Assembly (NCBI GenBank): GCA_021813385.1
Contig: JAKAKT010000090.1
Location: forward strand, 2,867-66,866
From: Candidatus Micrarchaeota archaeon
GTDB lineage: Archaea > Micrarchaeota > Micrarchaeia > Burarchaeales > JAKAKT01
Direction: 5' to 3'
Length of the DNA: 64,000 nt
Shown here: piece by piece, positions 1-64,000 of the stretch
Layout: every line of letters begins with the position of its first letter
How positions within the stretch are numbered: position 1 is the first letter of the stretch
Made by a program: the position numbers and the translations under genes
Notes under the pieces: model-generated
The model's input: the letters and a program-made list of their open reading frames with translations, nothing else
The model's database searches: none
Told to the model about the DNA's origin: nothing

Positions 1-7
1 GCGGAGT

Positions 8-877
8 TTAGTTATCTCGTTCCGAAAGATTTACCCAGACTAAATAATGGTCGCTAATCGTTGTATTAATACCGGTTTTGTAAATGCCATAATCTACGAA
101 TTCCGAGGTAGCATTTCCGTTCAGAAGAATCCTATCGTAAGCGCAGTTTGTCGCGTGCACGGTCGTATCCGCGCCTTCTGGGATAACCCAGGTCCAATTC
201 TTGAAGTGGGTCCTATTGTTTTTTGGGTAGTAGCCGCAATCGGCATTCAAATCTCCTAACACAACAGTATTCTCGCTCGCGTTTACTATCGGTTCAAGGG
301 CGGCCAGCTCGGTAGGAACCGAATCCGGAGCCGTGTGAATGTTGTATACCCGTAACTGGTAACCATCCGTCTCAAAATCGACCTCAATAGGGGGCCTCTC
401 CCACCTGTCCTTCGGGTCAGGATTAAAGTCCCTGAAACCTACAAGTTTGATGTTTTTTCGATAGATAATGCCTATCTGCTCCTTGTTTGACGAACGACCC
501 GCGCGGCTCGAATTTATGCAATTGTGGGTTGGAATCCGAGCACATAACGCTGGAAATGCGCTACCGGTTTCATCGCGGATTTCCTGGACGAACGCAATGT
601 CGTAGGCACCCAATACCCGAGCATACGCCTCAAGCAAGGTCGCATTGGATGCCTTGTGTTGTCCGAATGCCTGGAGGTTCCAGCTAGCGAGGGTTATCGA
701 CCGAACAGAGGTAGAGTTTACAGAGACGTTGCGGACAGCTTCGCCCGGCTGTCTGATTTCGCTAACGTTGCGTGCTGGCTGCAAGAATACGTAAAGGACA
801 AGCACGATAACGAGCAGGAAAACAACCAAGAGTATAAGGTTTCTTGCTCGCAAGCGTTCACCATTGTTTTTCATCAA
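8..877 (-). CDS. DNase I-like (EEP superfamily) extracellular nuclease, N-terminal TM anchor
   Basis: Translation aligns by eye to bovine DNase I across the active-site blocks: SWNLQAFG vs NIRTFG, GDLNADCGYY vs GDFNADCSYV, IPEGADTTVHATNCAYDRILL vs IPDSADTTATSTNCAYDRIVV, ISDHYLVWV vs SDHYPVEV. Both catalytic His residues are conserved. A hydrophobic N-terminal helix follows a basic start. Confidence 0.8.
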   Translation of the reverse strand: MMKNNGERLRARNLILLVVFLLVIVLVLYVFLQPARNVSEIRQPGEAVRNVSVNSTSVRSITLASWNLQAFGQHKASNATLLEAYARVLGAYDIAFVQEIRDETGSAFPALCARIPTHNCINSSRAGRSSNKEQIGIIYRKNIKLVGFRDFNPDPKDRWERPPIEVDFETDGYQLRVYNIHTAPDSVPTELAALEPIVNASENTVVLGDLNADCGYYPKNNRTHFKNWTWVIPEGADTTVHATNCAYDRILLNGNATSEFVDYGIYKTGINTTISDHYLVWVNLSERDN

Positions 878-1532
878 TCTTGTTCCCGTTCTTATCGAAC
901 AGCGTTACAGAATCGTGAGTTTTGGCCAGATAAAGTTTGGTTGTTGCTCTCGTAGGATTAAACGTCGTTCCCTTGACGGACCATTCACTATTAGGTGCGA
1001 TGATGGTTCCTGCTGGTATCGTGTAAGTTCCTTCTCCATCTGTCAGTTGCCAGCCTCCGATATCTGCCCTGGAATTGCCAGAGTTACAGAGTTGTATCAG
1101 CTGGTCGTCGGACTTTACCCCGGTTGAAGGATTGTATACGACCTTGCATATCGTAACAGTTGGTGTTTGGGTCTCCGGATTAGTAGTATTCTGTAGGGGC
1201 ACAGGTTTTACTTCAGTTTGATTTGTCGGATTCGTGGTATTCTGCGGGAGCACGGGTTTTTCTTCGGTTTTGTTTGGCCCCAACTCGGTCGTGGTGTTTG
1301 GTTGTGGCACGGTTTTGTTTGCATCTGGAACCGGCGCATCTGGACGGATAGTATTCATAACGTTCGGAATTGATGTATCCGAATCAGTAGTGTTTTGCTG
1401 GGGCGATGGTATTACTTCAGATGGATTAACCCCCGACTCGGTTTTCGCGGTAGAATTGTTCGTGCAGCCGAAAAACAAAACGACGAGCAGCAACGATGCC
1501 AAAAGGAGGACTTTCGGAGCAACCGTTCTCAT
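858..1532 (-). CDS. secreted lipoprotein with Thr/Pro/Asn-rich linker and C-terminal lamin-tail (LTD)-like domain
   Basis: Signal peptide ending in FFGC (lipobox-like). Low-complexity linker with repeated KPVLPQNTTNPTNQTE / KPVPLQNTTNPETQT. The C-terminal block ICKVVYNPSTG...DDQLIQLCNSGNSRADIGGWQLTDGEGTYTIPAGTIIAPNSEW resembles an LTD. Overlaps the downstream DNase I gene by 20 nt, which suggests an operon. Confidence 0.55.
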   Translation of the reverse strand: MRTVAPKVLLLASLLLVVLFFGCTNNSTAKTESGVNPSEVIPSPQQNTTDSDTSIPNVMNTIRPDAPVPDANKTVPQPNTTTELGPNKTEEKPVLPQNTTNPTNQTEVKPVPLQNTTNPETQTPTVTICKVVYNPSTGVKSDDQLIQLCNSGNSRADIGGWQLTDGEGTYTIPAGTIIAPNSEWSVKGTTFNPTRATTKLYLAKTHDSVTLFDKNGNKIDEKQW

Positions 1533-1593
1533 TTAATGACCGTAGTTCTATTATGATACTAAAGTATAAATACTTACGCGTCTACAATAAATA

Positions 1594-1953
1594 TTGAGAG
1601 ACCAAAGTATCCTACGGGATACGGTGGTCTTATTGAATAAGAGCTACGAGTGGATTAGTTTGCTGGTTTCCGAGGGCACGCTGGAGATTTTGAAGTATCT
1701 CGCAGAGCGAGATGTGGGACACTTTAAGGAGCTACGGAGCCTCAAAAACTTTCGCACAAAAAGGAATTTTTCATCCAACACCATCTCGCTTCGAATAAAA
1801 GAACTTGTGGGTTATGGCGCAATAGAACGGACTATCTCTGACAGTAAGGGTCGGAATCTTGTTGCTTACAGGATAACCGATGCTGGGCGTAAATGTATAG
1901 AACTTGCTGACAAATTTGACGACGAACTTTCGGTGGTTTTGAAGAAAAAATAA
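1594..1953 (+). CDS. HxlR-type winged-helix transcriptional regulator
   Basis: 119 aa. The NTISLRIKELVGYGAIER segment matches the HxlR recognition helix/wing pattern (LSxRLKELEEaGli). First gene of a tightly spaced three-gene + strand operon. Confidence 0.55.
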   Translation: MRDQSILRDTVVLLNKSYEWISLLVSEGTLEILKYLAERDVGHFKELRSLKNFRTKRNFSSNTISLRIKELVGYGAIERTISDSKGRNLVAYRITDAGRKCIELADKFDDELSVVLKKK

Positions 1954-1957
1954 TTGC

Positions 1958-2443
1958 TTGAAGGAATTAGACATGACATATAATATATTCATAAGCTACA
2001 GCTCAAAGGACCTCGAAGAAGCGAACAAAATCAAAACACTTATTGACCAAATTCCAGATGCACGGAGTTTTTTGGCGGAAACAAATTTACTTGTGGGCAG
2101 CTTAAGCCAGAATATCATTTCTGCGATACAACGGTGCGACATATTTGTAGTTCTTTATAGCAAGAATTCGCACAATTCAAGTTATGTCCAGCAGGAGATA
2201 GGAGCTGCGCGAATGAGCAACAAGCTAATTCTTCCGATAGTTCTTGACCCAGAAACCAAGCCTGACGCAATGATAAAAGAAATTGGTTATCTCGCTTTCT
2301 ATGACTCAACAAAAAGGCATGAAGAAATGAAAAAACTATACGACCACATTCTAAACGGAGCCAGGCAAAAGGCAAACAATCAAACGGTTCTCGGGCTTGC
2401 GCTGCTTTTGGTTTTGGCTGGCATCGCATCTGAAAAACATTGA
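1958..2443 (+). CDS. TIR-domain protein with C-terminal transmembrane helix
   Basis: N-terminal YNIFISYSSKDLEEANKI is the classic TIR strand-1/helix-A start. SSYVQQEIGAA matches the TIR catalytic-Glu block (S-x-W/Y-C/V-x-x-E-L/I). C-terminal VLGLALLLVLAGIA is hydrophobic. A 4-nt gap separates it from the upstream regulator. Confidence 0.7.
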   Translation: MKELDMTYNIFISYSSKDLEEANKIKTLIDQIPDARSFLAETNLLVGSLSQNIISAIQRCDIFVVLYSKNSHNSSYVQQEIGAARMSNKLILPIVLDPETKPDAMIKEIGYLAFYDSTKRHEEMKKLYDHILNGARQKANNQTVLGLALLLVLAGIASEKH

Positions 2444-2450
2444 AGGTAAG

Positions 2451-3359
2451 ATGATGGGTAAATCTCGTAAAAAGTCAAGAGAGAAACGAGTTAAGATTAG
2501 CCAACTGACGTTCCCAAAACCAGAAAAGAACTTCGTCAATGCATATCGAAATCTCACGTATCAGCATGTTATTTCCGAGCTTAAGAAGATTGAATCCACG
2601 AAAAAGACCAAACCGCCTCAGTTTGAAGAAGAAAAAAAGTATTTGGTGCAGAGTTACTCATCACAAAGTCCAGACGAGATTCAGATTGAAGACGATGACG
2701 GCACGTATTTTCCAAAACCAATTCCCTTACCTTCTGCCTTGTTCGTTCAGTTTGCTGAACCGCACGTATTGATTACTGATTGGAGCGAGGACGTTAAATC
2801 GTGGTATCATTTCCAAGAGCTTATACAGGAATTGGAAAAGCAGGCCTTCGTTTCGTATTTCCAAGGCCTTTATTATGCTTGTTTCATGTGTTCGGTTGGC
2901 TGTCTGGAGTATATTATGAAATATGAATACATACGGAAAACGCATGATGAAAGTATCTTACAAAACCAAACGTTTGGAACGATGCTAAAAAAACTGACGG
3001 ACATCAATCTCGAAAAATACAGGGAGGATTTGGAACTTGTTAATGGGATTCGCAATGGATTTTTCCATCTTAACACTGACAAACTAAAAAATTCGATTGT
3101 CGAATTGAGGACAAAACGCTACAAAAATGTAAAAATTAATACTTTAGATATGGGGACAGACCGATTAACGACTCAAACGATGGATAGAGAATACCACAAA
3201 GATACATTCGACATTCCAGATAATAAGGACATGAGCAAAATCAGTCACCATGTTTACTGCCTACTTAACAAGATTACGAATGAGTTATATGGTCCGAAAC
3301 AGCAGGCCTCATTTATCAAAGAATGCATTAGAGACTATGAAACTCGATACATGGGATAG
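2451..3359 (+). CDS. hypothetical protein with putative HEPN (DUF4145/Apea-like) domain; basic N-terminus
   Basis: 302 aa. TFGTMLKKLTDINLEKYREDLELVNGIRNGFFHLN carries an Rx4H motif (R-N-G-F-F-H) in the context typical of DUF4145-type HEPN (L..iR..gN..aH). Lys/Arg-rich N-terminal tail. Start placed at ATG 2451, 7 nt after the TIR stop, rather than the overlapping 2397. Confidence 0.45.
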   Translation: MMGKSRKKSREKRVKISQLTFPKPEKNFVNAYRNLTYQHVISELKKIESTKKTKPPQFEEEKKYLVQSYSSQSPDEIQIEDDDGTYFPKPIPLPSALFVQFAEPHVLITDWSEDVKSWYHFQELIQELEKQAFVSYFQGLYYACFMCSVGCLEYIMKYEYIRKTHDESILQNQTFGTMLKKLTDINLEKYREDLELVNGIRNGFFHLNTDKLKNSIVELRTKRYKNVKINTLDMGTDRLTTQTMDREYHKDTFDIPDNKDMSKISHHVYCLLNKITNELYGPKQQASFIKECIRDYETRYMG

Positions 3360-3402
3360 GCACACAAATAGGAAATGGAGAGAGCACTATACGGCTTCCC
3401 GC

Positions 3403-4560
3403 TCAATAAAACGCTGTCTCCTCCTCGAAAATTTTTCCATCACTGGTGACGAATTTGAGTTTTAGGTAAGGTGTTTTCGAAGAATCAAGAGGACACCCAG
3501 ATAAGGAAAGCGAACCGAAGTTATATATTATGTCTTCGTGTTCGAAGCTTCCTAATCCCAACGTGGTGCGGGAGTAATCTTGTTTCTTAACGGTGAAAGT
3601 TTTAGTGCAGGAAGTCGTTTGAGTTTCATAAATTCCATAACCGGTCTTTTCTATTATGCTTATCGTTGCTGTTCCATCCGCTGTTGACGTAGAACCTTTT
3701 TCGTTTTGGAGAATAAAATATGCCGCCAATACATTTCCCTGTTTTGATGCGTATAATGTCTTTATTCCGGTTGGCGGGAAGATGTAATTTTTGAGTTGTA
3801 GGCAACTTTCTTTCATTTGACTGTTTGTTATTCGGTTACACGCATCCTCGTCGAATATCAGATTATTATTAACGGAATACGTAACGTAATTGGAGTAGCA
3901 AACATCCTTGTTGGTCACCTGGTCGTAATAACCTTTAGCTTCGTAACTAATCTCCCGCATCGTGCCGCAGATGAAATAGTTATTTCTTATAAACGCAACT
4001 CCGAGATAACAGTTTGACAAGTAATACGGGTCCATGATTTCGTCGCACACATCGGTATTATTTTTCTGAACCGCCATAGAGACGTATTTGCTGGTATAGC
4101 AGGCTCCTACCTCTTTTTCAATTTCGTCTTTACTCATCTTCTCGGAGTTGTAGAGGTTTATACACTTGTCTTTAGTGCAAAAACCCACGTAGCACGTCAT
4201 CCCTGTCCCACATGTTGTTCCGTTCAAGACTTCGTGCTTACACTCTAAACTCGTAGTCTCACAGTAATCGCGAGTGCAGAGGTTTCCGTCGTCACAGCTT
4301 TCCGGGCATTTTTTGCATTTGCTTATATCGGTGACAGTCGTGTTGTCTGGACACGTATATGTAGGGCATTTCGAGAGGTCCATAACCGAAGTGCCGTCAG
4401 GGCAGATATATGTTTTTTGGCATTCACTTAAGTTCTTGACAACGCTACCGTCCGGGCATTCGTAGGTTTTAATAGGTCCAGTAGGGGCTTGTTGTTGAGT
4501 TGAACAACCAAATATGCCAAACGCCAAGACCAGAACGGCGAGTAGGTAAAGTGATTTCAT
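3403..4560 (-). CDS. cysteine-rich secreted lipoprotein
   Basis: Signal peptide with FGIFGCS lipobox. Three tandem ~17-aa repeats Y-x-CPDG-x-V-x-x-LS-x-C. A CPESCDDGNLCTRDYC...CKHE module is shared with the 54499-56700 protein. Confidence 0.65.
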   Translation of the reverse strand: MKSLYLLAVLVLAFGIFGCSTQQQAPTGPIKTYECPDGSVVKNLSECQKTYICPDGTSVMDLSKCPTYTCPDNTTVTDISKCKKCPESCDDGNLCTRDYCETTSLECKHEVLNGTTCGTGMTCYVGFCTKDKCINLYNSEKMSKDEIEKEVGACYTSKYVSMAVQKNNTDVCDEIMDPYYLSNCYLGVAFIRNNYFICGTMREISYEAKGYYDQVTNKDVCYSNYVTYSVNNNLIFDEDACNRITNSQMKESCLQLKNYIFPPTGIKTLYASKQGNVLAAYFILQNEKGSTSTADGTATISIIEKTGYGIYETQTTSCTKTFTVKKQDYSRTTLGLGSFEHEDIIYNFGSLSLSGCPLDSSKTPYLKLKFVTSDGKIFEEETAFY

Positions 4561-5528
4561 GAGCGCACCTTTTTTGTCATTGCCTGGATAAGAACATAGG
4601 GCCGTAAACCATCGTCCACGGTGAAATATCTCAATTTCTCCCTATTCTTAACTCCAACAGCAATGTAATCCTTCCCAAAGTTTAGCGAGATTATTTCTTT
4701 CGGCAAGATTTGAATATTTTTGAAGCTTCCTCTAAACAGGAGCTTGCTGTTAGTTATGGATAAACTTCCGGCATCAAGTTGTTTTACCGAATGGGTCGGT
4801 TCCGATTGACCTTGTGACCCACCCAGAAATACTCCTTTTGAAACTCGGACCCCCGCGTAACCGGTTGAATAACTCCGGCCTACTCTCTCTTCGAGGAGGG
4901 CCGCTGATTCGGAGTAATAGACATTCTCGTCTTTTTCTAAAACGATACCTTGCGTGTTATCGATGGACTGAAAGGTCACGTTAAGGTCTATCTTATCGAT
5001 ACCGTCTTCTTTTTTGGATACCATTTCGTCTAAAATCTCGACGATAGGGTTGTTTTTTCCCTTTCCGAAAACAATGAGTTCGTTGGAATAGAAAACACGC
5101 CAATCGTATAAGGTTTCTTTAAAATTCTGGTTTTTTGTTTTTATTCTGAACTTATCTTGCCCGAATTCGCTTTTACCGATTGGGATATACTCGGTGTTAC
5201 AAACGGAACAACCGATTATCTGTTGACTCGTTAGCCCAAACAAGCCCTTTTTTGTCTGAACTTTTACCTGTCCTTCCTTACAAAAAACACATTTGTTAAA
5301 CAAGATTCCCTCGGGCATTTCTTTATCAGTTTGGAGTTTTACTGGGTTTGCCGAGGTTTCTTCAGGCGCGAGTGGCGTCAGAACCCTCCATTTATAAAGA
5401 AACCCGAAGATTCCCATGATAAACAAAACGAACCCGATGAAGATTGGAGCCGTAAGGAAACCGAATAATAAAAGCCACCAGCGATACTTTATTGCAAAAT
5501 TCTGTAATTTTGCAGACCCCTGATACAA
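4557..5528 (-). CDS. membrane protein with zinc-ribbon and possible PH-like C-terminal domain
   Basis: Two N-terminal TM helices, then CVFC...CSVC (zinc-ribbon spacing). C-terminal beta-rich region (SLSITNSKLLFRGSFKNIQILPKEIISLNF). 4-nt overlap with the upstream Cys-rich lipoprotein gene. Confidence 0.55.
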   Translation of the reverse strand: MYQGSAKLQNFAIKYRWWLLLFGFLTAPIFIGFVLFIMGIFGFLYKWRVLTPLAPEETSANPVKLQTDKEMPEGILFNKCVFCKEGQVKVQTKKGLFGLTSQQIIGCSVCNTEYIPIGKSEFGQDKFRIKTKNQNFKETLYDWRVFYSNELIVFGKGKNNPIVEILDEMVSKKEDGIDKIDLNVTFQSIDNTQGIVLEKDENVYYSESAALLEERVGRSYSTGYAGVRVSKGVFLGGSQGQSEPTHSVKQLDAGSLSITNSKLLFRGSFKNIQILPKEIISLNFGKDYIAVGVKNREKLRYFTVDDGLRPYVLIQAMTKKVRS

Positions 5529-5602
5529 TTGTTCACCCCACGTTAAAGTTAACGAAGTTTAAGGGTTTTAAGCTTTTAGCCTCTTCCGCGTTTGTGAGGT
5601 GT

Positions 5603-6151
5603 TCAGAAGGCGCTCGGTTCCGAGATATTCGACTTCATTAGTTTCTCGCGGATAGGCGACGGTAGGAAAAACAAGGTGGCAGAGCGGCCCAGCGCTTCCT
5701 CCCGTTTCGAAACCCAACCCAAGCCCACGAAGCCGTTCAGGACCCGGATTATTGTCGTATAGGCGGGTATCTGGACTCCGTCTTTCCTGTATCCCGCCAC
5801 TATTTCTTCCGCCTTGCGACGGTCTAAAGTCGCTAAATCGATTGTCTCCTTGTCGGTTTCTATGCTCGTGGAAGAAGGCTTTTTCGGCTTTTTTGCTGGG
5901 ATGAACATTCCCCCTGTTTCTTCTACCGGTATGGAACGAATGTTTGCGACGGTGCGCATACGAAGCTTGCCGTCCTCGTGGTCCCGGATTACGCGGGTGG
6001 CGAGCCTGAAGTAGACCTGCATCGAATTAATGGCGCAACGAGCGCTGTATAGCTCCCAAATAACCTGTTGCTCGATGTGAGCAAGCGCTTCCCATTGAAA
6101 CTCCGAAGGTTGTTTCGAGGTTGGATTCGATTCTGACGCTTTTTTGACCAT
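5603..6151 (-). CDS. hypothetical protein (island-associated)
   Basis: 182-aa ORF in the AT-rich island, divergent from the integrase. No recognisable motif. Confidence 0.4.
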   Translation of the reverse strand: MVKKASESNPTSKQPSEFQWEALAHIEQQVIWELYSARCAINSMQVYFRLATRVIRDHEDGKLRMRTVANIRSIPVEETGGMFIPAKKPKKPSSTSIETDKETIDLATLDRRKAEEIVAGYRKDGVQIPAYTTIIRVLNGFVGLGWVSKREEALGRSATLFFLPSPIREKLMKSNISEPSAF

Positions 6152-6447
6152 ATAAAACCCGTTTACTTTTGTATTGCATAGTATTTCATTAGATAGCCTT
6201 ATAAATGTTTACATTTATATTAGTTAACAGGAGACAACGCAACACAATGAAAGACAAAATATGCGAACGCTCCGGAAGTGATTGAGATGGATGACAAGGC
6301 CAAACTCTTGCCAAAAAGAAGAGAGAACCGGGAATTGTTTGTCGACAAAAGAACCCGCTTAAGCGCGGTAAGGAGATTTTGCGAAATGCATCGGATAAAC
6401 ATTCAGGAAACCGAGGATGTGCTCAAAATTTTCAAGTGAGGGAGAAG

Positions 6448-7674
6448 ATGACCAAGGCAAATATCTACGGAAAGGATTTCGAGAAGGAAGTCGAGAGAAT
6501 GCTGGGCACGTTGAGCGAAGCTAACAGGAAGCCGCTCATCGGATACGTAGAACACAATCGGCAGAGAGGCGTTACATTCCAGCGCTTATACAAGATTGTC
6601 ATTAACATAAGGACATTCATAAATCGCGGTCAGGTCAGGGATATCCGCCGGACCGACGCGGGGGCCGTGAAGGAATTCTTCAACAGCACCGAGTCGCAAG
6701 GCTGCTCGATTGAAACGCTGCGGGACTACAAGATTGTCCTTTCCGGGTTTTATCGCTGGCTTCACGGCATAAAAGGGCAAACGCTGCCCCCGGAAATGGA
6801 GTTCCTTGAAGGCAGGCAATTCAAACACGTCAAGAAAAGCGGACCGGTGCTCACGGAAGAGGACATAAGACGGATGATTGATGTCTCGCTTACGCTCCGG
6901 GACAAGTGCTTTATCACGCTCCTATGGGAATCTGGCGGGCGAATCGGGGAGATACTCGGGATGCAACGAAAAGACGTGCTGGCAGAAAACAAGGACAAAC
7001 GGGAATTCCGCCTTTATTTGGATGGGAAGACCGGCCCGAGGGAGATACTGGTAGTCGATAAGTGGGGATATGCCGACCAATACCTAAACGGGTTCGTTGG
7101 AGATAGCAAAACCTCCCTGTTTTGCACAAGACACCGCGCACACGCGACTTACCCCGCGTTCAGGAAAATGCTGACCGAGACGGCAAAACGGGCGGGAATA
7201 GACAAGAAAATCAATCCGCACTGGTTCCGCCACAGCCGGGCGACCTGTTTCGCGGAGGCCGGGATGTCCCCGATGCATATGGTCCCGTATATGGGCTGGT
7301 CCAACGGCACCAAGATGATTGGGACCTACACCCACCACTCGGCCCGCTCCGCAGATAATACGATTCGCTTGCTCCACTCGGACAACAGCGAGGAATTCAT
7401 GCGGAAGAACTTCGGCGAATTGGACAGTTGCGAAAGCAGGGCGAACCGCGTCGCCGAGGAAGAACTTCTCGACAGGTTCTTCCAAAAATACGGGGGCAGG
7501 ATAATCCAGCGGTTCGTCGAAAGCTATCAGGAGCTTGAAACCTACTCGAACGCGCCTTTAACAAATAAGAAAGATGCTCCGGCCGGGATTTTCAAACCCC
7601 TAGGTTTTCACCGTTTTTTCTTTGGGGTTGATCCAGACCTTTCTTTTTCCCAAAAAGAAAGGGAAGGATTTTGA
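6448..7674 (+). CDS. tyrosine recombinase / phage-type integrase
   Basis: HWFRHSRAT (HxxR box II) and TYTHHS (catalytic Tyr) lie near the C-terminus. Start chosen at MTKANIYG rather than the upstream M at 6379. A long C-terminal tail overlaps a tRNA on the opposite strand. Confidence 0.75.
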   Translation: MTKANIYGKDFEKEVERMLGTLSEANRKPLIGYVEHNRQRGVTFQRLYKIVINIRTFINRGQVRDIRRTDAGAVKEFFNSTESQGCSIETLRDYKIVLSGFYRWLHGIKGQTLPPEMEFLEGRQFKHVKKSGPVLTEEDIRRMIDVSLTLRDKCFITLLWESGGRIGEILGMQRKDVLAENKDKREFRLYLDGKTGPREILVVDKWGYADQYLNGFVGDSKTSLFCTRHRAHATYPAFRKMLTETAKRAGIDKKINPHWFRHSRATCFAEAGMSPMHMVPYMGWSNGTKMIGTYTHHSARSADNTIRLLHSDNSEEFMRKNFGELDSCESRANRVAEEELLDRFFQKYGGRIIQRFVESYQELETYSNAPLTNKKDAPAGIFKPLGFHRFFFGVDPDLSFSQKEREGF

Positions 7675-7763
7675 ACCCGGGTCACCGGCTCGATTGGCCG
7701 TCTAGCATGCCTTGGCATTCAAGACTGAGGCCGGAATCCTTGACCGGTCTAGACTACCGGAGC
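7575..7763 (-). tRNA. interrupted tRNA (identity uncertain); candidate introns in anticodon loop and T-loop, or att-site duplication
   Basis: Minus-strand sequence GCTCCGG-TA-GTCTAGACCGGTCAAGGAT-T-CCGGC-[40 nt]-GCCGG-TGA-CCGGG-TTCAAAATCC...[~64 nt]...GGGTTTGAAAATCCCGG-CCGGAGC-A. The 7-bp acceptor stem (GCTCCGG/CCGGAGC), anticodon stem (CCGGC/GCCGG) and T-stem (CCGGG/CCCGG) are perfect. The D-arm is plausible. The T-loop sequence is partially duplicated on either side of a ~64-nt insert. Confidence 0.45.
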
Positions 7764-7818
7764 AAACGCAGGTATTTTTGGCGACTCCGAGATTTAATAA
7801 GGTTTCGAAGCCGGGTTT

Positions 7819-8871
7819 TCAATAACCCGTGATCTGGTGACAGTTGGCCTTGATCTTCGAGTCGAGGATAGAACTGCATATCTGGGAGTCTTTCAAAAGA
7901 ACCGCAGTCTCCATGTAGCAGGCGTCCTTTGTGCCTTGGTGAGAGACTTTGGCGCAGGCTGAAGCCTGCTTGTTGTTAATTGCGAATTGCGTGTAGCAGA
8001 GGTCTTTTGGCGGAACAGTGTAGTGGAGGGCATTGTCTTGGCCCACTTTTTCGCATTCGGATGCATCAGAGACGACGGGAATCCCTGGGAACAGTGTCCT
8101 ACCGCCTCCAGCCAAAACATTCGCCCCTCCCTGGCTTGGAATCGCAGAAAGATAGGGGTCGATTGCTGCGAGGATAACGCCGATATACAAGCCCATGATT
8201 AACAGAATGGGCGTTATGATGACGATGAAAGACCTTAGCACGTCCATCTTGTGGGCAATCGAGATTGCGATTGTCTCAAGGTAAATGAAATAGAGCCCCA
8301 GACCGATTGGAACCAACATGCCGATTACTCCCCCGATACACGGAATGAAGGCCAGCACGATTTCAAACGGGACGAGTAAAACACCCAATACGAGTTGGAA
8401 TAAGATAATTATTGATAGCAGGCTTGCCTGCTTTCCGAAAGCGCCAGAACCGCCAAGAATCCTTGCAATGATATAGAGCACCGCGTTCCATAGGAGGAAC
8501 ATTATGATTCCTGCTAGCGGGTAGATTACGAGCACAAATACCCCGAGCCCTGCCAAAAGGACGCCCGTATTGCCTCCTGAACCCGTTACATTGACTTCTG
8601 AACGCATGGAATTAATCCACTCAAACAGGAAGGCGATTATGAGAAAAAATAATAAGACAACTACGAATAATCCGCCTGCCACCCTGACCAGGGCTTGTAT
8701 GATACTTCCCTCCTCGAGGTCGCTCTTGAACACCGCTCTCGGGTCAGTGAAGAGCCCGGTGAGCCAGAAAGGGGTGGAACGGGATAGCCTCTCTTCCTCC
8801 ACTGGCATCTTTCCGCCTTCAGGGCCCCAGAAGGTCATCTCAGGCATCTTCCCTTCATCGTTATCTTCCAT
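7819..8871 (-). CDS. multi-pass membrane protein (Yip1-like) with C-terminal Cys-rich extracytoplasmic domain
   Basis: 350 aa with ~6 hydrophobic helices and a Cys-rich C-terminal tail. Yip1-family assignment rests only on topology and general resemblance. Confidence 0.4.
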   Translation of the reverse strand: MEDNDEGKMPEMTFWGPEGGKMPVEEERLSRSTPFWLTGLFTDPRAVFKSDLEEGSIIQALVRVAGGLFVVVLLFFLIIAFLFEWINSMRSEVNVTGSGGNTGVLLAGLGVFVLVIYPLAGIIMFLLWNAVLYIIARILGGSGAFGKQASLLSIIILFQLVLGVLLVPFEIVLAFIPCIGGVIGMLVPIGLGLYFIYLETIAISIAHKMDVLRSFIVIITPILLIMGLYIGVILAAIDPYLSAIPSQGGANVLAGGGRTLFPGIPVVSDASECEKVGQDNALHYTVPPKDLCYTQFAINNKQASACAKVSHQGTKDACYMETAVLLKDSQICSSILDSKIKANCHQITGY

Positions 8872-9182
8872 GAGGTAATTTTTTTCTCCGGGAATTAATA
8901 AAGTTATGTAAAATGGGTTTGTTTTTTCGACGAAAAATGGCCCTTTAGAACTCCCACCAACAGTACTGCACCGTTGTGCGCAGCTCTGATGCTGTGCAGT
9001 CCGCTATCGGAGGCGGGCCTGCCCGTTCGAACGGGCATGCTGTTGCTGGTGGCGCTGCAAATGATGATTCTTACGGAGGAGCCGAGGTTTTGATTTAATT
9101 CTTAATATGATTAAAAAACGAATGTTTATATGCTGGTCTTTGCATAGTTATAGGGATCTAGCAAGCACTTGATAGTGATTGT

Positions 9183-9716
9183 ATGGCTTACAACGGGCCT
9201 GAACAGCGCAAAGCGAACTGGCCAATCGCAACTTTCAGAAAAATTGGCGAAACTAGTTTCGCCAAGCCAGAGGAAAGTGGGGGAGGGGTATGCCTGGAGT
9301 TTTCCCGGCGCTGCTACATGCTCGTAGAAACTGCTCGAACGCGACTGCGAGAGGACGTCAAAGGACTCGCGGATGGCAAAATCCCTGAGATTGAAGGGAT
9401 AGCCCGGGATGCGTCCGACATTCAAGCGGTTGTTTCAAAAGTTAGAATATTGTGTTCTCAGGTCAAGGAAAATTTGAAAGTTAGAAGAGACGACACGCTG
9501 GAATTTGTGTATAACCGAAGGAGCGGCAAAATTTACGCGATTATTGAGTATTCGACTCCGTACGAAGTGAATGTTGGGGCTTCCGAAGTTGGGGCCGTCG
9601 TGTCGCTTACTGGAGGACAAACGGTCTCTGCGAGTTTTATGCTTAAAGATGAAGATACCATAACCACATTGAAGGAACTTGATAGAATGCTGCCGTGTCC
9701 TAGAATTTCCGACTGA
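9183..9716 (+). CDS. hypothetical protein
   Basis: 177-aa ORF with no recognisable motifs. Upstream hairpin-rich GC island. Confidence 0.4.
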   Translation: MAYNGPEQRKANWPIATFRKIGETSFAKPEESGGGVCLEFSRRCYMLVETARTRLREDVKGLADGKIPEIEGIARDASDIQAVVSKVRILCSQVKENLKVRRDDTLEFVYNRRSGKIYAIIEYSTPYEVNVGASEVGAVVSLTGGQTVSASFMLKDEDTITTLKELDRMLPCPRISD

Positions 9717-9730
9717 TGCTGTTATTAAAG

Positions 9731-9761
9731 GACCATTTCCTTTTTTCGACGAAAAAGAAAA
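9731..9761 (+). promoter_or_regulatory. near-palindromic TTTTTTCGACGAAAAA element plus TTTAAATA TATA-like box upstream of the HNH gene
   Basis: The same CGACGAAAAA core occurs at 8922-8937 and 49522-49532, the latter directly abutting a TATATATA box. Confidence 0.35.
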
Positions 9762-9793
9762 CGTTTAAATACTGAAATCGATAAGTTAACTGA

Positions 9794-10150
9794 ATGCGGC
9801 CCAAGCGACCAGGGGCTGTGAAGCAGCTCTTAATGCTCATAGACGAGTTTAGGTGCCAGCGCTGCCATCTTGACCTATCTAAATTTCCAGAGCTTATACA
9901 ATTGCACCATATGATAGACCGCGAGATTCTCTGGCGGGCGAGGAGGGACGGGCTGCAGAGGCAGTTCCACGAGATGAGGAGAAACATCGAATACCAGCAG
10001 ATACTCTGCCCTGCCTGCCATGCGACAGTGCATGAATGCCGGGAAAGGAACTATTTCTTCCCGAACTACAACCTCAACACTTCTGGGAACAACGTGAAGC
10101 TCGCCCTCGACAGCCAGATGAGGATGAAAGTGAGAGTGAGGGAACGATAG
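9794..10150 (+). CDS. HNH endonuclease family protein
   Basis: CQRC ... LHHMIDRE ... N ... CPACHATVH: CxxC / HH / CxxCH arrangement of an HNH nuclease. TATA-like TTTAAATA about 37 nt upstream. Confidence 0.6.
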   Translation: MRPKRPGAVKQLLMLIDEFRCQRCHLDLSKFPELIQLHHMIDREILWRARRDGLQRQFHEMRRNIEYQQILCPACHATVHECRERNYFFPNYNLNTSGNNVKLALDSQMRMKVRVRER

Positions 10151-10206
10151 ATTCCCTCACCGAACACTATTTATATTTTTAAAGCGAAGTTTTTCATGGG
10201 GGAAAC

Positions 10207-11928
10207 ATGAAGCTTCTTTTCGAGGAACCGGCCTGCACAACCTGTGGCGCGTGCCTTTCCGTATGCCCAAAGAACCCGAAATCCCTAAACCTCTTGAAAT
10301 GCAGGCACTGCCCTCCTGAAAGCGCCGGCTGCAAGCCCGCCTGCCCGAGGGGCGCGATAAAGGAGTCGAACGGGTTCCTGTTTATTGATTCCGAGGAATG
10401 CGACGGGTGCGGGAAGTGCGCGAGGCAATGCTCAAAAGGCGCGATAGAAATCGTTGAGGATAAGGCAATCAAATGCGACGCCTGCCTCGGGAAGCCGAAG
10501 TGCATCGACTACTGCCCAGAGGAAGCGCTCAGGCTCCTCAAGGAAGAAGAGGGGATTCTCGGCTGGAGGGTAAGCGGGGAGAAGGCGGGATATTCCGTGG
10601 GGATACCACGGCTCTCGCGCGAGGAAGAGGGGATAGTTAACGAGATTTGCGCAAGATTCAGGGAAAACTCGAAGAAAGGCGAGTTCGGGGGCCGGGAGGA
10701 TGCGAAGTCCGAGCTTGAGGGAATTCTAACTGGTTATTGCAAGGATTCCGGGCTCATGATGGAAACCGACCAGTTCGATTACCTCTCGAAAATAACGCTG
10801 ATGCAGGTCTGGGGTTTTGGGCCGCTTGACCCAATGCTCGCGGATGACTCGCTCGAGGAAATTGCAGTCGTGGGGTTGGGAAAGCCGGTTTATGTTTATA
10901 AGCGGGGCGAAGGGTGGCTTGAGACGGATTGCTCTTTCACTTCCCAAGAGGTTTTTGTGAATACGGTAAATAAGATGGCGAGGCCCCTTGGAAGGAGGCT
11001 CGCCTACCAAACCCCGAGAATAAATTCCGTCCTGCCTGATGGCTCGAGGCTCCACGCATCGATGCCGCCAATATCGCAGCTCGAACTGACCATTCGTAAG
11101 TTCAGGGCCAATCCAATCTCTGCTCCAGAGCTCGTCTCGCTCGGGACCTTTTCCCCGGAGTCCCTCGCCTTCCTCTGGCTCGCGATGAAAGTGGACACCT
11201 CGATTCTTATCGCAGGGAACACGGCGAGCGGGAAGACGAGCACCCTCAATGCTCTCTTTTCCTTTATCCCGCTCGAAGAGCGCGTGCTCATCACCGAGGA
11301 GACCCCTGAAATAAACATACCGCATAAGCACAGGGTTTCCCTGCTCGCGAACACAGAACTCGGGATAGGGATGGGCGAGCTTGCTTCGGACAGCCTGAGG
11401 ATGAGGCCTGACCGGCTTATTGTTGGCGAGGCAAGGACTGCGGGGGAGGCAAAGGCGCTTCTGGATGCGATAACGAGCGGGCAGGCGAGAGGGAGCTATG
11501 CGACATTCCATGCGCACTCGGCGAAAGAGGCGGTCGCGAGGATGCGCGCTCTCGGCGCGCCTGAAACCGACATCGCGTCAATCGGGCTCATAGTGATACA
11601 GAAAAGGCTTGGGGGAAGCGACAAGGGCAAGGAAGCGAGACGGGCCCTCGAGATTGCAGAAGTGAGAATGAACGGGGGCGCTGTTGAGGCAATCACGATA
11701 TATGGATATGACTACAAGACCCGCTCGCTCAAGAGGACCAAGAATCCTTCCGCAGTGGAGGAAGAGGTCATGAATGCTCTCGGGTTTGACGGGAAAATGC
11801 TCAAGAAAGAGCTTTCAGACAGGTCGAAATTCCTATGTGGGCTCGCCAAGAGGAAAACGGGCTTTTTCGAAACAGTCGTCGCAATACAGAACTATGACAG
11901 GCTGCTGGGGGGATGGTTTGATAGATGA
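10207..11928 (+). CDS. type IV pilus/archaellum-family secretion ATPase (FlaI/TadA/PilB-like) with N-terminal tandem 4Fe-4S ferredoxin domain
   Basis: Walker A GNTASGKTSTLNALF, then ITEETPEI and the GEARTAGEA His-box region typical of GspE/FlaI ATPases. The N-terminal ~110 aa hold four Cys clusters: CTTCGACLSVCP, CRHCPPESAGCKPACP, CDGCGKCARQC, CDACLGKPKCIDYCP. Confidence 0.8.
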   Translation: MKLLFEEPACTTCGACLSVCPKNPKSLNLLKCRHCPPESAGCKPACPRGAIKESNGFLFIDSEECDGCGKCARQCSKGAIEIVEDKAIKCDACLGKPKCIDYCPEEALRLLKEEEGILGWRVSGEKAGYSVGIPRLSREEEGIVNEICARFRENSKKGEFGGREDAKSELEGILTGYCKDSGLMMETDQFDYLSKITLMQVWGFGPLDPMLADDSLEEIAVVGLGKPVYVYKRGEGWLETDCSFTSQEVFVNTVNKMARPLGRRLAYQTPRINSVLPDGSRLHASMPPISQLELTIRKFRANPISAPELVSLGTFSPESLAFLWLAMKVDTSILIAGNTASGKTSTLNALFSFIPLEERVLITEETPEINIPHKHRVSLLANTELGIGMGELASDSLRMRPDRLIVGEARTAGEAKALLDAITSGQARGSYATFHAHSAKEAVARMRALGAPETDIASIGLIVIQKRLGGSDKGKEARRALEIAEVRMNGGAVEAITIYGYDYKTRSLKRTKNPSAVEEEVMNALGFDGKMLKKELSDRSKFLCGLAKRKTGFFETVVAIQNYDRLLGGWFDR

Positions 11929-13645
11929 GCTCGCAGATTCTTTCCCGCAGTTTCGTTTTTTTTCTGAAGCTGGCCTGAAAAAAACATCCGAGAGCCTGAA
12001 GCTCGCGGGGCTTCGAGCTAAACCGGGCGGGTATCTCTCTTTCTCGCTCTCCCTATCGCTCGCAGTCTTTATCCTTTCCCTCCTTTTTCTCCTCTTGTCG
12101 TTCGAGCTCTTGCTCGCCATCGCTTTTTCGCTAATTGTTTTCGCTCTCGCTTATCTTTTCCTCCTCGGGCTCCCCTCGATTCTCGCCAAAAGAAGGGCGC
12201 AGGGGATTGAATCCGACCTCCCAATCGCTCTACGCTCAATCGCCACTGAACTCGCTGTCGGGGTCTCTTTCGAGAAATGCCTCGCACACGCAGCACAATC
12301 CGGCTATTCGATAGCGCCTGAAATGGGGGAAGCGATGGCTGAGATTGAGCATGGCGGCTCGAACGTCCCCGATGCCCTCAGGGGAATCGCGTCAAGAGTG
12401 GATTCCTTGGTCGTGAAGCGCGCTGTCCAGCAGATGATAGAGGCATATGGCCACGGCTCGAAGGGTGAGGGGCTGAGGCATCTCGCCGATGAGTTGATTG
12501 AGGCTCAAAAAGCAGGAACCCGCGAGCACAGCGCGAGAATCGCCTTCCTCGGGCTCCTCTTCGTTGCAGTCTCCTGCATCGTCCCGGCTCTCTTCCAGGC
12601 TTATGCAGTCGTCGGCTCGGCATTCCTCTCCTCTGCTTTCTCTGCTTCGGACATCTGGTTCGCATATGCCATCGGGTTCCCGCTCGCTGGAAGCGCGGTC
12701 CTCTTGGCAATCTACGAGAAAACCCCGAAAAATCTTGGGAGGAGAAAAGGGGGGATTCTCTCAAAAAAACAAGTGGTTCTCGCGGATAAAACTCTTGGGA
12801 GAATGGGGATTGGCGCGGGTTTCGGGAAAGCGCTAGTTTTTCTTATTGGCGCGGCAGTTCCCATTGCCCTCATTCTGCTTTTCGGGAGCTTCGCACTCAG
12901 ATACGAGCCGTGGATTGCGCTTCTTCCCTTTGCAATCCCGGTCCTGGTTTATTTTTTAATGGTAAGGAAAATTGAAGCGAGGACTGCCGAGATTGAGGCG
13001 AGGCTGCCGGATGCCCTGCTCCATGCTTCCTCATTTTCGAAAGGAACCCCGCTTGACAAAATCATTAAATCGATTGCTGATTCGGGATACGGCCCCCTCT
13101 CCATTGAGTTCGCGGCTGCGCACAGCCAGATAAAGTCAGGGGCTGACGTGCCTTCTGCGCTAAGTTCTATCTCGGAAGAGAACGATTCGGTCCTCCTCTC
13201 TCGCGCAACTGAACTCCTCTCGCAGGCCTATTCGGCCGGCGGGGAGATGAGCATGGCGCTCAAGGAGACCGCCGCGGACATGTTCTCGATTTTCTCGATT
13301 GTGAGAGAAAGGGAATCGACCTTAGCGCTGCAGAAATACACGCTCCTTTTTGGGGGGGCGCTCCTCGTCCCCCTCGTTCTGGGGGCGATAACGAACGTGA
13401 TATCGAAACTCGGGGGGCAGGGGATGGAATTGATTTCGAGCATGAGCTCTCTTGAAAGGGCCAGCCTCATTTCTGCTTCAATTGGCGCTGCCCAGATTTA
13501 CCTAGTAATATACTCCTTGCTCGCGAGCCTGTTCATAGCCCAGCTTGGGGGAAGCTGGAGGAATTTCATCGTGTATTTCGTGATGATGGCGCCGGTCTCG
13601 CTATTCGCTTACAATCTGGCGATGAGCGTACATGTGCTTGGGTAG
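11894..13645 (+). CDS. type IV pilus assembly membrane platform protein (FlaJ/TadC/PilC-like, two T2SS-F domains)
   Basis: Polytopic membrane protein with duplicated cytoplasmic helical domains. Immediately downstream of, and overlapping, the secretion ATPase. In-frame ATG at 11894; the upstream extension to 11774 is rejected. Confidence 0.7.
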   Translation: MTGCWGDGLIDELADSFPQFRFFSEAGLKKTSESLKLAGLRAKPGGYLSFSLSLSLAVFILSLLFLLLSFELLLAIAFSLIVFALAYLFLLGLPSILAKRRAQGIESDLPIALRSIATELAVGVSFEKCLAHAAQSGYSIAPEMGEAMAEIEHGGSNVPDALRGIASRVDSLVVKRAVQQMIEAYGHGSKGEGLRHLADELIEAQKAGTREHSARIAFLGLLFVAVSCIVPALFQAYAVVGSAFLSSAFSASDIWFAYAIGFPLAGSAVLLAIYEKTPKNLGRRKGGILSKKQVVLADKTLGRMGIGAGFGKALVFLIGAAVPIALILLFGSFALRYEPWIALLPFAIPVLVYFLMVRKIEARTAEIEARLPDALLHASSFSKGTPLDKIIKSIADSGYGPLSIEFAAAHSQIKSGADVPSALSSISEENDSVLLSRATELLSQAYSAGGEMSMALKETAADMFSIFSIVRERESTLALQKYTLLFGGALLVPLVLGAITNVISKLGGQGMELISSMSSLERASLISASIGAAQIYLVIYSLLASLFIAQLGGSWRNFIVYFVMMAPVSLFAYNLAMSVHVLG

Positions 13646-13686
13646 CGACCGAAACATATTTATAGTGGAATAAATACACTATAATC

Positions 13687-13935
13687 ATGGAAAATATACG
13701 CATGACCATCGGGCTCTCCGGGATTCCCGCTCACGTGCTCGAGAGGGCGGTCGAGGAAGGGCTCTCGGGCTCAAGAAATGACGTGATAAGGCAGGCGCTT
13801 GTCCTTTATGGAGAGAAGCTCGGATTGCTTGACAACGAGGGACCTCTTGATGAAGATGCGGCTGGCGCAATCGAGGCGGCAAGAGCCACAAAGAGCATAT
13901 CCCACAAAGAACTGAAAAAGAGACTGGGGCTATGA
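13687..13935 (+). CDS. type II antitoxin (RHH/RelB-ParD-like)
   Basis: 82-aa protein. 4-nt overlap with the downstream RelE/ParE toxin gene. Confidence 0.5.
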   Translation: MENIRMTIGLSGIPAHVLERAVEEGLSGSRNDVIRQALVLYGEKLGLLDNEGPLDEDAAGAIEAARATKSISHKELKKRLGL

Positions 13936-14180
13936 GCATAGAGTGGAAGGAGCCCGCGCTTCGCGACCTTGCGAGCTTGCACAGGACCTATCACATAGCG
14001 GTTGTCAAGAGAGTAGAAGTTGCAGAAGGAAACCCATCGCATTACCTTGAGCGCCTAGTCGATAGGCCTTATTTCAAATTAAGGGTCGGTGATTACCGGG
14101 TGTTCATCGAGTGGATGAAACCGAAACGCATCATTGTCCTGCGCATCTTACATCGCAAGAAAGCGTATAAGAGAACGTGA
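13932..14180 (+). CDS. RelE/ParE family toxin
   Basis: KLRVGDYRVFIEW...IIVLRILHRK matches the RelE/ParE signature (YRLRVGDYRiiY...I.rIgHRkd). Confidence 0.7.
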   Translation: MSIEWKEPALRDLASLHRTYHIAVVKRVEVAEGNPSHYLERLVDRPYFKLRVGDYRVFIEWMKPKRIIVLRILHRKKAYKRT

Positions 14181-14459
14181 CTAGATTTTCACCGGCCTTC
14201 TCTTCTTCGGCTTCATTGCGCCCAAAAGGAAGAACACCACTAAGGAGTAGATGAAGCCAAGGACAAGGCCGAGGGAATCGAGAGGCTTTGGGAGAATCAT
14301 CCTGAGCGAGTCCAGGGAACCACGGCTATCGGGGCTTGTTCCCGGGTAGACAATTAGCTGAATCCCCAGGTCAAGTGCGAACCCAACCACAAGAACGCCC
14401 ATGAGGGTGAGCAAGTATTGGACAATCCAGTCGTTCCTGGTCATGTAGTCGTCTTCCAT
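14181..14459 (-). CDS. small membrane protein (hypothetical)
   Basis: 92 aa with two hydrophobic helices and a Lys/Arg C-terminal tail. Confidence 0.3.
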   Translation of the reverse strand: MEDDYMTRNDWIVQYLLTLMGVLVVGFALDLGIQLIVYPGTSPDSRGSLDSLRMILPKPLDSLGLVLGFIYSLVVFFLLGAMKPKKRRPVKI

Positions 14460-14508
14460 GATTAGCTATTGGGATTGGAGTATTTAAAACCAGCGAAAAA
14501 ATGAGCTG

Positions 14509-15876
14509 TTATGGGGATGTTCCGGAAAGCTTCTTTATGGAAGACTCGAGATAATGCTTTTTCGAATTTACTTTTTTCTCGAGTTCGGCCAACATTCCCT
14601 CGAGCTTCTTACCCATCAGCTTGTCCCCAGGCCCGCCTGGGAGCGTCTTGAGCGACACGTTTTTCTTCGGGTCGAGCAGGTAGGAATATTTCGGGTCAGA
14701 TATCTTTGCATCGCGATAGGCGTCCCTGAAAGGAATTCCCTCCAGGCTCATTTTCGTCGCGAAATCAGCAAGGCACATCTCGGATGTGCAGGCAGATGAA
14801 CAGGCTTTCTCGTCAATTTTGAGCCCTGAGACGATGCCTTCCATTATCTCGAGGCTGGCCTTCGCTATCCCGAATCCCTTCATTAGCGCCCCCTTTGTCT
14901 CCTGCAAATCCCTGTGATAGCCAAGTGGGAGTGCGTGCATGGTTGCTGCCACTGAAACTTCCAGGCCCAGAAGCTTCGCTGATTTCGCGCGGATGAGCTC
15001 AAGGCAATCCGGGTTGCTCTTGTGGGGCATGATGCTGCTGCCTGTGCAGTAGGAGCGCGGGAGCGAGACGAATCCGTGGGAATCGTCAGAGTACAGGATA
15101 AGGCTGCTGGAAAAAGCTGAAAGGTCCTGCATAATCGATGAGAGCGCGAAGAGGACAAACTTCGTCGTCTTTCCCCTGGAACCGACCGCATTAAGTGTGT
15201 TCAGGTAAATTGAATTGAACCCGAGCTCTTTTGCGCTTAGCTCCCGGTCGAGTGGGATGACCGAGCCGAAACTGGCTCCAGCCCCGAGAGGGGATTTGCC
15301 GAGCGACTCGATGATTGCCAATGAGAGTTCGAGGTCCTCGAGCAATGCCTCGCAATAAGCCAGAAGCCAGTGAGAGACAGAGCTCACCATCGCTTTTCGC
15401 GAGTGCGTATAGCCTGGCATCGGGCAGTCGTGCTTTTTCGAGAGCGAAATGATTTTTGAACAAAGCTGCGCTGTCTTGGTGCAGACGCCCAATAGCTCCC
15501 ACTTCGAATAGAGCGCCAAATCAAGCGCCACCTGGTCATTGCGCGAGCGGCCCGTGTGGAGCTTCTTCCCGAGGTCCCCGAGATCTTCGGTAAGGAAGGC
15601 TTCGATATTCGCATGCACATCCTCGAGCTCCTCCTTGAGCTCGAATTTGCCCTGCTTGTGAAGAGCGATTATTTTCTTTAGCCCGACAATCAACTTCTCG
15701 CTCTCGCCTGGGCTAAGGGCGCCAGCCTTGGCGAGGACTTTTGCGTGCGCAATTGAGCCGAGGGCATCCCAGAAGACAAGTTCCTGGTCGAGAAGAATGT
15801 CCTCCCCGCTCAGGTATGCCTCGACTTCCTTCGGGACGTCTTCGCCCTTCTTGCTCCAGACTTTCATATCAATCAC
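14509..15876 (-). CDS. argH: argininosuccinate lyase
   Basis: HTGRSRNDQVALDLALY fumarate-lyase signature (GSxxMxxKxN region also present). Full-length ~455 aa. Confidence 0.9.
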   Translation of the reverse strand: MIDMKVWSKKGEDVPKEVEAYLSGEDILLDQELVFWDALGSIAHAKVLAKAGALSPGESEKLIVGLKKIIALHKQGKFELKEELEDVHANIEAFLTEDLGDLGKKLHTGRSRNDQVALDLALYSKWELLGVCTKTAQLCSKIISLSKKHDCPMPGYTHSRKAMVSSVSHWLLAYCEALLEDLELSLAIIESLGKSPLGAGASFGSVIPLDRELSAKELGFNSIYLNTLNAVGSRGKTTKFVLFALSSIMQDLSAFSSSLILYSDDSHGFVSLPRSYCTGSSIMPHKSNPDCLELIRAKSAKLLGLEVSVAATMHALPLGYHRDLQETKGALMKGFGIAKASLEIMEGIVSGLKIDEKACSSACTSEMCLADFATKMSLEGIPFRDAYRDAKISDPKYSYLLDPKKNVSLKTLPGGPGDKLMGKKLEGMLAELEKKVNSKKHYLESSIKKLSGTSP

Positions 15877-15929
15877 ATATCACACAATCAAACCAAATTC
15901 GCCCGGCGCTTCGAAGCACCGAACACCTT

Positions 15930-15970
15930 GGGGCCTCGAGGCCCCAGTTTTGTGTTTTGTTTTTTGTCTG
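15930..15970 (+). terminator. perfect 16-bp palindrome GGGGCCTCGAGGCCCC followed by T-rich run (terminator-like on + strand)
   Basis: Read directly: ggggcctcgaggcccc then agttttgtgttttgttttttg. Lies between argG and argH, both on the minus strand. Confidence 0.3.
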
Positions 15971-16050
15971 TTTTTGTTTTATTTTATATTTTGTTTGCTC
16001 GTTTGTATCGTTTTGTTTGTTGTGTTTTTGTGTTTGTTCCCTTATATTAT
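15950..16050. repeat. ~100-nt T/G-rich (minus strand: C/A-rich ACAAA-type) low-complexity tract
   Basis: ttttgtgttttgttttttgtctgtttttgttttattttatattttgtttgctcgtttgtatcgttttgtttgttgtgtttttgtgtttgtt seen directly. Confidence 0.6.
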
Positions 16051-17309
16051 CATTTTCGGACTTTATTAGCCATTACGGTATTCAGGCCCCAGAGCTTTAT
16101 GAACCCAATCGCATCCTTCTGGTTGAACGTCGTGCCTTTGTCGTAGGTGGCGAGGAGCTTGTCGTAGAGCGCGTGCTCCGAGCTCCTGCCCACGACGCGC
16201 ATGCTTCCCTTGTAGAGCTTCAGCTTCACCCAGCCGTCAACGTATTCCTGAGAAGCCTCGAGGTATGCGTTCAGCGACTTCATGAGGGGCGAATACCAGA
16301 GCCCGCGGTAAACGAGGTCCCCCCACGCCTTGTCGACAAGGGGCTTGAAATCGTTCTCCTCGCGGGTCAGGACGTATTTCTCGAGGTCCTTGTGCGCGAA
16401 TATGAATGCGAGCGCTGCGGGGCACTCGTAGTTCTCGCGGGACTTCAGCCCGACTACGCGGTCCTCCATGTGGTCGATGAGCCCCACTCCATTCCTGCCG
16501 GCTACGGTGTTCATCCTCTCAACCATCTCGACCGGGTCCGTGAACTTCCCGTCCGCGCAATCGATTTCAGTTGGCACGCCTTTCTTGAAGCTTATCTTCA
16601 CGGTTTCAATCTTGTCCTGCGCCTTGTGCGGGAGAGCGACCCACTCGTAAGCGTCGTCCGGCGGCTCGGTCGCCGGGTCCTCGAGGATTCCGCACTCTAT
16701 CGAGCGGCCCCAGAGGTTTGCGTCAATCGAGTAAGGGGAATCCTTCTTCACCGGAATCAGAATGTTCTTCTGCTGGGCGTATTTTATCTCCTCGTCCCTC
16801 ATGAGGCTCCAGTCCCTCACAGGCACGATAATTTTTAGGTTCGGGTCAAGCGCCATGAATGAGACATCGAAGCGTACCTGGTCGTTTCCCTTCCCTGTCG
16901 AGCCGTGGGCAACAGCGCCGGCACCCTCCCTCTTCGCCACCTCAACGAGGTGCTTTGAGATGAGCGGGCGGGCAAGGGCGGTCGAGTTCGGGTATGCGCC
17001 CTGGTACATGCAGTTCGACTGGACCGCCTTCCACGCATAATCCGTTATGAACTCCCGCTTGGCGTCGATGAAGTGGTGCCTCGCGCCGAGCTTCTCCGCC
17101 TTCTCCTTTATCGATTTCTTGTCGACATTGCTGTATTCCTTCTGCCCGAGGTCGAGCGTGACTGCGATTACCTCGAAGCCGCAGACGTCCTGGAAGAGCT
17201 TTATCATTATCGACGTATCCACTCCTCCCGAGTAAGCGAGCACGACCTTCTTTATACCCTTGTACTGCGACAAGTCAATGTTTTTCTTTATATCTTCGAC
17301 GAGACCCAT
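16050..17309 (-). CDS. argG: argininosuccinate synthase
   Basis: AYSGGVDTS PP-loop signature. Start set at MGLVEDIKK. Confidence 0.9.
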   Translation of the reverse strand: MGLVEDIKKNIDLSQYKGIKKVVLAYSGGVDTSIMIKLFQDVCGFEVIAVTLDLGQKEYSNVDKKSIKEKAEKLGARHHFIDAKREFITDYAWKAVQSNCMYQGAYPNSTALARPLISKHLVEVAKREGAGAVAHGSTGKGNDQVRFDVSFMALDPNLKIIVPVRDWSLMRDEEIKYAQQKNILIPVKKDSPYSIDANLWGRSIECGILEDPATEPPDDAYEWVALPHKAQDKIETVKISFKKGVPTEIDCADGKFTDPVEMVERMNTVAGRNGVGLIDHMEDRVVGLKSRENYECPAALAFIFAHKDLEKYVLTREENDFKPLVDKAWGDLVYRGLWYSPLMKSLNAYLEASQEYVDGWVKLKLYKGSMRVVGRSSEHALYDKLLATYDKGTTFNQKDAIGFIKLWGLNTVMANKVRK

Positions 17310-17472
17310 AAAAACACCTCTCGCGCAGGCTAGCAATACCTAAAGAAAAAGACTCCTCTCGGTATAACCTGCACAAAACCTCCCATGGGGATTTGATGTG
17401 CGAAAGGTATTTAAGCCATTTTCGGCCAATTAATACCAAAAAGCTTAAAACGGAAATTAAATTGGTGAACCT

Positions 17473-18141
17473 ATGGCTGACAAGACCGTGGTCTCGCGCG
17501 TGTACGACGCCCTTGACGAGGACCTCTACCTGCGGAGTTCGATTAGGCTGGGGGTCGCGAATCTCTCGGCAGTCTCGGAAAAAATAAGGAAGGAGGCTGC
17601 ACCTGACGCAAGCGTAGAAGCGGTTCGCGCAGCTGTCCGGCGCTATGTGTCTGAGATGGGGGATGAGGAGACCGACGAGGGGCTGTCCCGCCTCCTGTCG
17701 AACACGGGATTCTCGCTCAAAAGCAACATCTCGGTGATTCAGGCATACCAGGACCGAAGAGTGATGCTTCGGCTCGACGAAACGCTCAAGAAGATGGGCA
17801 AGGAGTTCAACATCATCAGCTCGGGCCACGCAATAACGATAATCGCCGGCGACGACAGCGTGCAGGAAGTCATAAAGGCGATTGGGAAGGAGCACGTCAT
17901 CGGCTACAGGAGAGGGCTGCACGCGATTTACCTGAATTCCGGGAAGGAAATCAAGACCACGAAGGGATTCGTCGCTTTCGTCACCTCGCTCCTCCACAGG
18001 AAAGGGATAAACCTCATCGAGTTCTATTCGTGCTATACCGACACTGTGCTGATAGTCTCGCGGGAGGATTCTGTGAAGGCGTACGAGCTCCTCGACCATA
18101 TCATCGGGAAGAGGAAGGAGATGGCAGAAGGGGAGAAGTAG
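17473..18141 (+). CDS. ACT-domain protein (predicted amino-acid metabolism regulator)
   Basis: C-terminal ACT fold pattern (KGFVAFVTSLLHRKGINLIEFYSCYTDTVLIVSREDSVKAYELL). Divergent from argG. Confidence 0.5.
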   Translation: MADKTVVSRVYDALDEDLYLRSSIRLGVANLSAVSEKIRKEAAPDASVEAVRAAVRRYVSEMGDEETDEGLSRLLSNTGFSLKSNISVIQAYQDRRVMLRLDETLKKMGKEFNIISSGHAITIIAGDDSVQEVIKAIGKEHVIGYRRGLHAIYLNSGKEIKTTKGFVAFVTSLLHRKGINLIEFYSCYTDTVLIVSREDSVKAYELLDHIIGKRKEMAEGEK

Positions 18142-18142
18142 A

Positions 18143-19072
18143 ATGAGAATGCTTGTGACCGGGGCGGCCGGGTTCATCGGGGGCCATCTCTCAGACAAAC
18201 TGCTTAAAGAGGGGCACGAGGTCCTCGGGGTCGACAATCTCTCAGCAGGCTCCCTGGAAAACCTGCCCAAGCACAAGGAATTCGAGTTCATGAGATTTGA
18301 CATCAGGAGCAGGAAGCCGATGGGGGAAGCGTGCAGGGGAGTCGACTACATTTTCCACTTAGCAGCCGACCCATTGGTAAAGGAGAGCGCAGAAAGGCCG
18401 ATAGACAGCTTCGACATCAATGTGCATGGGACGGTGGATGTTCTCGAGGCTACTAGGAAAGCCGGGGTTAAGGGGATGCTGTTCACCTCGACATCAGCAG
18501 TTTATGGTGATGCAAAATTGTTCCCCACCCCGGAAACCCATCCAACTGTCCCGATAAGCAACTATGCGGCCTCGAAAATTGCCGCTGAAGCGTATGTTTC
18601 CTCCTACTCATCCACTTATGGTATTAGGGGGACCGTGCTTCGCTACGCAAACATCTTCGGCCCCCGCTCAGGGCACGGGGTGATGCATGACTTCTATTTC
18701 AAGCTCAAGAAGAACCCGGACGAACTCCACATGTTCGGGAACGGGAAGCAGACAAAATCGTATCTCTACATCTCGGACTGCATCGACGCGACAGTCACGG
18801 CATTCAAGAAACAGAAAGCATCCTTCGACATTTTCAACGTCGGCAGCGACAGGACATATACGGTTGATGAGATTGCCGGCTTTGTTGGAAAACATATGGG
18901 CCTTTCCCCGAAATATTCTTATGAGGGGGGCGAAAGGGGCTGGGTCGGCGATGTCACGAAGATGCGGCTCGATGTGAGGAAGCTGAAGAAACTGACCGGC
19001 TGGAAGCCGAAAGTTTCGATGAAAGAGGGAGTTAGACTTTATTTGGAGTGGCTCTCGACGCAGAAAGTGTAG
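18143..19072 (+). CDS. NAD-dependent sugar epimerase/dehydratase (GalE-like)
   Basis: N-terminal VTGAAGFIGGHL Rossmann motif; YxxxK region. Length 309 aa. Confidence 0.8.
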   Translation: MRMLVTGAAGFIGGHLSDKLLKEGHEVLGVDNLSAGSLENLPKHKEFEFMRFDIRSRKPMGEACRGVDYIFHLAADPLVKESAERPIDSFDINVHGTVDVLEATRKAGVKGMLFTSTSAVYGDAKLFPTPETHPTVPISNYAASKIAAEAYVSSYSSTYGIRGTVLRYANIFGPRSGHGVMHDFYFKLKKNPDELHMFGNGKQTKSYLYISDCIDATVTAFKKQKASFDIFNVGSDRTYTVDEIAGFVGKHMGLSPKYSYEGGERGWVGDVTKMRLDVRKLKKLTGWKPKVSMKEGVRLYLEWLSTQKV

Positions 19073-19084
19073 CTCGGGTTTCCC

Positions 19085-21802
19085 TCAGCTGCCCTTAATC
19101 TTGAATATCCTGACTGGCTGGATATTGAGCCCGCCCGGGTCGCCTTCTGGGTAGACGAGCTCGAACCCATCGATTTTTCCAAGGAAGAAGCCCCTGTAGA
19201 AATTGGAGTCATATGCCTTGCCCTTCCTGTCTGGGAGCCCGGACTGGCCGTCGTACCAGAGTTCTGGGTAGGTTGAAAGGAACCTGTCGTACGGCTTACC
19301 TTCTATGGAAACTCGGTCCATGTAGAGGGGTATCGCCCGATTTACCGTAACAACGCCCTGGCTGATATCGAAATCATTGGGCAGGTTTGATTGATTGACA
19401 TTGAACAGCACCATGACTGTTTTTCCGCCGACGTTGGATTGGCCGACGCAATAGTTCACGCCGAATGAAGAGAAGGCAAGAGGGAGGTACTGGCCGACTT
19501 GTCCTTTGATTATGCAGCGCTGGTTCAAAGCGGGCTCGGCAGGCACGTAGATATATTCGAAATCATACAGTTGGTCACAGGTGGATGTCCCTGGGCCAAC
19601 GCTCATGTTAGTCTGGTTGTTATAAACGCAGGAAAGGTATTTCAGAGCGCCCCATTTGGAAACCAGGTCTATGTCGAACAATACGTGGGTCGCGTTGAAC
19701 TTTTGCATCGTTTGCTTAAGGTCTTCCGGAGTGCCCTCCACGAACACGTCTGCCACCATCAAATCCATGGTCACATTCGAATGCTCGTTCCTAGTGACGG
19801 TCCTCCTGTTTCCGAAGAAGTTGGTCCAATGGCCGTAATCCCACCAGGACATCACCGCATCATCTTCGTGCACATTCTTGCTTATCCAATCCATTGAATC
19901 CAGCCAGTAGGCTGGGATGCGGGTGCAGTACACATAGAGGCTGAGCTGCTTGTCAATTCCTGCATTTTGCTCTGCCATAAGCTTCGAGCAGTCCCCGGGC
20001 TGGAATGTGAGCGCCGTCGGCATAACGTCAGCAAGCGGGTCGTAGAATCCTGCGAGAAGCAAACCCGCGATGAAAACCCCGTAAACGATTTTTCCAGTTT
20101 TCTTTTCCTTCTCATCGAACCCCCTAAGGAAAAGGATGTAGAGTTCCCCAAGCAAAACGGCAATTGCTATGATGAGCATAAAACCAAATTGCACGGTGTA
20201 TTTGCTCTTCTGCAATCCAACGAAAGATATCGGGAATATCATGAAGATGAAAAGCAAAGCCAGCTTGCTATTCCTCAAAGCAATTGCTAGAACAAGGACT
20301 ATGAAAGTGGCAACCAGCAGAAACGGAACATAGATGCTATTGCCCCCTATTGGGTTTGGGAGCGGTATGCCTAGGGGGATGGATATTGGATTTCCATTCT
20401 CCGACCAGAGCGACAGCTCTGACACTGCGCTTCCCAAAAGGCCAAAAGAGCGTTTCGCTTCCCCGGCGAATTCGGCCGGCGAGAGGGGGTGCTCCTCTGC
20501 GACAGTCTGCATGAGGGCGCTGTTCGGCTTTGCGAACCCAACTGCGCTCATGGCGTACTGGAAAACCACCCCCCCGATCGGGGTAACCAGCAGCAGCACA
20601 AAACCGGCTATTATCAGCAGCGCGGACATTGTGACTCGCGTGTCGAATTTTTTGGAATTGTGCTCTATGAAATAGAGTGCGGCAATTACGGCAAGAGAGG
20701 TTATGGGCAACAAAATCGTCGGAGGAATCGTAATTGAGTCCTGGCGGGGCACGTCTCTGACGACATAGGATAGGAGGACGAAAGCCAGTATGATTGCGTT
20801 TATCTCCAGTAAGGATTTCAGCGTTTCCATCTTATAGAATCTCTTAAATGACTCGAAAACAGCAAAGCCGAAGAAAATAAGGGTGACAACGGAAGTGTAT
20901 GCGGAGCCGATGTAGGTCGACATGAACGCAATACCTGCCAGCACCGCAAGGCGCTTGTCGCTCCGATTGACTGCCATGGCATAAGAGGAAAGGAAGAGGA
21001 ACGTCGAGAAAACCCCCCAGGGGGTTATCTCGGCCTCGCCAGCCACAAACTTCTCTATGAGCCTCGGGGTTATCGCCATGAACCCGGCAGCCACGACTCC
21101 GCTCAGGTGCCCGTACTCTTCCTTGACGAGCATATATGCGAAGAAGCAGATGAGGGCACCGACAACTGGCGGGTAAACATTCGCGATTGTGGAGAGCAGC
21201 AGGTTGTTATAGCTGCTTGAAATCCCGGAAAAAGCCGTGTAAGTGTTGTACCAGCCGGATTCCAAGTAGCCCGTAAGCACTATTGTGCCGTGGCCTCCTG
21301 GGCCGGGATACCAGGCGGTATTGTCGACAAGCGGAACATGGCCGACCACAAGAAGTTGCCTTGCTATGTACATGTAGAAATATGGGTCAAATTCGTAGAA
21401 CACCGGACCGATGCTCTGAACCCTGATGAAGAATGCGAGCAGCATCATCAGCAGGATAACCAGCGGGATTGAATCCCGATTGAACGAAAAAATGGGTTGC
21501 GGAACCTTCATCCTGAACCAATCGGGCTCATTCCTTGCTTCGTAGAAAAACCAGGCCATCCCGATTGCCGTGGTTATTATTATTCCAGCTATGGTCAGCG
21601 TGAAAGAATATGGGAAGCCGATTGTATTTAGGGTGTAAGTTACCACTGTAGGGACTATCAGCCCTAAGGTGAACCCGAAGCAAATGATTTCAAACAGCGA
21701 GAGCTTTGAATTCCGAAGCAGGGGCAGGGCAATCGCTACCCCAGGGATGATTATGGACAGGAATATGGGTATTGCTGCGATAATGAACTCTGAGACCCCC
21801 AA
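19085..21802 (-). CDS. aglB: archaeal oligosaccharyltransferase AglB (STT3 family)
   Basis: WWDYGHW (WWDYG) motif. ~13 TM N-terminal domain plus soluble C-terminal domain. 905 aa. Confidence 0.85.
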   Translation of the reverse strand: MGVSEFIIAAIPIFLSIIIPGVAIALPLLRNSKLSLFEIICFGFTLGLIVPTVVTYTLNTIGFPYSFTLTIAGIIITTAIGMAWFFYEARNEPDWFRMKVPQPIFSFNRDSIPLVILLMMLLAFFIRVQSIGPVFYEFDPYFYMYIARQLLVVGHVPLVDNTAWYPGPGGHGTIVLTGYLESGWYNTYTAFSGISSSYNNLLLSTIANVYPPVVGALICFFAYMLVKEEYGHLSGVVAAGFMAITPRLIEKFVAGEAEITPWGVFSTFLFLSSYAMAVNRSDKRLAVLAGIAFMSTYIGSAYTSVVTLIFFGFAVFESFKRFYKMETLKSLLEINAIILAFVLLSYVVRDVPRQDSITIPPTILLPITSLAVIAALYFIEHNSKKFDTRVTMSALLIIAGFVLLLVTPIGGVVFQYAMSAVGFAKPNSALMQTVAEEHPLSPAEFAGEAKRSFGLLGSAVSELSLWSENGNPISIPLGIPLPNPIGGNSIYVPFLLVATFIVLVLAIALRNSKLALLFIFMIFPISFVGLQKSKYTVQFGFMLIIAIAVLLGELYILFLRGFDEKEKKTGKIVYGVFIAGLLLAGFYDPLADVMPTALTFQPGDCSKLMAEQNAGIDKQLSLYVYCTRIPAYWLDSMDWISKNVHEDDAVMSWWDYGHWTNFFGNRRTVTRNEHSNVTMDLMVADVFVEGTPEDLKQTMQKFNATHVLFDIDLVSKWGALKYLSCVYNNQTNMSVGPGTSTCDQLYDFEYIYVPAEPALNQRCIIKGQVGQYLPLAFSSFGVNYCVGQSNVGGKTVMVLFNVNQSNLPNDFDISQGVVTVNRAIPLYMDRVSIEGKPYDRFLSTYPELWYDGQSGLPDRKGKAYDSNFYRGFFLGKIDGFELVYPEGDPGGLNIQPVRIFKIKGS

Positions 21803-21879
21803 GCTAAGCTACCTCCCGGAAGCTACCTCATATTCTACGGATAAATATATAAAACGATGCGGGGTTTAACAGTGTCTTC

Positions 21880-22533
21880 ATGGGAGGCGCTCGCGAGGTT
21901 GTCCAGATGGAGAACAAACGCACTGATTTCAGTTTCTCAGAACCGTTTTTAGGAGCCTATCTTGTTGAAAACGTGAAGGACTACTCGATAGATGCAAAAA
22001 CAATCGTGTTGAACCTGGGAAAGCGCGGGGTTGAAATGACTGGGGATGAGCTGAAGCCCCTGAGTTCGTCCGTTTATTCGAAAATTTCGATTGAGAAGGC
22101 GGAAAAACTAGCCTGCATAGAACTCGAAGCGGACCTAGACCTGCGCGAAACTTTCCCTTTTTCAGAAGAATTGAAGGCAAAGTGGCAGCACGTCCATGAG
22201 ATTTTTCCGCTGCCTCAGTTGAAAAAGACCAAATTGTGGAGGTCCGGAAAAGAAAGAATCCGGAATATCGAATTCAACCTGTGGTTTGCATCCGCAGGCA
22301 CAAATTGCGGTTTGCACAACAAACATGAATTCAGGGAAATTCACACGCAAGTTTATGGCCTTGGAAGGATGCAAAAATTTCTCGATAACGATATTAAATC
22401 CTTGTATAACGAAGTGTTCATGGGTCCGGGGCATACTCACGGGCCGTTCTATAACAAGAAAGGGGAATACCCTTGGCACCAATATTATGCTGATAGCGAC
22501 TGCATTTGGATGGCAGTTGAATTTTATGACTAA
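21880..22533 (+). CDS. hypothetical protein
   Basis: 217-aa ORF with coding-like composition and no recognisable motif. Confidence 0.35.
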   Translation: MGGAREVVQMENKRTDFSFSEPFLGAYLVENVKDYSIDAKTIVLNLGKRGVEMTGDELKPLSSSVYSKISIEKAEKLACIELEADLDLRETFPFSEELKAKWQHVHEIFPLPQLKKTKLWRSGKERIRNIEFNLWFASAGTNCGLHNKHEFREIHTQVYGLGRMQKFLDNDIKSLYNEVFMGPGHTHGPFYNKKGEYPWHQYYADSDCIWMAVEFYD

Positions 22534-22551
22534 CGGGTAAAGGGGTTTTGC

Positions 22552-23688
22552 ATGAACCGAATCCTTGTCTCCGGTGGTGGGCCGGCTGGATGCATTGCTG
22601 CCCGTTCTGCTGCGCTAAATGGAGGCAGGGTTTGCCTATACGAGGAGCACCGGCGGATTGGGGAACCGGTACAGTGTTCAGGGCTAATATCAAAAAAGGG
22701 CCTTGACTCAATCGGGGTCAATTATTCGGCGGCCCTGCTGAATGAGATTAGGGGGGCGGATGTACATGCTGGCGGAGCGTCGATGCGCATACTGGCAGGC
22801 GAAACGAAGGCATTCGTCCTGGACCGGGCGAATCTGGATTGCGCTTATGCTGAGGCGGCTGAGAAGGAGGGCGTGCGGATAGTTTTGGGAGAAAGGGCGC
22901 CACTTCATCCGTCTGGGGGGGAGATACTGATTGGTGCTGACGGGGTTTTTTCAAGAACTGCGGCTGCGAATGGGTTCCCTGAGCAGCGAAGGCTTGTCGT
23001 CTGCTACCAGAGAGAATTTACAAACGCAAAGCCGGCTGACAGGCGCCTTGTTTCGGTTTATCTGACTAAGCTTTCGCCTGGTTTCTTCGGGTGGGTTATC
23101 CCGATAAATGAAGAACGGGTGCGGGTGGGCCTCGGGGTTTCAAAAGGAGGGAACCCGAAAAGGCAGTTTGAGAAGTTCATAGGAAAGCTGAACGGGGTGC
23201 TCGATGGTGCAAAGCCGGATACGTCTCTTGCAGGATTCATCCCGCTATCCCCTCGAACCGAGACTGTGTCAGGGGACGTTATGCTCGTTGGGGATGCTGC
23301 TGGGCAGGTGAAGGCTCTTTCGGGCGGGGGCGTCTATTTTGGGTGTAGCTGCGCCTCAATAGCCGGGAAGGTGGCGGCTCTTCATCCGGAAAATTTATGG
23401 AGGTATGAGCAGGCGTGGAGGAGAGAATTCTCGCGCGACCTTCAGGTTCACGGGTTTTTGAGAGGCGCGCTCGATGCCATCCCGGAATTCGCCTTGGGCC
23501 TGGCAATCCGCGCAGGAGGCTTCCTTGGAGCCGACGGATTCCTCGTCAGGTACGGGGACATGGACAGGCCGAGCGAGATAGCCAGGGCATTTAGGGAGGA
23601 CTCGGCCTCGAGACTGGGGAAACGTTTTAATAACGTCGCATCAATATTTACGAGTAGTGAATTAGGTGGTGGCTCGAATGATCCCTAG
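22552..23688 (+). CDS. geranylgeranyl reductase family FAD-dependent oxidoreductase
   Basis: ILVSGGGPAGCIAARSAA dinucleotide-binding motif. Size and pattern typical of archaeal GGR. Confidence 0.75.
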   Translation: MNRILVSGGGPAGCIAARSAALNGGRVCLYEEHRRIGEPVQCSGLISKKGLDSIGVNYSAALLNEIRGADVHAGGASMRILAGETKAFVLDRANLDCAYAEAAEKEGVRIVLGERAPLHPSGGEILIGADGVFSRTAAANGFPEQRRLVVCYQREFTNAKPADRRLVSVYLTKLSPGFFGWVIPINEERVRVGLGVSKGGNPKRQFEKFIGKLNGVLDGAKPDTSLAGFIPLSPRTETVSGDVMLVGDAAGQVKALSGGGVYFGCSCASIAGKVAALHPENLWRYEQAWRREFSRDLQVHGFLRGALDAIPEFALGLAIRAGGFLGADGFLVRYGDMDRPSEIARAFREDSASRLGKRFNNVASIFTSSELGGGSNDP

Positions 23689-24370
23689 GCATGTGGCGAT
23701 AATACCTGACGGCAACAGGCGATGGGCGAAAGCGCACGGCAAGAGCCTTGTCGAGGGATACCTGGCGGGGATTGACAAGGCGAGCAAGACTCTGGGGTGG
23801 GGGAGGGACCTCGACGTAAAGGAGCTTACCTTCTGGGGCCTTTCAACTGAGAACCTTTCAAGAAATAAACTGGAGATTAGCACTCTAATGCGGCTTTTCG
23901 AACTTAAATTCAAGGAAGTCACTAGGGTTAGCGATTTCAAGGACAACGGCATTCGGTTCAGGGCTTTTGGGGACAGGGACCTGCTTCCTGCTGGCATCAG
24001 GAGGCATGTGAACACCCTGGAGGAATCCACTCGGGACCATTCCAACTATTTCGTGAACCTTCTACTTGGATACGGGGGGAGGTATGAAATAATCTCTGCA
24101 TGCAACGCCGCGATTAGCGATTATGAAGCAGGGCGGATAAAGGCTGTAGACGAGAAGAGCATCTCGCGTTATCTGCCAACAGGCGGGCTCACTGACCCTG
24201 ACCTGATAATCAGGACCTCCGGCGAGCAAAGGCTGTCCGGCTTCTTACCTTGGCATAGCGCGTATAGCGAATTCTTTTTCTCAAAGGCGCTCTGGCCCGA
24301 CTTCACGAAGGAGGAGCTGGGCAGGGCAGTCGATGATTACGGGGAGAGGAAGCGAAGGTTCGGCAGATGA
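23666..24370 (+). CDS. uppS: cis-prenyltransferase (undecaprenyl/ditrans,polycis-polyprenyl diphosphate synthase)
   Basis: HVAIIPDGNRRWA signature; RTSGEQRLSGFLPW near the C-terminus. Confidence 0.85.
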   Translation: MVARMIPRHVAIIPDGNRRWAKAHGKSLVEGYLAGIDKASKTLGWGRDLDVKELTFWGLSTENLSRNKLEISTLMRLFELKFKEVTRVSDFKDNGIRFRAFGDRDLLPAGIRRHVNTLEESTRDHSNYFVNLLLGYGGRYEIISACNAAISDYEAGRIKAVDEKSISRYLPTGGLTDPDLIIRTSGEQRLSGFLPWHSAYSEFFFSKALWPDFTKEELGRAVDDYGERKRRFGR

Positions 24371-24419
24371 AAGCATTGAGAATAATGAATAAAACCAGGG
24401 GCTCGCTCGGAATGGAAAG

Positions 24420-24773
24420 ATGAGAATAATAAACAAGACTAGGGGTTCAGCCGTAGAGGAGAACCCGATTATCGCCAACTCATTCTTCACTCGACTTCGC
24501 GGCTTGATGTTTCGGGCCAAATTTCCTAGAACGATGCTGTTTGTTTTTCCCGAGATTTCGATAAGGAGAAATTCGATTCACTCATTCTTCGTATTTTTCG
24601 AATTCGATGCCGTTTATTTGGATGAAGAAAAAAAAGTCATCGACATTTTCGAGCGAGTTAGGCCGTTTACGTTCTATATTGAGCCCAAAAAACCTTCGGC
24701 GTATCTTCTGGAGCTCGAGGCCGGGGCAGTGAAGAGATTGAAGATTGGGATTGGGGACCAGATTGAGTTTTGA
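24420..24773 (+). CDS. DUF192 family protein
   Basis: TRLRGLMFR motif of DUF192/COG1430. Size ~117 aa. Confidence 0.55.
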   Translation: MRIINKTRGSAVEENPIIANSFFTRLRGLMFRAKFPRTMLFVFPEISIRRNSIHSFFVFFEFDAVYLDEEKKVIDIFERVRPFTFYIEPKKPSAYLLELEAGAVKRLKIGIGDQIEF

Positions 24774-25184
24774 TTAGTCTATTGCTTCTGAAATTTTCAC
24801 TCTTGTTTTCTCCATTTCCCCGCTTTCATATTTCTTTTTCAGGTGCGATAGTATTATCCCATCTCCCCCGAAACGCGGGATTATGTGGAAATGGGCGTGG
24901 GGGACGAGCTGCTCGGCCGCCCTCCCGTTGTTCTGCGTGATGTTTATGCCCGGGGCGCCTGTCGCTTTTTTTACTGCGATGGCAACGTTTCTCACAACTC
25001 TCGCCAATTCCCCGATTTCTTTCTCAGGGATGTCGGCGATTGTCTCGTAATGGTTTTTCGGGATGACGAGCGTGTGGCCCTTGTTCAGGGGGCTTATGTC
25101 GAGGAAAGCGAGCGAACCCCTGTCCTCATAAACAATCGAGCTTGGGATTTCTTTCCTGACGATTTTGCAGAAGATGCAATCCAT
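24774..25184 (-). CDS. HIT family (histidine triad) hydrolase
   Basis: HAHFHIIPR histidine-triad motif. Confidence 0.8.
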   Translation of the reverse strand: MDCIFCKIVRKEIPSSIVYEDRGSLAFLDISPLNKGHTLVIPKNHYETIADIPEKEIGELARVVRNVAIAVKKATGAPGINITQNNGRAAEQLVPHAHFHIIPRFGGDGIILSHLKKKYESGEMEKTRVKISEAID

Positions 25185-25216
25185 TGATTCACCCCGAAAA
25201 CAAAACAGGCCGGTGC

Positions 25217-26164
25217 CTATTTTCCAAGACGATTTTTCTCTTTAAACCAGTCTAGGAATAGACCCATCCCCGTAGCTATAGGGACTTTTGGCGTATACCC
25301 GAGAAGTTTTCTCGCTTTACCGATGTTTGCATAAGTTGTCGCTACCTCTCCCATCTGGGTATCAATTAACTCGAGATTGGCTTTCTTTCCCAATCCCTTC
25401 TCAATCAAATCGACTAAATCCATTATGTTGACGGGGTTAGAACGGCCGAGATTGATTATCTCAAAATCCATTGGTTTCTCAAGCGCCGAAACTATTCCCT
25501 GAACTGTATCGGAGATATAGGTATAATCCCTGCTCGTGTCCTTGCCAAATATTTGAATCTTTTCCCCAAGAGAAATTTTCTTCGAAAATTTGTGAATCGC
25601 GAGGTCTGGCCTCTGCCTTGGCCCGTATACCGTGAACAAGCGGAGGCAAGTAATCGGCATCCCGTACATCTGGTTGTATGTTGAGCAATAGATTTCAGCC
25701 CCTCGCTTACTGGCAGCATAGGGGGATAGCGGAAAAATCGAGCCATCTGACTCTGAGAATGGGGCGTTAGCATTGCCATACACGCTTGAGGAGGAAGCGA
25801 AAACGAGGGGGGCGCCGGTGGATTTCATGGACTCGAGTACGTTCACAGTGCCTAGAACATTGGCCTTCAAATAACCGGATGGGTCGTTTATTGATGGCCT
25901 GATCCCTGCCTTGGCGGCAAGATGGACCACTCTTTCCGGTTTCCATCCCATTATTTTTTTCATTGCGTTAAAATTTCTGATGTCGGCCTTGCGAAATGAG
26001 AATGAATCGGAGGGGAGAAGGCCCTTCAGATTGTCCTTCTTGATTTTGACATCATACATCGGATCGAAGTTATCAATTCCAAGAATATCATGGCCGTCAT
26101 GAACGAGCCTCTCGCAAAGGTTTGACCCTATGAAACCGGCACAGCCCGTCACTAGAACGCGCAT
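25217..26164 (-). CDS. NAD-dependent sugar epimerase/dehydratase
   Basis: VTGCAGFIGSNL Rossmann motif; YAASKRGAE catalytic YxxxK. Confidence 0.8.
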   Translation of the reverse strand: MRVLVTGCAGFIGSNLCERLVHDGHDILGIDNFDPMYDVKIKKDNLKGLLPSDSFSFRKADIRNFNAMKKIMGWKPERVVHLAAKAGIRPSINDPSGYLKANVLGTVNVLESMKSTGAPLVFASSSSVYGNANAPFSESDGSIFPLSPYAASKRGAEIYCSTYNQMYGMPITCLRLFTVYGPRQRPDLAIHKFSKKISLGEKIQIFGKDTSRDYTYISDTVQGIVSALEKPMDFEIINLGRSNPVNIMDLVDLIEKGLGKKANLELIDTQMGEVATTYANIGKARKLLGYTPKVPIATGMGLFLDWFKEKNRLGK

Positions 26165-26269
26165 AAAAATCTGGTTAAGAGATGGCGCCCCATTTTAATA
26201 AATCTATCCTGATGAAAACGCCCTATGGGCACTAAAAAACAATTTGCCATATCCCCCGTATCGTGCCCC

Positions 26270-27067
26270 TTATTTCAGGGTGCCGGATGCCCTCCAGCTG
26301 ACTCCCTTATAACTTGATATGCTTATGTCAGAAAACTCTTGTTCGTTAAGCCAGCCCGTTACTGTCTCTCGCTTAATGAAGAAAGTCCGGGGGGCGTTTA
26401 GCTTATCGAAAACATTTAATGCATTCATCTTGAACCCAATTTTTCTCCAGTTTTGGAAATAATAGAAGAATGGGAGAAAATTTAGCGGCAGCAAATAAAT
26501 CGTATAAACCGGGATGTAAACCAGGAGTGTTAAAAGAGTTGAAAAAAGGGAAAGCAAACGCTTCCCGATTTTTTGAAAAAAATATTTTTTTGAAAATTCG
26601 AGAAGCGTCCTGTTTAAGAAATTTCCCTCATAGGAATAGACCCACACAATCATCCTTCCGCCTTTTTTTAATGCTTTCTTGATGTTGTTGAATGAAGCCG
26701 TTGGGTCCTCGGTATGATGCAAAACCCCGATTGAATACACTATGTCAAACTTTCTGTCAAAATGGATTGTCCCTATGTCCCCCTCCATTATTTCGATGTT
26801 TTTTATATTCTTCGTTTTTTCCCTTGCTATGTCCGCGGTGTTCAAATCAACCCCGACGGCTCTCCTGCAATTCTGGGCAACCAGGATAAGGTGGTCCCCT
26901 CCCCCGCATCCGCAGTCCAGAACGTCCGTCCCTGCAAAGTCTTTCAGTTCGTTGGGCTGAATCCATTCGGAAAAAAGAAAGCTGTTGTCATTGGTGAAAT
27001 TATTCCACTGCCAGTGCCATTCGTCTTGTTTCTTCTGCATATGCTCCCCCAATCCCATAGCGAACAA
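26270..27067 (-). CDS. class I SAM-dependent methyltransferase
   Basis: VLDCGCGGGDH motif I; acidic motif II downstream. Confidence 0.7.
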   Translation of the reverse strand: MFAMGLGEHMQKKQDEWHWQWNNFTNDNSFLFSEWIQPNELKDFAGTDVLDCGCGGGDHLILVAQNCRRAVGVDLNTADIAREKTKNIKNIEIMEGDIGTIHFDRKFDIVYSIGVLHHTEDPTASFNNIKKALKKGGRMIVWVYSYEGNFLNRTLLEFSKKYFFQKIGKRLLSLFSTLLTLLVYIPVYTIYLLPLNFLPFFYYFQNWRKIGFKMNALNVFDKLNAPRTFFIKRETVTGWLNEQEFSDISISSYKGVSWRASGTLK

Positions 27068-27146
27068 AGTGATGCGAGCCTCGATGTGCTTGAATCTGAT
27101 GCCAAAAGTTTTATCTACTTTTCATTTACTTATTGGTGCGATTAGC

Positions 27147-28004
27147 ATGCTTTCCATAATAATTCCGGTTTATAACGAGGAGGGCGGGATAAAGGACACT
27201 ATAAGCCGGGTTCTGGCAGTCATAAAAAAAATTGATGCAAAGACGGAAGTAATTTGTGTAGACGACGGGTCCCGGGATAAATCTGCCGGAATAATAATGG
27301 GGTTCAAGGACGTAAAACTCATCAGGCATAAGATAAACCGCGGTTATGGCGCATCCCTGAAAGATGGCATATCTGAGGCTAAGGGGGAGTACATAGCGAT
27401 AACGGATGCGGATGGAACGTACCCCATAGAGGACTTGCCAAAGCTATTCGAAGGGATGGACGAGTATGACATGGTAATTGGCTCGAGGACCGGGGGCAAT
27501 GTCAAGGTCCCGTTGCTCAGAAGGCCCATAAAAGCTGTATTGAACTGGACAGCGAGCTATATCGCCGGGAGGACAATCCCGGACCTGAACTCTGGGTTCA
27601 GGATTTTCAAAAAAGACCTTGCGCTAAAGTATTGGCACCTGTTTCCGGACGGATTTTCCTTCACGTCCACCTTGACCATGGCTGCCTTGACGAATCAGTT
27701 TGCTGTGAAATTTGTCCCAATCGATTATAACGAACGGATTGGCGCTTCGACAATTCACCCGATAAAGGACACGATACGGTTTGGGAATCTGCTTTTCATG
27801 TTGGCGGTTTATTTCAAGCCAATGAAAGTTTTTCTCCCGATAGCAGTAATGTTCCTTATGCTTGCCCTGGTAAGGGGTTATCGGGACCTCGTTGTGGTGA
27901 GTAGCCTGGGCAATCTTGCGATGGCTTTCTTCATCCTCTCTGTACAGACTTTCTTTTTCGGCGTCTTGGCGGAGATGATAAACAAGCGCGCATCTAGCAG
28001 ATAA
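27147..28004 (+). CDS. GT2 family glycosyltransferase (dolichyl-phosphate sugar synthase-like)
   Basis: SIIIPVYNEEGGI ... VDDGSRD ... TDADG (DxD) motifs. C-terminal TM helices. Start at ATG 27147; the upstream extension is rejected. Confidence 0.8.
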   Translation: MLSIIIPVYNEEGGIKDTISRVLAVIKKIDAKTEVICVDDGSRDKSAGIIMGFKDVKLIRHKINRGYGASLKDGISEAKGEYIAITDADGTYPIEDLPKLFEGMDEYDMVIGSRTGGNVKVPLLRRPIKAVLNWTASYIAGRTIPDLNSGFRIFKKDLALKYWHLFPDGFSFTSTLTMAALTNQFAVKFVPIDYNERIGASTIHPIKDTIRFGNLLFMLAVYFKPMKVFLPIAVMFLMLALVRGYRDLVVVSSLGNLAMAFFILSVQTFFFGVLAEMINKRASSR

Positions 28005-28037
28005 CGGGCCAGTCATCGTAATTCGGGCTGTGGTTGA

Positions 28038-29885
28038 ATGTGCGGGATTTGCGGGTTCGATAAACCTGATAAAAAGCTAATTAAGAGAATGGCGGACCTC
28101 ATGCGCCACAGGGGGCCGGATGATTCCGGAACGTTCGTGGATTCTTCGGTTTCGCTTGGGCATCGAAGGCTTAGCATCATCGACCTTAGCGAACACGGCA
28201 AGCAACCAATGTGCAATGAGGATGGAACAATCTGGCTTGTTTTCAATGGCGAGGTTTATAATTTCAAAGAGTTGAGGAAAACCCTTAAGTCACATAAATT
28301 TTCGTCTAATACCGACAGCGAGGTACTGATTCACCTCTACGAGGACTTTGGCTTGCGGATGCCAGAGATGTTGGAAGGGATGTTCGCCTATTGCATTTAT
28401 GACTCAGATAAGAAAAAGCTCTTTCTTGCAAGGGATAATTTTGGCATAAAGCCGCTTTATTACTATTATGATGGAGCCAATTTCGCCTTCGCTTCCGAGA
28501 TGAGGCCGATACTCGCGTTTGGCATAAAGCTGGAGATTAATCCTTTCGCATTCAATCAGTTCATCAGCATGCGGTATGTCTATTCCCGAGAGTCCATATT
28601 CAAGAATGTGTTCAGGGTGCTGCCGGGCCATATGGTGACAATTGACTTGAAGAACCGAAAGCTTGAGGACCGGGAATACTGGAGGCTTCCTGGGTTGAGC
28701 CCCTCGACTCCAAACGCTTCGCCCAGTGGGTTGCTGGAAAAAATAAATAAATCCGTTGAATCGATGCTTGTTGCCGACGTCCCGATAGGGGTATTTCTAA
28801 GTGGCGGAATCGATTCAAGCGCCATAGTTGCCTTAATGAGGGGGGCATCGAAGGATTCCGAAATCAAGACTTACTCGATAGGCTTCGAATACGGGGAGGG
28901 AGTGAACGAAACACCGTATGCTAAGGAAGTGAGCGAGCTCTTTGGCACCAGGCACACTGAATTCGTTCTGCCGGCTGATTCGTTTAAGGAGCTGCCCAAG
29001 CTTTGCGGTTATTTGAGCGAACCCATGGCGGACCCGGCACTGCTTCCGCTCTTTTACCTTTCCCGTTTCGCTTCGAAACATGTCAAAGTGGTGCTGACAG
29101 GAGACGGGGCGGATGAACTGTTTGGGGGGTATGACCAGTATAGGATATTATCGACGCAGGAGAAACTGAGGAATTTCCGGTTCTTGCTGAATAACGGGCT
29201 AGCCCGAACTGCGATGTCGAAAATTCCCTATTCTGTATTGGATAGGATTTATCGCTATTCCTCGGATTTGGGGGAAATGGGCAGGAGGCGGGCCATTGAC
29301 ATAATCACTTCGAAAAACATGCAAGAGGCGTATTTCAATGTTTTCAATGCCTTCTCATCCGAAGAGAGGAAGCTCCTTTTAGGGAAGAATTACGCTGATG
29401 TCGCAGAGCAATTTGAAATGCGCACGATGGAGGATGTTTTGAAATTCGATTTCTCGAAATTGCTTCCAGAAGGGTATCTGATGAAGACCGACTCGATGAC
29501 GATGGCAAATTCGCTGGAAGCAAGAGTGCCGTATCTTGGCCGTGAACTCGCGGGATACGTACTGGGCCTACCCCTTGGCCTTAAGCTCCGGGGGGGCACC
29601 ACTAAGTATCTGTTCAAGAAGTCTATGGAGGGAACTCTTGCGAATGGCATCGTATATAGGAAAAAGCAGTCCTTTCACCTGCCCATAGACAAATGGATTG
29701 GCAATGAACTGATGCCGCAGGTCGAGGAATACCTCTCCCCGTCAGAGATAAAGGCCCACGGGCTTTTCGATTACGAACATATAAAAAAGATAAAAGAGAA
29801 TTTCTCCAGTTCAAGACTGTATTATGCTCGGCAGCTATGGAATCTGCTCACGTTCCAAATGTGGTATAATTCGTTTCGTGATTAG
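28038..29885 (+). CDS. asnB: asparagine synthase (glutamine-hydrolysing) family protein
   Basis: N-terminal MCGICG Ntn-amidotransferase start; SGGIDSS PP-loop. Confidence 0.85.
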   Translation: MCGICGFDKPDKKLIKRMADLMRHRGPDDSGTFVDSSVSLGHRRLSIIDLSEHGKQPMCNEDGTIWLVFNGEVYNFKELRKTLKSHKFSSNTDSEVLIHLYEDFGLRMPEMLEGMFAYCIYDSDKKKLFLARDNFGIKPLYYYYDGANFAFASEMRPILAFGIKLEINPFAFNQFISMRYVYSRESIFKNVFRVLPGHMVTIDLKNRKLEDREYWRLPGLSPSTPNASPSGLLEKINKSVESMLVADVPIGVFLSGGIDSSAIVALMRGASKDSEIKTYSIGFEYGEGVNETPYAKEVSELFGTRHTEFVLPADSFKELPKLCGYLSEPMADPALLPLFYLSRFASKHVKVVLTGDGADELFGGYDQYRILSTQEKLRNFRFLLNNGLARTAMSKIPYSVLDRIYRYSSDLGEMGRRRAIDIITSKNMQEAYFNVFNAFSSEERKLLLGKNYADVAEQFEMRTMEDVLKFDFSKLLPEGYLMKTDSMTMANSLEARVPYLGRELAGYVLGLPLGLKLRGGTTKYLFKKSMEGTLANGIVYRKKQSFHLPIDKWIGNELMPQVEEYLSPSEIKAHGLFDYEHIKKIKENFSSSRLYYARQLWNLLTFQMWYNSFRD

Positions 29886-31262
29886 ATGGAAAAGGTCCTG
29901 TTGTTTAATCCGCCCTATGAAAAGGACATCGTCCTTAGGGATTACGCTTGCTCAGAAAAAAGCAAGGCCGATTACAACTGGCCCCCGATAGACCTCCTGG
30001 CCATGAGCGGATTGCTGAAGGACCACTTCGATGTGCACGTTCTTGATTCGGTTGCCATTGGGCAGGGGCGCCAAGAAGCAATCGAGTATGTCAAAAAGCT
30101 CGCCCCAAAACACGTCATATCGCTCACAGGGTCGGTGTCTTTGAAAGGGGATATGGCGTTGCTCGAGGAAGTGAAGAGGCAGGCCGGCTGCTCGGTTTAT
30201 GTCACTGGCGACGTACCGGTTTTCGAATCCGCCGAGTTGCTGAAATACTTCGGGTTCATTGATGCGGCGATACTTGACTTTACCTCACCGGGAATTGTTC
30301 CGCTGCTTAATGGGGAAAAAAACCTCCAGGATGTCATTGTAAGGAGAGGGAAGAAAATAATTCAATTCGAGCAAAGCAAGCGGGCGTCCTTTGAATACCC
30401 GATACCAATGCATGAGAAGTTCCCGCTGGATAAATACTCGCTTCCTTTCTCGAGATACAGCCCCATGACGTCCGTACTAACTAACGTATTCGGCTGCCCG
30501 TACAAGTGCACTTTCTGCTCATCGAACAAACTGGCGTTCAAATACAGGAAAATCGAGAATGTCATGGAGGAGCTTGAGCACGTCAATTCAATGGGATTGA
30601 AGGAGGTCTATTTCAGGGATTTCACATTCACTGTAAATGAAAACAGGGTCAGGGACATTTGCAATGGGATGATAGAAAGAAAGCTGGATTTCATATGGTG
30701 GTGCGAGGGGCGGTTCGACAATGTGAATGAGGAACTGCTGAAGCTCATGGCAAAGGCCGGCTGCTACCTGATATTTTTCGGAGTCGAATCCGGCGTCCAG
30801 TCAATACTGGATAAGACGAATAAGGGGATTACGCTCAATGACGTTGAGAAAAAACTCAAGCTTTGCTCGAAATACGGGATAGAGACCCTTTGCTCTTACA
30901 TTCTCGGGCTGCCGTGGGACACTGAGCAAACCATAAATGAGACCATAGAATTCGCTGCGAACAGCGGCTGTGATTATGCGTCATTCAACACTTATGTGCC
31001 AAGATACGGCTCGTCCTTGAGAGAGATTGTCGGGCCGGGGAAATTCGACGTCTCCGAAGCGGAGAAGCTCGACTCATCCGAAGAGCCCAGCATTTCAGTG
31101 AGCATCGACAGCGAGAGATTGGGCGCCCTCAGGAAAAAAGCCATAAGGAGGTTCTACATGAGGCCGGGTTATATCGCAAAGAGATTTTTTAGATTGCGGA
31201 CTTCCCACCAGTTCGAGACTTTGATTAAGAACGGATTGGCTGTTTTAAAGAGAACGTTTTAG
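29886..31262 (+). CDS. B12-binding domain radical SAM protein
   Basis: CPYKCTFCSS (CxxxCxxC) radical SAM cluster preceded by a B12-binding-like N-terminal domain. Adjacent to asnB-like and GT genes. Confidence 0.7.
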   Translation: MEKVLLFNPPYEKDIVLRDYACSEKSKADYNWPPIDLLAMSGLLKDHFDVHVLDSVAIGQGRQEAIEYVKKLAPKHVISLTGSVSLKGDMALLEEVKRQAGCSVYVTGDVPVFESAELLKYFGFIDAAILDFTSPGIVPLLNGEKNLQDVIVRRGKKIIQFEQSKRASFEYPIPMHEKFPLDKYSLPFSRYSPMTSVLTNVFGCPYKCTFCSSNKLAFKYRKIENVMEELEHVNSMGLKEVYFRDFTFTVNENRVRDICNGMIERKLDFIWWCEGRFDNVNEELLKLMAKAGCYLIFFGVESGVQSILDKTNKGITLNDVEKKLKLCSKYGIETLCSYILGLPWDTEQTINETIEFAANSGCDYASFNTYVPRYGSSLREIVGPGKFDVSEAEKLDSSEEPSISVSIDSERLGALRKKAIRRFYMRPGYIAKRFFRLRTSHQFETLIKNGLAVLKRTF

Positions 31263-31317
31263 GGTTAGCGAGTTTCTTGAAGGATGGGAGACGGGAAGCG
31301 CGAGCCTGCCTGAAAAA

Positions 31318-31674
31318 TCATTTTTCTATTCTATAGACTGCTAGGTCAAGCTTCGACCAGCGCTCGGAAAATATGCCCCTGCTTGCATATGTCTTGTTTA
31401 GGATTTGGGTTGTCTTATGACTCCGGAGAATGCGGTTTGCAAGCTCTTTGTCTTCTGGGGCGGGATATTCCCTGAAAACTGCCAAGTAAGCCGAGCCGTG
31501 GGCCCCTATTGCTGCTGATATGTGCTCATAGCTGTTGTCGTACCCGTATTTGGAATGGATTTTCCCGACATCCAGATAGTCCCGTTTTCCTAGATCGTCC
31601 TGGAGAAGGTACGCCAGGCCATCCCCAATGATTAAGGAGCCCTCATCGGTTGCTGAGTACAAGTCGTTGACCAA
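31318..31674 (-). pseudogene. probable C-terminal fragment of the upstream GT-C glycosyltransferase (frame-shifted)
   Basis: Open frame begins right after the stop of 31632-32771, in a different frame. The combined length (~500 aa) matches the intact paralog at 37254-38720 (488 aa). Confidence 0.35.
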
Positions 31675-32771
31675 ATCGAGGTTCCTCCGCTGTTCCCGTT
31701 ATTTATTGCCATTATCGCTCCGGAGCAGAAGAGCAGTAAGATTCCGGAGATTATATAAAGAATATCCAGTTTGATGAATCTCTTTGCTGCGTTCTCCAAC
31801 CAAGCAGCGTAATCTATTAGCATCAGCGGGATGACCGGCAGCAGGTACCGGTAACAGGAGAATATGGAAAATCTCGGAAGGAGAACCCAGGTTGAAACCA
31901 ACCAGAAGAGGGTAAACACTAGGTATGCCAAAACCGAGAGCAGCGTGCTTTTGTCTCTTTTAATGGCGTTGGCGATGAAGCCTGGAAGCATTGCCGGGTA
32001 TAGAACGGTAAGATAGATTGTAGTGAGCACAATGTTCAGGAGCAGGAATTCCGGGAGGTCTGATAGGCTAATGAACAGGCCTCCTTCTTGCTGGAAGTAG
32101 GAGTATCCCCCAAAAAACAGTGACCCGGTGACGTAGTAGTTGAATGCCAAGTATAAGATGAAGAACGGCGCTAGCATAGCTCCCGAGAGAATGGCTCTTT
32201 TTTTGTTGGAGAAAAACTCAAGAACCAGCAATGGAAGGAAAAACGCCAGCCCAGCAGGCCGTACCAAGAAAGAAAGGCCGAAGAAAAGCGGGGAGAGCCA
32301 GTAATGTTTTGAGAACTTGAGGTAATAGAACCCAGCGAAAAGCAGCACTGCCAATGGATAATCGCTGTATATCCTCTGATTGAAATAAACGAAAACTGGG
32401 AAAAATAAGTAAATGATGCTGGAGAGCGGGTTCAATCCGAGCTGCTTCACGATTCTGTAGAAAAGGAAGAAGCCGAACGCATGGAGCAGGAGGCCGACCA
32501 TGAAAGAAGCATGGATTCCGAAAATTATTGCCGGGAGGAGCAATAATGACTGGCCCGGCGGGTACATGCTGAAATACCTGGCCCCGTTGCTCACGAAGAG
32601 ATAACCCAGTTCATCTGATTCCAGCCAGAGCTTTCCGTGCAGGAACAGCGAAGCTGCCCGGAGATATTGGGATTCATCGTTATCCAGGTAATATTTTGGG
32701 TAGAACGTAAGAAACAGGAGAACATATAACACGAAAAACGCAACAAGCGCCTGCTTTGAATCGATTTTCAT
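31632..32771 (-). CDS. GT-C family glycosyltransferase (PMT_2/ArnT-like), apparently truncated
   Basis: Polytopic membrane protein with an N-terminal DNDESQYLRAA acidic-loop motif, characteristic of ArnT/PMT-type GT-C enzymes. Confidence 0.55.
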   Translation of the reverse strand: MKIDSKQALVAFFVLYVLLFLTFYPKYYLDNDESQYLRAASLFLHGKLWLESDELGYLFVSNGARYFSMYPPGQSLLLLPAIIFGIHASFMVGLLLHAFGFFLFYRIVKQLGLNPLSSIIYLFFPVFVYFNQRIYSDYPLAVLLFAGFYYLKFSKHYWLSPLFFGLSFLVRPAGLAFFLPLLVLEFFSNKKRAILSGAMLAPFFILYLAFNYYVTGSLFFGGYSYFQQEGGLFISLSDLPEFLLLNIVLTTIYLTVLYPAMLPGFIANAIKRDKSTLLSVLAYLVFTLFWLVSTWVLLPRFSIFSCYRYLLPVIPLMLIDYAAWLENAAKRFIKLDILYIISGILLLFCSGAIMAINNGNSGGTSIWSTTCTQQPMRAP

Positions 32772-32913
32772 TTCGAAGCCCTTTTGGTTGATGAGTTTAT
32801 ATGATTACGACACCTATTCAAACATTTCTGTCATAAATGATGGGGAGTTGGCTGAGTTTAAGCGCTCGGCCCCAAATGGATTGGCAGGATGAACACTCGG
32901 GGTTTCGTACAAT

Positions 32914-33168
32914 ATGCTCAAGAAAATCATAATTTTCGTGGATGAGGGCTTTTGCTGGGAAGACGAGCTCGCCCGGGAATTCGGGATTGGAAAGGAGGAA
33001 CTCGAACCCGAGCTCGACGAGCTTTGCAAAAAGGGCTACCTGAAAGTCATCGAGACTAATGCGAAGGGGATGTGCGCTGCTGGGGAGAACATGCGGGACG
33101 ACGCAGGAGTCGGGAGGAAATTCGCCCTCACCGGGAAGGGAAAAGGTTTTATTAGTAGGAGATTGTGA
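32914..33168 (+). CDS. small hypothetical protein (possible winged-helix)
   Basis: 84-aa ORF upstream of glyA. ELAREFGIGKEELEPELDELCKKGYLKV resembles a wHTH. Confidence 0.3.
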   Translation: MLKKIIIFVDEGFCWEDELAREFGIGKEELEPELDELCKKGYLKVIETNAKGMCAAGENMRDDAGVGRKFALTGKGKGFISRRL

Positions 33169-33226
33169 GCACCCACCATTCAACTTATATTATTTCTTCC
33201 CCTAATTGGGTTCAGGAGGGTGGATT

Positions 33227-34462
33227 ATGTTAAGCACGAGTGATCCTGAGATTTCAAAATTGTTAAAGTCTGAACTTGAGAGGCAGAAGAAGACATTGGG
33301 CCTTATTGCGAGCGAGAACTACTGCTCGATGGCTGTTCTTCAAGCGCAGGGCTCGGTCCTTTCGAACAAGTATTCCGAGGGATACCCGAAGAAAAGGTAT
33401 TACGCGGGAAACCAGTTCGTGGATGATGTCGAGACTATTGCGATTGAACGGGCGAAGAGGCTCTTCGGGGCAGAGCACGCGAATGTCCAGCCCCACGCGG
33501 GGGCGATTGCGAACCTCGCGGCGTATGTTGCGCTCCTGGAACTCGGGGACAAGCTGATGACGCTCTCGCTCGCGCAGGGCGGGCACCTCACCCACGGCTC
33601 CCCGGTCAATTTCTCCGGGAAATGGTACAAGATAATACATTACGAGCTCGACCCTGAGACGAGCATGCTGAATTACGATTCAATAGAGAAGCTCGCAAAA
33701 GAGCAGAAGCCGAAGGCGATTCTCTGCGGCTACACCGCCTACCCCAGAACCATAGACTTCAAGAGGTTCAGGGAGATTGCCGACAGCTCCGGGGCGCTCA
33801 TGATTGCGGATATGGCGCACATCGCAGGACTCGTCGCAGGAGGGGCCCACCCGAGCCCCGTCCCGTATGCGGATGTTGTCACGAGCACCACCCACAAGAC
33901 CCTGAGGGGCCCGAGGGGCGCGTTCATACTTTCAAAAGAAAAGCACGCGAAATCTGTGGACAAGGCCCTATTTCCGGGAATCCAGGGGGGACCATTCGAC
34001 CACTCGATTGCTGCGAAAGCCGTATGCTTCGGGGAAGCGATGAAGCTGGAGTTCAAGGATTACGCGATTCAGATAGTGAAGAACGCGAAAGCGCTGGCGA
34101 ACGAGCTGATGGGGCTCGGTTACGACCTGGTCTCCGGCGGGACTGACAACCACCTGATGCTCGTGGACTTGACGAGGAAGGGGGTTTCAGGGAAGGACGC
34201 GCAGGACGCTCTCGAGAAAGCCGGGATAATCCTGAACAAGAACATGGTCCCGAAGGACACGCGCTCCCCATTCATCACAAGCGGGCTGCGGATTGGGACG
34301 CCCGTCCTCACAACAAGAGGGATGAAAGAGGGCGAGATGAAGGATGTTGCGAGATTGATTGACCGGGTCTTGACGAACATTGGGGACGCGGGCACGATAA
34401 CGAAGGTAAAAACTGAAGTCGTAGAGTTGTGCGAGAGGTTCCCGGCATATAAGGAATTGTGA
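33227..34462 (+). CDS. glyA: serine hydroxymethyltransferase
   Basis: Colinear with SHMT throughout, including the TTHKTLRGPRG PLP-lysine region. GGAGGG RBS before ATG 33227. Confidence 0.9.
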   Translation: MLSTSDPEISKLLKSELERQKKTLGLIASENYCSMAVLQAQGSVLSNKYSEGYPKKRYYAGNQFVDDVETIAIERAKRLFGAEHANVQPHAGAIANLAAYVALLELGDKLMTLSLAQGGHLTHGSPVNFSGKWYKIIHYELDPETSMLNYDSIEKLAKEQKPKAILCGYTAYPRTIDFKRFREIADSSGALMIADMAHIAGLVAGGAHPSPVPYADVVTSTTHKTLRGPRGAFILSKEKHAKSVDKALFPGIQGGPFDHSIAAKAVCFGEAMKLEFKDYAIQIVKNAKALANELMGLGYDLVSGGTDNHLMLVDLTRKGVSGKDAQDALEKAGIILNKNMVPKDTRSPFITSGLRIGTPVLTTRGMKEGEMKDVARLIDRVLTNIGDAGTITKVKTEVVELCERFPAYKEL

Positions 34463-34560
34463 GAAGTGAGGTGTAGCGAGAAGTGCCGGGCCTGAGCGGG
34501 GCGTCGATGATTGCTTGCGCAAGGCTGTGACCGGTTCGCGGATGCGGGTATGTTGGGATT

Positions 34561-35403
34561 ATGGCGACTGTAATAGACGGGCGGATGGTTGCAGGAGAGG
34601 TCCTGGACGGCGTAGCTGCAGAGATATCCAAGACAGGGCTCAAGCCGAGGCTCGCAATCGTGATGGTCGGGAACGACCCTGGCTCGCAAATCTACGTGAG
34701 GCTCAAGGAGAAGGCTTGCGCGAGGGTCGGAATCGTTTCAACGAACTATTTCCTGCCCGAGAACACGAAGCAGGAAGAGCTGCTCAAGCTCGTGAAAAAG
34801 CTCAACAAGGGGCCGGACAACGGAATCCTTGTCCAGATACCGCTCCCGAAGCACATCGACCCTGAGGTCATCCTTGAGGCTGTCGACCCTGAGAAGGATA
34901 TTGACGGCCTGACTGAGCAGAACCTCGGGAGGCTCTTCTTCGGGACAAACCCGTATCCACCGTGCACTCCGGGGGGGGTGCTAAAGCTCCTGGACAGGTA
35001 TGGGGTCAACATTGAGGGAAAGGACGTGGTGATGGTCGGGAGAAGCAAAATTGTCGGGAAGCCAATCGCGATGATGCTCACGAACAAGAATGCAACTGTA
35101 ACTTTATGCCACTCGAAAACCAGGAATCTCGCAGGCCATGCGAGGCGCGCTGAGATATTGGTTGTTGCTGTCGGAAGGCCGAAGATGTTTACGGCCGACA
35201 TGGTCCGCGAAGGGGCGGTTGTCATTGATGTCGGGATAAACAGACTAGACGGAAAAGTTGTCGGGGACGTCGATTTTGAAAGCGTGAAGGGGAAGGCGTC
35301 GTTCATTACCCCTGTCCCCGGGGGAGTCGGGCCGATGACAATCGCGATGCTTATGAAGAACACCCTTCGGGCCTGCCAGAGGCAGGCCAAGACGAAAGGC
35401 TGA
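34561..35403 (+). CDS. folD: bifunctional methylenetetrahydrofolate dehydrogenase / methenyl-THF cyclohydrolase
   Basis: MATVIDGR...; YVRLKEKAC, PGGVGPMT and other FolD blocks. Confidence 0.9.
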   Translation: MATVIDGRMVAGEVLDGVAAEISKTGLKPRLAIVMVGNDPGSQIYVRLKEKACARVGIVSTNYFLPENTKQEELLKLVKKLNKGPDNGILVQIPLPKHIDPEVILEAVDPEKDIDGLTEQNLGRLFFGTNPYPPCTPGGVLKLLDRYGVNIEGKDVVMVGRSKIVGKPIAMMLTNKNATVTLCHSKTRNLAGHARRAEILVVAVGRPKMFTADMVREGAVVIDVGINRLDGKVVGDVDFESVKGKASFITPVPGGVGPMTIAMLMKNTLRACQRQAKTKG

Positions 35404-35418
35404 TTTTTTAGTGGTTTT

Positions 35419-36690
35419 ATGGGCTGCACCTACGAGGAGGCTCTCGAGAGGCTTTACTCCTTGGCACGCGCGCTTCCTCCGCGCCAGTATCTCCGGGGGA
35501 TGAAAAAGCTGCTTAATGGGTTAGGGAACCCGCAGGAAGATTTTGAGTCAATAATCGTTACCGGAACCAACGGGAAGGGGTCTGTCACTGCAATGACTGC
35601 AAGCGCTTTGAGGAGAGAGGGACTTAAGACTGGCAGGTATGTTTCCCCTCACATCGATGATTTCAGGGAAAGGATATGCATAAATGAAAAGATGATTCCA
35701 AAAAATAGAGTTGCAGAGCTGTATGAAACGATTTGGAGAAAAACGAGAGCAGGCGAGCCAGTGACATTTTTTGAGTTCATCACTTCAATGATGTTCCAGT
35801 TTTTTTCAGAAGAAGAGGTCGATTGTGCTGTTCTGGAAGTGGGGCTTGGCGGTAGGCTGGATGCGACAAATTTGGCACGCTCAAAATTGGGTGCGATAAC
35901 GGGAATCGGGCTCGAGCATACGGATGTTCTTGGACGGACTCTTTCTGCAATTGCGAAAGAAAAGGCGGGGATTGCCAGGAAAGGCGGGGCGCTTGTGACT
36001 GCCGAAGAGAAAAAAGAGCCGCTGGGGGTTATCGGGGCAGTTTGCCGGGATAAGCGAGCGAGGCTCTTTGGGGTCGGGAAGGACATAACTTTCAAGCGAA
36101 TTGCGTGCACGAGCGAGCGAAATGAGTATGCGATAAGGGGGCTTAACGGAACTTATTTGATTTCACTATCGATGCTAGGGGCGCACCAAGGGAGGAATGC
36201 TGCTGTGGCTGCTGGGCTGGCGGGGTTGATGGGTGCTGGCGAGGAGGCGATTGAACGTGGAATTGGCGAGGCGAAGCTCCCTTGCAGGCTTGAAGTGGTT
36301 TCGAGAAACCCAGTCACCGTTATGGACTGCGCGCATAACCCCCAGGCGGCAAAGGAGTTGTCGCGCTCTTTGGGGTTGTTCGATTACGAAAAACTCGTTT
36401 TGGTTGTTGGAATGATGAAGGACAAGGACCAAGCGGGTTTCCTTGAGGAACTGGCGCCAAAAGCGGATTATTTGGTATTAAACGAGCCGGACTACGGGCG
36501 GGCGATGCCCCTGGGCGGGTTGTTTGAAATCGGAAGAGGGTCCTGCGACAAAGTTATTGGAGTCAAGGATGTCCGAACCTCGATCGAAATGGCGAAATCC
36601 CTCGCAGGCGGAAATGACTTAATATGCATAGCCGGCTCAATTTACATGCTGTCCGAGGCGCGGGGCCATAAGAGCGGTGTTACCCAATGA
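35419..36690 (+). CDS. folC: folylpolyglutamate synthase / dihydrofolate synthase (Mur ligase family)
   Basis: VTGTNGKGSV P-loop of Mur ligase/FolC. Confidence 0.8.
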   Translation: MGCTYEEALERLYSLARALPPRQYLRGMKKLLNGLGNPQEDFESIIVTGTNGKGSVTAMTASALRREGLKTGRYVSPHIDDFRERICINEKMIPKNRVAELYETIWRKTRAGEPVTFFEFITSMMFQFFSEEEVDCAVLEVGLGGRLDATNLARSKLGAITGIGLEHTDVLGRTLSAIAKEKAGIARKGGALVTAEEKKEPLGVIGAVCRDKRARLFGVGKDITFKRIACTSERNEYAIRGLNGTYLISLSMLGAHQGRNAAVAAGLAGLMGAGEEAIERGIGEAKLPCRLEVVSRNPVTVMDCAHNPQAAKELSRSLGLFDYEKLVLVVGMMKDKDQAGFLEELAPKADYLVLNEPDYGRAMPLGGLFEIGRGSCDKVIGVKDVRTSIEMAKSLAGGNDLICIAGSIYMLSEARGHKSGVTQ

Positions 36691-37250
36691 ACAAAGCAGA
36701 ATTGAGGAGGATAATGAAGGAGACGCTTGCGAAACAGCCGAGCTTGGAGAGGGAGAGGAAAAGCAAGCTGATTGTAGGTAGGTTGGTAAGCCTCGGGGAA
36801 TATTCCAAGGCAAAGACAATACTCACTTATGTCTCGATGGACGAAGAGGTTTCGACCAGGGAACTCATCCCAAGGGCAATTTCAGATGGAAAATGCGTGG
36901 TCGTGCCGGCAGTTTCCCATGATGAGAAAACGATGACTCTGCACGAGATAAAGTCGCCTGAAGAGCTCGGGCCAGGGTACAGGGGAATAAACGAACCGAA
37001 GAACCGGGGGACTTGTTTTGAGTGCGAGAGGATTGATTTGGCGATTGTGCCTGGCCTCGCATTCGACAAGAGGGGAAACCGCTTGGGAAGGGGGAAGGGG
37101 ATGTTCGACAAGCTATTCGCTGCAGCTGGCTGCATAAGGATTGCTCTTGCCTTTGATTTTCAGGTTGTTGGCGAGGTGCCAGTCGAGGCTTACGATGTGC
37201 CGGTTCATTTCGTGGTAAGTGAAAACAGGATCCTTAAAGTTGGAAGGTGA
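36687..37250 (+). CDS. 5-formyltetrahydrofolate cyclo-ligase
   Basis: KAELRRIMKETLA...YVSMDEEVSTRELI...VPGLAFDKRGNRLGRGKGMFD pattern of MTHFS. Confidence 0.8.
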   Translation: MNKAELRRIMKETLAKQPSLERERKSKLIVGRLVSLGEYSKAKTILTYVSMDEEVSTRELIPRAISDGKCVVVPAVSHDEKTMTLHEIKSPEELGPGYRGINEPKNRGTCFECERIDLAIVPGLAFDKRGNRLGRGKGMFDKLFAAAGCIRIALAFDFQVVGEVPVEAYDVPVHFVVSENRILKVGR

Positions 37251-37253
37251 CGG

Positions 37254-38720
37254 ATGAAGGGCTATAGACAACTTTTGATTGCGATTATACTTCTCTCTTT
37301 GGTTGGTAGAGTTTACTTTTCCCTGCGGCCGTTGGATGGCCACGAGGCATTGTTCGCGCAGCCAGCCGAGGAGCTCCTCGCGAACCAGCGATTGGAACCA
37401 ACGTATCTCGGCACCCCGATTTTCTATAAGCCCCCTCTCTCGTTTTATACTTACGCTGCTTTTATCGGACTTTTTTCCTGGCTTCCTGCTCCGATTGAGC
37501 TCATATACCGTCTGCAGCCTTTGTTTTTTGGAGCACTTTCGATATATCTCGTATATTTGCTCGTGAAAAAGCTTTTTGATGAGGACATCGCACTTATCTC
37601 ATGCACTGCATACGCAGTTTCGAACTTGGCGATATTCATACACGCTGAGATGAATAGTGATTCGCTCTTAAACTTTCTTGTCCTGGCCTCGATATTGTTT
37701 TATGTGAGGGGCGGGAGAAAAGATCTTGCCTTCGGATGGCTTTTTTCCGCATTTGCATATTTAACAAAAACAAGCATGTCATTCGCAATTCCGGTAATTG
37801 CAATCGCCTACGCGCTCACGTGCGAAAAGAAGAGGCTACGGGACCCTGTTTTTCTCGCTTCCCTTTCCGGGCCGCTGTTCGGGCTTCTGGTTTGGATGCT
37901 CTTTTTCAACCACGGCGGCAGTGGAGGAGTTGGCGGGCAGGTTGAACAGGACATCTTCAGGAGGTTCACACACAGCCCATATTCGGTCCTGGTCTCGTTC
38001 TTCTCATTCACGGCTCTCTTTGCCCCGTGGATTATTGCTTCGGTGATTGGAATATTAGGGGTGCTTAGAAGGCAGCGCGACGGAAAGGAAAACTTCTTCC
38101 TTTGGTGGACGGCACTGGGAGTAATCCCGCTTTTTTCGGATCCAATAAGCACCAGTTACATAATGCCTATCCTGCCAGCATTTTCTTTTTTCGCAGCAAT
38201 GGGAATCGATGATGAGAAAGACGCAAGGCTGCGGACTGCGCTGCTTGTGCTTTTTTTTGTTGGAACGTTGCCCTTGTTTGCAATACAGGCGAATCCTGTC
38301 TGGGAGAGTTATTCGGAAAGGGATGTTGGAACGTACATTGCGAACGAACCGGGAGTCCTCCTAATCACGAGGGACCCTCTTAATTGCATTGTCTTTTACA
38401 AGCACAAGGCCGAAGGGATGGGAAATTACGTGCCCGTGAGCGAGCTGATGCGCTGCACTCCAGGGGGAAGCTATGACTGCCTGAAGATCTTTGATTACAA
38501 CTGGAGCAGCATCAGTTATTATGTTATAGAAAATGACGGGCCCCTCCTGTTTCTTTCGAGGGATAGCGAATTCATAGATTACAACATATCCGAAACAAGG
38601 CTTGTTGTTGTTAGCCAGCCTCTCGAGGCATTTTTCCTCAGGCATCCGGAAAGCAAGGAGTTCTCGCTCGACAGGAATTTCTCGGGATACTTCCTGGCGT
38701 ATCGGAGAACTTCTGGGTGA
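37254..38720 (+). CDS. GT-C family glycosyltransferase (PMT_2/ArnT-like)
   Basis: Polytopic membrane protein with a DGHEALFAQPAEE N-terminal loop motif. 488 aa. Confidence 0.6.
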   Translation: MKGYRQLLIAIILLSLVGRVYFSLRPLDGHEALFAQPAEELLANQRLEPTYLGTPIFYKPPLSFYTYAAFIGLFSWLPAPIELIYRLQPLFFGALSIYLVYLLVKKLFDEDIALISCTAYAVSNLAIFIHAEMNSDSLLNFLVLASILFYVRGGRKDLAFGWLFSAFAYLTKTSMSFAIPVIAIAYALTCEKKRLRDPVFLASLSGPLFGLLVWMLFFNHGGSGGVGGQVEQDIFRRFTHSPYSVLVSFFSFTALFAPWIIASVIGILGVLRRQRDGKENFFLWWTALGVIPLFSDPISTSYIMPILPAFSFFAAMGIDDEKDARLRTALLVLFFVGTLPLFAIQANPVWESYSERDVGTYIANEPGVLLITRDPLNCIVFYKHKAEGMGNYVPVSELMRCTPGGSYDCLKIFDYNWSSISYYVIENDGPLLFLSRDSEFIDYNISETRLVVVSQPLEAFFLRHPESKEFSLDRNFSGYFLAYRRTSG

Positions 38721-38787
38721 GATGGTATTTGCTTCTTCTGAATAGAATGCTTTAAATTCTATTGGCGAGAATATTCTTCCGAGGGAT

Positions 38788-39405
38788 ATGGCCATAAGGG
38801 TAGCAGTTCTCGCGAGCGGCAGGGGCTCGGATTTCCAGTCGATAATGGATGGAATCGCGAAAGGCGATGTGGACGCCCGGATAGTTTTGCTTATAGCTGA
38901 CAAGCCTGAGGCCAAGGCAATCGAGCGGGCGGAAAAAAACGGGATTCCGCACAAGGTGATTTCTCCTTCAAACTATAAGGACAGGCTTGAGCACGACAGG
39001 GCAGTTAAAACGGCACTCGACGAAGCAAGGGCGGACTTGGTTGTCCTGGCGGGTTATATGCGGATACTCAGGGACAGGGAATTCCTTAAAGCCTATTTTG
39101 GAAAAATCATCAACATACATCCGTCGCTTCTTCCGGCTTTCCCCGGCGCCCATGCCCAGAAGGACGCTTTCGAACACGGGGCGAAGGTCTCTGGCTACAC
39201 GATTCATTTCGTCGATGACAGCCTCGATGGCGGGCCAATAATCCACCAGGAGGCCGTGAACATTGGCGACTGCAAGAGCGCAGAAGAAACGGCTGAGAGA
39301 ATCCTTGCGCGCGAGCACGCCGGGCTCCCTAAAATCGTGGACTCGTTCTCAAAGGGGGAGTATTTTATACGAGGCAGAAGGGTCGAATACAGGAAGAGGA
39401 AATAG
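38788..39405 (+). CDS. purN: phosphoribosylglycinamide formyltransferase
   Basis: VLASGRGS ... NIHPSLLP ... catalytic His/Asp context typical of PurN. Confidence 0.85.
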   Translation: MAIRVAVLASGRGSDFQSIMDGIAKGDVDARIVLLIADKPEAKAIERAEKNGIPHKVISPSNYKDRLEHDRAVKTALDEARADLVVLAGYMRILRDREFLKAYFGKIINIHPSLLPAFPGAHAQKDAFEHGAKVSGYTIHFVDDSLDGGPIIHQEAVNIGDCKSAEETAERILAREHAGLPKIVDSFSKGEYFIRGRRVEYRKRK

Positions 39406-39424
39406 TCCTCAATTGGTTGTTTTG

Positions 39425-40573
39425 ATGGGTGTTGACGATTTCCGAAAACGAGCGGACAATCTCTTCTTGGAAGCCGAGAGGCTCGAGGATGCGGCCACGA
39501 AGATGGGGGGAAAGGGGGCGGCTTCCACAATGACCTGCTATGCGGAGATACGGGGCCTTATAGCGGACCTGAGAGAGCTCGAATCCAGGGAGCGGGAGAT
39601 TGAGAACTCTGACATCGCAACAAAGCTAAAGTTCTCCCGCAAGGCTAAGAAGGCTGGCAAGGGGTTCTGGCGCATTGTGAGGGAGATAAACGCGCTCCAC
39701 GCGAAAGGGGAGATGGAGGAGAAGGACGCGAAGCAGTTTGGGAAGGTCCTTGAGCTGATAAAGGTCAAGAAACTCCTTGAGGCTGAGCGGGAGCTTTTCC
39801 CGTTCAAAAGACTTGAAGCGCTCGCAAAAGAGAGGGAAAAAATCCATTCGGAAATCGATGTCCTCACAGAAGAGATAGAATCGAGAATCTCTTACCTGCG
39901 AAATGAGCTCACGAGCGTAATTCCGAAAGAAAAAATCGAGGAGCTCGCGAAGGGAAGGGAGCGCTATCAATGGGCCACCGAGATTGTGAAGGGGTATGAC
40001 GAATGGAGGGTTGAGCAGGTTGAGAAGCTGATGCGATTGCCTGTAGCCAAGCTGATAAAAGCGTGCGCATCGAACGATGACCTTTTCGGATTGGGCTTCC
40101 CAAAACCCAGGGATATGCTATCCTTAGAGGAATTTGGGGACTTCCTTGTCTCATCGAAAATCAACGGCGACGCCAAAGAGGTTTTGGGCCTTCGTGACCT
40201 CGAGCCTGAGGAGCTCAGGGGCATTGTCGCGGACCACCACCAATTCAGGCGGCTTGCGAGCGAGAATTCGCGGTGGCTCGAGGCGGTTGCAGAGCTCAGG
40301 AGTAGCGACTTCTTGCGATTCGATTTCGGGAACGATGAAAGGAAGAGGAAGCTGCTCTTGGCCCTTGGGCTTGCAAAAGAAAAAAATCTCGAGGAAAGGG
40401 TTGGGGCCCTGGCGCAGGTTGGCCGGAAGGAATTCGAGGAGTGGAAGGCCGCAAGCATGACGCTGGAGGGCCGGCTTAGCGCCCAAAAGAACATCGATGA
40501 GCGCTCTATTAACTCTGAACTCAGCGAACTCGAACGCATTAGGGGCGAATTGCCGCTAGGGACAGAGGATTGA
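39425..40573 (+). CDS. coiled-coil protein, hypothetical
   Basis: Long Glu/Lys/Arg/Leu heptad-like sequence. Start moved to ATG 39425 to avoid overlapping purN. Confidence 0.45.
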   Translation: MGVDDFRKRADNLFLEAERLEDAATKMGGKGAASTMTCYAEIRGLIADLRELESREREIENSDIATKLKFSRKAKKAGKGFWRIVREINALHAKGEMEEKDAKQFGKVLELIKVKKLLEAERELFPFKRLEALAKEREKIHSEIDVLTEEIESRISYLRNELTSVIPKEKIEELAKGRERYQWATEIVKGYDEWRVEQVEKLMRLPVAKLIKACASNDDLFGLGFPKPRDMLSLEEFGDFLVSSKINGDAKEVLGLRDLEPEELRGIVADHHQFRRLASENSRWLEAVAELRSSDFLRFDFGNDERKRKLLLALGLAKEKNLEERVGALAQVGRKEFEEWKAASMTLEGRLSAQKNIDERSINSELSELERIRGELPLGTED

Positions 40574-40599
40574 ATCGCCCAGCTGAATGAGAGCTTTGA

Positions 40600-40880
40600 T
40601 AATAAGGGAGTTGGCAGAGAAAAAAACGATTTTTATGGAAAATAAACGGCAAAAAAGAGATTCTGTTGTTTTTTTAGGCAAAAAGAGACAGAAAATGGAG
40701 AATTGACGCCAAAAACTCTTTAAAATGGTTTTTTTCCTGTTCTAGCTGATAAAAAAATTGATTTTTTAGCAGTGGGTTTATAGAGCTAAAGAAACCCGAA
40801 AATTACCTCGTAAAATAGACCCTGGAAAAACCCCCAAAAAACGAATTTTTTTAGCCTTTTCGAGGTTTGGCTTGTATGGT
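40600..40880. promoter_or_regulatory. long AT-rich nrdD upstream region with phased A/T tracts; TATA-like TTTATATA at 40891-40898; tandem GGGCGACC x2 at 40947-40962
   Basis: A5-7 and T6-7 runs recur every ~30-33 nt. A tandem direct repeat sits in the 5' leader. Confidence 0.35.
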
Positions 40881-40998
40881 CTCCACAACCTTTATATACC
40901 CCATAGTTAGTATTCCTTACCGCGCTCGACCACAACATCTAGTATTGGGCGACCGGGCGACCAGCAAGGAAAGAACGAATGATTGAGGGTGAGGAAAG

Positions 40999-43158
40999 AT
41001 GCTCTTTAACACCAAGATAAAGAAAATACGCAAGCGAGACGGGCGGGTAGTCGAATTCGACCAGTCTAAGGTAACAAGCGCGATATTCAAGTCAGCGAAG
41101 GCAGTTGGCGGGAGCGATGAGAAGCTAGCAGAGCAGCTTTCCGATAAGGTTGTGATGGCTCTTGAGAGGAAGTACAAGAGCTGGGAGATTCCGGAAGTCG
41201 AGGAGATACAGGACATCGTTGAGAAGGTCCTCATAGAGGAGGGGCATGCGAAGACTGCGAAAGCATTCATACTTTACAGGGACCAGAGGGCCAAGATTAG
41301 GGAGTCAAAGCTCGTGGTCGACTATATCGACAACACCATAGACAACTACCTGAGGCAGAGCGATTGGCGCGTGAACGAGAACAGCAACTCCGCCTACTCG
41401 CTCTCCGGCCTCCTGATGCACGCAGCTGGGACCGTCGTCGCCAACTATACGCTGAGCAATGTTTATCCGCCAGAGATAAGCAACGCGCACAAGAACGGCG
41501 ACTTCCATATACACGACCTCTCGATGGGGATATCCGGGTATTGCGCTGGCTGGAGCCTGCGGCAGGTTATTAGCGAGGGCTTCAACGGTGTTCCTGGGAA
41601 GATTGACTCCAGGCCAGCGAAGCACCTGAACTCAGCACTTTGGCAGATGATAAACTTCATGGGGACCCTCCAGAATGAATGGGCTGGCGCCCAGGCCTTC
41701 AGCTCCGTCGACACATATCTCGCTCCATTCGTGAAATACGATGCGCTGGACTACAAGCGCGTGAAGCAGGCAATTCAGGGATTTGTTTTCAACATGAACG
41801 TGCCTAGCAGGTGGGGGGGCCAGACTCCGTTCTCGAATATCACTCTCGACTGGACGGTTCCTGAGGACATGGCCACGAGAAGAGCGATTGTCGGTGGTGG
41901 AGAGCAGGACTACACTTACGGCGACTGCGTTGACGAGATGGCCCTCATAAACAGGGCGTTTATAGAAGTTATGACCGAAGGGGATGCAAAGGGCAGGGTG
42001 TTCACATTCCCGATTCCCACTTACAACATCACTCGGGATTTCGACTGGGACAGCAGCAACGCAAGGCTTCTCTTCGAGATGACTGCGAAATACGGCTTGC
42101 CATATTTCCAGAATTTTATCAACAGCACGCTCAAGCCGAGCGATGTGAGGAGCATGTGCTGCAGGCTTCAGCTTGATGTGAAGGAGCTCAAGAGCAGGGG
42201 AGGGGGGCTCTTCGGAGCAGGGGAGATGACGGGTTCTGTCGGGGTAGTGACTATCAATCTGCCCCGCGTGGGATTCCTGTCGAGGGACGATAACGATTAT
42301 TTTGAGAAGCTCGCGGAGCTGATGGACCTTGCCAGCAGGTCCCTCGAGATAAAGAGGGAGGTCGTGCAGAAGAACATAGATAACGGGCTCATGCCATACT
42401 CTAAGAGGTATCTCGTGAGCCTGCACAACCACTTCTCGACCATAGGAATAAACGGGATGAACGAGTCGCTCACAAACTTCATGGGCGCAGGGATAGCCAC
42501 GCCGGAAGGGAAGGCCTTTGCTCTTCGCACCCTCGATTTCATGCGGGAGAAGCTGCGCGAGTTCCAAGACTCGACGGGGGTTCTCTATAACCTAGAGGCG
42601 ACGCCCGCCGAGGGCACCAGCTACAGGCTCGCAAAAATTGACAAGGTGAAGCACCCTGAGATGATTACCGCCAATGAAGCTGCCGTGCAGAAGGGCGCCG
42701 CGCCATACTACACGAACTCGACGCACCTGCCCGTGAACTACACCGACGACCTATTCGAGGCACTCGAGCACCAGGACGACCTGCAGATGAAATATACGGG
42801 GGGAACTGTGTTCCACGGGTTCCTTGGGGAGAACATCAGCAGCCCGGAGGCTTGCGGAAAGCTCGTGAGAAGAATCGCTTACAACTTCAGGCTGCCGTAT
42901 TACACTATAACACCAACGTTCAGCGTCTGCCCTGAGCACGGCTACATAGCTGGAAGGCACGGGGAATGCCCAAAGCCGAAGAACGGGAATGGTGAACGGT
43001 GCGGGAGAAGCTGCGAGATTTACAGCCGCGTTGTCGGGTACTTCAGGCCAGTGCAGAATTGGAACTTGGGTAAAAAGCAAGAGTTCAGCGACCGCAAGGA
43101 ATATTCCGAAATGGTCGCGACTGCCAGCACGTATGGCGCGAAAGTCTTGGTGAAGTAG
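40999..43158 (+). CDS. nrdD: anaerobic ribonucleoside-triphosphate reductase (class III)
   Basis: N-terminal ATP-cone. C-terminal Zn-ribbon (CPEHG...C..C) and glycyl-radical region RVVGYF. 719 aa. Confidence 0.9.
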   Translation: MLFNTKIKKIRKRDGRVVEFDQSKVTSAIFKSAKAVGGSDEKLAEQLSDKVVMALERKYKSWEIPEVEEIQDIVEKVLIEEGHAKTAKAFILYRDQRAKIRESKLVVDYIDNTIDNYLRQSDWRVNENSNSAYSLSGLLMHAAGTVVANYTLSNVYPPEISNAHKNGDFHIHDLSMGISGYCAGWSLRQVISEGFNGVPGKIDSRPAKHLNSALWQMINFMGTLQNEWAGAQAFSSVDTYLAPFVKYDALDYKRVKQAIQGFVFNMNVPSRWGGQTPFSNITLDWTVPEDMATRRAIVGGGEQDYTYGDCVDEMALINRAFIEVMTEGDAKGRVFTFPIPTYNITRDFDWDSSNARLLFEMTAKYGLPYFQNFINSTLKPSDVRSMCCRLQLDVKELKSRGGGLFGAGEMTGSVGVVTINLPRVGFLSRDDNDYFEKLAELMDLASRSLEIKREVVQKNIDNGLMPYSKRYLVSLHNHFSTIGINGMNESLTNFMGAGIATPEGKAFALRTLDFMREKLREFQDSTGVLYNLEATPAEGTSYRLAKIDKVKHPEMITANEAAVQKGAAPYYTNSTHLPVNYTDDLFEALEHQDDLQMKYTGGTVFHGFLGENISSPEACGKLVRRIAYNFRLPYYTITPTFSVCPEHGYIAGRHGECPKPKNGNGERCGRSCEIYSRVVGYFRPVQNWNLGKKQEFSDRKEYSEMVATASTYGAKVLVK

Positions 43159-43164
43159 GTTAGG

Positions 43165-43884
43165 ATGGGACATCGGCCCGGAGTTGATTCTTTGGAGATT
43201 AAAGGCCTCATGATGTCCTTCATCGACTACCCTGGCAACATTTGCGTTACTATATTTACCGGCAGGTGCAACTACCGCTGCCCGTTCTGCCAGAACGCGA
43301 CCCTCGTCCTTTCGCCCGAGAAGCTTGAGACGATTTCTCTAGAGAAAGCGCTAGCCGAGATACAGAAGCGAAAGAGACTGATTGACGGCATAACGATAAC
43401 TGGGGGGGAACCGCTGATGAACGGGGATTTGCCGACGCTGATTGAGCCAGTGAAGAAGATGGGCCTTTTGGTGAAGCTTGACACCAACGGGGCTTACCCC
43501 GAAGAGCTTGAGGTTTTGATTGGAAAAAATCTCCTTGATTATGTCGCAATGGACATAAAGAGTTCCCAGGACAAGTATTCGAACGCATGCGGCGTGAAAG
43601 TCGACTTGGACGCTGTCAATCGTTCAGCCAAACTGCTCCTTTCCTCTAAAATCGATTATGAGTTCAGGACTACTGCGGTTCCTGGGCTTGTAGAAAAGGA
43701 AGACATGGAAAAGATTGGCCAGTGGCTCGAGGGCGCGAAGAATTACTATCTCCAACAGTTTATCCCGGGCGAGTCGCTTTCCGAGGAGTATAGAAGGAAG
43801 GACCCGCACCCGCCTGAAAGACTTGCCGAGTTTGCGAAAATCGCCGAGAGATACTTTTTAAATGTTGGAGTGAGAGGGTTATAG
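43165..43884 (+). CDS. nrdG: anaerobic RNR activating protein (radical SAM)
   Basis: CNYRCPFCQN (CxxxCxxC) near the N-terminus. Immediately downstream of nrdD. Confidence 0.85.
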   Translation: MGHRPGVDSLEIKGLMMSFIDYPGNICVTIFTGRCNYRCPFCQNATLVLSPEKLETISLEKALAEIQKRKRLIDGITITGGEPLMNGDLPTLIEPVKKMGLLVKLDTNGAYPEELEVLIGKNLLDYVAMDIKSSQDKYSNACGVKVDLDAVNRSAKLLLSSKIDYEFRTTAVPGLVEKEDMEKIGQWLEGAKNYYLQQFIPGESLSEEYRRKDPHPPERLAEFAKIAERYFLNVGVRGL

Positions 43885-43969
43885 TTGCAATGTAAGTTTG
43901 GCGCTTGCGAGATGGAGCTGTGGGCTCGAGGCGCCGTGTTATCTTATGTGATTTTCAAGAGGTGAAAGT

Positions 43970-44308
43970 ATGTTCCATCCAGGGAAGGTTATCTATGTTT
44001 TCAACTGCGGCAAGGACGAAGTTTCGGCTAACGGGGAGGCCCAAGCGACTGTGATTATGTGGGACGAGAATATGATTACGCTCGAGGTCCACCCTCGCAT
44101 AAAAGGGAACGTCAGGGAGGGGGACATTGTGCTCGTCGATTACAGACCTATAGAGAAGCTGAATATGCCCGTGCCTAAGCAGGCCATAGTGAAGATATTG
44201 CGGGGCAAGAAGGCAAAGGACCTCTGGGCGGAGTATGCCGAATACCACGAAAAAAGGAAGAGGTCGGCGAACAGGCTGCCAACTGCACCCCAAGGTTATA
44301 TAGGCTAA
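43970..44308 (+). CDS. hypothetical protein
   Basis: 112-aa ORF with no recognisable motif. Confidence 0.35.
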   Translation: MFHPGKVIYVFNCGKDEVSANGEAQATVIMWDENMITLEVHPRIKGNVREGDIVLVDYRPIEKLNMPVPKQAIVKILRGKKAKDLWAEYAEYHEKRKRSANRLPTAPQGYIG

Positions 44309-44402
44309 CTCAATTACTTGGGGCGCATATGGGAAGGGGGGGGCGTAAGCTCACTTTAGGCTGATCAAGCGACTCGAGTCGTTATTTTCGGGGCTGCGAT
44401 AG

Positions 44403-47051
44403 ATGAAGCACGATTGGGATATGCTAAGCGTGCAGGAAACGATGAACCTCTTGAAGACTGGAGAGTCTGGGCTCTCGAAAGTGGAGCTAGGCTTTCGGCG
44501 CAAGAGATATGGCCCCAATACCCTTGCGAGAAAAAGAATCAGCGAACTCGATATCCTGCTCAGGCAGTTTCGGAGCATGTTCCTCTGGATTCTCATTCTT
44601 GCGTCACTCTTCTCGTTGTTTGCAAAAGAGACGCTAAACGCGATAGTCATCGCTGCACTCACGGTCTTCGTCTGCGTTCTAGGCTTCTTCCAAGAATACA
44701 AGGCGAACAGGGCTGTCGAGGCTCTTAGGGTGATGCTCGACCCCCAGGCGAGGGTCGTGCGAGATGGCTGCTTGGGGAGCGCTTCCGCTGCATCGCTTGT
44801 CCCAGGGGACATAATTGTGCTCTGCACAGGGGACAAGATTCCTGCTGACGCAAAAATAATGGAAACCCCGGGAATCAGGATTGACGAATCCATGATAAGC
44901 GGGGAGAGCGAGCCTGTCGAAAAGCACCTTGGGGGAATCCTCCTCGCTGGCTCGCATGTCGCCTATGGCAGGTGCAACGCCATCGTCTTCGCGACAGGCA
45001 TGAACACCAGGATTGGGAAGATTGCGGAAGAGATTCAGGCTCCGGAAAAGGAAATCCCGCTGATGGCTCAGACAAGGGGGCTGACCCAGAAAGTCGCCTA
45101 TGCGGTCCTGGCTGTGAGCGCAGTCACTATGGCTGCCGGCATCATCCGCGGCTACCCGCTAGTCGACACGTTCATACTCGCGGTTGCGGTGACTGTCGCT
45201 GGCATGCCTGAAGCGCTCCCGCTGACAGTCACGATAGCTCTTGCCATAGGGATGAAGCAGATGGCACATGACAAGGCGATACCGAAAACTATGACCGCAG
45301 TCGAGACGCTCGGCTCAGTGACTGTCATATGCACAGACAAGACGGGAACGATAACGAAGAACGAGATGACTGTGAGCAAGATGTATGTGGATAGGGAGGT
45401 TTTCGATGTAACGGGAGATGGATACGAACCGAAGGGCGGCTTCACCTTCGCGGGGAGCGAGGTCAGCCCTTCAGCAAGGCCGACGATGCACAAGCTCCTG
45501 GTCGCGACAACTCTCTGCAACAATGCAAATCTTTGCGAAAAGGGAGGGGCGTGGAAAATCCTCGGGACGCCGACCGAAGGGGCGCTGCTCGTTGCATCGG
45601 CAAAAGCTGGCATTTGGAAACACGACAGCGAGAAAGCGCATCCGAGAATTTTTGAAATACCGTTCACTTCCGAAGCTAAGTTGATGGTGACTGTAAACAG
45701 GCACAAGGAAAAGACAGTCGCGTTTATGAAAGGGGCCCCTGAAAGAGTCCTGCATAGGTGCAACGGGGTTGAGGAAGGCGGCAAAGTCCGGGATTTCGAA
45801 CAGGGGGAGTTCGAGCGGCTCATACACATTGACCGGGACATGGCATCCGGGGCGCTGAGGGTTCTTGCAGTCGCTTACAAGCCCATAACTGGGAAAATCG
45901 AGCTTGAGAAGCTTGACAGGGGATATGTTTTCCTTGGTTTTGTCGGGATGTTCGACCCGCCAAGGAAGGAAGTGGCGAGTTCTATAGCAACTTGCAAGCG
46001 CGCAGGGATAAGGGTGGTGATGATAACCGGGGACCACCACCATACTGCCCTTGCAATAGCAAAGCTCATAGGTTTAGATGGCGGGCCGAAAATCCTCACT
46101 GGAAGCGAGCTGGCAAGAATTGATGATAAGGGACTTGAACAGATTGTCGACGGCATATCGATATTCGCAAGAACGCATCCTGACCAGAAACTCCGGATAG
46201 TGAACGCACTCAAAGCAAGGGGGCACATTGTCGCTATGACCGGGGACGGGGTGAATGACGCGCCTGCGATAAAGAGCGCACACGTGGGGTTAGCGATGGG
46301 CATTGCAGGAACAGATGTGAGCAAAGAGGCCGCGGACATCATACTTGCGGACGATGATTTCTCGACCATAGTGGCGGCAATCAGGAGAGGGCGGGGAATC
46401 TACGAGAACCTGCGAAAATTTACCGCATTCCTGCTCTCATCGAACAGCGCTGAGATCTCAATCAATCTCCTTGCCTTGCTTTTGCTCCCGCTCCTCGGGG
46501 TGTGGGACCCCGTCATTCCCCTGTTGGCGCTCCAGATACTGCTGCTGAACCTGATAATAGATGGGATGCCTGCAGTGGCCCTTGGGATAGACCCGGTGAG
46601 GCCGGACGTGATGGAAGGGCCCCCGATAAAACCGCGGGAGCCATTGCTATCAGGCGGGGATTGGTTCATGGTGTTATTCACTGGGGCATTCATCGCGCTG
46701 GTGTCGCTTGCAGTCTTCACAATCCACATGAGGGACATCGGGCTCGCGAGGACGATGACGCTCGCGACGCTTACCTCATTCGAGCTGTTCAGCGTGCTGA
46801 ATTTTCGCTCCATGAAAAGATCAATTACCGAGTCGCTTTTCATATGGAACAAATGGATGCTTTTATCATTCGCAGCTGCGCTCGCAGTTCTGCTCATCGC
46901 CATATACGAACCCTTCATGCAGGCTACATTCAGCACCGTTGCCCTTTCGCCGCAGCAGCTCGCGCTCGCATTCGCGATAGGCGCGTCAGCAATACCCGTG
47001 ATGGAAATAAGGAAATTTCTCGCAAAACGAGCCGTCTTATCCTCGGGTTAA
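44403..47051 (+). CDS. P-type cation-transporting ATPase (type II, Ca2+/Mg2+-like)
   Basis: ICTDKTGTITKN (DKTGT), TGDGVNDAPA, MITGD motifs. ~10 TM helices. 882 aa. Confidence 0.9.
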   Translation: MKHDWDMLSVQETMNLLKTGESGLSKVELGFRRKRYGPNTLARKRISELDILLRQFRSMFLWILILASLFSLFAKETLNAIVIAALTVFVCVLGFFQEYKANRAVEALRVMLDPQARVVRDGCLGSASAASLVPGDIIVLCTGDKIPADAKIMETPGIRIDESMISGESEPVEKHLGGILLAGSHVAYGRCNAIVFATGMNTRIGKIAEEIQAPEKEIPLMAQTRGLTQKVAYAVLAVSAVTMAAGIIRGYPLVDTFILAVAVTVAGMPEALPLTVTIALAIGMKQMAHDKAIPKTMTAVETLGSVTVICTDKTGTITKNEMTVSKMYVDREVFDVTGDGYEPKGGFTFAGSEVSPSARPTMHKLLVATTLCNNANLCEKGGAWKILGTPTEGALLVASAKAGIWKHDSEKAHPRIFEIPFTSEAKLMVTVNRHKEKTVAFMKGAPERVLHRCNGVEEGGKVRDFEQGEFERLIHIDRDMASGALRVLAVAYKPITGKIELEKLDRGYVFLGFVGMFDPPRKEVASSIATCKRAGIRVVMITGDHHHTALAIAKLIGLDGGPKILTGSELARIDDKGLEQIVDGISIFARTHPDQKLRIVNALKARGHIVAMTGDGVNDAPAIKSAHVGLAMGIAGTDVSKEAADIILADDDFSTIVAAIRRGRGIYENLRKFTAFLLSSNSAEISINLLALLLLPLLGVWDPVIPLLALQILLLNLIIDGMPAVALGIDPVRPDVMEGPPIKPREPLLSGGDWFMVLFTGAFIALVSLAVFTIHMRDIGLARTMTLATLTSFELFSVLNFRSMKRSITESLFIWNKWMLLSFAAALAVLLIAIYEPFMQATFSTVALSPQQLALAFAIGASAIPVMEIRKFLAKRAVLSSG

Positions 47052-47052
47052 T

Positions 47053-47550
47053 TTATCCCCCGTCTAAGCTAAAGTGTCGGTGGAGGCTGCCCCAGCTGTC
47101 ATTGGACCGTATGTTCTCAAGGAGGTATTCGACCCAGGAGAGGTGCTGCTCTTCCTCTTTTATTACGATGTCGAGGCCCTCGCGCAGCTTCTCGTCGGCG
47201 AATGATTTCGCGACCGTGTAGAACTCTACTGAATGCTTCTCAGTGTCGCGGGCGTGCTCGAGAATCAGAAGGTCGATTTCAGATGCGCTCTTTCCCTTGT
47301 AGTCTTTTGCCTTGGGGAACAATCTTGGAGTCATTAGGAGCTTGACAGAAGTTTTGTCCCCCTTGCCGTGCTTCTTTAGGGCACTCTCGAAAAAAGCCTT
47401 GTGCCTCTTCTCCTCATTCGCGAGGAAAACGAGCGTCCCCCTGCCGTTCTCGTCCTTTATCCTCTTTGCCGACTTGGTGTAGAAGTTGATTCCCTCTTTT
47501 TCAATGCTGATTGCAGTATGCAGTATGTCCCTTATGTTCATGAAAATCAC
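47053..47550 (-). CDS. ferritin-like/rubrerythrin-family diiron domain protein
   Basis: AISIEKEGINFY ... EEKRH ... EHARDTEKH ... EEEQH: paired E/ExxH ligand pattern of ferritin-like diiron proteins. Confidence 0.55.
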   Translation of the reverse strand: MIFMNIRDILHTAISIEKEGINFYTKSAKRIKDENGRGTLVFLANEEKRHKAFFESALKKHGKGDKTSVKLLMTPRLFPKAKDYKGKSASEIDLLILEHARDTEKHSVEFYTVAKSFADEKLREGLDIVIKEEEQHLSWVEYLLENIRSNDSWGSLHRHFSLDGG

Positions 47551-47562
47551 CTTTGTCCGGCG

Positions 47563-49479
47563 TCATGCCGGGCCATATTCGACAATGGCCCTGAGCCATT
47601 CAGCGACCCCCCACGCCTGGGAGAAGCAACCCCTGGCTTCGAGGGTCTTCGCATCGAAAAGCTCAGGAACAGTCCCCATTCCATTTTCCTCAACGAATCC
47701 TTTTAAAGGTTTAAGGATTTCCGATACCGCGTCCCTCCCCTTCACCCTTGCGCACGCATCCGCATAAGGCCCGATAAGCCAGCTCCAAACCGCCCCATTG
47801 TGGTAGGCAATATCCCGATTGCGCCTGTCTCCAACGTAAGGGCCACGGTATTTTTGGTCGGATTTCGAAAGGGAGCGCAACCCGTAGGGGGTGAGGAGTT
47901 CTCTTTCAACAGAATCCAAAACATCCCGTTCCTGCTCGCTGTTTAGAATTCTGAACGGAAGCGAAACCGCAAATATCTGGTTAGGCCGTTTTGATGAATC
48001 GATTGGATCGATTGTGTCGAAGAGGCACTTGCCCGTACTGTTCCAGAATTTGCCAAAGCTCGCCTTGGCAGAGCCTGAAAGCTCATTCAACTCGTGGGCT
48101 AGGGCCCGCTCGCCGAACCTGTTCGCAAGAGCATGGGCAATTTCGAGGGAATTGCACCAGAGTGCGTTTATCTCGACGGGCTTGCCGTTCCTCGGGGTCA
48201 CCGGGCTTCCATCGACAAACGCATCCATCCAGGTGAGCCCCGGTCCGCATGAAATCAGGAAGTCGGCATCCATGCGGACCCCGGTTGTCCCGTGCCGATA
48301 AGCGCTGATTATCTCTTTTATTTTGCCCCAAATCCTCTCCTTGAAAAACGCCTCGTCCCCGGTTTTCTCAAGATATTTGTTTGAAGTGAGAATGAACCAG
48401 AGCGAAGCGTCTGCTGAGTTGTAGGATGCGCCCTCCCCATTGTCGGAGAATACGTTGGGGACAAGCCCGTTAGCGATTTTCTGTGCGAATGTGTCGAGGA
48501 CTGACCTCGCGAATTCGCCCCTGCCTGCGCAGAGGGCGAGGCCAGGAAGCGATATCATCGAGTCCCTGCCCCAGTCTGCGAACCAGTGGTAGCCGGCAAT
48601 GACGGTCCCTGAGTGCGTCGAGCGCCTTTTCACGAGAAATGAGTCCGCCGAATACGCCAGGGACTCTGGGGCCTTATGCGCTTTCTCCCTGAGCGCCTTG
48701 AGCCTCACAAGCTCAGTCCTGTAGATGGCATCTGGATTTTCCTTTATCGCGGGCCCGTCAGTGGCGATTATGTGAAAAGTTGAATGGCCATTAATCGAAA
48801 TAGAAAAGGCCCCGGGGCTGAAGTGATTGTCCGAATCCCCCTCGCCCCTCGCTGTCTCGAGGTCGTAGAGCATGTTCAGGTACCAGGTTTCTGTCTGGGA
48901 GAACGCGCAATGGTCTGACTCGAGAAAAAGGCATTGCCTATTGCCATTTTTTATCGCCGTGCCATTCGGGCCGGATAACTGCGATAACGGGAGCCGGCTG
49001 TTCGTGTTAGCGTGAAAGTCCCTGTCGTTTGTGAGAGGGACAAGCGATATCTCGAGAGGTTCCGCGGACTGGACGTCATATCTGACAATCGTTGCATTTT
49101 TCCCGTGGACCATAAAGACTGTTTTTCGTATTTTCGCCCCCCCGACAGAATACTCGAATGTCGGAACGGGGTTCAGCGAAAAAGAAACCTGGTGCTCGTG
49201 GCCCTTGGGGTAAATCACTCCGGGGTATTTGTTCGTCGAAAGGGCGTATTCCTTTCCCCTGATTTTAACCGTCTCCTCAAGTTTCGAGAGGAGGAGCCTG
49301 CGCTCCACGGGCGGGTTGAGCGACGCCACCAGGAGGCCGTGGTATTTCCGCGTGTTGGCCCCGATTATCGTCGAGGATGCATATCCCCCGAGCCCGTTCG
49401 CCACAAGCCATTCTTTCTCTTTGGCAGACTCGTAGTTGAGCTGCTCCCTCCCTATTGCGACCATGAGACACTCTCTCAC
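47563..49479 (-). CDS. glycogen debranching enzyme (amylo-alpha-1,6-glucosidase, archaeal/bacterial GDE type)
   Basis: GYHWFADWGRDSMISLPGL signature of the GDE C-terminal (alpha/alpha)6 catalytic domain. N-terminal GDE_N-like region. Confidence 0.8.
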   Translation of the reverse strand: MRECLMVAIGREQLNYESAKEKEWLVANGLGGYASSTIIGANTRKYHGLLVASLNPPVERRLLLSKLEETVKIRGKEYALSTNKYPGVIYPKGHEHQVSFSLNPVPTFEYSVGGAKIRKTVFMVHGKNATIVRYDVQSAEPLEISLVPLTNDRDFHANTNSRLPLSQLSGPNGTAIKNGNRQCLFLESDHCAFSQTETWYLNMLYDLETARGEGDSDNHFSPGAFSISINGHSTFHIIATDGPAIKENPDAIYRTELVRLKALREKAHKAPESLAYSADSFLVKRRSTHSGTVIAGYHWFADWGRDSMISLPGLALCAGRGEFARSVLDTFAQKIANGLVPNVFSDNGEGASYNSADASLWFILTSNKYLEKTGDEAFFKERIWGKIKEIISAYRHGTTGVRMDADFLISCGPGLTWMDAFVDGSPVTPRNGKPVEINALWCNSLEIAHALANRFGERALAHELNELSGSAKASFGKFWNSTGKCLFDTIDPIDSSKRPNQIFAVSLPFRILNSEQERDVLDSVERELLTPYGLRSLSKSDQKYRGPYVGDRRNRDIAYHNGAVWSWLIGPYADACARVKGRDAVSEILKPLKGFVEENGMGTVPELFDAKTLEARGCFSQAWGVAEWLRAIVEYGPA

Positions 49480-49573
49480 CGAGTATTTTTAAAGAAATGC
49501 CTAAAAACTTACCTCGATGTCTCGACGAAAAATATATATACCTATCCGTCGATACACTTTCGAGGTGAACCTC

Positions 49574-49789
49574 ATGGGAAAGAGAGTTGGTAAGGAGAAA
49601 GTAGACAGGGAGCCCGGGTATCTTTATTTCGTCGGAAAAGACGGCTATGTTTGGAGGGCCCCGATGAAGAGGAACAAGAAGGGAAGCAAGAAGAAAGTCG
49701 GAACCGAGAAAATCGACAAGAAGTCCGGCTTCATGTACTACCTCGACAAGGGCGGGTACGTTGCGGAAGCTGAGATGAAGAACGCTTAG
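49574..49789 (+). CDS. small basic protein with internal duplication
   Basis: Two ~27-aa repeats: GKEKVDREPGYLYFVGKDGYVWRAPMK and GTEKIDKKSGFMYYLDKGGYVAEAEMK. TATATATA box 37 nt upstream of ATG 49574. Confidence 0.4.
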   Translation: MGKRVGKEKVDREPGYLYFVGKDGYVWRAPMKRNKKGSKKKVGTEKIDKKSGFMYYLDKGGYVAEAEMKNA

Positions 49790-49841
49790 GTTTCTCTTCG
49801 AGACCTTTTTTCTTTTTTTGTTTTTTATTTTTATTCCCTAC

Positions 49842-50489
49842 TCACTTACTTGTTCTTGTGTATTCCATAGAATACCCAACAATATCCGCGAACGTCTTCA
49901 GAACGAGAGAAGCTGTCATCAGCAATTGATTCCCGAAAAAAACGAAAAGAACCCATCCGAAGAGAATGGCCAAATTCATTGGGATAACCCTGACATAAGG
50001 GAACCAGAAGAGTTTCCATAGCTCGGAACCGTCCATATTCAACCCTTTGTTTTTTATGAAGTTGTTATAATACGAGAAGAGGTGGCTAACGAAGAAGGCC
50101 ATAATGCTAAAAGCGATCAATGTCACCTCACTAATCTTTTGCGGCGTATCAGGTACTGCAAACATAAAAAACCAGGTATAAGATGCAAGAAAAACGAACA
50201 TGAAAAAGCCATAATGGAAAAAGAAAAATGTTCCGAGCACTAGTCTGGCAAACTTAAGCTGCTTAGTCGGGGCCAATCCCGGGGCGTAGATTCGCACTTC
50301 ACCAGTAACGTTTGCCGTAAACATCTTCAACAGATTGAAAAATCCAATGATGGCGCTCTGGAGACAAAAAATCAAAAGCAGTGTGGCGAAGTTCCAGTTT
50401 TCTAATACTGCGAAAAAAATCGTCACGAGGTTCGCTAGCAACAAGGCCCACAACGATTTATCTTTCCAGTTTATCCTCATTATGTTCAT
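49842..50489 (-). CDS. hypothetical polytopic membrane protein
   Basis: 215 aa, Phe-rich, ~6 TM helices. Confidence 0.45.
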   Translation of the reverse strand: MNIMRINWKDKSLWALLLANLVTIFFAVLENWNFATLLLIFCLQSAIIGFFNLLKMFTANVTGEVRIYAPGLAPTKQLKFARLVLGTFFFFHYGFFMFVFLASYTWFFMFAVPDTPQKISEVTLIAFSIMAFFVSHLFSYYNNFIKNKGLNMDGSELWKLFWFPYVRVIPMNLAILFGWVLFVFFGNQLLMTASLVLKTFADIVGYSMEYTRTSK

Positions 50490-51022
50490 CTAGTTCCACT
50501 CTTGTAAAGCGATTTCCCCTTCGAATCAATCGCAACGATGAGGGGGCCGAAGTTCTCTACCTCCAACTCCCATACTCCCTCGGCCATTCCCAGGTCTGGC
50601 CAGTGCAACGCGACGACCCGCTTGACCATCGAAGCCCCGACTGCCGCGCAGCCGCCCGTGAAAGCGAGGTAAACGCATCTCCCCTTCATCGCCTCGACCA
50701 CTTTCTTTCCCATGCCCCCCTTGCCGACTATCGCCCTGGCCCCGAACCGTTCAATCACATCCGGCTCGAAATCGTCCATCCTCGAGCTTGTAGTCGGGCC
50801 GAATGAAATGCACTTCCAGTCTCCATCCTCGTTTTTCATAATCGGGCCTGCGTGGAAAAGGACGAGCGAGTCCTCGAATTTGAAGGGCAATTTCTTCGCC
50901 TTCAGCATTCTTTTGTGTGCTGCGTCCCTAGCCGTGAATATCCTTCCTGATAGAAAGACGGTGTCCCCGCATCTCAGGGCGCGGATTGTTTCAAGTGAAA
51001 TCGGCGCGTTTATTTTCTTCAT
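50486..51022 (-). CDS. fumB: class I fumarate hydratase, beta subunit (C-terminal domain)
   Basis: FGPTTSSRMD and GKGGMG blocks typical of the tartrate/fumarate Fe-S hydro-lyase beta region. Confidence 0.85.
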   Translation of the reverse strand: MKKINAPISLETIRALRCGDTVFLSGRIFTARDAAHKRMLKAKKLPFKFEDSLVLFHAGPIMKNEDGDWKCISFGPTTSSRMDDFEPDVIERFGARAIVGKGGMGKKVVEAMKGRCVYLAFTGGCAAVGASMVKRVVALHWPDLGMAEGVWELEVENFGPLIVAIDSKGKSLYKSGTR

Positions 51023-51026
51023 CGCA

Positions 51027-51881
51027 TCAAACCATCCAGGTATGCCCGTGCCTCCTCAAAGCGATGCTCGCTCTCCTGTCAGCCCAGCAAGAGAGGGCGA
51101 GCGCAATGGGCATCGTGGCGGTGTGGCAAGAAGCGGATTCGATGTTTACTGCGAGGGCAGTAGTTCTGCCCCCGAGGCCCATCGGGCCTATCCCGGTCCC
51201 ATTAACGAGAGAGAGAAGCCTCCCCTCCAGGAGAGCGAGACGCTTATCCTTGTTTTTTTCGCGGAGCGGGCGGATGCTTGCGATTTTGGCGAGCTCGAGG
51301 CATTTTTCGCTGGTCCCCCCAACCCCTATCCCGAGGATGTATGGGGGGCATGGCTTCCCGCCCATCGCAGTTACTTTTTCGAGAACTAGCTTTTCAATTT
51401 CCTTCTCGCCTGAGCCCGGCCTAATCATCCAGAGCGCACTCATATTCTCGGTGCCGGCTCCTTTTGGGGCAAATGTGATTTCCAAGTGGCTCCCGTCGAA
51501 GAGAGAGTAGTGAACTACTGGGATTCCTGCCCCTGAATTGTCGAGGGAATTCTCGCGAGACAGCGGCTCGACGATATTCGGCCTCAGTATTGACTTTGAG
51601 GTGGCAATCCTCACCGCTTGCCGAAGTTCCCCTTCGATATCGAAAACATGGTCGCATCTTCGCCCGATTCGCACAAAAAAAACCGGAACACCCGTATCCT
51701 GGCAGATGGGAACGTTTTCCTTTCTGGCAAGCCCGATGTTTTTGAGCATCAGGGAGATGTTCGCCTTGGCTATGCTGCTCTTCTCTTTCCTGCCAGCGGC
51801 CAAGAGGGCATTTTCGACATCGCCAGGCAGGTGCGTAACGCCCTTCTCGATAAGCTTCACGAGGATTTCCCGAAGGTACAT
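51027..51881 (-). CDS. fumA: class I fumarate hydratase, alpha subunit (N-terminal domain)
   Basis: CQDTGVPVFFV Fe-S hydro-lyase alpha signature. Confidence 0.85.
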   Translation of the reverse strand: MYLREILVKLIEKGVTHLPGDVENALLAAGRKEKSSIAKANISLMLKNIGLARKENVPICQDTGVPVFFVRIGRRCDHVFDIEGELRQAVRIATSKSILRPNIVEPLSRENSLDNSGAGIPVVHYSLFDGSHLEITFAPKGAGTENMSALWMIRPGSGEKEIEKLVLEKVTAMGGKPCPPYILGIGVGGTSEKCLELAKIASIRPLREKNKDKRLALLEGRLLSLVNGTGIGPMGLGGRTTALAVNIESASCHTATMPIALALSCWADRRASIALRRHGHTWMV

Positions 51882-51891
51882 TTCATTAGCC

Positions 51892-52359
51892 TCAGAACTT
51901 TGTGATTATGGAATCAACGATTCCCCCGCTCAGGAGGAAGAGCGCGCTGAGCATTGCAGAGTAGAATGAAAGCTTCCTGAAAAAAGCCCTTGCACCGACG
52001 CTCTTCTTGCCAAATGTCACCTCGGTGTAGTGGCCGTAGGAACCGCTGATGGAGAAGAGAAGGAGGCTCGTAAGTGCGAGAATGAAGCCTACGGGTATGA
52101 TGATGCGCTGGTAGTTTTCCTGCATGTTTGAAAAGCCGCCGAACTCCCCCATTTTATAGCTTGGCCTGTAGAACAGGTTCGCGAGTATTGCCGCCAGAAT
52201 GCACAGGAATGAGAACACGAGCAATATTAAAAGAACCCTCCGGCCCTCGTCATCCCAGAGGCTCGATATAAGGGGGACCCTTACCAAAGAACCTTCTCCG
52301 GGTTTCTTTTCCGGGGGCGGGGATTTCTTTGCCTCTTTCTTGGTTTCGGGTTTTTTCAT
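51892..52359 (-). CDS. hypothetical membrane protein with Lys/Pro/Glu-rich N-terminus
   Basis: 155 aa, 3-4 TM helices. Confidence 0.4.
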   Translation of the reverse strand: MKKPETKKEAKKSPPPEKKPGEGSLVRVPLISSLWDDEGRRVLLILLVFSFLCILAAILANLFYRPSYKMGEFGGFSNMQENYQRIIIPVGFILALTSLLLFSISGSYGHYTEVTFGKKSVGARAFFRKLSFYSAMLSALFLLSGGIVDSIITKF

Positions 52360-53031
52360 TCAATCACAAACAACTGTCCCGGAATGTTTTTTCCCAAGGA
52401 GCGCTGCCTCTATGTCACTGGTTCCTATGAAATGGGCCTCAATTCCAGAGCGCGCGATTATTTTGCAGGCGAAGGAATCGAATACGAAGTTCTCGCCTGG
52501 CTTCCTCGAGTCGCCTTTGGAAGCGAGCCCCGAGAGCTCTTGGAATTTCATCTTCGAAATCTTCCTGGCTGATGAATCCTTCCTTGGGTCAGCCGTGTAA
52601 ATCCCGTCAACGTTGCTTATGTTCACTATGCGCCCGGCCCCAAGAAGTTCCGCGAGCAGTGCGGCGTCAGTGTCAGTTGTTATCCCCGGTATCGTTCCCC
52701 CCATCACTACAATCTTGCCAGTGCTCGCAGAGAGCGCTGCTTCCTCGAATGTTTTCGGGACAGCGGGCCATGCATTTTTCCCAAGCGCTGCAATCAGAAG
52801 CGATGCGTTCTGCCGGGTCGCGAGAATCGCCGCCTTGTCTGCGAGGAACTGCGAGCCCCCCAGTTCCCTAATCGCGCCTGCATAGGCCCGGGCAGGCTTG
52901 CCCCCCCCGGTGACGATTGCAAGCGGGTTCTTCGAGTGCACCCTGATGAAAACCCGCGAGAGCTCCCTCAGGAACTTCTTGTCCGGCTCGCCGGGGTTTA
53001 TTACGCTCCCGCCTACAGAAACGATTATCAA
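52360..53031 (-). CDS. pyrH: uridylate (UMP) kinase, archaeal type
   Basis: IVSVGGSVI ... AIVTGGGKPAR ... amino-acid kinase fold blocks of archaeal PyrH. Confidence 0.85.
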   Translation of the reverse strand: MIIVSVGGSVINPGEPDKKFLRELSRVFIRVHSKNPLAIVTGGGKPARAYAGAIRELGGSQFLADKAAILATRQNASLLIAALGKNAWPAVPKTFEEAALSASTGKIVVMGGTIPGITTDTDAALLAELLGAGRIVNISNVDGIYTADPRKDSSARKISKMKFQELSGLASKGDSRKPGENFVFDSFACKIIARSGIEAHFIGTSDIEAALLGKKHSGTVVCD

Positions 53032-53129
53032 CGCACCACCTCAATCCCGAGAAACGAAAAACCATGATGTTATCGCGGCTTCTTCGCGCCTCAGTAGGTA
53101 TATTATATAAACCATTCATAAATATTCGC

Positions 53130-53702
53130 ATGGCAAAGGAAAGCAAGGTCGAAAAGGAAATCGCGGGGATGGCCCTTGAACTCAAGAAGCGGGAGGGGGC
53201 GCAGGACGAACTTTTGAAATTGACGAGGGAGCTTGTCAGGGAATGCTCAATAGCGGTCAAGCTCGTCCATTCGTGGGATTACGACGGGGCCGGGGGGCAG
53301 GTCGGGAAGGCGAAGGCGCTCCTCGCGAAAATAAGGAAACTCGAGGCAGGCTTCGAGCACATCGTTTCCCAGTCATACCAGGAATACGCCGAGATATCGA
53401 TTCTGATGGCAATTGTTAAGAAAAAGGAAAGCCCGACCCACCGGGAGCTCGGGATTCCCTTCGAGTCCTTCATGACCGGCCTTCTTGACTGCATCGGGGA
53501 ATTGAGGAGGCAGATGCTTGAGGAGCTGAGACGGGGGAAGAAGAAGGAGGCGAACTACTATTTCGAAACCATGAGCCGGATGTACGAGGCGACGATTCCG
53601 CTCCGGTTCTCCAATTCGATACTGCCGAACTTCCGGAAGAAGCAGGATGTGGCAAGAATGCAGGTGGAGAGCGCGCGAAGCGAGCTGCTTCGAAGCGGGT
53701 GA
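53130..53702 (+). CDS. hypothetical alpha-helical protein (possibly translin-like)
   Basis: ~190 aa, all-helical, acidic/basic heptads. Translin resemblance is weak. TATA-like TATATTATATAAA ~25 nt upstream of ATG 53130. Confidence 0.3.
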   Translation: MAKESKVEKEIAGMALELKKREGAQDELLKLTRELVRECSIAVKLVHSWDYDGAGGQVGKAKALLAKIRKLEAGFEHIVSQSYQEYAEISILMAIVKKKESPTHRELGIPFESFMTGLLDCIGELRRQMLEELRRGKKKEANYYFETMSRMYEATIPLRFSNSILPNFRKKQDVARMQVESARSELLRSG

Positions 53703-53772
53703 ATGGCGATTGAATTGGGATTGCAAATTATGAAAATGCAAGCAGAAGCGAAATTTGTTGTGGGGTGCTGGG

Positions 53773-54477
53773 ATGATATCTGTCGTGATACCGACGCTGA
53801 ACGAGGAGAAATTCGTGAGGATGTGCCTTGAGTCGCTGAAGAAGCAGGATTACAAGGGCGAATACGAGATAATACTGGTCGATGGCCACAGCACTGACAA
53901 GACCGCCTCAATAGCGAAGGAATACACGGACCGGGTCCTCCTCTTGCCTCCAAAAGGCCCGGGAATGGCGAGGAACTACGGGGCGACGCAGGCGAAGTAT
54001 CCTGTTGTTGCGTTCATAGACGCGGATTGCCTTGCACCGCCGAATTGGCTCTCGAGGGTCGAGGAGGATTTCAGGGACCCGAAGCTCGTCGGGCTGGGCG
54101 GAGTCCTGAGGCCGCAGGAGGGCCTTGCCCTGGACAAGGTGATGTTCAAGGTCAATTCCGACTGGTGGGTGAGGCTGTCGGCTATTTTTGGGATATACCA
54201 GCTCTACGGGAACTGTTGCGCGTACCGCAAGGACAAGTTCTTCGAGCTCAAGGGGTTCGACACTAATGTAAGCTTCTGGGAGGACACCGAGCTGTCGATG
54301 AGGATGAAGAAAATCGGGAAGCTCCATATAGACGGCGGATGGTGGGTCGAAACCTCTACGCGGAGGTTCAGGCAGATGGGTTACCCGAAGGTGTTCTGGG
54401 TGAACCTCAAGGCATTCGTGAGCTTCTCACTCCACAGGCCGATAAAGACGAAGTACTTCCAGGAGATAGAGCATTGA
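53773..54477 (+). CDS. GT2 family glycosyltransferase
   Basis: ISVVIPTLNEE ... ILVDGHSTD ... IDADC (DxD) motifs. Confidence 0.8.
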   Translation: MISVVIPTLNEEKFVRMCLESLKKQDYKGEYEIILVDGHSTDKTASIAKEYTDRVLLLPPKGPGMARNYGATQAKYPVVAFIDADCLAPPNWLSRVEEDFRDPKLVGLGGVLRPQEGLALDKVMFKVNSDWWVRLSAIFGIYQLYGNCCAYRKDKFFELKGFDTNVSFWEDTELSMRMKKIGKLHIDGGWWVETSTRRFRQMGYPKVFWVNLKAFVSFSLHRPIKTKYFQEIEH

Positions 54478-54498
54478 GAATCTGCTTGGGCCACAACA

Positions 54499-56700
54499 TC
54501 ATTTAACGTTGTAGCAGTTCTCGCCCTGCTTCGCCCCAGTAACGCCATAGCTAACGACACAGGTCATGTTATAGAATTGGTTGTAGTAAATCTCTGAAGT
54601 GCCAGAGAACGCGCCATCCCATGCGGTCTCTGTCCTGTTGGCATGGCACCACCAGTTCCCAATGAGTATGTCCCCCCGGTAATCCTCTATGCCGGTTATA
54701 GTATAGTCGCGTCCATCGAAGCGCTTCGTAACCCCTGGGACACAATAGAACTGGAAGCAGTATGGGCCCCTCCACGATGTATCATACGTGACGTTGAAGC
54801 GGAGGGTTTTTGCGTATAAAATTTCGCCTTTTTCAATCTCATACCCGCCATAACCGAAGAGCACGAGCTTCCTTTCCACCGTGTCCTTCGCGTAGAGGTC
54901 GCCGAATGCGCCGCTCATTGTCGCAATGCAATCAACTGACGAATGGGCTGCAGCCCTGCAGGTGGAATCTGCCTCAGACCGCAGCCTGAGCGCGCCTTCA
55001 GCAAAGACCGTCATGGGCTCATTGAGCGGGTTGTTTATCCTCACCCGGACGATATAGTTCTCGCAGTTGAATGTCGAGTAATACTTGGGCTCGTCCGAGA
55101 GGAAAAACGCGTCAGCATCAAGCGGCTTATAAGTCGAGGAGCATGTTCCGCAGTCCTGTGGGCAAGAGAAGCACTCTTCCCCGCTTTCGCAGAACCCGTT
55201 CCCGCAGCAGCCCTTAAGGGCTACGATTGCGCACTCGCCGTCTAAGCAGGTCTTCTGCTTGCAATTGGAAGGAGGGGGGAGTATCTTGAACCCTTTAATT
55301 GCCGAGTCGAAGAGCAAATAGTCCCTGTCGTACGACCCTCTTAGGGCGGTGTACTCTAGCTTGTATGCCCGGCCTTTTCTGTAGGATATCACGGTCTTTT
55401 GCTTGATGGGAAATCCCTGGCTAACGAAGCTGACTGCATAATATTTCGCCGCATTGCCATCGAGGGTTTGGTCGCCCGAGTCCAGGAGCGAATAGCCGGA
55501 AACGTTTCCGACTTGGGAAAGCGATTCGCTGACATAGTCGCCAAGCAGGTATGTCGGGACCGTGGGCATGAGGTATACGGCTATGCTTGGCAGGAATGGT
55601 TCTTTCTGGCATCCGCGCCAGGGGAATAGCCTGAACTTCACTGGGTCGTATTTTTGCTTGGTCTCCACAAACCCGAGCATGTATGTCCTGCCTTGATAGA
55701 TGAAATATTGGTGGGTTTGCGCCTCCGGCTCCCATTCCCCGGACCTGTTCGAGAATCCTGTTATATGGAGTGTTATCAACAGGTCATCGACGTTCTTTTT
55801 CTCCTCATATCCGAACGTCATGTTGACCATTGTTGCACCGAGCAGCGTTATCTCTGAGCCTGAGCCTGATGCAAAAACGATGTCCGCTTTCACTTCGTCA
55901 ACGAATTCGGTCCCATGGTAACGGATTGGAGCGATGAGAACATAGGCGGCTGAGCCGGGGTCGGAAGTCTTGTTCGATATTTTGAAAACCAGGCCGTTGA
56001 AGGCATCCGTAGTCTGCGGATTGCCGACGACCGGGAAGATTGAATAGCCGTTGATCACATCGGTATAGAGCCCGTCTTCGAAATACGACCCCTCGGAACA
56101 GTTCTGTTTCTCCTCCGGCCCTAGAAGAAGCACCCCTCCCTCGTTCTTCTTTGAATCCTCATCAAGTCTCCAGCTTTCAGGCACGTTGGTCCCGAACATG
56201 TATTTTACATTAGAATACCCCGGGAAATCGGTGTAGCCTGAACATCCGACCATGTTTTGGCTCCTTCCGTTGTGGGTGCAGTTGAAACCGGTTTCTGGAC
56301 CGCACGCATCCAGGGTGCATGGATTCCCATCGTCGCAGTCAGGCGGGCATGAGCCACAGTCACCAAGGCAGTTGTCGCGATTCTCCCCGCTTTCGCAGAT
56401 TCCATCCCCGCAGCAAGGAATCTTCACCGTGTGGCTGCATTCGTAGCCCGTGTCCTTGCCGCACTTGTCGATGGTGCATTTGTTCCCATCGTCGCAGCTT
56501 GACGGGCAGAGGTCCGCCTCGCATAGGGTTGGGTCCAGAACAATCGTCCCGTCGGGGCATGTGAAGTTCTGGGTGGGGGTGGAATTGGTCGTGTTTGTTG
56601 TGTTTGGTTGAGGCCCAGGACCACCGCCGCATCCTAAAAGCAAAACTGAACAAAATAGTAACAACGCCAATTTTTTCATGATAATTGTTAATGCGAGCAT
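54499..56700 (-). CDS. large cysteine-rich secreted lipoprotein
   Basis: Signal peptide ending LLGCGGG. Repeated CPxxCDDGNxCTxDxCG...C.H and CCG(D/N)G(I/F)CESGE modules. 733 aa. Paralogous modules occur in the 3403-4560 protein. Confidence 0.65.
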   Translation of the reverse strand: MLALTIIMKKLALLLFCSVLLLGCGGGPGPQPNTTNTTNSTPTQNFTCPDGTIVLDPTLCEADLCPSSCDDGNKCTIDKCGKDTGYECSHTVKIPCCGDGICESGENRDNCLGDCGSCPPDCDDGNPCTLDACGPETGFNCTHNGRSQNMVGCSGYTDFPGYSNVKYMFGTNVPESWRLDEDSKKNEGGVLLLGPEEKQNCSEGSYFEDGLYTDVINGYSIFPVVGNPQTTDAFNGLVFKISNKTSDPGSAAYVLIAPIRYHGTEFVDEVKADIVFASGSGSEITLLGATMVNMTFGYEEKKNVDDLLITLHITGFSNRSGEWEPEAQTHQYFIYQGRTYMLGFVETKQKYDPVKFRLFPWRGCQKEPFLPSIAVYLMPTVPTYLLGDYVSESLSQVGNVSGYSLLDSGDQTLDGNAAKYYAVSFVSQGFPIKQKTVISYRKGRAYKLEYTALRGSYDRDYLLFDSAIKGFKILPPPSNCKQKTCLDGECAIVALKGCCGNGFCESGEECFSCPQDCGTCSSTYKPLDADAFFLSDEPKYYSTFNCENYIVRVRINNPLNEPMTVFAEGALRLRSEADSTCRAAAHSSVDCIATMSGAFGDLYAKDTVERKLVLFGYGGYEIEKGEILYAKTLRFNVTYDTSWRGPYCFQFYCVPGVTKRFDGRDYTITGIEDYRGDILIGNWWCHANRTETAWDGAFSGTSEIYYNQFYNMTCVVSYGVTGAKQGENCYNVK

Positions 56701-56741
56701 ATTTATAATTTCTGCGAAATGAATAAAGAGGAGGTTTTCTC

Positions 56742-57944
56742 ATGAGAAACATATTCGTCGAGCCGTCGTGCGAGTTGCCAATAGAACGCAGGATGTTCGA
56801 GATGGTCGAGAGAAAAGGGATAGGCCACCCCGACACCCTCATAGACGGGATAGTCGAGACTTTCAGCGCCAATCTTTGCAAGGAATACCTCAAGCAAGCA
56901 GGATTCATAATGCATCACAACGTCGACAAGGGGCTGATTTGCGGGGGCAAAACCAAGCCGGATTACGGCGGCGGGAATTTCCTGAAGCCCATTCGCGTCA
57001 TACTTTGCGGTAGGGCGACGAACGCCATGGGAAAGGTCGAAGTCCCGGTTGATGAAATCGGGCTTAACACGGCAAAAGGCTTCCTCAAGTCCCATTGCAG
57101 GAACCTTGACATCGAAAAACACGTTTTGTTCGAATCATACGTCTCGTCTGGCTCGGCCGACCTGGTTGATGTTTTCAAGAGGGAGAGGGCCATGCCGTTA
57201 GCGAATGACACGAGCTTTGGCGTTGGCTTCGCCCCATTCAGCGAGACCGAGAACCTTGTGCTCGCAACCGAGAGGATGCTCAATTCGCCAGAATACACGA
57301 AAAAGAACCCGTTCGTTGGGGAGGACATAAAGGTCATGGGGGTACGGGAAAAGGATTCCGTAAGCCTCACTGTTGCCTGCGCATTCGTCTCCAAGCACGT
57401 GAGCGGGCTTTCCGAATACAAGGAGTTCAAGGCGCGAATGACTGAGGACATATTGAGAGAGGCAAAGGGGCACACGAAAAGAAAAGTGGAAGTCTCAGTG
57501 AACACGGCTGACAATTACAAGGAGGACTGGGTGTACATAACAGTTACCGGGCTCTCCTGCGAGATGGGCGATGACGGGAGCGTTGGGAGAGGGAACAGGG
57601 TGAACGGGCTGATTACCCCCTGCAGGCCGATGACTATGGAAGCAGCTGCTGGAAAGAACCCGGTCAACCACGTAGGGAAGCTCTACAGCGTGCTCGCGTT
57701 CGACATCGCGAGGGACATCATCAGGAAGCACCCGTGCGTGAAGGACTGCGAGGTGAAACTGCTTTCCCAAATCGGGGTTCCGATAGACCACCCGAAAAGC
57801 GCGGAATTGAAAGTTCTGTTGAATGATGGGGAGAAGTTCGAGAACCACAAGAAAGCGCTGACCGAAACAGTTGACTCGTGGCTCGCGAACATCACCGAGC
57901 TCACGCACAGGATAATCGAGGGGAAAACGAAGGTTTACTACTAA
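56742..57944 (+). CDS. S-adenosylmethionine synthetase, archaeal type
   Basis: [15 protein letters not shown]-terminal signature of archaeal MAT. 400 aa. Confidence 0.9.
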
Positions 57945-58046
57945 TGCTAAACTAATCGCCCTCGCGCGCAGTGCACGTCGCGATGCCTATTCGACTCCAT
58001 TAGTGCCTCTAGCCAGCAAAACCTTCTTTAACTTCGTTTGGCATAA

Positions 58047-59066
58047 TCAGGTGTAGCTCCTTCTCAGTTCACCGACTGCCCTCATCGCCCAGAGGTAGGA
58101 GAGCAATGCCGCAAGCAGGATTACTCCTGTCCCTGCCAGCATCTCGAAATCGAGGGCATTCGAGGCCGCGCGGGCCATCACCGAGATTGGGGTGTAGACC
58201 GTCAGCGGGTTGTAGGGAAGCACCATCGAGACCATGACGAGCATGCCGACAACTGAGGAGAACGCGTTCGCCTCCCTGACGGTTTTTGATTTGCAGGAAA
58301 TCACGACGCTTAGGGCAACGAGGAGGAGCGAGATTGCGAATGAGACGAGCAGAAGAAGCGGAATATTCGAAGTCGGAATCTGCCAGGAAACGAGCAGGAG
58401 CCAGGCAGCTGAGCAGATGACCGAGACGAGGACCAGGGGGACTGTCTTGTAAAACGCAATCGAGGAGTTTGATATTGGCGAGACGAGGAGCAATTCAATC
58501 GTGTTCCTCTTTCTTTCAGTGAAGATGCTCTGGGTTGAAATGGACATCGCAACGACTGCCGGCAGGATTATGCATATCGGGATGAGCATCCCGTATCCCA
58601 TCTGCACGAATTCCGCTGTCCCATCGAAATTCCGTTCGACCTGAAAATCGAAGTTATGCGCGGCGAGCGCTTCATCGAACGATACTTTTTCCGAGACGGA
58701 CTTTATCTTGGCTATGGCGAAGCCGGACATTATGTTCGATGGGTCCGTCTTCACGGTCTTTGCTTCGGTGTCTATGGCTGCTGCTGCACTGTTCGGTGAA
58801 AATGTGGAAGGGACCGGGGGCGGGGCGCCATCGGTTGTGTTGACCACCAGCACCCGGACCCCGGAGGTCTCGAGACTTTTTATCAGGTCGGTTTGGTTAG
58901 AGTTTATGGTCACTGTGATTGGCACCTGTGTTTTTGAAATCTGCGAGTAGCTCACGTAGATGAACAGGAGCATCGAGATTAGGATGAACTGCACAACTAT
59001 CGAGAACAGGAACGCGCGGTCCATCGTTATTTCGCCGAACTCTTTTCGGGCAAGCGTTTTTCTCAA
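58047..59066 (-). CDS. ABC-2 type transporter permease
   Basis: N-terminal TM, large extracytoplasmic loop, then 5 TM helices. 4-nt overlap with the upstream permease. Operon with the ABC ATPase. Confidence 0.6.
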   Translation of the reverse strand: MRKTLARKEFGEITMDRAFLFSIVVQFILISMLLFIYVSYSQISKTQVPITVTINSNQTDLIKSLETSGVRVLVVNTTDGAPPPVPSTFSPNSAAAAIDTEAKTVKTDPSNIMSGFAIAKIKSVSEKVSFDEALAAHNFDFQVERNFDGTAEFVQMGYGMLIPICIILPAVVAMSISTQSIFTERKRNTIELLLVSPISNSSIAFYKTVPLVLVSVICSAAWLLLVSWQIPTSNIPLLLLVSFAISLLLVALSVVISCKSKTVREANAFSSVVGMLVMVSMVLPYNPLTVYTPISVMARAASNALDFEMLAGTGVILLAALLSYLWAMRAVGELRRSYT

Positions 59067-60712
59067 ATAATCCCCTGCCTAAGCCATAGCTGCACAATCT
59101 GGGTAATCCACGGCAGCATGTAGTTGTATGCCGAATGAATCGCGGTGGCGACTGCGATGCCGCAGAGCCACCAAAGCCCCCCCATGCTCAATTTGATTGG
59201 GCCGAGCCGGCCCTTAACCGAGCTGTCGGCCCTGCTTATTCCGTAAGCGAATATTACCGCGCCCGCTCCGCTGCTCACGACGTGCGCGATTATTGCCATT
59301 ATCCTCGCGACCAGTATGAGCCGGGCTGAATGGGAAACCCAGGCTGTCGGGACAAACAGCAGGCTCTCCCCGAACCCATATGAGAAGCCGACGACAATTC
59401 CCAGAAGAATCCCGTTCCTCAATCCGCTCGGCCTCAACACATAAACTCCTATTCCCTTGAGGAATTCCTCGACCAGGGCGAGCAGCACGACGAGCAGGAA
59501 GGGGAGGAGCGAATGGAACCCATAGGTGAAGATTAGGAGGGCCGATGCTATGAACTGAATCGGGGTGGTAAGGGAAAAAGCGACGAAGCCCATGCCGATT
59601 GCCGCCCTGTACCCCCCACCTAAAATGTCAATCATCCCCTCGTAAAGCTGCTTAATCCCAGGCTTGATTGAGAATGCGAACGCTTCGGTCGAAAATGCCG
59701 AGAGCGCCAGGACGAGCGCTGAAATCGCTATGATGAGCAGAACGGCGACAGGATAAACCGGGAACGCGGCGGCCTCTGTCACCTGCCTCGCGACGTAAGT
59801 CGCAGGCGAGATGTCCGCGAGAAACTGGGTTTGGGGGATTATCGTAAGCATTGTGATTAGGAAAAGCGCTGTGAAGATGACTGTCGAGGAGATTGATGAC
59901 GCAAGCGTGGCTTCCTGGACATTGCGTGAGATTGAGGATACGAGCGCATTCATTGCCACCATCAGGAAAGAGACTGCGAGGAGTACAATGAAAACCCCGA
60001 ATGGGTCAATGAAATGGAAGCCGGCGAAATAAACTATGGCAATCCAAATCGCTCCGACTACTCCTACGAACAGCATGTTCGCGAGCACTTTCGAGAGCAG
60101 GATTCTCCTCCGGTCTATCGGGGTCGAGAAAAGAACCTCGAGCACCCTGTTCTCCCTGTCGTATGCTATGCTCTGTATTATCGGAAGGCCCCAGAGGAAG
60201 ACTGGCGAGAACAAAAGAATCGGCGTCAGGAGGCCGCGCACAAGGTCCTGGAGCCCGGTGTCCTCGTTAAAATTATACTTGCTTCCTCCATCCGGCCTCA
60301 CCACCTTGTCAACGGCCTCCTTTACCGCAAGCTCTGCAAGGACGGAGATGGGCCGATTGCTCCCTATGAATGTCCCGGATGTCTCATTCACTATGTAGAT
60401 TGCATGGACTTGGCCTTCGGAGAGCATATTCTGGGCGGTGCGGAGGTCCGTCTTTATAACGCTGGCAGAGGTGATTTTCTCAAGCTCAGCGACCGACGGG
60501 TGGTATCCTCCCTCTACAACTGCGATTTTCACGAGCTTGTTCGAGATTGGAAGCGATGAGAAGAGGTTGCCCTTGGAGAACGACCCCACAGTATCGAGCA
60601 GCACCCCGGTTATGAACAAGGTTGCGAGGAAGCTGAAGAATATCGTGCCAAGGAACCGCCAATCGGTAAATGATGACTTAAGTTCCTTTTCCGCAAGGCC
60701 CATCAAAAGCAC
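59063..60712 (-). CDS. fusion membrane protein: ABC-2 permease-like N-terminal half plus CPBP (CAAX protease/Abi) like C-terminal half
   Basis: C-terminal region has VEEFLKG (EExxx[R/K]) and, later, HSAYN (HxxxN). Spacing matches CPBP motifs 1 and 3. N-terminal half resembles ABC-2 permease topology. Confidence 0.45.
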   Translation of the reverse strand: MLLMGLAEKELKSSFTDWRFLGTIFFSFLATLFITGVLLDTVGSFSKGNLFSSLPISNKLVKIAVVEGGYHPSVAELEKITSASVIKTDLRTAQNMLSEGQVHAIYIVNETSGTFIGSNRPISVLAELAVKEAVDKVVRPDGGSKYNFNEDTGLQDLVRGLLTPILLFSPVFLWGLPIIQSIAYDRENRVLEVLFSTPIDRRRILLSKVLANMLFVGVVGAIWIAIVYFAGFHFIDPFGVFIVLLAVSFLMVAMNALVSSISRNVQEATLASSISSTVIFTALFLITMLTIIPQTQFLADISPATYVARQVTEAAAFPVYPVAVLLIIAISALVLALSAFSTEAFAFSIKPGIKQLYEGMIDILGGGYRAAIGMGFVAFSLTTPIQFIASALLIFTYGFHSLLPFLLVVLLALVEEFLKGIGVYVLRPSGLRNGILLGIVVGFSYGFGESLLFVPTAWVSHSARLILVARIMAIIAHVVSSGAGAVIFAYGISRADSSVKGRLGPIKLSMGGLWWLCGIAVATAIHSAYNYMLPWITQIVQLWLRQGII

Positions 60713-60753
60713 ACTCTCTTTAAACTCGACCCTGAATCCGACCAGGCCATACC

Positions 60754-61644
60754 TCAGGGTTCGACTTTCCTGGTCACCTTCACGAAAACATCCTCGAGAG
60801 TCGGGGTTATTGTGTCAATTGAGAGTATTTTCGCCTTTGCCTTCTTTGCCTGCTCGAGGATTCTTTCGGTCCCCTCCTGGATGGTTTTAACCGGGACAAT
60901 CACGTTCCTCCCCTTTCTCTTCGCCTTGAGAGACGAAACGAGAGACTCGCTCTCGGTATCGAAGACAACTTTCAGGAAAAACGTTTTACTCATGGCTGCC
61001 TTGAGGTCTTCTGGCTTGCCTTTTGCCGCAACGGCCCCTGAGTCGAGGATTGCCAGTTCGTCGCAAAGGAAGTCCGCTTCCTCCATGTAATGGGTGCACA
61101 TTATGATTGTCCTTCCGGCGTCCCTCATCTGGAGCACCTTCTCGCGCAGGTCCCTTGCGGACGCCGGGTCGAGACCCATCGTCGGCTCGTCGAGGATGAG
61201 CAGTTTGGGGTCATTCACGAGGGCGCGGGCGACGGATAGCCTCTGCCTGAGGCCCTTTGAGTATTCGCCGATTTTCCTCCCCGCGTGCTTCTCGAGGCCC
61301 ATGAACCTTACGAGCTCGCGTATGTCATAATTTGTATCGTAAAGCTGGGCGAAAAGCTCGAGGTATTCGTTTCCTGACATGTAGTCATAGACGCGGGGCT
61401 CCTCGGGCAAGTAGCCTATTATTTTCCGTATTTCTTGCGGCTTCTCGTTGATGTCCATCCCGAGAATCGAGGCCTTCCCCGAAGTCGGCTTTAAGATTGT
61501 CGCGAGCATCTTGACTATCGTGCTCTTGCCGGCCCCGTTGGGGCCGACAATCCCGAATATCTCGTGGTCCTTGACGGTGAAGCTCACGCCTCCGACAGCC
61601 TCGAAGTCGCCGAATTTCTTCGTCAGGTTCTCTACTGTTATCAC
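60754..61644 (-). CDS. ABC transporter ATP-binding protein
   Basis: GIVGPNGAGKST Walker A; LSGGxxQR-like GLRQRLSVARAL; LLILDEPTMGLD Walker B. Confidence 0.9.
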   Translation of the reverse strand: MITVENLTKKFGDFEAVGGVSFTVKDHEIFGIVGPNGAGKSTIVKMLATILKPTSGKASILGMDINEKPQEIRKIIGYLPEEPRVYDYMSGNEYLELFAQLYDTNYDIRELVRFMGLEKHAGRKIGEYSKGLRQRLSVARALVNDPKLLILDEPTMGLDPASARDLREKVLQMRDAGRTIIMCTHYMEEADFLCDELAILDSGAVAAKGKPEDLKAAMSKTFFLKVVFDTESESLVSSLKAKRKGRNVIVPVKTIQEGTERILEQAKKAKAKILSIDTITPTLEDVFVKVTRKVEP

Positions 61645-61734
61645 GGTGAAGAATTAACAAAGAAACAATATAAAGTGATAAGTGTTCAACGTTAATCGCT
61701 GGCTGAAACAAAATGACACGGGACGGGGGAGCTG

Positions 61735-62811
61735 ATGGGTAAGGACACAAGAATCGCGACTGTTTTCGGGACAAGGCCCGAAATCATAAAGATGTCGCTA
61801 CTGGTGCCGATGCTCGACAAATCATTCGAGCACTCCTTTGTCTATACCTCGCAGCACTATTCCGCCAATATGGCCGAAATCTTTTTCGATGAGCTTGGCG
61901 TTAGGAAACCTGACCACATGCTCGGGGCCAATTCCTCGGATTATGCAACGTTGCAACTGGCAATAGAAAAATCTTTCGAAAAAATCAAGCCAACGCACGT
62001 CGTAGTTTATGGGGACACGAACTCGACCCTCTCGGGCGCACTTGCTGCAAAAAAATCCGGGGCGAAAATAATTCACGTGGAAGCGGGGCTCAGGAGCTTT
62101 GATTCGAGAATGCCTGAGGAAAGGAACCGGATTGAAACGGACCGCATCTCCTCGCTGCTCCTTACACCAACGAACCTCACAAAGTCTTTCATCGAACAGG
62201 AAGGGCTCGGCGGGAAGATTTCCGTCGTTGGAAATACCGTCGTCGATGCTTGCCTCCGCTATATCAAGAGGGCGGATGAGCAGGAAGTTTTGGGAAAATT
62301 CGGGGTTGAAAAGGACGGATATGTCCTTGTGACTGCACATAGGCAAGAAAACGTTGATTCTCCGGAGAACATCGTCCGTATATTGAAAACTTTCGAGAAA
62401 ATTGACAAGGCGATACTTTTTCCCATACATCCTAGAACCAAAAAGCATCTCAGCGAGCGAAACTACCAAATCCCGAAAAACGTAAGGGTTCTCGAAGCGG
62501 TTGGCTATCTCGATTTCCTTCCTCTCCTGAAGAACGCGAGCCTGGTCCTGACTGACTCCGGGGGGGTCCAGGAGGAGGCGATAACGCTGAAAGTCCCCTG
62601 CCTCACCCTCCGCTATTCGACGGAGCGATGGGAGACCATAATCGGGGGCGGGAATTTCCTCGTCGGCCTGGAACCTGAGCTCGTTTCTTACTATGTGAGG
62701 ATGATTTTTGGCTCGGGCTTGGGCGAGCGGATGAGGGGGGCGAAGAATCCGTATGGGAATGGCAAAGCGTCAGAAAAATGCTTCGGCGAGATGGTAAGGT
62801 TCGTTGAGTGA
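61735..62811 (+). CDS. wecB: UDP-N-acetylglucosamine 2-epimerase (non-hydrolysing)
   Basis: VFGTRPEIIKM N-terminal signature. 358 aa. Confidence 0.85.
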   Translation: MGKDTRIATVFGTRPEIIKMSLLVPMLDKSFEHSFVYTSQHYSANMAEIFFDELGVRKPDHMLGANSSDYATLQLAIEKSFEKIKPTHVVVYGDTNSTLSGALAAKKSGAKIIHVEAGLRSFDSRMPEERNRIETDRISSLLLTPTNLTKSFIEQEGLGGKISVVGNTVVDACLRYIKRADEQEVLGKFGVEKDGYVLVTAHRQENVDSPENIVRILKTFEKIDKAILFPIHPRTKKHLSERNYQIPKNVRVLEAVGYLDFLPLLKNASLVLTDSGGVQEEAITLKVPCLTLRYSTERWETIIGGGNFLVGLEPELVSYYVRMIFGSGLGERMRGAKNPYGNGKASEKCFGEMVRFVE

Positions 62812-62880
62812 GCATTGGCACAATATCCCCGTATTACAATACAATAAAAAGGTTTTGAGGCAAAAGGATTCAGCCAAAAC

Positions 62881-63690
62881 GTGGTGCCAATGGTTCTCAA
62901 TCGACACTCGCGCGAGATACGCAAGCAAGTTGTCCACGCGGTGTCTAGGTCGAATTCCTCCCATATAGGCTCGGCTCTTTCTACAGTAGATGTTCTCGTA
63001 GCCCTTTACTTTTCAGCTATGCGGATTTATCCTAAGGACCACAAGCACCCTGAGAGGGACAGGTTCCTGTTGAGCAAGGGCCATGGTTGCGCAGCCCTTT
63101 ATGCCACGCTTTCCAGGGCCGGGTTTTTCGAAGAGGAGGAGCTTGAAAAATTCCATGTTGACGGGGGGAAACTGCCTGGGCATTCAACCCTTCATTGCGC
63201 CCCGGGCATCGAAGCATCGACTGGCTCGCTCGGCCACGGGCTCCCGATTGGGGTGGGCATGGCGCTTGCAGCGAGGATTGACAAGAGAAAATACAGGACG
63301 TTTGTGCTTATGGGGGATGGCGAATGCGACGAGGGATCCGTCTGGGAGGCGGCTCTATTCGCAGGCAACGCCAAGCTCGATAACCTTATCGCAATAATTG
63401 ACTACAACAAGATTCAAAGCTTTGGGTATACGAAAGAGGTCCTTGACCTGGAGCCATTGAAAGCAAAATGGGAGTCCTTCGGCTGGTCCGCTATTGAGCT
63501 CGATGGGCACGACCTGGCAGCATTGACAAAAACCCTTGGTTCGATTCCTTTCGAAAAAGGGAAGCCGAGCCTTGTCATCGCCCATACGGTTAAGGGCAAG
63601 GGAGTCTCGTTCATGGAGAACCGGCTCGAATGGCATTATAAGTCTCCTAATGAAGAGCAGAAGAAAAGGGCATTAGAGGAGTTGGAATGA
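62881..63690 (+). CDS. tkt: transketolase, N-terminal subunit (split archaeal form)
   Basis: GHGLPIGVGMALA ... LMGDGECDEGSVWEA ... TPP-binding GDG motif. Confidence 0.85.
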   Translation: MVPMVLNRHSREIRKQVVHAVSRSNSSHIGSALSTVDVLVALYFSAMRIYPKDHKHPERDRFLLSKGHGCAALYATLSRAGFFEEEELEKFHVDGGKLPGHSTLHCAPGIEASTGSLGHGLPIGVGMALAARIDKRKYRTFVLMGDGECDEGSVWEAALFAGNAKLDNLIAIIDYNKIQSFGYTKEVLDLEPLKAKWESFGWSAIELDGHDLAALTKTLGSIPFEKGKPSLVIAHTVKGKGVSFMENRLEWHYKSPNEEQKKRALEELE

Positions 63691-64000
63691 GAAACGCATT
63701 CATACGGAACCTGACAGAGCTCGCCCGCAAGGATGCGCGAATCGTCCTTGTGACCGCAGACATGGGATTTTCCGTATTCGAGAAGTTCATGGAGGAATTC
63801 CCGGATAGGGCATTCAACACCGGCATAGCTGAGCAGAACTCGGTCGGGATAGCCTCCGGGCTCGCTCTTTGCAAAAAGATTCCCTTTGTTTATTCCATAG
63901 CCCCATTCGTAACAATGAGGCCTTTCGAGCAGGTCAGGATAGATGTTTGCTACCAGAATCTCCCTGTAAAGCTGGTCGGCGCTGGAGGAGGGCTGACATA
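63689..64000 (+). CDS. tkt: transketolase, C-terminal subunit (partial, runs off window)
   Basis: RNAFIRNLTELARKDARIVLVTADMGFSVFEKF...FNTGIAEQNSVGIASGLAL matches the transketolase pyrimidine-binding domain start. Start overlaps the stop of the N-terminal subunit gene. Confidence 0.75.

Follow-up and report, generated by a model that had tools for sequence, protein, structure and literature searches.

Prokaryotic fusions of DNase I to a lamin tail domain (LTD), one of them archaeal, were already described in 2015. Members of the microbial DNase I family carry C-terminal LTD fusions, including one in Methanohalobium, and the LTD has been proposed to be a DNA-binding helper (PMC4486849). The contribution of this domain has been addressed with ExeM, whose activity in vitro was lower in the absence of the LTD and whose LTD was dispensable for function in vivo (PMC6085458).

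We analysed a stretch of 64,000 nucleotides from a Candidatus Micrarchaeota archaeon, hereafter the window (contig JAKAKT010000090.1, positions 2,867 to 66,866), at the start of which a DNase I-family nuclease gene and a gene for a predicted LTD lipoprotein lie next to each other on the minus strand. Our preferred reading, to which we assign a probability of roughly 0.6, is that the two products form a cell-surface DNA-degrading pair of this Micrarchaeota (DPANN) archaeon, in which the LTD aids the nuclease and which serves nucleotide and phosphate salvage. What is specific to this locus is that the LTD has a gene of its own, for a putative lipoprotein, directly adjoining that of the nuclease, that this LTD subtype occurs elsewhere in fusions to DNase I and to staphylococcal-type nuclease (SNase), and that the pair belongs to an accessory block of low GC with an integrase in its vicinity.

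The nuclease gene and its product

The nuclease gene occupies positions 8..874 of the minus strand in the list of open reading frames and encodes 288 amino acids from ATG-874, a product that is 100% identical to database protein P0001. Alternative starts are TTG-877, which gives 289 amino acids (ORF 8..877, minus strand), and TTG-853, which gives 281 amino acids and is the choice of the NCBI annotation. The membrane anchoring proposed by an earlier sequence-only reading was borne out by a hydrophobic segment of residues 12-31 (LILLVVFLLVIVLVLYVFL; 782..841, minus strand), read from the sequence as a signal-anchor or transmembrane segment, which follows a K/R-rich start (K2, R7, R9 and R11) and falls within a helix of residues 5-31 in the AF2 model. 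A disordered linker (residues 36-54) comes next in the model, followed by the DNase I catalytic domain (residues 59-284; 23..700, minus strand), which was delimited by alignment to bovine and human DNase I, by AF2 and by Foldseek. An N-terminal hydrophobic segment was found in 233 of the 259 family members examined (90%), 61 of which also have a lipobox. The nuclease contains 11 N-X-S/T sequons, and an AglB/STT3 gene is present within the window.

The assignment to the DNase I subfamily was approached by profile, sequence and structure searches. The Pfam profile search suggested by the sequence-only reading gave a match to Exo_endo_phos (PF03372) at 1.5e-13 over the entire profile (positions 1-225 of 225). 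Among PDB sequences, phmmer with the nuclease sequence matched human DNase I (3e-24), bovine DNase I (4e-23) and DNase1L3 (8e-22), and no other EEP enzyme at E<=0.01. A family profile of 30 sequences matched DNase I and DNase1L3 chains only, at 6e-38 to 2e-36 and over residues 2-257/260; neither search returned any other PDB chain at E<=1e-3. The AF2 model of the nuclease (pLDDT 88.8) has the four-layer alpha/beta sandwich fold of EEP enzymes, and its best 10 Foldseek matches were all DNase I or DNase1L3 (E about 1e-22, TM 0.76-0.80, rmsd 2.3-2.9 A). The next EEP enzymes, TDP2 and EEPD1, followed at 1e-14 with a TM of about 0.6, which leaves a gap of about five orders of magnitude between the DNase I family and the next family (8.9e-20 versus 1.5e-14 for TDP2). 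There were 227 PDB matches to the model at E<=1e-3, and the best 50 of these 227 were all EEP enzymes.

The identity of the nuclease to bovine and human DNase I is 33-34%. The blocks quoted by the sequence-only reading were found as LNADCGYY, ADTTVHATNCAYDRI and SDHYL (SDHYP in mammals), and both catalytic-His contexts are there, as NIH180TAP and SDH276Y. Bovine N7, E39, E78, H134, D168, N170, D212, D251 and H252 correspond to N66, E98, E132, H180, D208, N210, D247, D275 and H276 of the nuclease; their catalytic and metal-binding roles are those given in the DNase I literature. The loss of catalytic residues, named beforehand as the observation that would speak against a DNase I, was not seen, since in the alignment each of the nine is kept in 29 to 30 of the 30 relatives. 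C213 and C244, the equivalents of the essential C173-C209 disulfide of DNase I, are invariant in the 30-sequence alignment, the bond itself being predicted. The DNA-contact residues R41, R111, Y175 and Y211 of DNase I are retained, and two further contact positions are changed with respect to the mammalian enzyme (R9 to Q; Y76 to N, which is S in most relatives). Ca2+ site I (D201, T203, T205, T207) is mostly retained as D236, T238 and T242, with H240 in place of T205. Ca2+ site II (D99, D107, F109, E112) was not recognised, as the site II loop with C101-C104 is deleted and E112 is replaced by P161. The presence of two Ca2+ sites is a feature typical of mammalian enzymes and is not needed for catalysis. 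The changes R9 to Q and Y76 to N and the loss of the site II/C101-C104 loop suggest that metal dependence and substrate preference may differ.

Taken from sequence and model comparisons, the nuclease is thus assigned to the DNase I subfamily of EEP enzymes with all catalytic residues retained, and DNase activity is predicted. This agrees with the original proposal of a DNase I-type enzyme as opposed to a generic EEP protein, which is supported by the DNase I-only PDB matches, the nine residues, the retained disulfide cysteines and a TM of 0.8. The residues for catalysis and DNA contact, together with matches limited to DNase I, led us to drop an assignment as a generic EEP phosphatase or a sphingomyelinase.

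The putative lamin tail domain lipoprotein and its proposed link to nucleases

The LTD lipoprotein gene (858..1532, minus strand, stop codon at 858-860; list of open reading frames) encodes 224 amino acids; NCBI, ENA and Logan together contribute 8 contigs with exactly the same protein (P0269). The description of this neighbour as an LTD protein was upheld by a Pfam match above the cut-off and a lamin Ig-fold in the structure search, and a lipobox-like FFGC23 suggests that it is a lipoprotein. Residues 1-23 (1464..1532, minus strand) were read from the sequence as a signal peptide with the lipobox-like FFG-C23; MRTVAPKVLLLASLLLVVLFFG-C23 fits a lipobox loosely, archaeal lipoprotein processing being poorly defined, and related LTD proteins have VSGC. 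A stalk rich in Thr, Pro and Asn follows (residues 24-120; 1173..1463, minus strand), which was delimited by composition and sequon count; residues 24-125 consist of 20.6% Thr, 16.7% Pro and 13.7% Asn and contain 9 N-X-S/T sequons. The lamin tail domain itself (residues 121-224; 861..1172, minus strand) was identified by Pfam, AF2 and Foldseek. PF00932 matched residues 121-223 at 8.9e-15, with 55.5 bits against a cut-off of 34.3. The AF2 model, of moderate quality (pLDDT 76.9) and built from 5 sequences, is a beta-sandwich of seven strands, and its best 15 PDB matches in Foldseek were all lamin Ig-fold tails (E 2.7e-5 to 2e-3, TM 0.55-0.63). The pI of the domain is 6.7, a near-neutral value that is not obviously suited to DNA binding.

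If translation of the nuclease begins at ATG-874, its gene starts within the end of the LTD gene, and the two overlap by 17 nucleotides (858..874, minus strand, from the coordinates); the overlap would be 20 nucleotides with TTG-877, and TTG-853 would leave a gap of 4 nucleotides. Whichever start codon is used, the two genes abut on one strand. The arrangement is identical in 8 contigs of independent assemblies, all representing one population. A TTTATA box (1565..1570, minus strand), which precedes the LTD ATG by about 36 nucleotides, may be an archaeal TATA box serving an LTD-nuclease transcript, and no plus-strand terminator-like hairpin was found ahead of the one that follows the fourth gene (L086, 14363-14390). 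From these sequence features, the LTD and nuclease genes probably share one transcript that starts from a promoter ahead of the LTD gene; the predicted transcript may also take in the two following genes, outside the window.

The association between LTD and nuclease that had been proposed for this pair was corroborated in other proteins. Four DNase I+LTD fusions were found in the family (P0025, P0246, P0191 and P0201), and the LTD of P0025 is 51% identical to that of the window. This subtype likewise occurs in fusion with SNase (L096) and on a Kelch propeller, a surface module that is not a nuclease; the window LTD shares 51-59% identity with the LTDs of such DNase I, SNase or Kelch fusions. 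On five metagenome contigs, an LTD stalk-lipoprotein gene is followed by an SNase ORF on the same strand. A metagenome search with a degenerate DNA pattern for DGEG[ST]YTIP returned 19 loci, of which 9 gave strong matches to the LTD subtype and 1 a weak match. Nothing was found in a metagenome scan with a 2-sequence LTD alignment, and the complete LTD protein, used as query in a word-index homology search, matched only itself. In 80 other genome loci, 2- and 4-sequence HMMs detected no LTD ORF within 5 kb of the nuclease gene, nor was a conserved neighbour of any kind found there, the best flanking-ORF cluster occurring in 10 of the 80 loci and being housekeeping-like. This suggests that the pairing is lineage-specific and could be incidental.

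Distribution, neighbourhood and possible roles

A scan of genome contigs with the single nuclease sequence returned no relatives; the scan based on the alignment succeeded and placed the family in at least 175 species-level genomes, overwhelmingly of DPANN archaea. At E<=1e-3 there were 1,624 cluster representatives of the family. The IMG/VR scan yielded no relatives, and a limited search of the literature on DNase I in DPANN, Woesearchaeota and Micrarchaeota yielded no description of the family. The earlier statement that such an enzyme is uncommon in archaea is not supported by this distribution, the host itself being a member of the Micrarchaeota. Nor was the accompanying suggestion of horizontal acquisition supported, if a eukaryotic donor is meant. 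That the PDB matches are all mammalian members of the DNase I family could be taken to indicate a recent acquisition of a eukaryotic gene by the archaeon, although the PDB holds no prokaryotic members; the identity to the mammalian enzymes is only 33-34%, the same as to plasmid-borne Vibrio homologues (33%). There are, moreover, hundreds of archaeal relatives at 45-68% identity, and an invariant Cys111/Cys119 pair is peculiar to the family, from which the C101-C104 loop is missing. Since the nearest relatives (67% and 57% identity) are also Micrarchaeota, there is no sign of a recent transfer from eukaryotes, and we regard such an event as extremely improbable. Transfer among DPANN lineages, together with placement in a low-GC accessory block, is plausible.

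In this low-GC accessory block, the pair adjoins the gene of a wHTH regulator, which is transcribed divergently, and a TIR gene (ThsB-like, 1.4e-8), a tyrosine integrase lies 5 kb from the pair, and an IS200-like fragment is located beyond it. The GC content of the LTD and nuclease genes is 0.47-0.49 as compared with 0.38-0.43 in the flanking genes, which points to a mosaic history. Around the block from the integrase to the contig end, only short direct repeats at chance level were found in a search for att-like repeats. In the 80 other genomes, the nuclease gene is surrounded by housekeeping genes such as those for TBP, L21e, Rpb4, thermosome and aaRS. In the closest relative, AMP/thymidine-phosphorylase-like and R15P-isomerase-like genes are found 5-7 kb from the nuclease gene. 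The genome fragment of the window encodes NrdD, GlyA, FolC and ArgH, and the organism is thus not one of the most strongly reduced DPANN, which makes its need for salvage less certain.

The genomes of DPANN archaea are small, and many of these organisms are thought to be dependent on a host or their surroundings for building blocks. Extracellular DNA has been proposed as a DPANN substrate (PMC7414124). The breakdown of surface DNA for nucleotide and phosphate salvage is the most likely role of the pair, and it fits the lifestyle of DPANN, among which the nuclease family is widespread. The nuclease is predicted to be tethered to the outside of the membrane by its N-terminal signal-anchor and a flexible linker of about 25 residues. 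It would cut double-stranded DNA by the DNase I mechanism, with His180/Glu132 and His276/Asp247 as putative acid/base pairs and a divalent metal held by Asn66, Glu98, Asp208 and Asp275. The LTD, placed on a probably glycosylated Thr/Pro/Asn stalk of about 100 residues behind the putative lipobox, would be lipid-anchored beside the nuclease and act in trans. Such a role would mirror that of the cis LTD in DNase I-LTD, SNase-LTD and ExeM-type fusion nucleases, where the domain may bind or position DNA or the envelope and so raise nuclease efficiency. Environmental or host-derived DNA would be cut to oligonucleotides that feed nucleotide and phosphate salvage.

One rival to this reading is that the LTD lipoprotein works independently of the nuclease and that their adjacency is an accident of a mosaic accessory region. 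The missing LTD neighbour in 80 other genomes is compatible with this, as are the LTD-then-nuclease gene order, opposite to that of the domains in the fusions, and the difference in GC between the pair and its flanks. The two genes are, however, similar to each other in GC and abut or overlap, their arrangement is the same in all 8 independently assembled contigs (although from one population), and the LTD subtype recurs in fusion with DNase I (P0025) and SNase (L096) and upstream of an SNase ORF in five contigs, so that independence appears unlikely. A wider unit can also be imagined, in which four same-strand genes, for the LTD stalk-lipoprotein, the anchored DNase I, an uncharacterised 770-aa polytopic membrane protein and a 130-aa protein, would form a mobile, self-contained module by which a DPANN episymbiont captures, fragments and imports DNA at its surface, possibly feeding on that of its host directly. 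The LTD would then be an arm binding DNA or the host envelope and the 770-aa protein a conduit, and the module would have spread among DPANN on a low-GC island flanked by the integrase and IS200. The genes for the 770-aa and 130-aa proteins lie just outside the window, and no homologues of these proteins were found near other family members or in Pfam, PADLOC, PHROGs or the PDB. We consider this extension speculative and improbable.

Other readings keep the pair together and change its purpose. Trimming of extracellular DNA in a biofilm or in the DPANN-host contact zone could control attachment or detachment, as is the case for ExeM in Shewanella and Xds in Vibrio, with nutrition not being primary. 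ExeM, which combines LTD, OB and EEP regions, influences biofilm formation (PMC6085458), the long, probably glycosylated stalk and Ig-like LTD resemble the architecture of surface adhesins, and the occurrence of the LTD subtype on a Kelch propeller points in the same direction. Such remodelling is compatible with salvage, yet the family is near-ubiquitous in DPANN metagenome-assembled genomes from planktonic groundwater and lake samples, and as the primary function we find it rather unlikely. It was also proposed from the sequence that the pair defends the cell against incoming DNA, the surface nuclease and the LTD destroying viral, plasmid or transforming DNA before entry as part of a defence island. 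The wHTH regulator, the TIR gene, the integrase and the IS200-like fragment of the low-GC block would suit such an island. In PADLOC-DB 2.0, however, the neighbouring TIR gene alone gave matches (ThsB-like models), and none was obtained for either protein of the pair or for the 770-aa and 130-aa proteins encoded downstream. The surroundings in the 80 other genomes are of the housekeeping kind with no recurrent defence neighbour, the IMG/VR scan turned up no family relatives, and DNA injected by viruses is out of reach of a non-specific extracellular nuclease. A defence role consequently found no specific support, and we hold it to be improbable.

Comparison with known systems

Current views are not overturned by this analysis, and the annotation is refined. 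Being present in all three domains, DNase I appears as an enzyme family of ancient origin and not as a eukaryotic invention. The membrane-tethered DNase I-type nuclease, with occurrences in well over 100 DPANN species, is a testable candidate for the acquisition of nucleotides and phosphate from extracellular or host DNA, and the stand-alone LTD lipoprotein offers a simple two-protein system for probing what prokaryotic LTDs contribute to nucleases.

Mammalian DNase I and DNase1L3 (PDB 4AWN, 1DNK, 7KIU) belong to the same EEP subfamily as the window enzyme, and the full-length alignment, the residues described above and C173-C209 are shared. Whereas the mammalian enzyme is secreted, that of the window appears to be membrane-anchored by an N-terminal helix that looks uncleaved; it is also without the C101-C104/Ca2+ site II loop and has the extra invariant Cys111/Cys119 pair. 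MnuA of Mycoplasma (NF045851) is, like the nuclease, a membrane-anchored EEP-fold protein; the organism that carries it is genome-reduced and host-dependent, and its use for nucleotide salvage has been described (PMC11729948). MnuA nevertheless represents a different EEP subfamily, and membership of the nuclease in its family was rejected, the match being marginal (19.4 bits against a cut-off of 185) and confined to part of the protein.

ExeM of Shewanella and Xds of Vibrio resemble the pair as envelope-associated extracellular combinations of an LTD and an EEP nuclease, and both are Ca2+/Mg2+-dependent (PMC6085458). ExeM, in contrast to the pair, is a single polypeptide of 871 amino acids with an essential OB-fold (YhcR-like) region and an EEP domain belonging to a subtype other than DNase I. 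Searches of Pfam and NCBIfam detected no OB or YhcR domain in the nuclease or the LTD protein, so the ExeM/Xds architecture is not present here, and NCBIfam gave no match at the family level.

The members of the microbial DNase I family (IPR016202) with a C-terminal LTD, among them Methanohalobium evestigatum D7E828 and Nitrosococcus halophilus D8KCF8, were surveyed together with the Thioalkalivibrio DNaseTA (PMC4486849). The host of the window pair is a DPANN archaeon and not a halophile; D7E828 was compared here by its description. In these enzymes, as in the window pair, a prokaryotic secreted DNase I-type domain is associated with an LTD. Unlike in the fusions, the LTD of the window pair belongs to a putative lipoprotein of its own, which has a separate anchor and a stalk of about 100 amino acids and is encoded upstream of the nuclease instead of at its C-terminus.

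The nuclease and its lamin tail domain neighbour

Both minus-strand ORFs reported at 8-1532 by the sequence-only reading are present, and its coordinates and its description of the feature are accurate. The nuclease ORF (8..877, minus strand) encodes 289 aa from TTG-877 or 288 aa from ATG-874, and the latter product, whose residue numbers are used here, is identical to the database protein P0001. The ORF upstream of it (858..1532, minus strand) encodes a 224-aa protein with a lamin tail domain (LTD), identical to the database protein P0269, which is encoded by eight contigs (NCBI, ENA and Logan assemblies). The two ORFs overlap by 17 nt if ATG-874 is used and by 20 nt if TTG-877 is used; the start annotated by NCBI, TTG-853 (281 aa), leaves a 4-nt gap between the genes.

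Pfam assigns the nuclease only to the generic Exo_endo_phos family (1.5e-13). A single-sequence search of all PDB chains matched five distinct sequences, each either DNase I or DNase1L3 (3e-24 for human DNase I), and a profile of 30 relatives matched only the same five (6e-38 to 2e-36), with an alignment that spans residues 2-257 of the 260-residue DNase I. A multiple alignment combined the 30 relatives with human and bovine DNase I, the latter sequence being checked against the fragments in the profile-search output. Nine residues with roles in catalysis or metal binding according to the DNase I literature (bovine N7, E39, E78, H134, D168, N170, D212, D251 and H252) correspond to N66, E98, E132, H180, D208, N210, D247, D275 and H276 of the window nuclease; 29-30 of the 30 relatives retain each of them. 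C213-C244 aligns with the essential disulfide of DNase I (C173-C209), and the DNA-contact residues R41, R111, Y175 and Y211 are retained. Compared with the mammalian enzymes (33-34% identity, 223 aligned columns), the window nuclease has Q for R9 and N for Y76 (S in most relatives) and lacks the C101-C104/Ca2+ site II loop, whereas its family adds an invariant Cys111/Cys119 pair of its own. The ten best PDB matches of the AF2 model (pLDDT 88.8, pTM 0.80) are all DNase I or DNase1L3 (E 4.5e-23 to 9e-20, TM 0.76-0.80, rmsd 2.3-2.9 A), followed by TDP2 and EEPD1 (about 1e-14, TM about 0.6). The DNase I-type assignment made from the sequence thus stands, as neither another EEP subfamily nor a loss of catalytic residues was found. 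We regard membership of the DNase I family as nearly certain, and the conserved residues predict a catalytically intact domain.

Residues 12-31 of the nuclease are hydrophobic throughout and are preceded by K2, R7, R9 and R11; in the AF2 model, a helix at residues 5-31 is followed by a disordered linker (36-54). Because neither a lipobox nor an obvious cleavage site follows the hydrophobic segment, the simplest reading of the N-terminus is a predicted type II signal-anchor. The family as a whole appears to be exported, since an N-terminal hydrophobic segment can be observed in 233 of the 259 fetched relatives with a Met start (61 of these 233 have a lipobox-like Cys). The nuclease ectodomain contains 11 N-X-S/T sequons, and an AglB/STT3 homologue is encoded within the window. 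In the upstream protein, a putative lipobox and a stalk precede the LTD: residues 1-23 end in a lipobox-like FFG-C, the stalk (residues 24-125; Thr 20.6%, Pro 16.7%, Asn 13.7%) has nine sequons, and residues 121-223 match the Pfam LTD family with 55.5 bits (cut-off 34.3). The top 15 PDB matches of the AF2 model of the LTD, which is of moderate quality (pLDDT 76.9), are the tail Ig-folds of lamins A/C, B1 and B2.

Host and distribution of the nuclease family

Archaeal markers in the window include AglB, an ArlJ-like protein, an archaeal-type glycogen debranching enzyme and an archaeal MAT. As the closest named relatives of the MAT (86%, 83% and 65% identity) are all labelled 'Candidatus Micrarchaeota archaeon', the host is classified by its proteins as a DPANN archaeon. 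A word-index search for nuclease homologues gave 433 matches, the family comprises 1,624 cluster representatives at E<=1e-3 (185 of them at E<=1e-30), and at least 175 loci were confirmed in a one-genome-per-species collection. The 80 best of these loci are labelled Woesearchaeota (27), Micrarchaeota (9), Nanoarchaeota (9), Pacearchaeota (6), Altiarchaeota, Iainarchaeota and unclassified archaea, alongside a small number of MAGs assigned to Methanosarcinales, Methanoperedens or ANME-1 and six bacterial ones. With a family of this size and mostly DPANN loci among the 80 best, the earlier statement that such enzymes are uncommon in archaea is wrong for DPANN; the nuclease is common in the phylum of the host and in related DPANN. 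Some members are named 'deoxyribonuclease-1-like protein' by JGI. No relatives were found in the IMG/VR viral contigs.

The nearest relatives of the nuclease are from Micrarchaeota (67% and 57% identity), and the window protein clusters with these two in a crude NJ tree that has no support values; all three are nested among sequences from Woesearchaeota and Nanoarchaeota, and other Micrarchaeota copies lie elsewhere. This branching hints at transfer among DPANN lineages, not from eukaryotes. Family members in Methanoperedens-, ANME-1 (Methanophagales)- and Methanosarcinales-labelled MAGs (L077, L080, L081, L082, L084) group with some Micrarchaeota copies in a deep clade, and those in the six bacterial MAGs (Patescibacteria, Bdellovibrionales and others; L016, L032, L046, L052, L054, L067) are nested among DPANN sequences; these copies result either from transfer (host-symbiont or inter-domain) or from contamination during binning. 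DNase I-family genes are also carried by megaplasmids of Vibrio coralliilyticus and other Vibrio (NZ_CP009620.1 and 9 other records), where they are annotated only as 'endonuclease/exonuclease/phosphatase family protein'.

A mosaic genomic setting

Longer contigs with the same genes (L086-L090) carry two more same-strand genes directly after the nuclease gene, outside the window (L086 11589-14290), which encode proteins of 770 and 130 aa. In the polytopic 770-aa protein, an N-terminal signal and a large extracytoplasmic part are accompanied by several transmembrane segments, and the C-terminal domain is soluble. Searches of Pfam, PDB, PADLOC and PHROGs gave no match for either protein, and homologues of the two were not found next to other members of the nuclease family. 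An IS200-like transposase fragment follows the 130-aa gene, and five independent assemblies all stop there. A TTTATA box (window 1565-1570) precedes the LTD start codon by 36 nt, and the first terminator-like hairpin on the strand of the pair, a strong one, lies after the fourth gene (L086 14363-14390); a four-gene transcript (LTD, nuclease, 770-aa, 130-aa) is possible.

Against an average GC content of 0.52 for the genome fragment, the majority of genes to the left of about position 5528 lie at 0.38-0.43; the values for the LTD and nuclease genes are 0.47 and 0.49, respectively. This low-GC accessory block (window 1-7674 and, beyond the window start, L086 11589-14689) is bounded on one side by a tyrosine integrase (window 6379-7674); towards the other side the transposase fragment lies at the contig end, and no att-like repeats were found around the block. 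Divergent from the LTD gene, a plus-strand set of three genes (window 1594-3359) encodes a winged-helix regulator (1594-1953), a TIR-domain protein similar to Thoeris ThsB (1958-2443; Pfam TIR_2 9.6e-16, PADLOC ThsB 1.4e-8) and, in an overlapping gene, a 320-aa protein with no family match; no ThsA-like partner was seen. On the minus strand, a 385-aa lipobox protein that is rich in Cys and repeats the motif 'CPDG(S/T)' (window 3403-4560) and a 323-aa membrane protein (window 4557-5528) are encoded by overlapping genes, both with no family match. On the plus strand, a type II/IV secretion-family ATPase that, unusually, carries two 4Fe-4S ferredoxin domains at its N-terminus (window 10207-11928) and is possibly redox-sensing overlaps an ArlJ/FlaJ-like membrane protein (window 11774-13645), and the two are predicted to form a pilus- or archaellum-type machine.

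The pair lies in a mosaic accessory region, which makes local lateral acquisition plausible and retains one part of the horizontal-transfer idea of the sequence-only reading. A eukaryotic donor of the nuclease gene is extremely improbable, since the identity to mammalian enzymes is matched by that to the Vibrio megaplasmid homologues (33%) and the nearest relatives are Micrarchaeota.

LTD-nuclease association and proposed role

In 80 other genomes, no LTD ORF was found within 5 kb of the nuclease, which also has no conserved neighbours (the best cluster, housekeeping-like, occurs at 10 of 80 loci); in the nearest relatives its gene lies beside TBP, L21e and Rpb4, or near a thermosome gene. Four DNase I+LTD fusions occur in the family (P0025, P0246, P0191, P0201), and the P0025 LTD shares 51% identity with that of the window. 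P0191 and P0201 carry a more generic LTD type (P0191 also has PKD/Big domains), and in their sub-branch the otherwise invariant C173/C209 cysteines are lost together (NADGSYY, TYDRI). Scanning JGI metagenomes with the motif DGEG[ST]YTIP identified LTDs 41-59% identical to the window LTD. The same subtype ends a secreted fusion with staphylococcal-type nuclease (SNase; L096 2508-3338, minus strand; also L106), an 835-aa Kelch-propeller protein (L094 1139-3643, minus strand), and a stalk-lipoprotein that has a short SNase-homologue ORF about 260 nt behind it on the same strand. This last arrangement was observed on L097, L099, L102, L103 and L109 (L109 2316-3737, minus strand), five near-identical contigs that probably represent one population. 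The LTD subtype behaves as a portable C-terminal module. A survey of microbial DNase I family members from 2015, which includes the archaeon Methanohalobium evestigatum, names Lamin tail as one of the accessory domains and proposes that it aids DNA binding (PMC4486849); in ExeM, LTD deletion cuts activity in vitro and leaves DNA clearing in vivo unaffected (PMC6085458). The suspected general association of LTDs with nucleases is thus borne out by the DNase I and SNase fusions and by prior work.

We propose, with a probability of about 0.6, that the two proteins form a surface-scavenging pair. Both would face outward, the nuclease would cleave dsDNA with a divalent metal, the LTD would act in trans as its helper, either holding DNA or setting the enzyme's position in the envelope, and the cleavage products would feed nucleotide and phosphate salvage. 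A salvage role fits because the family is concentrated in DPANN, for which DNA has been proposed as a substrate (PMC7414124), and because phosphorylase-like and R15P-isomerase-like genes lie near the nuclease of the closest relative. [quoted passage not shown]

For a direct functional link between the LTD and the nuclease, we consider the odds to be even; that the two genes are unrelated neighbours, as the 80 genomes might suggest, is unlikely in view of the fusions. Activity directed at a matrix or host interface, which the pair would remodel, is somewhat less likely again, and a barrier defence against incoming DNA, also raised by the sequence-only reading, is improbable.

The pair is less unusual than that reading assumed; its nuclease belongs to a family already described in prokaryotes. 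Because LTD-nuclease fusions are recurrent and prior work agrees with them, we read the window pair as a split, trans version of an already known association, in which the LTD partner is encoded by a separate gene for a putative lipoprotein.

Follow-up and report, generated by a model that had tools for sequence, protein, structure and literature searches.

Three co-directional open reading frames lie on the forward strand between positions 1594 and 3359 of the 64,000-nt stretch of archaeal DNA (hereafter the window). They occupy 1594-1953, 1958-2443 and 2451-3359 and encode proteins of 119, 161 and 302 aa, namely a small winged-helix (wHTH) DNA-binding protein, a protein combining a TIR domain with a hydrophobic C-terminal tail (gene 2) and a protein carrying a HEPN domain (gene 3). 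An earlier note on this DNA had described the genes as separated by 4 and 7 nt. Their common orientation stands, as do these gaps when the longest reading frames are used, but the alignment of the family and the gene calls in public records point to alternative starts at 1624 or 1633 for the wHTH gene, at ATG 1973 for gene 2 and at 2454 for gene 3. Since these later starts are favoured, the gaps are likely ~19 and 10 nt and the trio is still compact. All three frames are intact and all catalytic residues are retained. Moreover, the genes are indeed AT-rich relative to their surroundings, with a GC content of 0.37-0.41 across positions ~1500-4000 compared with 0.46-0.58 in the flanks.

The first gene (1594..1953, forward strand) yields 119 aa when read from TTG 1594 and 106-109 aa when started at 1624 or 1633. 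It had been labelled HxlR-like, which claims more than its winged-helix matches in Pfam allow; these are weak and sub-threshold (HTH_34, E = 6e-5, 23.5 bits, cut-off 27; PadR, E = 0.01, and HxlR, E = 0.014, both under the curated cut-offs). Upstream of the gene we read from the sequence an A/T-rich TATA-box-like element, AAAGTATAAATAC (1561..1574, forward strand), and a second TATA-like element, CAATAAATATT (~1585-1595), which may represent its archaeal promoter. A perfect 6+4+6 palindrome, GTATCCTACGGGATAC (1607..1622, no strand assigned), lies downstream of the TATA-like element, ahead of the probable start of the wHTH gene. Because one palindrome of that size is not statistically compelling, we put it forward as a candidate operator for the wHTH protein. 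No homologs of this protein were found beside TIR-family or HEPN-family genes elsewhere.

Gene 2 (1958..2443, forward strand) encodes 156 aa from its likely start at ATG 1973 and, judged by its profile matches, is a bona fide TIR protein. It matches Pfam TIR_2 (PF13676) over residues 10-127 (E = 9.6e-16, 58.8 bits, cut-off 28), Pfam ThsB_TIR (E = 3e-7, 31.1 bits, cut-off 21.2) and the PADLOC ThsB model PDLC00436 (E = 1.4e-8), whilst the closest solved structures are the SARM1/TIR-1 NAD+ hydrolases (E = 3.5e-8). The family comprises 47 members of ~155 aa each. The block SSYVQQEIGAA, already read in the earlier note as the catalytic-glutamate block, contains the predicted catalytic glutamate, Glu80 (2195..2197, forward strand), and conservation bears this assignment out: the residue is invariant across the 41 family members in the alignment and lines up with the glutamate of the SARM1 'WVHKEI' motif, the catalytic Glu642, and with that of 'WVHKEL' in TIR-1. 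Towards the C-terminus lies the hydrophobic segment TVLGLALLLVLAGIAS (residues 143-158; 2384..2431, forward strand), a run of 16 uncharged residues with a mean Kyte-Doolittle hydropathy of 2.64 over 15 residues. Uncharged C-terminal runs in the family have a median length of 16 residues and keep their position in 39/41 members. The single C-terminal transmembrane helix proposed previously is therefore sound as a conserved hydrophobic stretch, and as a membrane span it is a prediction, of either a tail-anchor or a transmembrane helix; 16 residues is short for spanning a membrane. Such a membrane-tailed TIR enzyme would be predicted to use Glu80 to cleave NAD+ or to make an NAD-derived product.

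Gene 3 (2451..3359, forward strand; 302 aa, or 301 aa from the favoured start at 2454) consists of an N-terminal region of ~115 aa followed by the HEPN domain (~residues 117-300). Its AlphaFold2 (AF2) model has a pLDDT of 91.3 and displays the four-helix up-down HEPN fold; this model supersedes a run on a 3-sequence alignment that had given a pLDDT of 50.7. The Rx4H motif that had been noticed within GIRNGFFHLN is present as R201-N-G-F-F-H206, the predicted RNase active site (3051..3068, forward strand; R201 codon 3051-3053, H206 codon 3066-3068). Across 40 family sequences both residues show conservation of at least 90%, and the 12 closest sequences all have them. E153 and K157, which form the Ex3[KR] motif of the first HEPN helix in the family alignment (E153-x3-K157; 2907..2921, forward strand), reach the same level (90% or more of the 40 sequences). 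PMC3710099 defines that motif of the first core helix and describes what Rx4-6H does in HEPN RNases. The HEPN call thus holds at the level of the superfamily, on the fold together with the conserved Rx4H and Ex3K motifs, and the predicted activity of gene 3 is that of a metal-independent RNase whose composite Rx4H site would arise when the protein dimerises.

The more specific affiliation of gene 3 to a DUF4145/Apea-like context has no profile support at E<=1. DUF4145 and Apea-like proteins are HEPN proteins with RNxxxH-type motifs, often found inside restriction-modification (R-M) operons (PMC3710099), but DUF4145 (PF13643) does not match gene 3 at E<=1 and is absent from the families matched by the 40 members at E<=0.1. 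Apea-like (PF18739) leaves gene 3 unmatched and hits 3/40 members at a best E of 0.028, below significance. No Pfam model matches gene 3 at E<=1, including Pfam HEPN (PF05168), which matches 4/40 family members (best E = 0.012). Foldseek of the model against the PDB returned nothing significant, the best hit being the HEPN protein HepS (E = 0.34). Likewise, sequence searches of the PDB gave no significant match with either the 40-sequence profile (best 'Dandelion-hepn', E = 0.12) or the 3-sequence profile (influenza PA, E = 0.075), and full-text searches of the literature found no description of 'Dandelion'. Gene 3 founds a small HEPN family outside the Pfam, NCBIfam and PADLOC models, with 40 representatives among 1.84e9 proteins and no relatives found in viral contigs. 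Four members possess an additional domain at the N-terminus, bearing E-x3-K and RNNxxH motifs, and look like tandem HEPN proteins by sequence; hhalign of this extra domain against the HEPN core aligned RNNxxH with RNGFFH, at a score that is not significant.

Known HEPN toxins differ from gene 3 in several respects. AbiV is a lactococcal HEPN RNase of abortive infection and a type III toxin-antitoxin (TA) system; its PADLOC model matches 5/40 family members (best E = 8e-5) but not gene 3 itself, which has in addition the conserved N-terminal ~115 aa. Moreover, the repeated RNA antitoxin of the AbiV type is absent near the trio, where the intergenic spaces are 4-19 nt, and positions 1-8000 contain no tandem repeats except a low-score 26-nt array at 6232. 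MNT-associated and classical HEPN proteins (AF0298, 2hsb; HepT, 5yep/7ae2/8xdj; sacsin HEPN) share 9-13% identity with gene 3, which lacks the MNT partner of the MNT-associated toxins. The N-terminal ~115 aa contain a conserved ...FPKxIPxP...AEPHVLITD... motif with an invariant-like EPH. They fold as two helices plus extended segments in the AF2 model, in which no CARF, SLOG, SAVED or Macro-type Rossmann-like fold was seen, and residues 1-115 have no match in Pfam or NCBIfam. The Lys/Arg-rich tail said to precede the HEPN motif in fact forms the N-terminus of gene 3, and its conservation does not extend to homologs.

We found part of the proposed island setting. A tyrosine recombinase (6379..7674, forward strand; Phage_integrase, E = 1.3e-20) does lie within a few kb of the trio, 3 kb away and with no demonstrated tie to it. 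The integrase had also been called tRNA-adjacent, which fails: ARAGORN found no tRNA genes in the 64 kb, Rfam gave nothing at gathering thresholds and no tRNA fragments in 1-10500 at E<=1, and no convincing att-like direct repeats flank the region. A tRNA-targeting integrative island was rejected on the lack of both a tRNA and att direct repeats.

The central proposal of the earlier note was that the TIR and HEPN genes constitute a dedicated system. Outside the source organism, homologs of one gene were never found beside homologs of the other (86 TIR and ~29 HEPN loci), an outcome that the note itself had named as refuting, and the pair is seen solely in contigs of the source organism. HMM searches of 80 TIR genome loci found no member of the HEPN family up to 3.5 kb from the TIR gene; the two closest TIR relatives lie on six contigs that are free of the HEPN family throughout, and no gene for a membrane-tailed TIR (TIR-TM) turned up in ~27 HEPN loci. 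Searches by blastp and HMM, run from each family towards the other, gave no support to a conserved pairing, the one exception being an unrelated 1018-aa TIR-NACHT-TIR protein encoded convergent to a family member in L101. The reading of the locus as a new TIR-HEPN system is to be corrected, having no backing from co-occurrence. Given the tightness of the tandem and the common upstream regulator, the two proteins could nonetheless cooperate at this locus.

What the two families do share is a genomic home in type I R-M operons. The recurrent neighbours of the HEPN family are exclusively HsdS (9 loci), HsdR (9) and HsdM (7). A homolog 64% identical to gene 3 (P0002) sits between hsdM and hsdS, and another family member (P0081) ends an N6_Mtase/Methylase_S operon. 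For the TIR family, hsd genes are present at 21/86 loci, including 11/20 of the closest genome loci and 6/6 contigs of the closest relatives of gene 2 (77-78% identical), where the overlap with hsdM is 11 nt. More distant bacterial TIR-family loci are mostly without hsd genes. The start of the passenger gene typically overlaps the end of hsdM, or the passenger directly follows hsdR. Full-text searches brought up no account of TIR genes inside type I R-M operons. A defence role, as originally suggested, is supported by context, since both families are repeatedly found in these operons. The operons may also be mere insertion hotspots, in which passengers accumulate without functional coupling.

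A direct comparison of two R-M operons is informative. In L001 the hsdM gene is followed by a HEPN homolog and in L116 by a TIR homolog, at the same junction, whilst identity between their HsdM is 96.2% at the protein level and 91.4% at the DNA level. The loci remain homologous up to 7 nt into the passenger gene, and both passengers begin ATGACAT within the hsdM stop region. As near-identical hsdM genes carry either passenger in one slot, TIR and HEPN look like alternatives and not partners. Cassette swapping and atypical composition are hallmarks of accessory defence genes. We also considered whether the 3′ end of the wHTH gene derives from an hsdM 3′ end and rejected this, as shuffle tests against six HsdM were not significant (p 0.03-0.9) and the wHTH and HsdM C-termini show no significant similarity. 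The end of hsdM in L116 is similar to the 16 nt that precede the ATG of the TIR gene, a resemblance that did not reappear when a local-alignment shuffle test was run over the full upstream region.

Taken together, we read the locus, with a probability of about 0.55, as two separately evolving single-gene defence effectors of the type of PrrC-like R-M passengers, stranded behind a wHTH regulator. Since each is on its own a swappable plug-in in the R-M operons of its relatives, TIR and HEPN are likely stand-alone back-up defence toxins. The closest precedent is PrrC of EcoprrI, a HEPN-type RNase whose gene lies among hsdM, hsdS and hsdR, and the relatives of gene 3 occupy the same kind of position; that R-M operons can harbour HEPN families, and that PrrC follows a guardian logic, is known (PMC3710099, PMC12707154). 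The latent second-line toxin logic of PrrC is the best available model (PMC3710099, PMC12707154). By analogy, we infer that each effector would be a latent toxin aborting infection by NAD+ depletion or RNA cleavage, triggered by failure of the first-line R-M defence or by direct sensing of a virus. Folds, conserved catalytic residues, genomic associations and cassette exchange are observations; enzymatic activity, abortive infection, its trigger and regulation by the wHTH protein are predictions built on them. The likeness has its limits. PrrC carries an N-terminal ABC-ATPase domain, of which gene 3 shows no Pfam or NCBIfam match, and belongs to another HEPN family; it resides in a type Ic R-M operon, unlike the copy of gene 3 in the window, and it has no counterpart to the TIR passenger. 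In the source genome the two cassettes would now stand in tandem, with no hsd genes around them in the 64 kb, and their transcription is probably controlled by the wHTH protein. The window holds no hsd genes or remnants by tblastn, and a search for hsd pseudogene remnants flanking the trio found none. A guardian mechanism is for this reason impossible locally unless R-M is encoded elsewhere in the genome.

A bolder version of this reading would make the short hsdM 3′ junction, in a lineage of type I R-M operons, a dedicated exchange slot for guardians that are coupled translationally to the methylase and fire on blocked restriction. TIR-TM and HEPN would then be two new guardian classes and the window an R-M-independent, wHTH-controlled dual-effector abortive-infection module, perhaps even coupled by a TIR-derived signal that feeds the HEPN RNase. 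Taken as a whole, this version is a tentative possibility of low probability.

It is unlikely, by our estimate, that the two proteins form a signalling pathway modelled on Thoeris or CARF-HEPN Csm6, in which an infection-sensing TIR would make a ThsB-like NAD-derived nucleotide that acts on the N-terminal region of gene 3 to switch on the HEPN RNase, with the wHTH protein as regulator. The genes are adjacent, co-directional and ~10 nt apart, gene 2 matches the ThsB models of both PADLOC (E = 1.4e-8) and Pfam (ThsB_TIR, above cut-off), and gene 2 has the fold and catalytic Glu of Thoeris ThsB, bacterial TIR defence enzymes and SARM1-type NADases. DUF4145 is on record as occasionally fused to TIR (PMC3710099), and two R-M operons (L114 and L124) hold TIR-TM genes together with other HEPN proteins. 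Gene 2 differs from ThsB in being a minimal 156 aa with a C-terminal hydrophobic tail and in having the hsdM-hsdS junction as its usual home; no ThsA-type effector (SIR2/SLOG or Macro-TM) was found near it by Pfam or PADLOC, the neighbour being a HEPN protein. The N-terminal region of gene 3, though conserved with its EPH motif, has no Pfam domain and is none of CARF, SLOG, SAVED or Macro in the AF2 model. Above all, the pair is confined to contigs of the source organism, HMM searches of the TIR and HEPN loci gave no co-occurrence and the two families alternate in one hsdM slot.

The pair might instead be cargo left behind by a type I R-M operon that has decayed or been rearranged, or a toxin-type addiction module stabilising the AT-rich island; it would then have no current antiviral role, and neutralisation would come from the wHTH protein or from either member of the pair acting on the other. 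This we consider improbable. An absence of hsd genes over 64 kb, a GC content below the flanks and an integrase 3 kb away would all fit, as would the stand-alone family members found among housekeeping genes at two loci (L005 and L121); HEPN proteins are frequent TA toxins (PMC3710099), with AbiV as a type III example. Decay is at odds with three intact frames in which all catalytic residues are kept, with flanks devoid of hsd pseudogene fragments and with a wHTH C-terminus lacking significant similarity to that of HsdM, whilst neither RNA-antitoxin tandem repeats nor an MNT-type antitoxin accompany the genes. A non-defence housekeeping function, with TIR-TM in membrane-associated NAD/nucleotide metabolism or signalling and HEPN in RNA processing or binding, is very unlikely: non-defence HEPN and TIR proteins exist (e.g. 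MtlR and GlnE-type HEPN; PMC3710099) and many distant TIR-family loci have no obvious defence neighbours, but both families are sporadic (40 representatives among 1.84e9 proteins for HEPN), strongly linked to R-M operons, swapped as cassettes and atypical in composition.

With PrrC-like passengers as the preferred reading, the locus offers two candidate single-gene defence effector families, a new HEPN family and a compact TIR-plus-tail family. Both come mostly from poorly studied archaea (DPANN and methanogens), in which, to our knowledge, experimentally known defence systems are few. The hsdM junction is a concrete, testable case of type I R-M operons taking up modular 'plug-in' effectors, and it extends the PrrC paradigm to a TIR enzyme.

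The three genes that the earlier note had described as a compact, co-directional operon are indeed arranged in that way. The longest ORFs, all on the forward strand, are gene 1 (wHTH, 1594-1953), gene 2 (TIR with a hydrophobic tail, TIR-TM, 1958-2443) and gene 3 (HEPN, 302 aa, 2451-3359), separated by 4 and 7 nt. Public annotation of identical contigs, together with the family alignment, places the likely start of gene 1 at 1624 or 1633, that of gene 2 at the ATG at 1973 (156 aa) and that of gene 3 at 2454; the trio is compact under either set of starts. The proposal that the TIR-HEPN pair forms a conserved system does not hold. We surveyed 80 TIR-family genome loci, six contigs of the two closest relatives and four loci of three further relatives, together with 25 metagenome loci of the HEPN family and loci L001, L005, L120 and L121. 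By blastp and HMM search, no HEPN-family gene was found within 3.5 kb of the 80 TIR genome loci or on the six closest-relative contigs, and no TIR-TM gene was found in the HEPN loci searched. The pair was seen solely on contigs of the same organism, and no relatives of gene 1 were found near TIR-family or HEPN-family genes elsewhere. The sole TIR near a HEPN-family gene belongs to an unrelated 1018-aa TIR-NACHT(STAND)-TIR protein (L101 4377-7436, reverse strand; L100 4231-7032), convergent and 0.9 kb away; its neighbourhood looks like a defence-island context unrelated to restriction-modification (R-M).

Relatives of both families reside in type I R-M operons, in keeping with the defence role previously suggested. 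HsdS (9 loci), HsdR (9) and HsdM (7) are the only recurrent neighbours of the HEPN family, whose genes lie directly after hsdM (L001, L102) or after hsdR (L105-L109, L112); one member is the last gene of an N6_Mtase/Methylase_S-DUF2779 operon. For the TIR family, hsd genes are present at 21 of 86 loci and concentrate in the closest relatives: among the 20 best genome loci 11 have them, as do 6/6 contigs of P0005 and P0006, two proteins 77-78% identical to gene 2. On these six contigs, the first 11 nt of the TIR gene lie within the end of hsdM. Two further TIR loci, L124 and L125, also carry hsd genes, and HsdS is the only recurrent downstream neighbour of the family (10/40). Fellow passengers in the TIR-family operons include SLFN/AlbA_2-HATPase_c_4, YhcG/DUF1016 nucleases, KilA-N, DUF5677 and MNT-HEPN pairs.

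Comparison of L001 (5682-8097) with L116 (4491-6471) and L117 (1-1867) gives direct evidence of a swap at one junction, which is new. Here, HsdM is followed by the HEPN homologue P0002 (64% identical to gene 3) in L001 and by the TIR homologue P0006 in L116/L117. The HsdM proteins are 96.2% identical and the hsdM DNA 91.4% over 1519 nt. DNA homology between L001 and L116 stops 7 nt into the passenger gene, and both passengers start with ATGACAT within the hsdM stop region. This site looks like a cassette-exchange junction. That near-identical hsdM genes carry different passengers at one junction points to a relationship of substitution rather than partnership, with the two families as alternative cassettes. 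The closest relatives known so far of both cassettes stand in tandem in the window, whose 64 kb contain neither an hsd gene nor a remnant of one; such an R-M-free tandem in an archaeon is likewise new. We read the trio as carrying two independent passengers, with a probability of roughly 0.55. A coupled pathway, in which a TIR signal would act on the HEPN protein, is unlikely given that the two were not found together at the other loci surveyed and that a sensor fold is absent.

TIR enzymes are a known defence currency. The TIR domain claimed for gene 2 was confirmed, with matches to Pfam TIR_2 (58.8 bits against a cut-off of 28, E=9.6e-16) and, also above threshold, ThsB_TIR; the PADLOC ThsB model matches as well (E=1.4e-8). 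The search for family members, which are ~155 aa long, found 47; they come from DPANN archaea, methanogenic archaea and a range of bacteria. Their alignment is invariant at F11, S13-Y14-S15, G47 and the S-x-x-V-x-x-E-I-G block. The best solved relatives of the family profile are the SARM1/TIR-1 NAD+ hydrolases (E=3.5e-8), in which E80 of gene 2 aligns with the Glu of WVHKEI, the catalytic residue of SARM1. At the C-terminus comes an uncharged segment of 16 residues and then 2-4 polar residues; the segment occupies the same position in 39 of 41 members and is consistent with a tail anchor, though short for a membrane span. Literature searches found no description of such a minimal TIR family, predicted to be tail-anchored and with its closest members at the hsdM-hsdS junction, and we regard it as new.

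Pfam, PADLOC and NCBIfam give no match to gene 3. Among 5.8e9 proteins, a word-indexed search returned three relatives only, whilst an exhaustive profile search of 1.84e9 representatives returned 40 family members. The 40-sequence alignment shows at least 90% conservation at W118, Y136, E153, K157, E159, R201, H206 and Y269; E153-x3-K157 and R201-x4-H206 correspond to the pair of sequence hallmarks given for catalytic HEPN domains by Anantharaman et al. (2013, PMC3710099). AlphaFold2 confidence rose from pLDDT 50.7 with 3 sequences to pLDDT 91.3 (pTM 0.85) with 40. Named with the latter model are ST0689, TT1696, HI0074, the AbiA HEPN domain and Csm6, and lower down LsoA, Roquin and AbiV. A Foldseek search of the PDB gave nothing significant, the top match being the HEPN defence protein HepS (E=0.34). 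Sequence ties to named HEPN families are weak: Pfam HEPN matches 4/40 members (best E=0.012), PADLOC AbiV 5/40 (best E=8e-5), and the PDB entry 'Dandelion-hepn' gives E=0.12. Membership of the HEPN superfamily is thus supported, as the earlier note had it, but its DUF4145/Apea assignment is not supported, with no Pfam match for gene 3 and Apea matching only 3/40 members (best E=0.028); the family is new and lies beyond current profile libraries.

Ahead of the HEPN core of gene 3 lie ~115 residues with a conserved FPKxIPxP...AEPHVLITD pattern. The model, confident here, gives them two helices and extended segments, a fold that is not CARF-, SLOG- or SAVED-like. Window 2688-2783 (residues ~80-110) encodes EDDDG-x-YFPK-x-IP-x-P...AEPHVLITD, extended in the model with high confidence, and among closer homologues E103, P104 and H105 reach at least 90% conservation. 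This stretch might serve as a second catalytic element or have an autoinhibitory function. Elsewhere in the family, P0057, P0062, P0072 and P0074 have an extra N-terminal domain (residues ~80-165) with its own E-x3-K and Q-R-N-N-x-x-H (RNNxxH) motifs, which line up with the HEPN core in hhalign, not significantly; from these motifs, the proteins are probably tandem HEPNs. One other architecture has an SLFN/AlbA_2 domain at the N-terminus of a family member.

For gene 1, the winged-helix matches are all sub-threshold (HTH_34 E=6e-5, PadR 0.01, HxlR 0.014), so that 'wHTH' is a fair description but 'HxlR-like' is not established. A TATA-like element, AAAGTATAAATAC (1561-1574), lies upstream of a perfect palindrome, GTATCCTACGGGATAC (1607-1622), around the alternative starts; the latter is a plausible candidate operator, not statistically compelling. 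The AT-rich character of the region was upheld, GC being 0.37-0.41 over ~1500-4000 against 0.46-0.58 on either flank. As for the reported tRNA-adjacent integrase, a tyrosine recombinase is present at 6379-7674, but ARAGORN finds no tRNA in the whole 64 kb, Rfam gives no match at gathering thresholds and no tRNA fragment in 1-10500 at E<=1, and att-like direct repeats were not found around the trio. The initial observation was largely right; its interpretation held for the domains and the defence character and erred on family, tRNA context and, above all, conservation as a TIR-HEPN system. The remaining genes, including AglB/STT3, NrdD, a P-type ATPase and a glycogen debranching enzyme, make the rest of the window look archaeal and chromosomal. 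It is improbable that a decayed R-M operon left these genes behind as inert or addictive relics, as they are intact and remnants are lacking; housekeeping roles are more doubtful still.

As independent passengers, each protein would be a latent toxin that aborts infection, the TIR by cleaving NAD+ at the membrane and the HEPN by cleaving RNA at a dimeric Rx4H site. Transcriptional control would probably come from the wHTH protein in the window. Within R-M operons PrrC logic is probable, a second line being released once restriction is blocked (PMC3710099, PMC12707154). This is not a new category: HEPN nucleases embedded in R-M, such as PrrC, ApeA, DUF4145 and others, are a known theme (PMC3710099).

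Several further genes were noted. Directly upstream of the trio on the reverse strand, overlapping frames at 8-877 and 858-1532 encode what may be a secreted nuclease pair: an Exo_endo_phos nuclease/phosphatase, whose N-terminus bears a TM/signal segment, and a lamin-tail-domain (LTD) protein. Two Cys-rich lipoprotein-like proteins with Dictyostelium-type CTDC repeats are encoded at 3403-4560 and 54499-56697 (both reverse strand), the former within the AT-rich stretch and convergent with gene 3. At L114, the gene after the closest TIR-TM relative (2612-4540) encodes an HsdS with a 295-aa N-terminal extension that scores 21.0 bits against Pfam HEPN (PF05168; threshold 22, E=3.9e-4); the protein is possibly a fusion of HEPN and HsdS. 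At L124, a single type I R-M operon combines several toxin-type passengers (3005-10519: hsdM, a DUF1016_N fragment, TIR-TM, hsdS, a 295-aa unknown, MNT, a classical HEPN, a second MNT and hsdR), which two DDE transposases adjoin. Large proteins of an uncharacterised family without Pfam match (787 aa, L001 9415-11778; adjacent 133-aa and 627-aa ORFs, L106 6660-8941) are encoded repeatedly in such operons, either between hsdS and hsdR or following the HEPN-family gene. L108/L109 have a 732-aa protein, also without Pfam match, at the same position; similarity to that family was not detected. In the closest TIR relatives, a further passenger between TIR-TM and hsdS encodes a multi-pass membrane protein of 365 aa that Pfam does not match (L117 1872-2969, L118 1007-2104). 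Lastly, the hsdM-TIR-TM operon of L116 has a dense defence neighbourhood upstream (1633-4480: PDDEXK_4, a Csa3_N/HTH protein and an Mrr_cat/DUF8426 nuclease) and, in opposite orientation, a tubulin-ankyrin fusion protein (174-1613).

Follow-up and report, generated by a model that had tools for sequence, protein, structure and literature searches.

A tRNA-Glu(CUC) gene with probable introns in the anticodon and the T-loop, adjoining an integrase island in a Micrarchaeota archaeon

The 64,000-nt stretch of DNA from a Candidatus Micrarchaeota archaeon that was analysed (the window) carries on its minus strand what is very probably a genuine tRNA-Glu(CUC) gene with two introns, split into exons of 37, 24 and 14 nt; the repeat in its T-loop is, with equal confidence, not an att duplication. 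Next to the 3' end of this gene lies an AT-rich island with a tyrosine integrase. The locus as a whole is best explained as a two-intron tRNA-Glu(CUC) with a separate integrase island at the tRNA 3' end, and the probability of this explanation is estimated at about 0.8. A multi-intron tRNA with an abutting integrase island is an ordinary kind of feature in these tiny archaea. The coordinates are given in Table 1.

Table 1. Features of the tRNA-Glu(CUC) locus and of the adjoining island (positions in the window)
Feature	Position	Strand	Description
tRNA-Glu(CUC) gene	7575..7763 (7763..7575)	-	189 nt, three exons, two bulge-helix-bulge (BHB) introns
Exon 1	7727..7763	-	tRNA positions 1-34
Intron 1	7694..7726	-	33 nt, between positions 34/35; from BHB scan
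Exon 2	7670..7693	-	tRNA positions 35-59
Intron 2	7589..7669	-	81 nt, between positions 59/60
Exon 3	7575..7588	-	tRNA positions 60-73, UCCCGGCCGGAGCA; candidate core of the island att site
TATA-like box TTATTAAAT	7792..7800	-	~29 nt upstream of tRNA position 1; putative promoter
Yip1-domain membrane protein gene	7819..8871	-	PF04893; chromosomal neighbour upstream of the tRNA
Tyrosine integrase CDS	6448..7674	+	408 aa, Xer-like
Candidate att core	7564..7594	.	last 6 nt of intron 2, exon 3, ~11 nt of T-rich trailer
AT-rich island	1..7574	.	continues past the left window edge, ~3 kb more in L001, ~10 kb in total
ThsB-like TIR protein	1958-2440		island cargo, domain match
LTD protein	858-1532		island cargo, domain match
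Exo_endo_phos protein	8-877		island cargo, domain match

Exon 1 comprises the 5' strand of the acceptor stem, the D arm, the 5' strand of the anticodon stem and C32, U33 and C34. Exon 2 continues with UCGA, the 3' strand of the anticodon stem, the variable loop, the 5' strand of the T stem and UUCAAA, and exon 3 ends without an encoded CCA. Joining of the exons gives a canonical cloverleaf with the 7-nt anticodon loop CUCUCGA and the T-loop UUCAAAU, and ARAGORN recognises the spliced 75-mer (minus 7726..7694 and 7669..7589) as tRNA-Glu(ctc). Intronless tRNA-Glu(CUC) genes of near-identical sequence, called tRNA-Glu by the same program, read ...CCGGCCTC↓TCGAGCC...TTCAAA↓TCCCGGCCGGAGCA (here and below, arrows mark the exon-intron junctions). 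The three stems assembled in a preceding sequence-only reading of this DNA were borne out, namely the acceptor (GCTCCGG/CCGGAGC), anticodon (CCGGC/GCCGG) and T stems (CCGGG/CCCGG); the 5' end, which had been set at 7765, is instead the G at 7763, and the discriminator A at the 3' end is at 7575. The string TTATTAAATCTCG is kept upstream of the tRNA in the loci L129, L174, L175, L176 and L177, which is consistent with a promoter function of the box. In a pattern scan, the exact 24-mer of exon 2 matched 101 loci in metagenomes and 58 in genomes, mostly intronless archaeal tRNA-Glu or tRNA-Asp genes. Scanning the genome contigs with a 28-nt pattern of the 5' exon gave 0 matches.

The unspliced gene escapes the common tRNA finders. 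Neither ARAGORN nor Rfam called a tRNA anywhere in the 64-kb window, and Rfam found none in the native sequence at either gathering or permissive thresholds. ARAGORN with intron options returned nothing for the native region at default stringency; at a lowered threshold, its only two calls there were both spurious. As used, this program models an intron in the anticodon loop only. It also misses the orthologous genes with a T-loop intron and detects the intronless ones. After removal of the T-loop insert it returned Val(cac), which was rejected in favour of Glu(CUC) on the grounds of the BHB register and the intronless homologues. Of the predictors suggested beforehand, ARAGORN was negative for the native gene and positive for the spliced 75-mer.

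Folding of the exon-intron junctions, also suggested by the sequence-only reading, showed a BHB motif at both of them, strict or relaxed, with two 3-nt bulges 4 bp apart. In intron 1, the central helix GGCC/GGCC (4/4) and the inner helix GUCU/AGAC (4/4) are accompanied by the bulges UC↓A and AA↓U and by an outer helix of 3 bp beyond one C-C mismatch. When the 40-nt anticodon loop was shuffled 20000 times, an equally good BHB arose only 24 times. The earlier estimate of ~33 nt for this intron holds, whereas its position at or near 37/38 gives way to 34/35, as indicated by BHB geometry and by the intronless tRNA-Glu(CUC) genes. The canonical 37/38 placement was rejected because it results in the anticodon CAG with U37 and the central helix is absent. 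The same architecture is found, with compensatory changes, in L129, and also in the Bathyarchaeia-type tRNA-Glu(UUC) loci L032, L082, L098 and L099; position 34/35 is not among the examples listed in a review (PMC4090602).

In intron 2, the T stem (5 bp) serves as the outer helix and UUCA/UGAA (4/4) as the central helix, the bulges being AA↓A and AA↓U; a 4/4 central helix was obtained in 328 of 20000 shuffles. The intron has an internal hairpin (7662-7638), a closing helix AUCC/GGAU and a second helix AACCCC/GGGGUU. The MFE fold from exon 2 to exon 3 recovers the T stem, the 3' bulge and the central helix, with the 5' bulge reduced to 1 nt. The intron-side helix at the 5' bulge is discontinuous with the central helix, a three-way junction lying between them. 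Since this helix is displaced by the junction and the 5' bulge shrinks in the MFE fold, the motif is considered a relaxed BHB. Nine more distinct 59/60 introns, from other loci, show central helices of 3/4 to 4/4; most of them share the bulges AA↓N and A(A/C)↓U, and the two of L059 end in UU↓U and AU↓U. A parse with three introns and a 3-nt micro-exon TCA was rejected because of its poor central helices (3/4 and 2/4). The T-loop had been described as split by ~64 nt: the interruption is confirmed, but it measures 81 nt, 64 nt being the spacer between the two copies of the repeat.

The orthologous loci, whose comparison had been named in advance as the means to refute an att junction, display the same arrangement without the integrase. 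An interrupted tRNA-Glu(CUC) gene is present at the syntenic locus in L129, L175 and L176, and the proposal of a multi-intron tRNA is strongly supported by it. The loci have the promoter, the Yip1 neighbour and T2SSE synteny in common; L174, L175 and L176 each have their Yip1 orthologue (42-71% identity) at the corresponding place. In L129 the introns are at 34/35 and 59/60; L175 has a single homologous T-loop intron, at 58/59, and L176 has four inserts. A homologue of intron 2 occurs in L129, L175 and L138. The mature tRNA of the window is identical to those of L175 and L176 and 1 nt off that of L129, in which one D-loop base of exon 1 is changed; exon 3 is unchanged in all orthologues. Across the four species, exons differ by 0-1 nt, whereas introns have acquired substitutions and indels and are present in some loci and absent in others. 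For comparison, identity in the neighbouring Yip1 protein is only 42-43%. All contigs with the Yip1 neighbour were looked up, and no island-free variant of the window species was among them.

The intron structures are retained despite this divergence. Counted over three sequences only (window, L129 and L175), 98.4% of the cells are paired and 6 pairs are changed on both sides, a number that was matched in 2 of 500 shuffles; in slid registers, pairing falls to 40-58%. The compensatory changes in the T-loop insert are spread over three helices. The 189-nt precursor would be transcribed from the conserved box and both introns would be removed by protein splicing. The archaeal tRNA splicing endonuclease, presumably an epsilon2 enzyme of broad specificity as known from Ca. 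Micrarchaeum, would cut both motifs, and RtcB-type ligation followed by CCA addition would then yield the canonical 75-nt tRNA.

The integrase on the opposite strand matches PF00589 (1.2e-20) and the phrog_1 integrase (2.9e-28), and public annotations contain the same 408-aa gene. It has the catalytic set R-K-H-R-(H/W)-Y in the form of R165, K194, H258, R261, W284 and Y294, all invariant in alignment A1. Conservation between the integrase and its homologues stops near codon 373 (~7567), ~8 nt short of the tRNA 3' end. The antisense tail, codons 376-408, spans exon 3 and intron 2 and enters exon 2 by 5 nt; the ORF shares 100 nt (7575..7674) with the tRNA gene, and its stop TGA falls within the T-loop. 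The length of ~35 codons previously claimed for this tail is close to the 33 codons plus stop given by the ORF coordinates. The read-through is regarded as incidental because the same antisense frame across the orthologous tRNA is open in integrase-free L129 (78-aa ORF), and the last 33 codons would be a non-functional extension over exon 3 and the intron. Among the three closest homologues, P0003 and P0004 have tails with strings resembling a tRNA 3' end (TCCCAGCAAGGGCA and TCCTGGCGGGGGCA), antisense and at the same codons, with the tRNA body absent; the closest one, P0002, is free of such a motif. An att site need not be the reason for this resemblance, which could come from a protein motif (A-x-A-G). 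ARAGORN found no tRNA at the loci of two distant homologues on large contigs, and no relatives of the integrase were found in IMG/VR.

The island differs from its flanks in GC content (36-48% vs 50-56%). Downstream of the tRNA in L129, L175 and L176 there are other genes, and both island and integrase are absent. This shift in composition, the absence in relatives and the tails of P0003 and P0004 lend indirect support to the earlier suggestion of the tRNA as integration target and right border of the island, but the second att copy which that suggestion calls for was not found. A search for a second copy of the 3' tRNA segment at the far left end had been suggested; neither exon 3 (up to 2 mismatches) nor 7540-7700 recurs in the window or within 9.6 kb to the left of the integrase, and searches with the T-loop repeat and the 160-nt junction gave no copy in the window or L001/L002. 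The left border may be unsequenced, since all nine contigs break off in one GC-rich stretch at the left of the island. Comparison by tblastx of the tRNA-downstream regions of L129, L175 and L176 with the island left end showed no common flank, and Rfam found nothing in the GC-rich left end of L001.

As long as no second att copy is found, the tRNA as integration target is plausible and unproven; integration of the island at the third exon is considered moderately probable. The island would have arrived by site-specific integration, with the 14-nt third exon and a few flanking bases as the core. The putative core block is 90% identical to integrase-free L129 (second blastn segment, window 7594-7564 vs 2714-2743). 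If exon 3 is the core, attP would lie inside the 3' tail of the integrase gene itself. It is doubtful that the small clade of the window integrase, P0003 and P0004 carries attP in its 3' coding tail and recombines within only the 14-nt third exon left downstream of a T-loop intron; recombination might even extend into the intron, in which case the final ~22 nt of intron 2 would come from the element.

In SSV-type elements, attP is located inside the int ORF, and int is broken into an N and a C fragment when they integrate. The presumed att sequence of the window is likewise located within the integrase reading frame; unlike in that type, only the non-conserved C-terminal tail is affected, all catalytic residues are kept, and the gene remains a single intact 408-aa ORF with the entire catalytic domain. 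Elements of the pNOB8 type have an intact integrase beside a reconstituted tRNA (PMC3293823). The window is similar in that the integrase is intact when integrated and adjoins a tRNA with the presumed att site in its 3' part, and differs in that integrase and tRNA are convergent, the ORF tail overlaps the tRNA and the second att copy is missing from the searched sequence. Archaeal elements are known to target tRNA-Glu (PMC4090602). For the tRNA-Thr(GGU) locus of Caldiarchaeum subterraneum, a model of intron gain via an integrating element was published (PMC3293823). In both cases a recombinase-bearing insertion lies beside a two-intron tRNA and raises the question whether mobile elements create or remodel tRNA introns, but no repeat of a tRNA fragment was seen in the window. 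The element did not create the window introns, because both are present in integrase-free relatives.

A remodelling of intron 2 can still be considered, although it is unlikely. Both introns would be real, but attP would have reached into intron 2 with a crossover near 7611, and the last ~22 nt of the intron, including TGAAAACCTAGGGGTT, together with exon 3 (7575-7610) would be supplied by the element in place of the native intron end. Homology to L129 does break sharply at 7611, returning only for TGAAAATCCCGGCCGGAGCA, and one Logan island contig begins exactly at this position; the other Logan contig, however, breaks at 7625, in an A-rich run. The segment encodes FKPL, similar to FKSL that the P0003 tail has from the near-identical TTCAAAYCYCTA, but this similarity is short and needs a 4-codon gap. 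Intron gain via attP sites carrying intron sequence is the subject of a published model (PMC3293823), and GGGGTTTGAAAATCCC is an inverted repeat of the kind bound by tyrosine recombinases. Against this, the chromosomal AACCCC of intron 2 is the pairing partner of the GGGGUU in the segment. An element origin of the intron end is also unneeded, because the segment varies in sequence and length between L129 and L175, both integrase-free.

It is very unlikely that the integrase is a chromosomal Xer/dif or a solitary domesticated recombinase, placed beside the tRNA by coincidence and with no island. The searches gave no att repeat, and the best PDB match is the Pyrococcus XerA-like 4a8e; in NCBIfam, archaeal XerA (NF040815, 2.8e-26) comes first, but its 92.7 bits are far under the family cut-off of 220, and the 408-aa protein has a different C-terminal region. 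Moreover, the gene and its ~10 kb of AT-rich cargo are absent from the syntenic locus in three relatives, and the identical protein is restricted to contigs of one population, its homologues being scattered on short metagenome contigs.

The imperfect repeat GGGTTCAAAATCC / GGGTTTGAAAATCC, from which an att duplication had been suspected, does flank the T-loop spacer. Since integrase-free relatives carry homologous introns, it is interpreted as being largely splice-motif sequence instead, its lineage-specific GGGGUU half pairing inside the intron. The 3' end of intron 2 has to pair with UUCA of the near-palindromic T-loop and to end in AA↓U. A very improbable explanation, contradicted by the orthologues, is that the interruption is an integration scar in a broken tRNA gene, with AAAATCC as the crossover core, the 64 nt as an element remnant and the 3' tRNA piece as the attP copy: the 13-14-nt direct repeat brackets the spacer, the integrase immediately adjoins and the 3' 20 nt of the insert are unalignable with L129, but a homologous insert occupies the same place in integrase-free L129 and L175 and is also found in L138, its three helices show compensatory changes, the BHB register exactly restores UUCAAAU, the repeat is far weaker in L129, the sole difference between its copies (C to UG) completes a C-G pair of the central helix, and even L129 and L175, both integrase-free, do not have the same 3' segment in this intron, so it simply evolves fast.

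The two-intron tRNA-Glu(CUC) has close counterparts. Ca. Micrarchaeum acidiphilum ARMAN-2 has a pre-tRNA-Cys(GCA) with a 59/60 intron and a pre-tRNA-Pro(GGG) with 53/54 plus 59/60 introns (PMC3239211, PMC3488258), and its 59/60 introns are cut in vitro by its epsilon2 endonuclease (PMC3239211). The archaeal group (judged from orthologous loci labelled Micrarchaeota), the non-canonical T-loop position 59/60, the BHB or relaxed BHB junctions and the presence of more than one intron per gene are shared with the window. In contrast, the window tRNA is Glu-CUC, its partner intron is located at 34/35, inside the anticodon, and its 59/60 intron has 81 nt as against 13 nt and a conserved hairpin domain of its own; cleavage of the window introns is predicted, unlike that in ARMAN-2. 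Thermoproteales and other archaea with broad-specificity endonucleases are also described as having multi-intron tRNAs (Sugahara 2007/2008, as reviewed in PMC4090602). According to the review, a gene of this kind can hold as many as three BHB introns, 59/60 being one of the positions, with intron content varying among close relatives and standard tRNA finders missing them, as in the window; the phylum and presumably the endonuclease type are different.

The gene adds to the heavily disrupted tRNA genes that standard annotation wholly misses, and is well supported as one of them. In closely related Micrarchaeota, the tRNA-Glu(CUC) locus occurs with one, two or four introns and a constant mature sequence. 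Because intron number and position vary in this way, it can be used as a compact system for the rate of tRNA intron gain, loss and movement. If the integrase clade did carry attP in its coding tail, which is doubtful, mobile elements would still be able to target, and to remodel, tRNA genes with an intron-split T-loop. This would be a natural counter-example to tRNA introns as protection against integration, as well as a concrete case for the intron-remodelling model (PMC3293823). The protective role of introns was proposed by Randau and Soll, as cited in PMC3488258 and PMC4090602. An island set against a 14-nt exon behind a T-loop intron bears on this shielding idea, and would permit a direct test of it once the att site is mapped.

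The minus strand, read over 7800..7540, contains the three stems that the sequence-only reading had claimed (GCUCCGG...CCGGAGC-A, CCGGC...GCCGG and CCGGG...CCCGG). The interrupted tRNA is real, with its coordinates corrected to those in the table below. The three exons join into a 75-mer, which ARAGORN calls as tRNA-Glu(ctc); when the T-loop insert alone is removed, the program calls a tRNA with a 33-nt intron, set one base off and named Val. In the genomic sequence, ARAGORN and Rfam found no tRNA at this locus or elsewhere in the 64-kb window, intron options and permissive thresholds included, and no other RNA family in window positions 1-64000 (E up to 0.5). Since the sole tRNA of the window was missed by both tools, further RNA genes of this disrupted type could have escaped them.

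Coordinates and properties of the features at the tRNA-Glu(CUC) locus and in the AT-rich island to its left
Feature	Position	Strand	Details
Lamin-tail-domain (LTD) and Exo_endo_phos proteins	858-1532 and 8-877	-	near the TIR gene
Small possible regulator	1594-1950	+	one side of the ThsB-like TIR gene
320-aa protein without family match	within 1594-3356	+	other side of the ThsB-like TIR gene
ThsB-like TIR protein	1958-2440	+	PADLOC 1.4e-8
Tyrosine recombinase ORF, 408 aa	6448..7674	+	PF00589 1.2e-20; phrog_1 integrase 2.9e-28
tRNA-Glu(CUC) gene	7763..7575	-	189 nt; G at 7763 is the start, discriminator A at 7575 the end
Intron 1	7726..7694	-	33 nt, between positions 34 and 35; only good BHB solution in the anticodon region
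Intron 2	7669..7589	-	81 nt, 59/60; register set by the T stem

The bulge-helix-bulge (BHB) scan covered all candidate splice-site pairs and used a 4-bp central helix, a 3-nt bulge on each side and a cut after the second bulge base. Intron 1 has a central helix GGCC/GGCC (4/4), an inner helix GUCU/AGAC (4/4), an outer helix of 3 bp beyond one C-C mismatch, and the bulges UCA and AAU. Its removal leaves the loop CUCUCGA, which gives the anticodon CUC (Glu) and places the intron at 34/35. A 37/38 site offers no central helix and would yield the anticodon CAG with U37 in a tRNA without a long variable arm. In intron 2, the 5-bp T stem serves as the outer helix, followed by the central helix UUCA/UGAA (4/4) with AAA and AAU as bulges. 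Removing it restores the canonical loop UUCAAAU, and the site is thus 59/60. Inside this intron, AUCC/GGAU encloses a long hairpin (7662-7638), and AACCCC/GGGGUU is stacked on the central helix; the intron-side helix is discontinuous with the central one, so the motif is a relaxed BHB. Equal quality was reached for intron 1 in 24 of 20000 shuffles, and the central helix of intron 2 was regained in 328 of 20000.

The imperfect repeat in the T-loop (GGGUUCAAAAUCC / GGGGUUUGAAAAUCC) exists, though not as a target duplication. The T-loop has a nearly palindromic core, UUCAA; the 3' end of the intron must pair with UUCA and close with the AAU bulge, and consequently resembles the T-loop. The sole indel between the copies, C versus UG, converts a C-C clash into a C-G pair of the central helix. 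In L129, an integrase-free orthologous locus, the repeat is much weaker. Reading the arrangement as an att duplication is thus wrong: the repeat is largely splice-motif sequence, and relatives without integrase have the same arrangement, which bears out the other proposal, a multi-intron tRNA.

L129 lies on a contig labelled Candidatus Micrarchaeota, carries the same presumed promoter box as the window (TTATTAAATCTCG) with Yip1-like genes upstream of the tRNA, and is 82% identical to window 7808-7611. Its introns measure 33 nt at 34/35 and 98 nt at 59/60. No integrase was found downstream of this tRNA; instead, 260 nt of non-coding DNA precede a small membrane-protein ORF. Two further loci, L175 and L176 (both NCBI MAGs), were reached via homologues of the neighbouring Yip1 protein; they share the window's gene order (T2SSE, 118-aa protein, Yip1, then tRNA) and have no integrase. 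The L175 protein bears the NCBI name Candidatus Micrarchaeota. The L175 tRNA (2989-3142, GCA_043799165.1) lacks the 34/35 intron and has a single homologous T-loop intron of 79 nt at 58/59, one base earlier than in the window; its central helix is GUUC/GAAC and its inner helix 8 bp long. Introns have thus been lost or gained, and have slid, among close relatives. In L176 (4749-5027; GCA_041305385.1, JBFYLO010000070.1), the orthologous tRNA-Glu(CUC) contains four apparent BHB inserts: a D-loop insert of 49 nt, one of 54 nt at 37/38, one of 77 nt at 53/54 whose inner helix has 14 bp, and one of 24 nt at 59/60. The sequence of L177, another compared locus, equals that of the L176 tRNA locus. Archaeal tRNA genes are described as having at most three introns each (PMC3239211), and no report of four in one archaeal tRNA gene was found in the literature searched.

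Spliced in silico, L175 and L176 give the mature tRNA of the window exactly, and L129 is off by one D-loop base; the adjoining Yip1 proteins share only 42-43% identity. When the window, L129 and L175 are aligned, 98.4% of cells are paired and six pairs are changed on both sides. Column shuffles produced six such pairs in 2 of 500 and matched the percentage paired in 1 of 500, and sliding the partners by 1-3 columns lowered pairing to 40-58%. Identical or near-identical exons together with diverging paired inserts indicate strong purifying selection on the exons and inserts that evolve in the manner of structured introns. Four organisms (window, L129, L175 and L138) have kept the hairpin CCUUU(U)CUUU.../...AAGAAAAGG and, outside any helix, the single-stranded ACCCCAAAAGAAAA (window 7638-7662 and 7621-7630), which would seem to go beyond the needs of splicing alone.

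Exon 2 (24 nt) has exact matches at 101 metagenome loci and 58 loci of species-representative genomes. Most lie in archaeal tRNA-Glu or tRNA-Asp genes that have no introns, are detected by ARAGORN and read ...CCGGCCT(C/T), TCGAGCCGGTGACCCGGGTTCAAA and TCCCGGCCGGAGCA without interruption; the predicted splice product is thus an ordinary tRNA-Glu(CUC). Inserts exactly after UUCAAA with the same central helix occur in several unrelated lineages, e.g. Methanomassiliicoccales and Aenigmatarchaeota, in most cases also with AAN and A(A/C)U as bulges. A 34/35 intron ending in GGCCAA, with UCGA after the cut, as in window intron 1, is present in tRNA-Glu(UUC) genes of the Bathyarchaeia type. Separately, L014, L034/L141, L062 and L149 (L141 and L149 from Archaeoglobaceae MAGs) contain tRNA-Glu(UUC) 3' halves fused to unrelated upstream DNA exactly between CCTT and TCGAGCC; these have the appearance of att half-sites belonging to further integrated elements with an anticodon-loop crossover.

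In the integrase, R165, K194, H258, R261, W284 and Y294 are invariant in alignment with 12 homologues. The NCBIfam XerA score of 92.7 bits is far under the cut-off of 220, and the protein is therefore not a chromosomal Xer recombinase. The integrase ORF and the tRNA gene share 100 nt, the stop TGA (7672-7674) lying inside the T-loop; opposite the last 33 codons are exon 3, intron 2 and 5 nt of exon 2. The closest homologues (P0002, 49%; P0003, 38-39%; P0004, 36%) are similar to the protein as far as ...PLTNKK, near codon 373 (~7567), ~8 nt short of tRNA position 73. In integrase-free L129, the strand antisense to the whole tRNA also stays open, for 78 aa, and encodes a similar peptide (...FSFGVDTDLFF...); the read-through is thus incidental. 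On the P0003 and P0004 contigs, the codons matching the APAG motif of the window integrase tail are antisense to TCCCAGCAAGGGCA and TCCTGGCGGGGGCA, which look like a T-stem 3' strand, an acceptor 3' strand and A73; no tRNA body was found behind them. We infer that this small clade carries attP in the int 3' tail, the window holding the int-proximal junction. The P0003 tail also contains (L005 3047-3110, plus strand) GCCCTTG...AGAG-TTCAAAT-CTCT...CAAAGGC-A, a canonical T-arm-like inverted repeat with a near-complementary 7-nt end pair, which could represent an att core or have arisen by chance.

Integration at the 3' exon of the tRNA is likely. GC content left of the tRNA is 36-48%, against 50-56% elsewhere, the low stretch spanning ~10 kb and reaching ~3 kb past the window edge in L001, a contig of the same island. 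No island genes were found downstream of the tRNA in relatives. The cargo comprises the ThsB-like TIR, LTD and Exo_endo_phos proteins and several proteins without family match; the TIR protein and its neighbours may form a defence module. Searches of the window and of 9.6 kb on the left side of int gave no second att copy (exon 3 with up to 2 mismatches, T-loop repeat, whole 7540-7700 junction). The nine contigs that cover the island all break off within ~400 nt of one another in a GC-rich, hairpin-rich stretch, and the assemblies may stop short of the border. In L001 this stretch takes up positions 1-420, past the window edge and ~9.2-9.6 kb left of the integrase; it is non-coding, with several perfect hairpins, e.g. 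GGGGGCAGCGAGCCCCC, CCCGCTTTAGCGGG and GAGGGGAAAGCTGGTTTTCCCCTC, and a 9-bp stem around GGCCCGCTTCGCGGGCC. Rfam and ARAGORN gave no match in it; candidates for its identity are an RNA gene not yet recognised, a repeat and the border of the island.

The element might also have supplied the last ~22 nt of intron 2, given that L129 homology is lost at 7611 and returns only for TGAAAATCCCGGCCGGAGCA and a few T-rich bases (7594-7564, 90%), and that one Logan contig begins at 7611 too. This is improbable, however, as the two species without integrase differ from each other in this segment as well. Logan assembly ends fall inside intron 2 (L171, L180), with an island-side start at 7611, where L129 homology stops, and a chromosome-side end at 7625 in an A-rich run; these breaks could reflect a co-occurring variant or merely low-complexity sequence.

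As a two-intron tRNA beside an integrase, the locus belongs to known kinds, namely multi-intron archaeal tRNAs and recombinase insertions beside them, and is not a new kind. In Ca. Micrarchaeum ARMAN-2, where 56% of the tRNA genes are interrupted, 59/60 introns and two introns inside one T-loop have been described, and the epsilon2 endonuclease of this archaeon cleaves a 59/60 intron in vitro (PMC3239211, PMC3488258). A recombinase-bearing insertion beside a two-intron tRNA has been presented together with a model in which integration leads to intron gain (PMC3293823). A review covers multi-intron tRNAs and their BHB rules, the use of tRNA-Glu as an att site in archaea and the hypothesis that introns protect tRNA genes (PMC4090602). 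The value of the locus is that such tRNA genes are invisible to standard tools, that introns turn over fast at one orthologous tRNA-Glu(CUC) site, and that it bears on whether T-loop introns shield tRNA genes from integrases.
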